DNA of 18,355 nt from a virus (taxonomy: Duplodnaviria; Heunggongvirae; Uroviricota; Caudoviricetes). The translations under genes were made by a program, and so were the position numbers. Every line of letters starts with the position of its first letter. Positions within the stretch are counted from its first letter, which is position 1. Positions 1 to 18,355 of the stretch are shown here, in pieces. Under the pieces are notes generated by a model, which worked only from the letters and a program-made list of their open reading frames with translations, did not search any database and was not told the DNA's origin. The DNA is taken from IMG/VR virus record IMGVR_UViG_3300043399_000596, one strand, 5' to 3'.

Positions 1-230
1 GTTACAAAATCGACTATACCTAATATGATTGCAAATATAATATAAGTATGTCCGGCTACAAATAATGCACAAATAATTGTACCTAACCCATGCTTAGCAC
101 TATGCATGAGTCCATGATAGTTTCCGTAGATTCCTTTTCCCTTTACTTCAATATCTGATTGATTTACAAAATCAATATACCAATGCTTGATTTGGAGAAG
201 TAATAAGAAAACAATAATTTCAGTAGTCAT
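1..230 (-). CDS. DUF3307-like membrane protein (3' end runs off window; not in ORF track)
   Basis: Manual translation from ATG 230 (ATGA overlap with upstream gene): MTTEIIVFLLLLQIKHWYIDFVNQSDIEVKGKGIYGNYHGLMHSAKHGLGTIICALF...; the H-x-x-x-D-F-x-x-Q and H-x-x-x-H pattern in hydrophobic helices fits DUF3307. Confidence 0.7.
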   Translation of the reverse strand, partial: MTTEIIVFLLLLQIKHWYIDFVNQSDIEVKGKGIYGNYHGLMHSAKHGLGTIICALFVAGHTYIIFAIILGIVDFV

Positions 231-466
231 CGTCTTTGTGGAGTATAGTCAATATTAGGTATGGGCGAGTAATCAGGAATCAAACTGTTTCTAATGTCGT
301 CACCGTATTTTAATGTTATGTAACTTAGAATTTTTTCATCTTCCTTGATTCCAATAATCAAGTGATTAGCCCAAGATATCTTTTCGTAAATAAGTTTTTT
401 AAGATTAGGATCGAGTAGTATTTCTTTGAAATCATTATTTTCTCTGTAAAAAGTAATGTACTTCAT
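227..466 (-). CDS. hypothetical protein (79 aa)
   Basis: ORF track 227..475; ATG at 466 overlaps upstream TGA (ATGA), so 466 is the likelier start. Confidence 0.75.
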   Translation of the reverse strand: MKYITFYRENNDFKEILLDPNLKKLIYEKISWANHLIIGIKEDEKILSYITLKYGDDIRNSLIPDYSPIPNIDYTPQRR

Positions 467-663
467 TTTTTCCATAACGTAAATGCAAATGCATCTTTGT
501 CGTCCCTAAAATAAAATCTATATGAGCCTGCCTCATTGCCGGCTTGCTCTATTATCTCGTAATTCCAGTTATTTGTACAGTTACTCTTTGCCCATTCAAC
601 TATTGCACCGAGTTCGCCGTAACCTAGATTAACATCAACTTTATTCCATGTATCTTGTAACAT
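463..663 (-). CDS. small hypothetical protein with C-terminal F-x-D-D-K-D-A-x-x-F-x-L-W motif
   Basis: ORF track 463..672 begins at GTG; ATG 663 preferred; ends with ATGA coupling. Confidence 0.7.
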   Translation of the reverse strand: MLQDTWNKVDVNLGYGELGAIVEWAKSNCTNNWNYEIIEQAGNEAGSYRFYFRDDKDAFAFTLWKK

Positions 664-1156
664 TGACCCCACTCTTTTCCAAAAAATCTACTCCGTTATT
701 ATCGCGGTAGGTATCACGATAAAAGACGTTTTTGATTCCTGCCTGAAAAATCATTTTCGCACAATGAATGCAAGGTGCTGTAGTACAAAACATAGTCGCT
801 CCTTCGCTAGATTCCGTACTACCGGACACTTTAGCGATTGCGTTACTTTCTGCGTGTAATACCTCGTCACGTGTAACTAAACGATATCTACGTATTGCTT
901 GAAATTCTTCAACATATTCCTCATGCGGGAACTTTTCTAAAATTTCGTTCTCAGGCATGAATCCTGCTTTAGCAGCATTCATGTACTCTTTATATTCACA
1001 TTCATTGGGCCAGCCTGTTGGCATACCATTGTACCCATAACTAAGAATGCGATTATCCTTAACTATAACTGCACCTACTTGTCTGCGAACCGCATGACTA
1101 AGTTTACCTGTGCGTTCAGCTACATCCATGTAATAATTTATATACTTCTGTTTCAT
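641..1156 (-). CDS. cd: dCMP deaminase (cytidine/deoxycytidylate deaminase family)
   Basis: HAESNA and PCIHC zinc-binding motifs, N-terminal RRQVGAVIV and YGYNG; start ATG 1156 in ATGA overlap. Confidence 0.92.
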   Translation of the reverse strand: MKQKYINYYMDVAERTGKLSHAVRRQVGAVIVKDNRILSYGYNGMPTGWPNECEYKEYMNAAKAGFMPENEILEKFPHEEYVEEFQAIRRYRLVTRDEVLHAESNAIAKVSGSTESSEGATMFCTTAPCIHCAKMIFQAGIKNVFYRDTYRDNNGVDFLEKSGVNVTRYME

Positions 1157-1401
1157 TCTACGTATTTGCAATAAGCTATGTGAGTCAATACATCTTCGTC
1201 ATTGCTAAACGTATATAGCACTCTGTCTCGGATGTTAAATTTTTTAGCAAATGCCTCTCCTAATTTTATGCCCTTTAATTTTTGAAAGATATACTCTTTA
1301 TAAAAGGTGTCGAAATCCTCTTGAGAAATTTTTGTTGCCCCGTAATCTCTAAATGTTTCACGAGATAGTTCAAACGTCATTTGATCAAATACTGCCGACA
1401 T
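1153..1401 (-). CDS. hypothetical protein (82 aa)
   Basis: ORF track 1153..1518 trimmed to ATG 1401, just after upstream TAA at 1403. Confidence 0.7.
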   Translation of the reverse strand: MSAVFDQMTFELSRETFRDYGATKISQEDFDTFYKEYIFQKLKGIKLGEAFAKKFNIRDRVLYTFSNDEDVLTHIAYCKYVE

Positions 1402-1402
1402 A

Positions 1403-1939
1403 TTAATCCCAAAGATTCCTATAATACTTGCCGAACAGTTCAAGACCTTCTTGAATTCGTTTTTCATGTAACATATGTCCTGCATGGTCATACCAATGTT
1501 CGTCTGGATTTTTATCAACCATTTGATATGTTTTTTCCATTTTACCTGTTATGGGATTTGGATACAAAGTAGAGGTTTCTACCCATTCATATTCACCCAC
1601 GCCATGGTGGTATTTTTTATCATACTCTTCCATTGCGAGTTGTTGAAATGACCAAATTATTTTGTTCAGTATTTCATCCCAACGTTTGCATACTTCACTA
1701 AAAGCCTCATTATATGTTTCTTTATAAAAGTCAAAGCTACTTTGGTCTGCGTAATCTTCGCCGCCTATGTCTTTAGTAAGTTCATTGGGTACACTATTAC
1801 TGCGTTCCTTAAGTTGTAATAGTGCAGGATAAATGATTTTAGCTAATGTGCTATCAAGGTCCCAAGTATCAAACCCCTCTATCTCTACTGAGATTTTTCG
1901 GTGTCCGGTTTTGGGCCAGTTTTTAATGTTTACTTTCAT
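1403..1939 (-). CDS. hypothetical phage protein (DTWDLDSTLAKII motif)
   Basis: 178-aa ORF, ATGA-coupled to upstream gene. Confidence 0.8.
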   Translation of the reverse strand: MKVNIKNWPKTGHRKISVEIEGFDTWDLDSTLAKIIYPALLQLKERSNSVPNELTKDIGGEDYADQSSFDFYKETYNEAFSEVCKRWDEILNKIIWSFQQLAMEEYDKKYHHGVGEYEWVETSTLYPNPITGKMEKTYQMVDKNPDEHWYDHAGHMLHEKRIQEGLELFGKYYRNLWD

Positions 1940-2298
1940 CCGGTGTACTCTTTAGAAAGTCCGTTTACAAACATGAATACTTTGTTGCGGTGAATCACAG
2001 TTGCTAATGCAATATTTTTATAATCCTTAGACAGCTTAGCTAGTTCTTCAAGTGTAGAACCTTGGCAGATGAAATTATGCGTTTCCCGTTCAAACAAATA
2101 AAGAGTGTTGTTGATTTCTTCGATTTCTAATTTATAGATTTCAGTAGGTTTCTGTTCTTTTATAACAAAATCTTCACCTACATCAATGCCCTCAGCTTTA
2201 GCAGCTTCTTTGAAGAACTCTCTAAGCCTCCAAACAGTTACCATACTTCCGATAAAGTACCCTATAAATCCCGCGAGAACTAGAAGAAGTAGCTCCAT
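1936..2298 (-). CDS. hypothetical protein with N-terminal membrane anchor
   Basis: 120-aa ORF; hydrophobic first ~22 residues. Confidence 0.8.
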   Translation of the reverse strand: MELLLLVLAGFIGYFIGSMVTVWRLREFFKEAAKAEGIDVGEDFVIKEQKPTEIYKLEIEEINNTLYLFERETHNFICQGSTLEELAKLSKDYKNIALATVIHRNKVFMFVNGLSKEYTG

Positions 2299-2302
2299 AT
2301 TC

Positions 2303-2608
2303 TTATTTAACTAGGGTGAGTGTGGGTTTGTTATTAGATTCGTTACTTACTATGTCGTTCTCTAACAAAGTAATAGGGAACACATACGCATTATCAGTAG
2401 AATCTTTATTAAAGAATTTATCAAGTAGGCGACGACCAAAGCCTTTATGATTACGAATAGGCACAACGACTAGATTAGTGAGAAGGTATTCAGTATTATC
2501 GTTATTTAGGTAGCCGTTTCGATTTAGCCAATACAACACTTGATGACTATGCTCCGTCAATGTTGCACCGTATTCTTCTACACTGAGTACAAATTCTTCG
2601 TACTTCAT
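2303..2608 (-). CDS. hypothetical protein (101 aa)
   Basis: ORF track; GGAG 7 nt before ATG, ATGA overlap. Confidence 0.8.
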   Translation of the reverse strand: MKYEEFVLSVEEYGATLTEHSHQVLYWLNRNGYLNNDNTEYLLTNLVVVPIRNHKGFGRRLLDKFFNKDSTDNAYVFPITLLENDIVSNESNNKPTLTLVK

Positions 2609-2724
2609 TCTTCAACTCCGTGATATTTTAGTTGTGGTTTACGCCACAACACCCATCCAATATACAAACCCTGCAACCATCCAATTGCTAGGCAAATTAA
2701 AAGTAGCCAATCATTTTGTGTCAT
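2605..2724 (-). CDS. 39-aa single-TM peptide ending GVEE (not in ORF track)
   Basis: MTQNDWLLLICLAIGWLQGLYIGWVLWRKPQLKYHGVEE; fills the gap exactly, ATGA overlaps at both ends, GGAG SD. Confidence 0.75.
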   Translation of the reverse strand: MTQNDWLLLICLAIGWLQGLYIGWVLWRKPQLKYHGVEE

Positions 2725-2990
2725 TCTTCAACTCCGAAATGTTCTTTAATCGCATCTGCACAATCAATTGGAGTAAAGTCTTGATCTTCGGAAGACCGCC
2801 AATAATCATATTCTTGTTTTTTACACAATTCCATACATTCCTTGACAATCAACTCGGCGAACTTTTCAATAAAATTTGCAGGTACTTCGTAAGAACTATC
2901 ATCTGTTGAGACAATCAAATTCAATTCATTTTCACTATCAAAAGACAATTGACCAGCTTGTTCAGCTAATTTTGCAACTAGTTCATTCAT
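2721..2990 (-). CDS. MNE..KLAEQAG / EKFAELIV.EC / IKEHFGVEE family phage protein
   Basis: 89-aa ORF; last 31 nt identical to the gene ending at 18223. Confidence 0.85.
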   Translation of the reverse strand: MNELVAKLAEQAGQLSFDSENELNLIVSTDDSSYEVPANFIEKFAELIVKECMELCKKQEYDYWRSSEDQDFTPIDCADAIKEHFGVEE

Positions 2991-3199
2991 ATGATTTTCT
3001 TTTCCTGGACAAGAGTTTCAAAACAATTAAACAATTCTTCAAACTTCATTTCATATAATGTTTTCATACCAAGCAATGCATTGGCAATGTCATCGTTGGT
3101 CAAGTCACTATCCATAACACTGCGATACAGTAAATCAATATCATCAGTTACATTCCAGCACTTCATAATATCTTGTTCAAGTGTGAATCGATCAACCAT
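2987..3199 (-). CDS. hypothetical acidic protein (70 aa)
   Basis: ORF track 2987..3229 trimmed to ATG 3199 (MVDRFTLEQDIM), just after upstream TAA. Confidence 0.75.
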   Translation of the reverse strand: MVDRFTLEQDIMKCWNVTDDIDLLYRSVMDSDLTNDDIANALLGMKTLYEMKFEELFNCFETLVQEKKII

Positions 3200-3200
3200 A

Positions 3201-3731
3201 TTAGTCTTTCTTTTTGCTTGCCATTGCAACTACTTTTGGTTCAATATATCGTTTGTGGTAATCTTTGTAGTTCTGTAGATAATTTTCCCATTGAATCCAT
3301 TGTGTCTTAGCTTTTGTTTTGTCAACCAAGAAACCCCAATCACGTTGTTGTGGGCCCATAAAGAAAAGCGTAGTTGCTGGACCAACGCTTTCGTCAAGTT
3401 CAAGCCAGTGATATTCACCAGCACCACGCTTGATGATAGAACCAGGGCCGCGCCAAGTACTAAATTCAGCAATCTTTTTACCTTGTTTATCAAAGACAGG
3501 TGTGTGTTCCCAGTAGCCACCTTTAAGAACAATAGTCATATAAGGCCAAGGATGGTCGTGAAAAATAGGATCGTCAGACTTAACGATTTTGTGAAGTGTC
3601 AAATTAAAAGGGAACCACTTGCGGTCTTTCAGAAACAAGTAGTATCGGTGCATATAGTCTTCACCTGTGCGACGGTCGGGAATAAGACGATAGCGACCTA
3701 GCTTGTTCATTACTTTGTGAAAGAGACCCAT
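3201..3731 (-). CDS. cupin-fold protein (HDHPW motif)
   Basis: LHKIVKSDDPIFHDHPWPYMTIVLKGGYWEH...GSIIKRGAGEYHWLEL fits cupin motifs 1 and 2 (H-x-H...E...H); SD AGGAG and own promoter. Confidence 0.7.
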   Translation of the reverse strand: MGLFHKVMNKLGRYRLIPDRRTGEDYMHRYYLFLKDRKWFPFNLTLHKIVKSDDPIFHDHPWPYMTIVLKGGYWEHTPVFDKQGKKIAEFSTWRGPGSIIKRGAGEYHWLELDESVGPATTLFFMGPQQRDWGFLVDKTKAKTQWIQWENYLQNYKDYHKRYIEPKVVAMASKKKD

Positions 3732-3759
3732 TGATTGCTCCTATAGAAATTGATACACA

Positions 3760-3788
3760 ATTATAGCATACTTTTTAATTTAACACAA
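3760..3788 (-). promoter_or_regulatory. sigma70-type promoter with extended -10 for the cupin operon
   Basis: Minus strand TTGTGT-17 nt-TATAAT with TG-C immediately before -10. Confidence 0.6.
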
Positions 3789-3792
3789 GTAG

Positions 3793-3816
3793 GAAAAGGG
3801 CACAAATGCCCTTTTC
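3793..3816 (-). terminator. rho-independent terminator hairpin
   Basis: GAAAAGGGCA-4 nt loop-TGCCCTTTTC, 21 nt past the stop of the wHTH gene. Confidence 0.75.
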
Positions 3817-3836
3817 GTTGCTTATCTCTACTGAGA

Positions 3837-4091
3837 TTAGGCTTGTGCGGAAAGCGCACGATAGCCTGCGGCGATGATTGCGCGGCTAGGAGTACCTAAA
3901 CGATACTTGGTAAAGGTTTCACCACGCTTGTTGGTACGCTTGTTTGCGTAAACTGCGTAACCAGAGAAACGAAGATCGCTTACGGTTGCAGTAGGATTAG
4001 CAATGCCAAAACGTGCAGTAATTTGTTTAGCGGTGAGTTGTTCACCTTTTTGAAGTGCCTCTAAGAGGGCTTGAGATTTAGTCGTATTCAT
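3837..4091 (-). CDS. winged helix-turn-helix DNA-binding protein (84 aa)
   Basis: Start ATG 4091 after AAGGAAAAAG; LLEALQKGEQLTAKQITARFGIANPTATVSDLRFSGYAV followed by beta-wing ...TKYRL. Confidence 0.7.
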   Translation of the reverse strand: MNTTKSQALLEALQKGEQLTAKQITARFGIANPTATVSDLRFSGYAVYANKRTNKRGETFTKYRLGTPSRAIIAAGYRALSAQA

Positions 4092-4137
4092 AACTTTTTC
4101 CTTTTTAAATGAATCGTTGCTCTCACAACGTACATAA

Positions 4138-4166
4138 ATTATACGATATTGTTTTCTATTGTGCAA
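4138..4166 (-). promoter_or_regulatory. sigma70-type promoter for the wHTH gene
   Basis: Minus strand TTGCAC-17 nt-TATAAT. Confidence 0.7.
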
Positions 4167-4190
4167 CACATATTGGACACCTGATTTCAT

Positions 4191-5039
4191 TCAAATGTCC
4201 AAAAACTTCAGTTGGAACACATCTGCTTGAGAATCCCAGCCTGAATACCCTCGAGGATTACACACAATTCGTGTAGAACCGATGTAGTAGTCGAAGGGCA
4301 TATGGGTATGTCCATGAGTCCACAACACAATCTCAGGATGATCCATAATGAACTCATCCAAATTACTGTGATAGCCACCATTCATCAACGTGTCACGTGC
4401 GTAATCAACATGGATACTTTGATGGCTTGGGCTATGATGGCCAACAAATACAACCTTACGGTCCTTCATATCAGGAAGGATTGCCTTCAGGTAACTAATA
4501 GTTTGTTGGTGCCGATACATTGCATGTGCAGGCCGCAGTTTGGTGAACCCATGTTCGTCATTTCGGATGATCTTAAAATCGTTCATCATGTCATTGATAG
4601 CATGAAGTGTCAAAGGATCGCCCTTGTTCATGTCAGTCCACAGTGTGGCCCCAATGAATGTCACATCATTGATAACTTTAACATCACGTTCCAGAAAGTA
4701 AACATTGGGAAACACCGCACATTCTTCACGAAGGTGATCCAAACTTTGTTTCCAACGACCATGATAGAACTCATGGTTACCTGCAACATAGATAACATGC
4801 GGGAACGCTTGACTACACCGCTTTAAGAATTCACGAAAGCGAAGGGCAGTGTGTTGTCTACGACCCAAATCCTCAAGAGCACCTACAGTGTACGGATTGT
4901 ACTCAAAATGCTTGTGGTTGTGTAGGTCTTCGGCGATCATAATGTCGCCTGACAGGATAAGGACTTCTGCACCTTCTGTATTCTGAAGGTCTATATCCTG
5001 AAACTCTAGGTGTAGGTCTGAACAAATTGCGATTTTCAT
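4191..5039 (-). CDS. calcineurin-like metallophosphoesterase
   Basis: SDLH, GDI, GNHE, HH and GHTH motifs in order. Confidence 0.92.
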   Translation of the reverse strand: MKIAICSDLHLEFQDIDLQNTEGAEVLILSGDIMIAEDLHNHKHFEYNPYTVGALEDLGRRQHTALRFREFLKRCSQAFPHVIYVAGNHEFYHGRWKQSLDHLREECAVFPNVYFLERDVKVINDVTFIGATLWTDMNKGDPLTLHAINDMMNDFKIIRNDEHGFTKLRPAHAMYRHQQTISYLKAILPDMKDRKVVFVGHHSPSHQSIHVDYARDTLMNGGYHSNLDEFIMDHPEIVLWTHGHTHMPFDYYIGSTRIVCNPRGYSGWDSQADVFQLKFLDI

Positions 5040-5045
5040 AACGTG

Positions 5046-5074
5046 ATTATGACACCAAAAGTAGATTGTGTCAA
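5046..5074 (-). promoter_or_regulatory. sigma70 promoter placing +1 on the ATG of the phosphoesterase (leaderless)
   Basis: TTGACA-17 nt-CATAAT-CACGTT-ATG; no SD possible. Confidence 0.7.
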
Positions 5075-5076
5075 GT

Positions 5077-5370
5077 TTATTTCATAATCAATTCTTTAAG
5101 TTTCTTAGCAGTGATAACTTCGTGGATACCCTTAACTTCTTTTTCGGTCAATTCATATTCAACGACTTCCCAATCTGCTATACGATTGCGACTACCATGG
5201 TCATTCTTACTATACCAATTATCGTTGTTCATTACACCAGTAAGAAAGGTTCTTAGTTGACCAAGTGATGCAAACATACGACCAGTTTTGTCAAAACTCT
5301 GGTAAGCAGGGGTACCCTTGATGTACTTTTCAGGATCGTCTTTGTATCTGATTTTGTAATATGTTGTCAT
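5077..5370 (-). CDS. hypothetical protein (97 aa)
   Basis: ORF track 5077..5454 trimmed to ATG 5370 (MTTYYKIRY), ATGA overlap. Confidence 0.75.
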   Translation of the reverse strand: MTTYYKIRYKDDPEKYIKGTPAYQSFDKTGRMFASLGQLRTFLTGVMNNDNWYSKNDHGSRNRIADWEVVEYELTEKEVKGIHEVITAKKLKELIMK

Positions 5371-5582
5371 TGCCACACCAATAAAAAATGTAAGTATTCT
5401 TTTTCGTCTTGAAAACAGTATGTGTTTTCGACATAACCTGGTACAACGTGCCATTTAGGTTCGTAATACCCACCGTGATATAATTTTTCTCTCATCCATT
5501 CTACCCGAGGGTCAGGATCTTCGCCCAAGTCCTTCATTGTGACTTGGTGTGGCCAAATACTTTTGTTCAATACTCTTGGCAT
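5367..5582 (-). CDS. small hypothetical protein with C-terminal F-x-D-E-K-E-x-x-x-F-x-L-x-W motif
   Basis: 71-aa ORF packed between neighbours. Confidence 0.8.
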   Translation of the reverse strand: MPRVLNKSIWPHQVTMKDLGEDPDPRVEWMREKLYHGGYYEPKWHVVPGYVENTYCFQDEKEYLHFLLVWQ

Positions 5583-5583
5583 A

Positions 5584-5793
5584 TTATCTTATGTCCAATT
5601 GCCTACGCTGTGACTTACCGCAACATCCACATGAGCGATATTGTTCAACGATAGTATAAGAACCTCGTTTATTCATACCAATCTTACCCCATTGTAGCCA
5701 AGTGTGTATACCGAAAGCACACCACCATTGATTAGTAGCAAACAATGGTTCATCCTTCAACGCTCTCGCTGTATTTTCATGTTCAATATTCAT
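5584..5793 (-). CDS. small Cys/His protein, DUF1660-like putative Zn binder
   Basis: C-x-x-G-x-H-x-W ... C-x-C-C-G pattern; ATG 5793 in ATGA overlap. Confidence 0.55.
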   Translation of the reverse strand: MNIEHENTARALKDEPLFATNQWWCAFGIHTWLQWGKIGMNKRGSYTIVEQYRSCGCCGKSQRRQLDIR

Positions 5794-6104
5794 AGCCAAC
5801 TATGACAACTCCATGTGTTGAGATAACGCATACTTCCAGTGACACCAAAATGTCGTTTGTAGAAAGCACTGTATGCCTTGGCCCAACGTTTTTGTACAGG
5901 CTTGGGTGAATGACAAGCAAGGTAATGTAGACGGCCAAACTGCTTAAAAATAGTTTTCTTGTTAAGTCTGTAGCCGGCAGGATACCACTCTACACGACTT
6001 TGCCAGTTGTAGTTATCAGTGCGTCCATACTTCAACCTTTCACGCATAACACTCTTGGTGTTCATAATAGAATTAGGGCGAAACTTGTTCGGTACCGTAT
6101 TCAT
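5790..6104 (-). CDS. basic hypothetical protein (104 aa)
   Basis: ORF track; ATGA-coupled both ends; K/R rich. Confidence 0.75.
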   Translation of the reverse strand: MNTVPNKFRPNSIMNTKSVMRERLKYGRTDNYNWQSRVEWYPAGYRLNKKTIFKQFGRLHYLACHSPKPVQKRWAKAYSAFYKRHFGVTGSMRYLNTWSCHSWL

Positions 6105-6220
6105 TTGGAATTATCCTTTGCGTTTTTGTAAACCTTCTTAGCAATACGCCAAATAGGTTCGATGATAAAAATACCCCAGATTACTCCAGTCACAAACATT
6201 GTAAATTCATTTAATGTCAT
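6101..6220 (-). CDS. 39-aa single-TM peptide (not in ORF track)
   Basis: MTLNEFTMFVTGVIWGIFIIEPIWRIAKKVYKNAKDNSK; ATGA overlaps at both ends. Confidence 0.75.
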   Translation of the reverse strand: MTLNEFTMFVTGVIWGIFIIEPIWRIAKKVYKNAKDNSK

Positions 6221-6579
6221 GATAGATTTTCCACATGTTTACATTTATGTCGAAATACGAAACCTGGGCAAGTGCATGTGTACTTAGAACCTACTTTTTC
6301 GATGTAATATTCTTTACCATTAGAACCTTGAACTGTGATAATATCCTTCTTTGGTTCTTCTTTCTTACCAAAATAAACACTGTCAGGTTCGCCCTTCATG
6401 TCAAGTACCTTGAACTTACGACCACGAACATCAATGCGAATCGGGTTTTTGAACTTGAACAGACTTTTAGTACCTGCACGAATGTAACCTACCATAGAGG
6501 TCTTATCTTCGTTCAGATAATAGATGTGATTGGTAGCGTTAGCATCCGACCACTCAGTAACCTCTTGGTAGTATTTCAT
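6217..6579 (-). CDS. protein with C-terminal SWIM-type zinc finger
   Basis: YTCTCPGFVFRHKCKHV matches C-x-C-x(n)-C-x-H. Confidence 0.8.
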   Translation of the reverse strand: MKYYQEVTEWSDANATNHIYYLNEDKTSMVGYIRAGTKSLFKFKNPIRIDVRGRKFKVLDMKGEPDSVYFGKKEEPKKDIITVQGSNGKEYYIEKVGSKYTCTCPGFVFRHKCKHVENLS

Positions 6580-7070
6580 TCAGTAACTTCCTCTTCCATA
6601 GCCTCTTGGCGCAGTACCTCAATGTATACTTCCATCAGAGGCTCATACTGATTGCCGTGATCGGAAACATACCACACAGCCTCGCCGTTTACTTGACGCA
6701 GGATATAGTCGTATTCTTCGAATTGAGCATTTACTTTGTAGTCGGCAAAGTCCTTGAAGTAACGAGCCTTGATATTTTTCTCGCCGCGGTCACGACCGTA
6801 GAACTTACACATGTTACCATATTGTTTACGATGTTCCAACCATTCGGGAGTGTCAAAACGATGGGGGTTATCAAAGGGATGCTTGACACCAATCTCAGCA
6901 GCCAAGCTAGACAGGTCACCTTGGTCGATCAGGTCACGCAGTTTGAAGGGATCCGTGTAATGATCCATCAGGATCTTACCGTTATGTTTCAGATAACCGT
7001 CCCAGTGACAATAGACCTGAGCAACAGAACCGTCAGCGAATTCCAATGCGATAGTAGAACGAGTACCCAT
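6576..7070 (-). CDS. phage protein with MGTRS...YCHWDGY motif
   Basis: ORF track 6576..7091 trimmed to ATG 7070 after SD AAAGGAG. Confidence 0.8.
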   Translation of the reverse strand: MGTRSTIALEFADGSVAQVYCHWDGYLKHNGKILMDHYTDPFKLRDLIDQGDLSSLAAEIGVKHPFDNPHRFDTPEWLEHRKQYGNMCKFYGRDRGEKNIKARYFKDFADYKVNAQFEEYDYILRQVNGEAVWYVSDHGNQYEPLMEVYIEVLRQEAMEEEVTE

Positions 7071-7078
7071 TTGCAATG

Positions 7079-7131
7079 CTCCTTTAATCAATCAATACAA
7101 GTATTATATGCCCAAAAAGATTTATTGTCAA
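7079..7131 (-). repeat. promoter-leader-RBS cassette, copy A (53 bp, 1 mismatch to 7384-7436)
   Basis: Direct comparison: first 39 nt identical, one a/c mismatch, next 13 nt identical. Confidence 0.95.
7094..7131 (-). promoter_or_regulatory. early promoter P1 with palindrome over -10/+1
   Basis: TTGACA ATAAATCTTTTTGGGCA TATAAT ACTTGTATT. Confidence 0.9.
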
Positions 7132-7134
7132 ATT

Positions 7135-7377
7135 TTAGGCAGAGACTGCCTCGCTGAACCAGCCCTCACGTTCGATTTTACGTTTGGCTGACAGCATAGA
7201 TTTACGATGTGCCATGAACTCAGGAGTCAGTTTAGCATGGATACCGCCCAGAGCAGTCATTGCCAACAGAGCGGCGTCACGTTTTGCATACGTTTTTACT
7301 GCATTCAGGGGAATTATAAATTGACGACCAGAACCATCTGCATTCTTGAAAACGGGGCTTGTGTACAGAACTTTCAT
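7135..7377 (-). CDS. basic hypothetical protein (80 aa) bracketed by direct repeats
   Basis: ORF track; SD AAAGGAG. Confidence 0.8.
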   Translation of the reverse strand: MKVLYTSPVFKNADGSGRQFIIPLNAVKTYAKRDAALLAMTALGGIHAKLTPEFMAHRKSMLSAKRKIEREGWFSEAVSA

Positions 7378-7383
7378 CAGAGA

Positions 7384-7436
7384 CTCCTTTAATCAATCAA
7401 TACAAGTATTATATGCCCAAAACGATTTATTGTCAA
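7384..7436 (-). repeat. promoter-leader-RBS cassette, copy B
   Basis: 52 of 53 bp identical to 7079-7131, 305 bp apart. Confidence 0.95.
7399..7436 (-). promoter_or_regulatory. early promoter P2 with palindrome
   Basis: TTGACA ATAAATCGTTTTGGGCA TATAAT ACTTGTATT. Confidence 0.9.
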
Positions 7437-7478
7437 CTTTTGGATTTTTCTCTAGTTGTATGTCAGTTATCATTCCAG

Positions 7479-7512
7479 AAAAAAGAATCGGTCCTAGAGC
7501 TCCTAGAACCGA
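7479..7512 (-). terminator. rho-independent terminator
   Basis: Minus strand TCGGTTCTAG-GAGCT-CTAGGACCGA (one G-U pair) followed by TTCTTTTTT. Confidence 0.75.
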
Positions 7513-7540
7513 AAAATGAGTACTTTAGTTTACAAAAAAC

Positions 7541-7556
7541 TAATACTAAAGTATTA
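7541..7556. promoter_or_regulatory. 16-bp dyad TAATAC-TAAA-GTATTA
   Basis: Same AATAC/GTATT half-sites as the promoter palindrome but a 4-nt spacer; overlaps the stop of the small HTH gene. Confidence 0.45.
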
Positions 7557-7724
7557 TGAATTTACCGTGTCAAAGGGGTTATACATTTCTTCCTGTTCCA
7601 GTTGCTCCAGAACATCGTACACCATACTCACGGGAACATTGAGCAAGGTTGCAATTTTAATGGGACGGTCACCCTGCTCCAGCATATCAACAATTTCCAT
7701 GTGAATTTCAGACATGTAACTCAT
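7554..7724 (-). CDS. 56-aa acidic HTH-like protein (not in ORF track)
   Basis: MSYMSEIHMEIVDMLEQGDRPIKIATLLNVPVSMVYDVLEQLEQEEMYNPFDTVNS; SD AGGAG; the IxxMLxxGxxPxxIAxxLNVPxxxVY pattern is HTH-like. Confidence 0.7.
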   Translation of the reverse strand: MSYMSEIHMEIVDMLEQGDRPIKIATLLNVPVSMVYDVLEQLEQEEMYNPFDTVNS

Positions 7725-7728
7725 TAGT

Positions 7729-7911
7729 TTACTCCTGTTTCAAACAAACAAATTTAACTTCTTTAGTAGTACGTTTACCCAGAGCCTCACTCTGCTTGCC
7801 AGCGGCGAGACACGATGCCTCAGATTTAAATCCAGGAACACTTGTTACTGCCATGGAATCTTTTTCAGACAACATACCTGCATGTAAAAACAAAACCAAA
7901 ACCCAAGACAT
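7729..7911 (-). CDS. small exported/membrane protein with paired Cys
   Basis: Hydrophobic N-terminus MSWVLVLFLH, F-x-S-x-x-x-C-x-x-A ... C; SD AAGGAG. Confidence 0.75.
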   Translation of the reverse strand: MSWVLVLFLHAGMLSEKDSMAVTSVPGFKSEASCLAAGKQSEALGKRTTKEVKFVCLKQE

Positions 7912-7920
7912 AATTACTCC

Positions 7921-8073
7921 TTACAAAATTACACTAGCGAATGCCGCGGCATTCAATGCACTAGCAAAAACATTGAACCACCCTGCACCGGTATTTCCGT
8001 TTTGAAATGCTTCGTTTGCCCACTTCCATGATAGTACGGCAAGCAACAAATTAACCAATGACAGCCAAATCAT
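7921..8073 (-). CDS. 50-aa two-TM membrane protein (not in ORF track)
   Basis: MIWLSLVNLLLAVLSWKWANEAFQNGNTGAGWFNVFASALNAAAFASVIL; TAATG overlap. Confidence 0.75.
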   Translation of the reverse strand: MIWLSLVNLLLAVLSWKWANEAFQNGNTGAGWFNVFASALNAAAFASVIL

Positions 8074-8345
8074 TATGCAGCCTCAAGCATGTTAGCAGGA
8101 ACACGCCAATTAGTCATACCAGAACGGACAATGATGAATTTTCGATTAACCTTTTCAACACTACCGAAAACAGTTTCACCTCGGCGACCAACAAACTTTA
8201 CCTCGGTACCCTTCACAAAAGTGAAGCGAGCCTTTGTTGCAAGTTGCCCACGTGCAAACTTAATTGCTGCCGAGATAGAATTCAACTGTTCGTCAGTGAA
8301 TGCACCACCGATGATTGTAGAATTAATTTCTTGAATCGTTGCCAT
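8073..8345 (-). CDS. hypothetical protein with SH3/KOW-like C-terminal barrel
   Basis: FVKGTEVKFVGRRGETVFGSVEKVNRKFIIV...NWRVPANML; SD AGGAG. Confidence 0.75.
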   Translation of the reverse strand: MATIQEINSTIIGGAFTDEQLNSISAAIKFARGQLATKARFTFVKGTEVKFVGRRGETVFGSVEKVNRKFIIVRSGMTNWRVPANMLEAA

Positions 8346-8368
8346 GTTAGCTCCTGTGTGTCAGTGTC

Positions 8369-8406
8369 AATACAAGTATTGTATGCCCAAAACGAATTAC
8401 TGTCAA
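8369..8406 (-). promoter_or_regulatory. early promoter P3 with palindrome
   Basis: TTGACA GTAATTCGTTTTGGGCA TACAAT ACTTGTATTG. Confidence 0.9.
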
Positions 8407-8636
8407 CCTTTTTTCTCAACCATTTCCTTGAGTTTTTCCTTGTACTCAAGTTGACTAAGGGTTACTCCGTAGAAGACCCAACCAAAGAATACAAAGAACC
8501 CGATAGCCAGAGCATTAATAATGGTTTGAGTACTTACGTTTGCAACAATAAACCCAACCACAGATCCAGCGACAGCGGCGAGAACAAACAGGCCCACGGT
8601 GATAAGCAATGCTTTTTGTTTAAGCGAGAGTTTCAT
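8403..8636 (-). CDS. two-TM membrane protein (77 aa)
   Basis: ORF track 8403..8750 trimmed to ATG 8636 (MKLSLKQKALL) after AAGGAAA. Confidence 0.75.
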   Translation of the reverse strand: MKLSLKQKALLITVGLFVLAAVAGSVVGFIVANVSTQTIINALAIGFFVFFGWVFYGVTLSQLEYKEKLKEMVEKKG

Positions 8637-8766
8637 TTTTGATTTCCTTTGTGAGAATTTCAGCAGTGATGATTTTGCCGCCGTATGCCTGCTGGAACGT
8701 TTCAGCGACAGCCTTGATGAAGAAAGTGTATACTTTACCGTTACTTGCAATCAGTGTGTACTTCAT
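8620..8766 (-). CDS. 48-aa hypothetical protein (not in ORF track)
   Basis: MKYTLIASNGKVYTFFIKAVAETFQQAYGGKIITAEILTKEIKNETLA; first gene after P4, SD AAGGA. Confidence 0.7.
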   Translation of the reverse strand: MKYTLIASNGKVYTFFIKAVAETFQQAYGGKIITAEILTKEIKNETLA

Positions 8767-8783
8767 TCCGATTCCTTATCTTC

Positions 8784-8821
8784 AATACAAGTATTGTATC
8801 AGGAATTGGATTTATTGTCAA
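8784..8821 (-). promoter_or_regulatory. early promoter P4 with palindrome
   Basis: TTGACA ATAAATCCAATTCCTGA TACAAT ACTTGTATTG. Confidence 0.9.
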
Positions 8822-8825
8822 ATTT

Positions 8826-9224
8826 TTACCAAAGAATAGGTTCCTGAGTTCGCTGGTCTTGCAAAATCATAACGATTTCGTCCTTTTCAGGATAAACTAG
8901 ATTCAAAAGTTCTAATTTTTCACGGCGTTCTTCGCTTGACATTTTGAGCCATTTTTGTACTACTTCTGTACTACCCCAAAAGACACCGTGACCCATAGTA
9001 GAACGAATCCAACCGGTCAGTTTCTTCAATGCAGGGACACTGTTACCAGGGTGGCTAGATGCCATCGCACGGAAAAAATCGTTTGCTAATACCGCACTAA
9101 AAAAACTACCCGGCTCATAACCATGAATCAAGTAATTGTAGATTGGGTCAAAATAATCCTTTGGCACTTCCCAATCAGCCGCACCGCGCATGATGTGGTT
9201 CTTGCTGTACTTTGAGATTTCCAT
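8826..9224 (-). CDS. hypothetical phage protein (PGSFFSAVLAND motif)
   Basis: ORF track 8826..9266 trimmed to ATG 9224 (MEISKYSK). Confidence 0.75.
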   Translation of the reverse strand: MEISKYSKNHIMRGAADWEVPKDYFDPIYNYLIHGYEPGSFFSAVLANDFFRAMASSHPGNSVPALKKLTGWIRSTMGHGVFWGSTEVVQKWLKMSSEERREKLELLNLVYPEKDEIVMILQDQRTQEPILW

Positions 9225-9225
9225 A

Positions 9226-9477
9226 TCAACCGTTTTTGAGGATATGATAAGTAAGTTCCGGGCCACCGACGAGACAGCACTGAGTTGTATACTTTAGCAT
9301 ACCCTCTTCTCTCCAATGCCCATGGCCAATCGGAATGACACGCACCTGCTTTGGTGTCATTTTAATGACCTTACCTACATAAAGGGTATTATGATGACTG
9401 AATGCCACATGGTCGTCCATCTTTACCTCACGACCCAAGCAGTCCCTGTGTTCTAATGCTAGTTCCCTAGTACTCAT
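9226..9477 (-). CDS. small SH3/KOW-like beta-barrel protein, translationally coupled to the arfA-like gene
   Basis: DCLGREVKMDDHVAF...YVGKVIKMTPKQVRV; ATG 9477 in TAATG overlap. Confidence 0.65.
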   Translation of the reverse strand: MSTRELALEHRDCLGREVKMDDHVAFSHHNTLYVGKVIKMTPKQVRVIPIGHGHWREEGMLKYTTQCCLVGGPELTYHILKNG

Positions 9478-9641
9478 TAGACCTCCCAAGCATCTTGTTT
9501 ACGGTGCTTGGGGCGGCGATGATACTGGCCCTTCTTAGGCTTTTCAACCTTATGCTTGAAGGGCAAGTCATCATCAAACAGTGCCTTATGGCGGCGTTGT
9601 TTCACGGGTTCGATTCGAAAAGAAATAATATCACGTTTCAT
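9477..9641 (-). CDS. arfA: ArfA-like alternative ribosome-rescue factor, 54 aa (not in ORF track)
   Basis: MKRDIISFRIEPVKQRRHKALFDDDLPFKHKVEKPKKGQYHRRPKHRKQDAWEV; hand alignment to recalled E. coli ArfA [35 protein letters not shown] gives about 16 identities over ~35 positions; ATG 9 nt after the -10 of P5. Confidence 0.72.
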   Translation of the reverse strand: MKRDIISFRIEPVKQRRHKALFDDDLPFKHKVEKPKKGQYHRRPKHRKQDAWEV

Positions 9642-9679
9642 AATACAAGTATTATAGCAGAACGGGTATTTATTGTCAA
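9642..9679 (-). promoter_or_regulatory. early promoter P5 (extended -10) driving near-leaderless arfA-like mRNA
   Basis: TTGACA ATAAATACCCGTTCTGC TATAAT ACTTGTATT ATG. Confidence 0.9.
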
Positions 9680-9686
9680 ATAACGG

Positions 9687-9992
9687 TTACTCTATGTCTT
9701 CGCCGATCACGGTTTGGATATTTTTTATACTCTTTACAGTGAAACTACGCCATTCGTTCTTATCCAAATCAAACACCCTAATTGACGCGGATGATTCTTT
9801 GCGAGGTTTAGCACCTTCTTTCAATTCTACTTTGGGTAATAATTCAGGTTGTAGGGTGCATCGCATAACACGCTCAGTACCGTCTTTTTTAGTAAACGTA
9901 ACCGTTACTGGATTTATGTGTAGAATTCCCCTGAGCCAATTTTCCAAACTAGCCCAATCCTCGTCAGTCCATTCAGTATTAATTTGTATCAT
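9687..9992 (-). CDS. WYL_2-like (Sm/SH3 beta-barrel) protein
   Basis: VTFTKKDGTERVMRCTL ... VFDLDKNEWRSF is the characteristic phage WYL_2 pattern. Confidence 0.75.
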   Translation of the reverse strand: MIQINTEWTDEDWASLENWLRGILHINPVTVTFTKKDGTERVMRCTLQPELLPKVELKEGAKPRKESSASIRVFDLDKNEWRSFTVKSIKNIQTVIGEDIE

Positions 9993-10279
9993 TGTATTAG
10001 CATCCTAATTAAACCCACAGTATCTATCGTAGTAAGCAAGATGTAGTTAGCCAACATGCCAAAAGATTTGCGACTAAAAGCAGCCCAAGCATAGAGGCTA
10101 CAGCCGAAGATCCAAATAGGGTATAAAGTAAGTAAGGGCGGATTCGGGACTGTAGCAGCCATGGCCAGCGAATTCCCAATTGAAATAGCCCAAGCAAGCA
10201 ACTCAACGCAAAAACGAAACCTATTACTACGCCAGTCATTTTTAATCCATTCAAAAATTCCAAATATAACATTATTCAT
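9989..10279 (-). CDS. three-TM membrane protein (possible SemiSWEET/PnuC-like half transporter)
   Basis: Three hydrophobic helices in 96 aa with P-x-W...W-x-x-x-S-R and L-x-N-Y; family call tentative. Confidence 0.55.
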   Translation of the reverse strand: MNNVIFGIFEWIKNDWRSNRFRFCVELLAWAISIGNSLAMAATVPNPPLLTLYPIWIFGCSLYAWAAFSRKSFGMLANYILLTTIDTVGLIRMLIQ

Positions 10280-10772
10280 TGTTATGCCGTTCTATCATTT
10301 CTTCTAGAATAATTTCTACCATCTTATTTAACGTAATGTCACGCTCGTGTGCCATTTCCATTAACTTAAATAGTTCTTCTTTTTCTAGGTTTAGAGGTAC
10401 TTGAACTCTAGCATCAAAATCTTCACCTCGCATGATTGCACCAGCTTTTGATAGCCAATCTTGTTCTGTCTCTAAATCATACCAATTAACGTTGTCCCAT
10501 GCTTGTGCTGGATTAACATTACGCTCCTTAGCTTCATCAATCATACTTTGCTTGTACTCAGGATTCAGCCAACGATAAGGTTTGTGTTTTTGATCTTTAT
10601 CATTAACTTCAGCAGTGTATACTTCTTGTGTCTCGGTATTAAAAACAACCGAAGCATAAGCATACTCACTTTCATAATCTAGCCAACGTGCATTAGGCCA
10701 ACATGACCAACAATAATCACTGCCGCCAGCAATCTTATGATTCAATGCTTCATTAACTTTACTTAGATTCAT
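10272..10772 (-). CDS. hypothetical protein with C-terminal ribbon-helix-helix-like domain
   Basis: VQVPLNLEKEELFKLMEMAHERDITLNKMVEIILEEMI fits an RHH strand-helix-helix pattern; ATG 10772 preferred. Confidence 0.65.
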   Translation of the reverse strand: MNLSKVNEALNHKIAGGSDYCWSCWPNARWLDYESEYAYASVVFNTETQEVYTAEVNDKDQKHKPYRWLNPEYKQSMIDEAKERNVNPAQAWDNVNWYDLETEQDWLSKAGAIMRGEDFDARVQVPLNLEKEELFKLMEMAHERDITLNKMVEIILEEMIERHNNE

Positions 10773-11055
10773 TCTGTTCGCCCTCAAAATACATCTGTGC
10801 CAATTTCATCATTAATGCCGCATGCTCTTTATTTTTAGGGAGTTGCACACTCTTACCTTCACGCAAATCATACAGTTCTCTAATCATGGGTTCGATGTTG
10901 TTATTGAAAATCTGTTCCATTACTTTGTACAGATTCTTAGCATCTTCCTCCGTCATACCACTAGTCCACGGTGGGTCAGTTGGCTTTTTACGAAGCCTAT
11001 AATCGTGCCTGTATGTCATGCACATATCGTGAATTATTTCTTCTTTTGAATACAT
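10759..11055 (-). CDS. hypothetical protein (98 aa)
   Basis: ORF track. Confidence 0.75.
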   Translation of the reverse strand: MYSKEEIIHDMCMTYRHDYRLRKKPTDPPWTSGMTEEDAKNLYKVMEQIFNNNIEPMIRELYDLREGKSVQLPKNKEHAALMMKLAQMYFEGEQNESK

Positions 11056-11135
11056 ATCGTCAACCGAACAACTTTAGTAATTGAAGGTAGAACCCATAAA
11101 AAACTAATACCACGATACTTTCAGGCACATAAAAA

Positions 11136-12188
11136 TTAGAAAGCGCCATAGTAGTTGTACACCTTTTCCTGTACACGGGTCATAATGACACGAGTACCTT
11201 TGTCCTCAAAAACGAACTTACCACTTGCCGCATCAACAGAAATCAATGCGTTAGCATTGAAGGTCTTGTAAATGTAGTCAGCATTATCGTCATCGGGATC
11301 AGTATCAAAACCAATCTCGACACCGTCTGGGCGTAGAGGATTACCTTCAAAGTCATTCTTGTAATCAATATGTTTACCGTTGTGAATGATTTCAATTTGG
11401 TATTTAGAGCCACCATCAAATTCAGGCTTAGCGTTAAGCATACGCAATGCCTCTTGGGGTGTTTCACCATAGCGATTCATTTCTTCAACAAGAGCTTTGA
11501 GCATGTCAAAGTTGAATTGACCAAACAGTGTAGTGATGTTACACAGTTTTTCAATCTGTGTTTTATCGTTTAAATTATCCTCACAGTATTCACGGATAAA
11601 ATTAACATCCAGACCCTTGAACTCCATCATGTAATATACACGACCGGGACGATTACGCATGTGGTAGTCAACACGGTACTTATCGTTACAAGTCAACAAA
11701 AATAGTTTCTTAGTAGGAAACACACCATCCAACAGAGTCAGAATTGCCTCTTGTTGATCACGGTCATATACCTTCTCAAATTCATCAAACAGAATAGCAC
11801 AAGGCTGCTCGATAGTTTGAATGAATGAATTGAACTTGTCACCGTGCCACGGAGCATTGATAACAATAGTAGGAACACCTTGTTTTGCAAGTTCAATGGA
11901 AATGTTTTTAGTAAGTAAAGTCTTACCTGAACCCTTCTCGCCAGTCAGCATAACGCCTGTAGCGTTAGGACGATCCATGAACGTGCGGATAACACGGTCA
12001 GTATTTTTCAGACAATCCCCGTACACTTTACTAGGACGGTTGAAGTCATCGATATGTTCGAGATACAAAGGACCGCCCATAGGTGCTTCTTTTACAGTGT
12101 AGTTACCTGGCGGTAACATATCACGCACATCCATAGATTCTTCGGATGCAACCATGAATGAAGTACCATTTTTAATAAAACGAGTCAT
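11136..12188 (-). CDS. AAA+ ATPase
   Basis: Walker A GEKGSGKT, Walker B ILFDEFEK, sensor TCN, Arg-finger NRPGR. Confidence 0.92.
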   Translation of the reverse strand: MTRFIKNGTSFMVASEESMDVRDMLPPGNYTVKEAPMGGPLYLEHIDDFNRPSKVYGDCLKNTDRVIRTFMDRPNATGVMLTGEKGSGKTLLTKNISIELAKQGVPTIVINAPWHGDKFNSFIQTIEQPCAILFDEFEKVYDRDQQEAILTLLDGVFPTKKLFLLTCNDKYRVDYHMRNRPGRVYYMMEFKGLDVNFIREYCEDNLNDKTQIEKLCNITTLFGQFNFDMLKALVEEMNRYGETPQEALRMLNAKPEFDGGSKYQIEIIHNGKHIDYKNDFEGNPLRPDGVEIGFDTDPDDDNADYIYKTFNANALISVDAASGKFVFEDKGTRVIMTRVQEKVYNYYGAF

Positions 12189-12212
12189 TGTTTATCTTTC
12201 TGCTAAAACTGT

Positions 12213-12218
12213 ATTATA
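12213..12218 (-). promoter_or_regulatory. -10 element (TATAAT) upstream of the AAA ATPase, weak -35
   Basis: TATAATAC 24 nt before ATG and just past the rIIB terminator; no good -35 at 17 nt. Confidence 0.45.
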
Positions 12219-12241
12219 TACGAAAAGTGATTTGTTGAAGT

Positions 12242-12270
12242 AAAAAACGGGCACTAGTTGCCCGTTTTTT
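12242..12270 (-). terminator. rho-independent terminator after rIIB (potentially bidirectional)
   Basis: AAAAAACGGGCA-5 nt loop-TGCCCGTTTTTT directly after the rIIB stop. Confidence 0.88.
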
Positions 12271-13245
12271 TTATGCCCAACGAGACGGTGATTGCGGCCA
12301 AGATCCTGGTTGAGTCTTAGCAGGTGCAACATAACGATAACGTTCAATACCCAGTTGAGCATCGGTATCTCCCTTATCGTAACCTTCCTCATAGTCCTTG
12401 CGGGCTTTGTAGCTGACGGGTTCAGTATAGCTACGACCGATATAACCATCAGTGTAGCCACGATAGAATTCAGTAGAACCAGTCTTAGGTTCAACCTTCA
12501 CACTGTTCGCATTACTTTGAACAGGCTTGCTGAATTCAACTTCGTCCTCAGGGTTGACGCCAACTTCGCCAATAACTTCATAACGACATGCACGACCTTT
12601 AGCATCGTTGTAATCGCTAGGAATGGACACTACGTCACGAGGATTGATTTTCACAATAACAGTGCGATCACCGCCGAAACTCTTGAGGTAGCTTTCACTA
12701 CAGAAGTGAAGACCTGCACTGCAAGTGTTGTTACGATTGTCATCAACTTCGTTGCGTTCCATTTCAACAATGTTGCCAACACTATTATCCATAGTGCCAG
12801 TATGGCAATCCATATAGTTAGCACGAACACGCTTGTAAGCGAGGAAGTGACCGTCAGGAGTAATCGGCAGATTGTTCTTTTCAAGGAAACCATACAGTTC
12901 AGTAACCGCTTGACGAGAAGGGTTACTCATGAGGTTTTCCATGAAGTTGACCAGAGGCTCAATTGGGAACTCATCCTGCAACATAGCAATCATGCGAGTA
13001 GCCAGTGCGTTATGCATAGGCTTACTCCTCCAGTACAGAGTTTCGCCCTGAACACTGACGTTGCCTTTACCGTAGTTAAGGACAACTTGCTTAGGTTCGA
13101 TGATATCCTTGACACGCTCCCAATCACCAGCTTTAATAGCATCAACTACCTTCTGGTAAGTGATGTGGCTCTTAGCGATAGTGTGAGGCTTGTTGCCAAT
13201 CACAACGGTAATGTTATTACCTTGGATAATAAACGGATAACTCAT
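12271..13245 (-). CDS. rIIB: rIIB-like protein
   Basis: FLEKNNLPITPDGHFLAYKRVR...GLHFCS...VKINPRDVVSIPSDY; follows rIIA; ORF track start 13251 is TTG, ATG at 13245. Confidence 0.88.
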   Translation of the reverse strand: MSYPFIIQGNNITVVIGNKPHTIAKSHITYQKVVDAIKAGDWERVKDIIEPKQVVLNYGKGNVSVQGETLYWRSKPMHNALATRMIAMLQDEFPIEPLVNFMENLMSNPSRQAVTELYGFLEKNNLPITPDGHFLAYKRVRANYMDCHTGTMDNSVGNIVEMERNEVDDNRNNTCSAGLHFCSESYLKSFGGDRTVIVKINPRDVVSIPSDYNDAKGRACRYEVIGEVGVNPEDEVEFSKPVQSNANSVKVEPKTGSTEFYRGYTDGYIGRSYTEPVSYKARKDYEEGYDKGDTDAQLGIERYRYVAPAKTQPGSWPQSPSRWA

Positions 13246-13247
13246 TT

Positions 13248-15404
13248 TCAAACACCCTTCTTTTCATCAATCAGGTTAATATATTCTGCAACTTCTGTTG
13301 CCTCTGTACTGTATTTGCTGATACGCTTCAACAGCGGGTAGCGACCATACAATTCTAGCACATCCTTCGAGTACTTATCAATCAATTTACTAGGATCAAC
13401 ATTTGATTGAGTTTGTACTGAATACTTTTTGCACAACCATTCGAGGTTTGTCTTGCGACTAGAATCCTCGACCTTCACATCCTTGAATGCGTTAAACAGA
13501 ACTATGTAGGGACTGTTAGGATTCGTCACATGCTTAATAGCATTGTACTGATAAATCTCTTTCCAGTCAATAGCCTGCTTGACCAAACCCATTACATCAG
13601 ATTGACCCATTTGACTGAGTTTTTCCTTGATATGTTCGTCAAGGTTAATCCAGTTCTTTTGGAGTTTTACCCAATCCATGTCAGTCTTACGCACACCGTA
13701 AATGGTCTTAGTAAAGATACCGCTACGGTTCAGATGGTTATGTAGTTCCTTAACATCGTCAACGATGCCCAAACACTTGTAACCGCTGATGGGCAGATAA
13801 TAGTAAGTTTCAGTAGAATCAAACGAATCAGCCTTACCTGCATCGTGCCACACCATAGGGGTAGTACTGTTCCAACGACCACGGCGTGCTCCCTCAACTA
13901 AGTGCATGATAGTGACATTCTTGCCCATACCTTGAGCACGATCTTTCTCAAGAAGGTCACTTGCCTTGTGAATTTTGTCAGTAGGCGGGCTAGAAATTGC
14001 CTTGAAGAATGCACTAGTTTTCACGGGTTTGTTTTTATCAGCAGCCTCAATCACATACACATTGTTAGAATGTGTATCCATCTTAGTAGCACGCCAGTGA
14101 AATTTAGCTCGTTCCAGTGCACCAACTTTAGTGTCATTAACAACAAAGTGCGTATCACCACTGACACGGATCTGCCACTCTTGCTTCATAACATTTTGAC
14201 CAGCAACATTGGTGTAACCAGTATGTGCTTTGATAGCGGAGCAAGTTTGTACACCGCGGCTCTTGACAAAGCCACGAATACCGATGTTGTACTTGGTCTT
14301 CAGGTCACTAACATCCAGACTAAACTTTTTCAGTGCGTCCCAGCGACTATGTGTAGGATCGAATAGTTCAAACTTAGTAGCTTGGACATACTTGACCACA
14401 GCAGCCTGCCACAGTGCATCATTGTGACGCTTTTCAAGATAGATAGCCCGTTCCCAAAGATTTTCAATCTTGTTGGCTTCGTTAGCAATATGAATAGAAA
14501 GCCGGAGATTCAATGCCTCAAGTTTATTCTTGATTGCTTCAATCGTTTCAGGAATATACGAAAGACCTTCACGACTTGCTTGGAAGTCAAGTTCACCAAT
14601 AGCAAACTCCATGACCAGGCCGCAAGAGAGCAGACCATGCAGACCGCCGAGAGACTTGTCAGCATTAGGTACTTCAATGGGATACTTAATGTTACCCATG
14701 ATAGCGTAGGAATTGTACCCATCGCCACCATGATGAACACCGGGGATGATATCCTTTTCTTTGTACTCAGGATTCTTAAATCCAAAGTCTGCGTTACCAC
14801 TGATTACCGGGCGCAGTTTGAAATATTCATAGACCTGACGAGCCTCTTGACGGAACTTGTCGAAATCGTAGCGTTGTTCCACAGCAAAACGAACCTCGAC
14901 ACCAGCAGGGTCAGTGGTTTGTTCTTCCATCATCAGTGCGATAGACGGAACACCTTGCTCATTAATGAAAGCGGTGTAGATACCTTTGCGATCGTCTTTG
15001 ATTGCGGTTACAGTGAAGTTATCAGTATAACTAAAAGGAGACTTACTACCGAGACCGAGAGCTCCAATGAAGGCGTTAGAATCAGTTTTAGTAGATTCAA
15101 AATATGTAGTGTAAATGTTTGTAACTTGTTCATGGCTAAGTCCTGTACCGTAGTCACGGATAGAAAAGAAAGGCTCAAGTGCATTGGGGAGGTGAACATC
15201 AAACGGTGTGTCCTGTTTACCTGCGGCAACATGACTGTCAACAGCGTTGCAAGAGAGTTCACGGATGATAGCGCGGATCTTGTTAGCATACAGACCGCTA
15301 GACAGAATATTGAAAGCCTTGGCACTGTTGCGAATACGAAATTCGCCAATTTCGCCAACATTGGAAACGATTGCTTCGTTTTGGACTGCGCTGTGTAGTT
15401 TCAT
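13248..15404 (-). CDS. rIIA: rIIA-like protein with N-terminal GHKL ATPase domain
   Basis: IRELSCNAVDSH, DYGTGL, GALGLGSKS GHKL motifs; 718 aa; paired with rIIB. Confidence 0.9.
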   Translation of the reverse strand: MKLHSAVQNEAIVSNVGEIGEFRIRNSAKAFNILSSGLYANKIRAIIRELSCNAVDSHVAAGKQDTPFDVHLPNALEPFFSIRDYGTGLSHEQVTNIYTTYFESTKTDSNAFIGALGLGSKSPFSYTDNFTVTAIKDDRKGIYTAFINEQGVPSIALMMEEQTTDPAGVEVRFAVEQRYDFDKFRQEARQVYEYFKLRPVISGNADFGFKNPEYKEKDIIPGVHHGGDGYNSYAIMGNIKYPIEVPNADKSLGGLHGLLSCGLVMEFAIGELDFQASREGLSYIPETIEAIKNKLEALNLRLSIHIANEANKIENLWERAIYLEKRHNDALWQAAVVKYVQATKFELFDPTHSRWDALKKFSLDVSDLKTKYNIGIRGFVKSRGVQTCSAIKAHTGYTNVAGQNVMKQEWQIRVSGDTHFVVNDTKVGALERAKFHWRATKMDTHSNNVYVIEAADKNKPVKTSAFFKAISSPPTDKIHKASDLLEKDRAQGMGKNVTIMHLVEGARRGRWNSTTPMVWHDAGKADSFDSTETYYYLPISGYKCLGIVDDVKELHNHLNRSGIFTKTIYGVRKTDMDWVKLQKNWINLDEHIKEKLSQMGQSDVMGLVKQAIDWKEIYQYNAIKHVTNPNSPYIVLFNAFKDVKVEDSSRKTNLEWLCKKYSVQTQSNVDPSKLIDKYSKDVLELYGRYPLLKRISKYSTEATEVAEYINLIDEKKGV

Positions 15405-15427
15405 GTGTGTTCCTGTGTTTCAGTGTC

Positions 15428-15465
15428 AATACAAGTATTGTAAACGATTTTGGATTAATAGTCAA
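15428..15465 (-). promoter_or_regulatory. early promoter P6 (rIIA/rIIB) with palindrome
   Basis: TTGACT ATTAATCCAAAATCGTT TACAAT ACTTGTATTG. Confidence 0.88.
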
Positions 15466-15691
15466 CCGAAACTTTGCCGGTTACCTTGTCGTAGAAAACG
15501 AATACTTTAGTATCATAGAATTCTTTGTCTTGAATATAGGAAACCTCGTAGCAAAATTGCCCTGCGTTGGTCATGCCCAAGAATTTACTAGTTTCAAATT
15601 TGTCTTTTTTGTAACCCGCTTTTTGAATACCCTCTGTCAGCATAACAGGAGGCATGTTGGTCAACATAAAGAGTTTGTCGGCAGTAATCAT
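15455..15691 (-). CDS. hypothetical protein (78 aa)
   Basis: ORF track. Confidence 0.75.
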   Translation of the reverse strand: MITADKLFMLTNMPPVMLTEGIQKAGYKKDKFETSKFLGMTNAGQFCYEVSYIQDKEFYDTKVFVFYDKVTGKVSVDY

Positions 15692-15697
15692 TTTGTG

Positions 15698-15919
15698 TTA
15701 GATATAGAAAGGGGTGTCAAAACCAAGTTTGTGGTAAACGACCTCACGGACTGCGGTGTCAGTAGCCTCACCAAAGTCTTCGGGGAAACGCTTAGCCAAA
15801 GATTGGAGTTCAGCATAGACTTGGGGCCAAGTCATGTTGAGAACTTTTGCACTACGCACGATAGCATCAACTGCATCATTACCGAATTGAGTGTACATTG
15901 CGTAATCGGGCTTAGACAT
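15698..15919 (-). CDS. small phage protein with EATDTAVRE motif
   Basis: 73-aa ORF, first gene after P7. Confidence 0.8.
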   Translation of the reverse strand: MSKPDYAMYTQFGNDAVDAIVRSAKVLNMTWPQVYAELQSLAKRFPEDFGEATDTAVREVVYHKLGFDTPFYI

Positions 15920-15941
15920 TTCAGTGCTTCTTTAATCAATC

Positions 15942-15979
15942 AATACATGTATTGTATGCCCGAAATGATTTATTGTCAA
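15942..15979 (-). promoter_or_regulatory. early promoter P7 with perfect 14-bp palindrome
   Basis: TTGACA ATAAATCATTTCGGGCA TACAAT ACATGTATTG (CAATACATGTATTG). Confidence 0.9.
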
Positions 15980-15988
15980 GTGAGTACT

Positions 15989-16264
15989 TTAGTGCAACTT
16001 TCTTACTTGTTTTTCCTCACCAAGGTCGATATCTTCATCAATGTCAAAGTCCTCGTCAGTCATACCAAGTTGTTCGGCAAGGATTTCTAAATCATCATCA
16101 CTGAGGTCGTCTAATGACACTGGTGTTGCTTTTTCAAAAAGTTCACCGGAATCTACCATTCGCTGAATCTCAGCAACAAGTTCATCCAATTCTTCCTGTG
16201 TCCCTTCAAAGCTATCAAAGCATCCGGGAGCAAAAATAATTTCAGGTTTGTCATCTTTTGTCAT
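15989..16264 (-). CDS. highly acidic small protein, DNA-mimic candidate
   Basis: 30 D/E versus 7 K/R in 91 aa by hand count. Confidence 0.7.
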   Translation of the reverse strand: MTKDDKPEIIFAPGCFDSFEGTQEELDELVAEIQRMVDSGELFEKATPVSLDDLSDDDLEILAEQLGMTDEDFDIDEDIDLGEEKQVRKLH

Positions 16265-16514
16265 TTTTTACTTTCTTTTCTTCAGGTTTACCTTCAATAT
16301 AATCCCAGCCAGCACCACCGAGATTTTTCCAATTTTCATATTTTTGTGCTTCGTCTTTGCATCGTTGTGGTTGACCAATACTACCTACTACAGCCATACA
16401 ATTTTCACACCTATAAGCAATTCCGCTACTTTCATCAAACAATGCTAGGCCACCGCAAGGAAGATACATAGGTGGGAGATTTTTTATGTTTTCTTCGTAA
16501 TGTTCATTGTACAT
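16251..16514 (-). CDS. small Cys-rich putative Zn-binding protein
   Basis: LPCGG...YRCENCMAVVGSIGQPQRC; ATG 16514 preferred over TTG 16526. Confidence 0.7.
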   Translation of the reverse strand: MYNEHYEENIKNLPPMYLPCGGLALFDESSGIAYRCENCMAVVGSIGQPQRCKDEAQKYENWKNLGGAGWDYIEGKPEEKKVKNDKR

Positions 16515-16532
16515 ATTATATCTCAAAAATAA

Positions 16533-16922
16533 TTATACGTAAAACCCTGCCTTACGCAATTCGTTCATGCCTGCCACACGATACTGCGGATCAACTTCAA
16601 TTTTAAAAGGCTTACCACTAGACAACAGGTCACACATGTCTTTGGCTTCTTTCAAACCAAGACCACGTTTGTCAACAGTTCGTATTGTTTTAATCATGCG
16701 AACACGGTCTGCTCCCATTATGTGACCAGTAACATTAATCACATGGTTGTACTCGCCGGTCAACATAGCAAAGAAAATCTGACCTTTAACATCGGGGTCA
16801 AGGACACTTGCAATACCGTCCCAAAGTTTCATGCCTTCGTCAATACCGTAGGCTTCTGTAATAGCCCGCATGAAGTTCATGCCACTTTGTATAATGTCTA
16901 CTTTGTGTTCTGCTGGAATCAT
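16533..16922 (-). CDS. ribosomal protein bL12 (L7/L12) C-terminal-domain protein with novel N-terminus
   Basis: [12 protein letters not shown]...GLGLKEAKD...LRKAG.V matches L12 CTD [24 protein letters not shown]...LEEAGA.V; the N-terminal ~58 aa do not resemble the L12 NTD or hinge. Confidence 0.82.
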   Translation of the reverse strand: [129 protein letters not shown]

Positions 16923-17248
16923 CACAAACCTTTCGGCTTTTGAGGCTTACGAATACCAAGCGTCTTACGCTCATCCGCAGTCAGTTTGTTGTAAGCCTCA
17001 AGTTTGATTTCGTACAGGCGAACCTTCTCTTGGTACTTCTCAAATTTGATGCGAACACCACTGTAGATTTTCTCCCACCACAATGAGACCTCGTCATCAC
17101 GTAAAAGCAAGAATTCAGCACGACCAGCCTTGACAAGTTCAATCATGACCTTTCGGGCAATGCGACCTTCTTTGCCGATATAATATCCCTCGCTATCAAG
17201 ACCTTTGGTGATGAAGTCAAGAATATCCTTGTTTTCTAAGTCACTCAT
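16922..17248 (-). CDS. hypothetical protein with C-terminal KLT-x-x-E-x-x-x-LG motif
   Basis: 108-aa ORF; ...EAYNKLTADERKTLGI. Confidence 0.8.
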   Translation of the reverse strand: MSDLENKDILDFITKGLDSEGYYIGKEGRIARKVMIELVKAGRAEFLLLRDDEVSLWWEKIYSGVRIKFEKYQEKVRLYEIKLEAYNKLTADERKTLGIRKPQKPKGL

Positions 17249-17592
17249 TTTTTACCTTTCTTATCAAGACCAAACGCCTTGATTTCCTCAGGAGTCAGTT
17301 TAGCCAATGCCTCTTTTCGCAGTTTTTCTTCCGCTTCACGTTTGGCTTTTTCTTTTTCTTCCTTAGCAATTCGTGCGGCATCAGCCTTCTTGTGATCCGC
17401 CCACCACTTGCGAGAATCACGATCCTTAAAAGTTTTCAGTTCAGGATCAAGTTGTTCAAGGGCAGTGATTGCCTTACATGCGATTCGTGCCAGACGGTCG
17501 CATTCACTTTTAAGGGCAATAACCTCAACAGTTTTTCTACTAGCACGTGCAGGTTCGTGAACCCAGTTTGTATCATAACTCATACAAGGCAT
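17245..17592 (-). CDS. MPC-start coiled-coil protein with C-terminal KLT-x-E-E-x-x-x-FG motif
   Basis: 115-aa ORF; ...KEALAKLTPEEIKAFGL. Confidence 0.8.
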   Translation of the reverse strand: MPCMSYDTNWVHEPARASRKTVEVIALKSECDRLARIACKAITALEQLDPELKTFKDRDSRKWWADHKKADAARIAKEEKEKAKREAEEKLRKEALAKLTPEEIKAFGLDKKGKK

Positions 17593-17603
17593 TTTATTTC
17601 TCC

Positions 17604-17900
17604 TTAAATCCAGCGATTTGCGTTATCAATTTCATCTTGGGTGAATTGTCCACCCATACGATCCGGGTTCTCACGCCAGCTATCGTAGTTGGCCTTTTCG
17701 CAACACTGTTCCACATCCTTGAGGATACGCTTGAGTTCGTCAATGTTGGTAGACAAGAATCCCGCCATTGCCGCAATAGTTACTCGGTCAGGAGTATCAT
17801 TGCGAACGGCAATCAAACTTGCCTTCTTGTATTCTTCCAGCAACTTTTCCTTGCCGGCGATTGTGGTCTTTAGGTTGTCGCGGACGGTATAGATGTTCAT
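17604..17900 (-). CDS. hypothetical protein with C-terminal SWRENPDRMGGQFT motif
   Basis: ORF track 17604..17915 trimmed to ATG 17900, first gene after P8. Confidence 0.8.
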   Translation of the reverse strand: MNIYTVRDNLKTTIAGKEKLLEEYKKASLIAVRNDTPDRVTIAAMAGFLSTNIDELKRILKDVEQCCEKANYDSWRENPDRMGGQFTQDEIDNANRWI

Positions 17901-17917
17901 GTGTTGCCTTCTCATTC

Positions 17918-17955
17918 AATACATGTATTATATGCCCAAACAGATTTATTGTCAA
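17918..17955 (-). promoter_or_regulatory. early promoter P8 with palindrome
   Basis: TTGACA ATAAATCTGTTTGGGCA TATAAT ACATGTATT. Confidence 0.9.
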
Positions 17956-17975
17956 CTTTGGAAAGGTAGTACTAA

Positions 17976-18110
17976 TTACTTATATTCTTCCTCAGCGGCT
18001 AATAGAATGAGGTGTGCAAAATTCTGACAGAAAATGTTGAACCACAATTGATCCAACACATCCTCAGGTGCGCCAGCCTCAATAGCAACTTCTTTCAATT
18101 CTTCGTTCAT
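17976..18110 (-). CDS. 44-aa protein, short relative of the MNE..K..A..AG / FA.LI family (not in ORF track)
   Basis: MNEELKEVAIEAGAPEDVLDQLWFNIFCQNFAHLILLAAEEEYK; GGAG SD, ATGA overlap. Confidence 0.75.
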   Translation of the reverse strand: MNEELKEVAIEAGAPEDVLDQLWFNIFCQNFAHLILLAAEEEYK

Positions 18111-18226
18111 AACAACCACTCCTTAATATGCCAACCAACGATACAGATTACAGTGAACCATGTAGCGAATAGAGCCAACGACAGGTATGCCACAGCCCAC
18201 CTGCCTGCTCGTTCACCTTCGTTCAT
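18107..18226 (-). CDS. 39-aa single-TM peptide (not in ORF track)
   Basis: MNEGERAGRWAVAYLSLALFATWFTVICIVGWHIKEWLL; ATGA overlaps at both ends. Confidence 0.75.
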   Translation of the reverse strand: MNEGERAGRWAVAYLSLALFATWFTVICIVGWHIKEWLL

Positions 18227-18253
18227 TCTTCAACTCCGAAATGTTCTTTAATC
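18223..18253 (-). repeat. 31-bp exact repeat of 2721-2751 (IKEHFGVEE-stop junction)
   Basis: tcattcttcaactccgaaatgttctttaatc at both positions; a 16-nt core is also at 2605-2620. Confidence 0.95.
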
Positions 18254-18355
18254 TTGTCACGACTAAACTTAATTGCGCCGTTCCACGCCTTGAATGTGCT
18301 TGCCGAAGGTCCCCATACGTCTTTGTTATTATCGGTCCCTATGCCGCCAGCAAAA
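18223..18355 (-). CDS. C-terminal part of an IKEHFGVEE-family protein (5' end off window)
   Basis: ...FAGGIGTDNNKDVWGPSASTFKAWNGAIKFSRDKIKEHFGVEE*. Confidence 0.75.
   Translation of the reverse strand, partial: FAGGIGTDNNKDVWGPSASTFKAWNGAIKFSRDKIKEHFGVEE

Follow-up and report, generated by a model that had tools for sequence, protein, structure and literature searches.

The ribosome-rescue factor ArfA (YhdL) of E. coli and other beta- and gamma-proteobacteria (PF03889; PDB 5U4I, 5MDV, 5H5U, 5MGP, 7OJ0) is the reference for the comparisons in this study. Bacterial arfA encodes 72 amino acids and contains a stem-loop at which transcription ends or RNase III cuts. The mRNA then lacks a stop codon; the protein made from it is the shortened, active form, trans-translation represses it, and the hydrophobic tail of the full-length product destabilises the protein (PMC8012679; PMC10107115). 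BrfA of B. subtilis and ArfT of Francisella work in a similar way, each being a small basic peptide that recognises a vacant mRNA channel and brings in a class I release factor (PMC6881298, PMC6299226). Like arfA, brfA is made from non-stop mRNA, and ArfT can use RF1 or RF2. No sequence similarity was detected between either of these factors and the phage peptide that we describe here.

ArfA has also been named in phages. Protein g10 of Citromicrobium phage RXM was called ArfA (PMC8953757), as was gp30 of pelagiphage HTVC027P (PMC12753301), in both cases in passing, and high expression at 3 hpi was reported for the latter, which has an ArfA domain (PMC12753301). In GenBank, phages J2-1 and RXM carry ArfA annotations, and the JGI pipeline assigns the name "stalled ribosome alternative rescue factor ArfA" to several proteins of the family, including members of the cluster to which our peptide belongs. 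Our literature search found no paper that tested a phage ArfA or discussed the design of its stop codon. One candidate paper (PMC10680825) was set aside, as "ArfA" occurs only in an earlier version of it and refers to an unrelated anti-restriction factor. The sequence-only reading from which we started had called the gene hidden, implying novelty, which was an overstatement given the JGI names, the GenBank entries for J2-1 and RXM, and the two papers that mention phage ArfAs. Phage ArfA is already known, and the gene described here belongs to a diverged subfamily with a regulatory design unlike that of bacterial arfA. By analogy with the bacterial protein, we propose, with a probability of about 0.57, that the peptide is a release-factor-dependent rescue factor that would be made right after infection, independently of tmRNA, and would free ribosomes on mRNAs truncated in host shut-off.

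The gene and its neighbourhood

The window, by which we mean the whole stretch of 18,355 nucleotides that was analysed, comes from the IMG/VR virus record IMGVR_UViG_3300043399_000596. The features around the gene, in the direction of transcription, are as follows.

9687-9992, minus strand: upstream syntenic gene, a 101-aa WYL_2 Sm-like SH3 barrel protein (Pfam WYL_2, 1.6e-14)
9651-9679, minus strand: predicted sigma-70 promoter of T4-early type, with -35 TTGACA at 9679-9674, a 17-nt spacer with TG at 9659-9658, and -10 TATAAT at 9656-9651 (12/12 match)
9642-9650, minus strand: 9-nt interval from the -10 hexamer to the ATG (ACTTGTATT), with no Shine-Dalgarno sequence (from the sequence)
9477-9641, minus strand: arfA-like coding sequence of 54 aa, ATG to TAA (ORF list, sequence, Pfam ArfA E 5e-4, ArfA-only PDB matches, hhalign 90.6%, dN/dS 0.10-0.30)
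9475-9486, minus strand: GGAGG at 9486-9482, within the last arfA codons, followed by TAATG, with TAA at 9479-9477 and ATG at 9477-9475 (from the sequence)
9226-9477, minus strand: downstream gene of 83 aa, predicted to be coupled, ATG at 9477, phrog_2251 (PHROGs match, 1.4e-12)

The arfA-like open reading frame extends from the ATG at 9641 to the TAA at 9479-9477, and its product is strongly basic, with 17 Lys or Arg residues, 8 Asp or Glu residues and a net charge of +9. A word-index search returned 36 homologues of 47-72 aa (E 2e-21 to 4e-10; identity 55-81%, or 59-87% in local BLASTP alignments), with more than 30 close ones lying on phage contigs; the longer of them are explained by upstream start miscalls or, in one case, a frameshifted tail. 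Thirty close relatives align nearly without gaps and share 15 invariant columns. A codon-level comparison of seven loci, in which synonymous sites were saturated or nearly so, gave dN/dS of 0.10-0.30, values that exclude a non-coding ORF. The arfA-like gene is under strong purifying selection, and the 54-codon ORF, which had been picked out as a basic ORF from its letters alone, is a genuine conserved gene.

The family extends well beyond these relatives. Exhaustive searching of 1.84 billion representatives with a profile recovered distant relatives in 121 clusters (50% identity) at E<=1e-3, nearly all of them 43-56 aa long, and the consensus of this wider family is K.R.H..LFD.DLPF..KVE..K..Y.RK.KH. 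In one of the loci (L006, IMGVR_UViG_3300043418_000114), on a contig of 364 kb, the homologue is 73% identical and its promoter is placed in the same way, so the subfamily also occurs in jumbo-sized phage genomes. Searches of named collections returned little: tblastn of the peptide against phage records gave only weak matches (E 2-9), PHROGs gave only phrog_19198 at E 0.25, NCBIfam gave no match, and tblastn with the distant member P0059 gave no informative match. In the protein atlas the peptide matched only unnamed viral clusters with scores below 0.9, one of which has 10% DUF7230 members.

Every gene in the window is on the minus strand, including rIIA (13248-15404), rIIB (12271-13251), and genes for an AAA ATPase, a metallophosphoesterase and a dCMP deaminase; no tRNA genes were found in the window. 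Among cultured phages, rIIA finds its best matches in T4-like phages of Proteus and Aeromonas, where identity is only 35-40%. A megablast search of positions 8800-10800 against 50,697 phage records returned nothing, which leaves no close cultured relative among them. On the strength of the low rIIA identity and the lack of megablast-level DNA sharing, we assign the window to the early region, beside rIIA/rIIB, of an uncultured and distant T4-like phage. JGI metagenome contigs, the longest of 95.8 kb, carry the identical peptide. A profile search of genome contigs found no relative of the close family in 185,579 species genomes, and therefore offers no prophage or host clue.

The gene order is partly conserved. 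The arfA-like gene is followed by the orthologue of the 9226-9477 gene in L001 and L003-L006, and the orthologues of that downstream gene in L001 and L002 carry DUF7205. A WYL_2 gene also precedes the arfA-like gene in L001, L003-7, L009, L017 and L018. The WYL_2 gene, the arfA-like gene and the DUF7205/phrog_2251 gene thus form a syntenic trio on several related contigs, and a functional link between them is possible. The overlap of stop and start in TAATG, together with the GGAGG sequence ahead of it, predicts translational coupling to the next gene, and the same overlap was called in L001.

Two other observations concern translation in this region. A 130-aa early protein encoded at 16533-16925 on the minus strand matches the C-terminal domain of ribosomal protein L7/L12 over residues 70-100, with 26.3 bits against a Pfam cut-off of 25.9 bits, and would be a second translation-related early gene in the region. 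Separately, the 41 minus-strand genes of at least 45 aa in the window end in TAA (25) or TGA (16) and never in TAG, so that all of their stop codons are readable by RF2; the chance of finding no TAG among 41 genes is roughly 1-2% if the typical TAG share is about 10%.

Relationship to ArfA and DUF7230

The ArfA-like identity proposed by the sequence-only reading is borne out by several kinds of comparison. The peptide matches the Pfam ArfA model (gathering cut-off 25.5 bits) at E 5e-4, with residues 19-46 on profile positions 15-43 of 44, but its score of 19.8 bits is below the cut-off, so the match that this reading had proposed to look for in Pfam is found at a score short of the curated threshold. 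All 30 of the close relatives match the same model at E<=1, the best at 4.2e-5. When the single sequence was searched with phmmer against 177,635 distinct PDB sequences, there were six matches, all of them ArfA chains (E 0.014, HMMER bias 0.3), and the family profiles A1 (E 1.3e-4) and A3 (E 8.6e-4) likewise matched only ArfA chains in this set. Profile-profile alignment with hhalign against 16 enterobacterial ArfAs gave probabilities of 90.6% for the close family and 92.3% for the 97 diverse relatives, with P ~1e-6. A bridging member of the family, P0119, has KKGKGSY and scores 27.5 bits, above the Pfam ArfA cut-off.

A different explanation would be that the peptide is a small basic nucleic-acid-binding peptide that resembles ArfA through its K/R-rich composition, or an unexpressed ORF. 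The Pfam score under the curated cut-off would fit such a reading, as would a short, highly basic peptide that belongs to no PHROGs or NCBIfam family. However, the matched positions include non-basic ones (A-L, D, L, F, V-E, Y, W-E) with a composition bias of only 0.3, three different queries match nothing except ArfA in the PDB set, the hhalign P value is small, bridging members pass Pfam ArfA, and the dN/dS range is that of a selected protein. We consider this explanation largely refuted and give it almost no weight.

The family also touches DUF7230 (PF23876, cut-off 27 bits), which has no functional annotation and for which our literature search found no paper that mentions it. The peptide itself scores 9.4 bits on this model (E 1.6), below the cut-off, and 20 of the 30 close relatives and 27 of the 97 distant ones have matches to it, weak to significant, over the C-terminal half. 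The protein of Pseudoalteromonas phage J2-1 scores above the cut-offs of both models, with 41.3 bits on ArfA and 28.6 bits on DUF7230, and the two Pfam families therefore overlap. These comparisons suggest that DUF7230 may be an unrecognised branch of the ArfA superfamily, and place the peptide, with well-supported homology, in what we regard as a diverged phage subfamily of an ArfA/DUF7230 superfamily.

Among the matches of the tblastn search (2.3 Gb of "phage" records), the one listed first, with the widest query coverage, was to a Salmonella contig, where it falls on an unannotated true arfA between zntR and mscL. Two records in the phage collection, AGRM01000003.1 and AFYI01000003.1, are Salmonella chromosome contigs of 515-582 kb in which the host arfA (zntR-mscL) is unannotated.

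Cultured phages carry ArfA genes that are often missed or misnamed in annotation. In Pseudomonas phage pf16 (L015:595-738, plus strand; KU873925.1 131775-131918, minus strand) we found an unannotated 47-aa ORF with an AGGAG Shine-Dalgarno sequence and a Pfam ArfA score of 72.5 bits; the record annotates only the hypothetical pf16_199, on the opposite strand, overlapping the start of the ArfA ORF. Salmonella phage Arash gp99c (L014:598-741, plus strand) is annotated as "ribosomal protein L2", and its N-terminus is probably over-long; the 47-aa core starting from MYKHN scores 69.6 bits. The J2-1 protein (ATN93434.1; L016:583-738, plus strand) has 51 aa. Pseudomonas phage vB_PpuM-Roomu-2 has an unannotated intergenic ORF of 45 aa (L012:1938-2075, plus strand; PP496417.1 27844-27981) with 28.5 bits on DUF7230 and a weak ArfA match; its stop overlaps the next ATG (TAATG), like that of the window gene, and the ORF is also found in four sister phages and in XD2. 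The window gene resembles the cultured-phage ArfAs in being phage-borne and short (47-51 aa in pf16, Arash and J2-1) and in ending with an ordinary stop. It differs from those of pf16 and Arash, which retain the canonical KKGKGSY loop and an ArfA-type N-terminus, in belonging to a much more diverged subfamily; those genes also have Shine-Dalgarno leaders or coupled starts, whereas the window gene has a promoter that abuts its ATG.

The peptide was then compared with E. coli ArfA residue by residue, using the residue roles given by the 70S-ArfA-RF2 structures (PMC5378476). HMMER aligns V13-E53 of the peptide to I11-E52 of E. coli ArfA, and all of the pairings that had been made by hand, including the one with A18, are present in this alignment: A20=A18, L21=L19, F28=F25, VEK=V29-K31, KK=K33-K34, Y40=Y39, R42=R41, KH=K44-H45 and WE=W51-E52. 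The two proteins thus share the pattern A-L..D..L.F+.+VEK.KKG.Y.R+.KH....WE, along with the RF2 patch, a basic tunnel tail and the active truncated length. In E. coli, the patch L19/L24/F25 binds Trp319, Val198 and Phe217 of RF2 (PMC5378476); across the 30 relatives, the aligned L21/L26/F28 of the peptide show either no variation or conservation of at least 90%. The beta-strand segment at 25-29, FRQRV in E. coli, is FKHKV in the phage peptide. Residues 31-48 of E. coli ArfA form the positively charged mRNA-tunnel segment, about half of which is K/R (PMC5378476), and the aligned K34-Q49 of the peptide has 8 K/R in 16 positions. Truncation at N47 leaves the E. coli protein active, and truncation after M40 does not (PMC5378476). 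Among the 97 diverse relatives the most conserved positions are L21, F22, P27, F28, R42 and K45, which lie within the RF2 patch and the basic tail.

The differences are also specific. The KGKGS loop is two residues shorter (KKG-QY), a gap that appears in both the HMMER and hhalign alignments and agrees with the shortening of KKGKGS to KKG-Q reported by the sequence-only reading. The proline is shifted (DLPF in the peptide, DPLF in E. coli ArfA), and in the N-terminal minidomain an invariant K..R.H replaces K-D-N-A-I-E. At the equivalent of A18 the window peptide has Ala (A20), close relatives have Pro, Val or Met, and Val is frequent in the distant ones. The A18T form of the E. coli protein no longer supports release but still binds RF2 (PMC5378476), so with this position varying, activation cannot work in exactly the same way in all members of the family.

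These differences bear on a reading in which the peptide is an ArfA-derived ribosome binder that does not activate a release factor, and acts instead as a blocker or decoy in the empty mRNA channel, competing with tmRNA-SmpB or host ArfA. It could in this way stop the tagging and degradation of products, or modulate translation during takeover. The motifs of the tail are the best-conserved link to ArfA, while the N-terminal minidomain, which drives the active form of RF2 in E. coli, is the most diverged part; the shortened loop and a position that tolerates residues other than Ala where the RF2-binding A18T protein is inactive (PMC5378476) point the same way. A pure channel blocker, however, would have no need of the RF2-contact patch, whose three residues L21, L26 and F28 are invariant or nearly so. 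The window's own protein retains Ala at the A18 position, and stalled ribosomes that stay in place would be translation capacity lost to the phage. On balance a blocker seems to us unlikely, and release-factor-dependent rescue remains the reading that we prefer.

Structure prediction of the peptide with E. coli RF2, a kind of modelling that the sequence-only reading had suggested, gave a co-fold score of 0.49 against 0.00 for the best control, with runs sharing at least 61% of contacts and a partner pLDDT of at least 44. This mark was reached by 58/80 solved complexes and 2/110 mismatched pairs, and at scores of 0.60 or lower by only 7/80 solved complexes and both of the mismatches. Given that ArfA-RF2 complexes are already solved, the pass may stem from those known structures, showing likeness and not binding, and the prediction lends weak support to a pairing of the peptide with RF2.

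Stop codon and promoter

The phage gene has a true TAA, overlapping the next ATG, at the length of processed ArfA. A single codon (V54) lies between WE and the TAA, and the end of the ORF corresponds to position 53 (A53) of E. coli ArfA. The relatives all end in ordinary stops, at 43-58 aa. A 3' hairpin at 9484-9513 (8 bp, z -2.0), the sole one in the vicinity, was considered as an RNase III-like element and rejected, as it is absent in six relatives. Unlike bacterial arfA, the phage gene therefore has a real stop, no conserved RNase III or terminator hairpin, and no hydrophobic C-terminal extension. The sequence-only reading had described a tail-less product of active length, pre-trimmed and independent of tmRNA, and with a real TAA and no conserved hairpin this is correct as a description of the gene. 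Expression of the gene should accordingly not be gated by tmRNA, as far as its sequence can tell. To judge from the sequences at hand, the pre-trimmed design is general for phage ArfAs.

The strong promoter that had been noted ahead of the gene was recovered as a full match to the sigma-70 consensus at 9679-9651, and is the best match in the interval 8000-11200. Two further consensus promoters in that interval lie about 26-32 nt ahead of the next start codon. Taking the usual distance from a -10 hexamer to the transcription start, the 9-nt interval predicts a leader of about 0-4 nt, and the arfA-like transcript is probably near-leaderless, its start being placed by spacing. The same arrangement, with 7-9 nt from the -10 hexamer to the ATG and no Shine-Dalgarno sequence, is found in L001, L003-5, L006, L007, L008, L017 and L018, whose proteins are as little as 40% identical; a WYL_2 gene precedes the arfA-like gene in most of them. 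We rejected the near-leaderless design as a trait of the whole superfamily, as L009, L010 and L019-L022 have leaders with sequences like a Shine-Dalgarno. By this comparison of loci, the promoter abutting the ATG is a trait of the WYL_2-syntenic T4-like lineage and not of the superfamily. Compared with bacterial ArfA, the phage gene thus differs both in its protein (a shorter KGKGS loop, a shifted proline and another N-terminal motif) and in its setting, an early operon with a predicted near-leaderless promoter.

Proposed function

ArfA is disordered off the ribosome. If the phage peptide acts as its bacterial counterpart does, the basic C-terminal half (K34-K48) would thread into the mRNA entry channel that is left empty when a ribosome stalls at the 3' end of a truncated message, and the middle segment (F28-V32) would add a beta-strand to domain 2 of RF2. 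The hydrophobic residues L21/L26/F28 would engage the switch loop of RF2, leading it to hydrolyse the peptidyl-tRNA without a stop codon. With a consensus early promoter and a TAA at the active length, the factor would be produced immediately upon infection, regardless of tmRNA status, and would recycle ribosomes trapped on host mRNAs, and on phage early mRNAs, that are cut during takeover. Ribosome binding, RF2 recruitment, the start of transcription and the benefit to the phage are all inferences, and a compatible RF2 in the host is assumed.

The same activity could have been selected mainly as counter-defence, freeing ribosomes stalled by defence systems that cleave mRNA or produce non-stop complexes in other ways, such as toxins of the RelE/HigB or RnlA type or CRISPR-associated RNases. 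The gene is an early-region neighbour of rIIA/rIIB, both known to antagonise exclusion, it is surrounded by other small early genes of anti-host type, and its promoter predicts very early and strong expression. Yet no defence-related partner or target was identified in the searches made here, the syntenic neighbours are small barrel proteins that look like housekeeping genes, and a family as widespread as this one (121 clusters) is better explained by a general need than by a specific counter-defence. We therefore regard defence as the main source of selection as improbable, and the general recycling of ribosomes during host shut-off as the better account.

A broader version would make the peptide part of a phage programme that re-routes termination and rescue via RF2, as an active step of takeover or counter-defence and not as housekeeping. 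It would fit a near-leaderless, tmRNA-independent ArfA, expected within minutes of infection, that occurs together with an early protein like the C-terminal domain of bL12 and with 41/41 genes that end in TAA or TGA. Under such a programme the phage would actively remove ribosomes from host mRNAs that have been cleaved, or withstand defence toxins that cut mRNA. We hold this version to be doubtful, and keep to the simpler proposal of a phage rescue factor acting through RF2.

The annotation record of the family, unannotated in pf16 and Roomu-2 and called a ribosomal protein in Arash, shows how often such genes are overlooked. Bacterial ArfA is a back-up that is made only when tmRNA is overwhelmed. 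If the proposed function is true, many large phages would carry a ribosome-rescue factor of their own that escapes regulation by the host, and the destruction of host mRNA during infection would be linked to the recycling of ribosomes.
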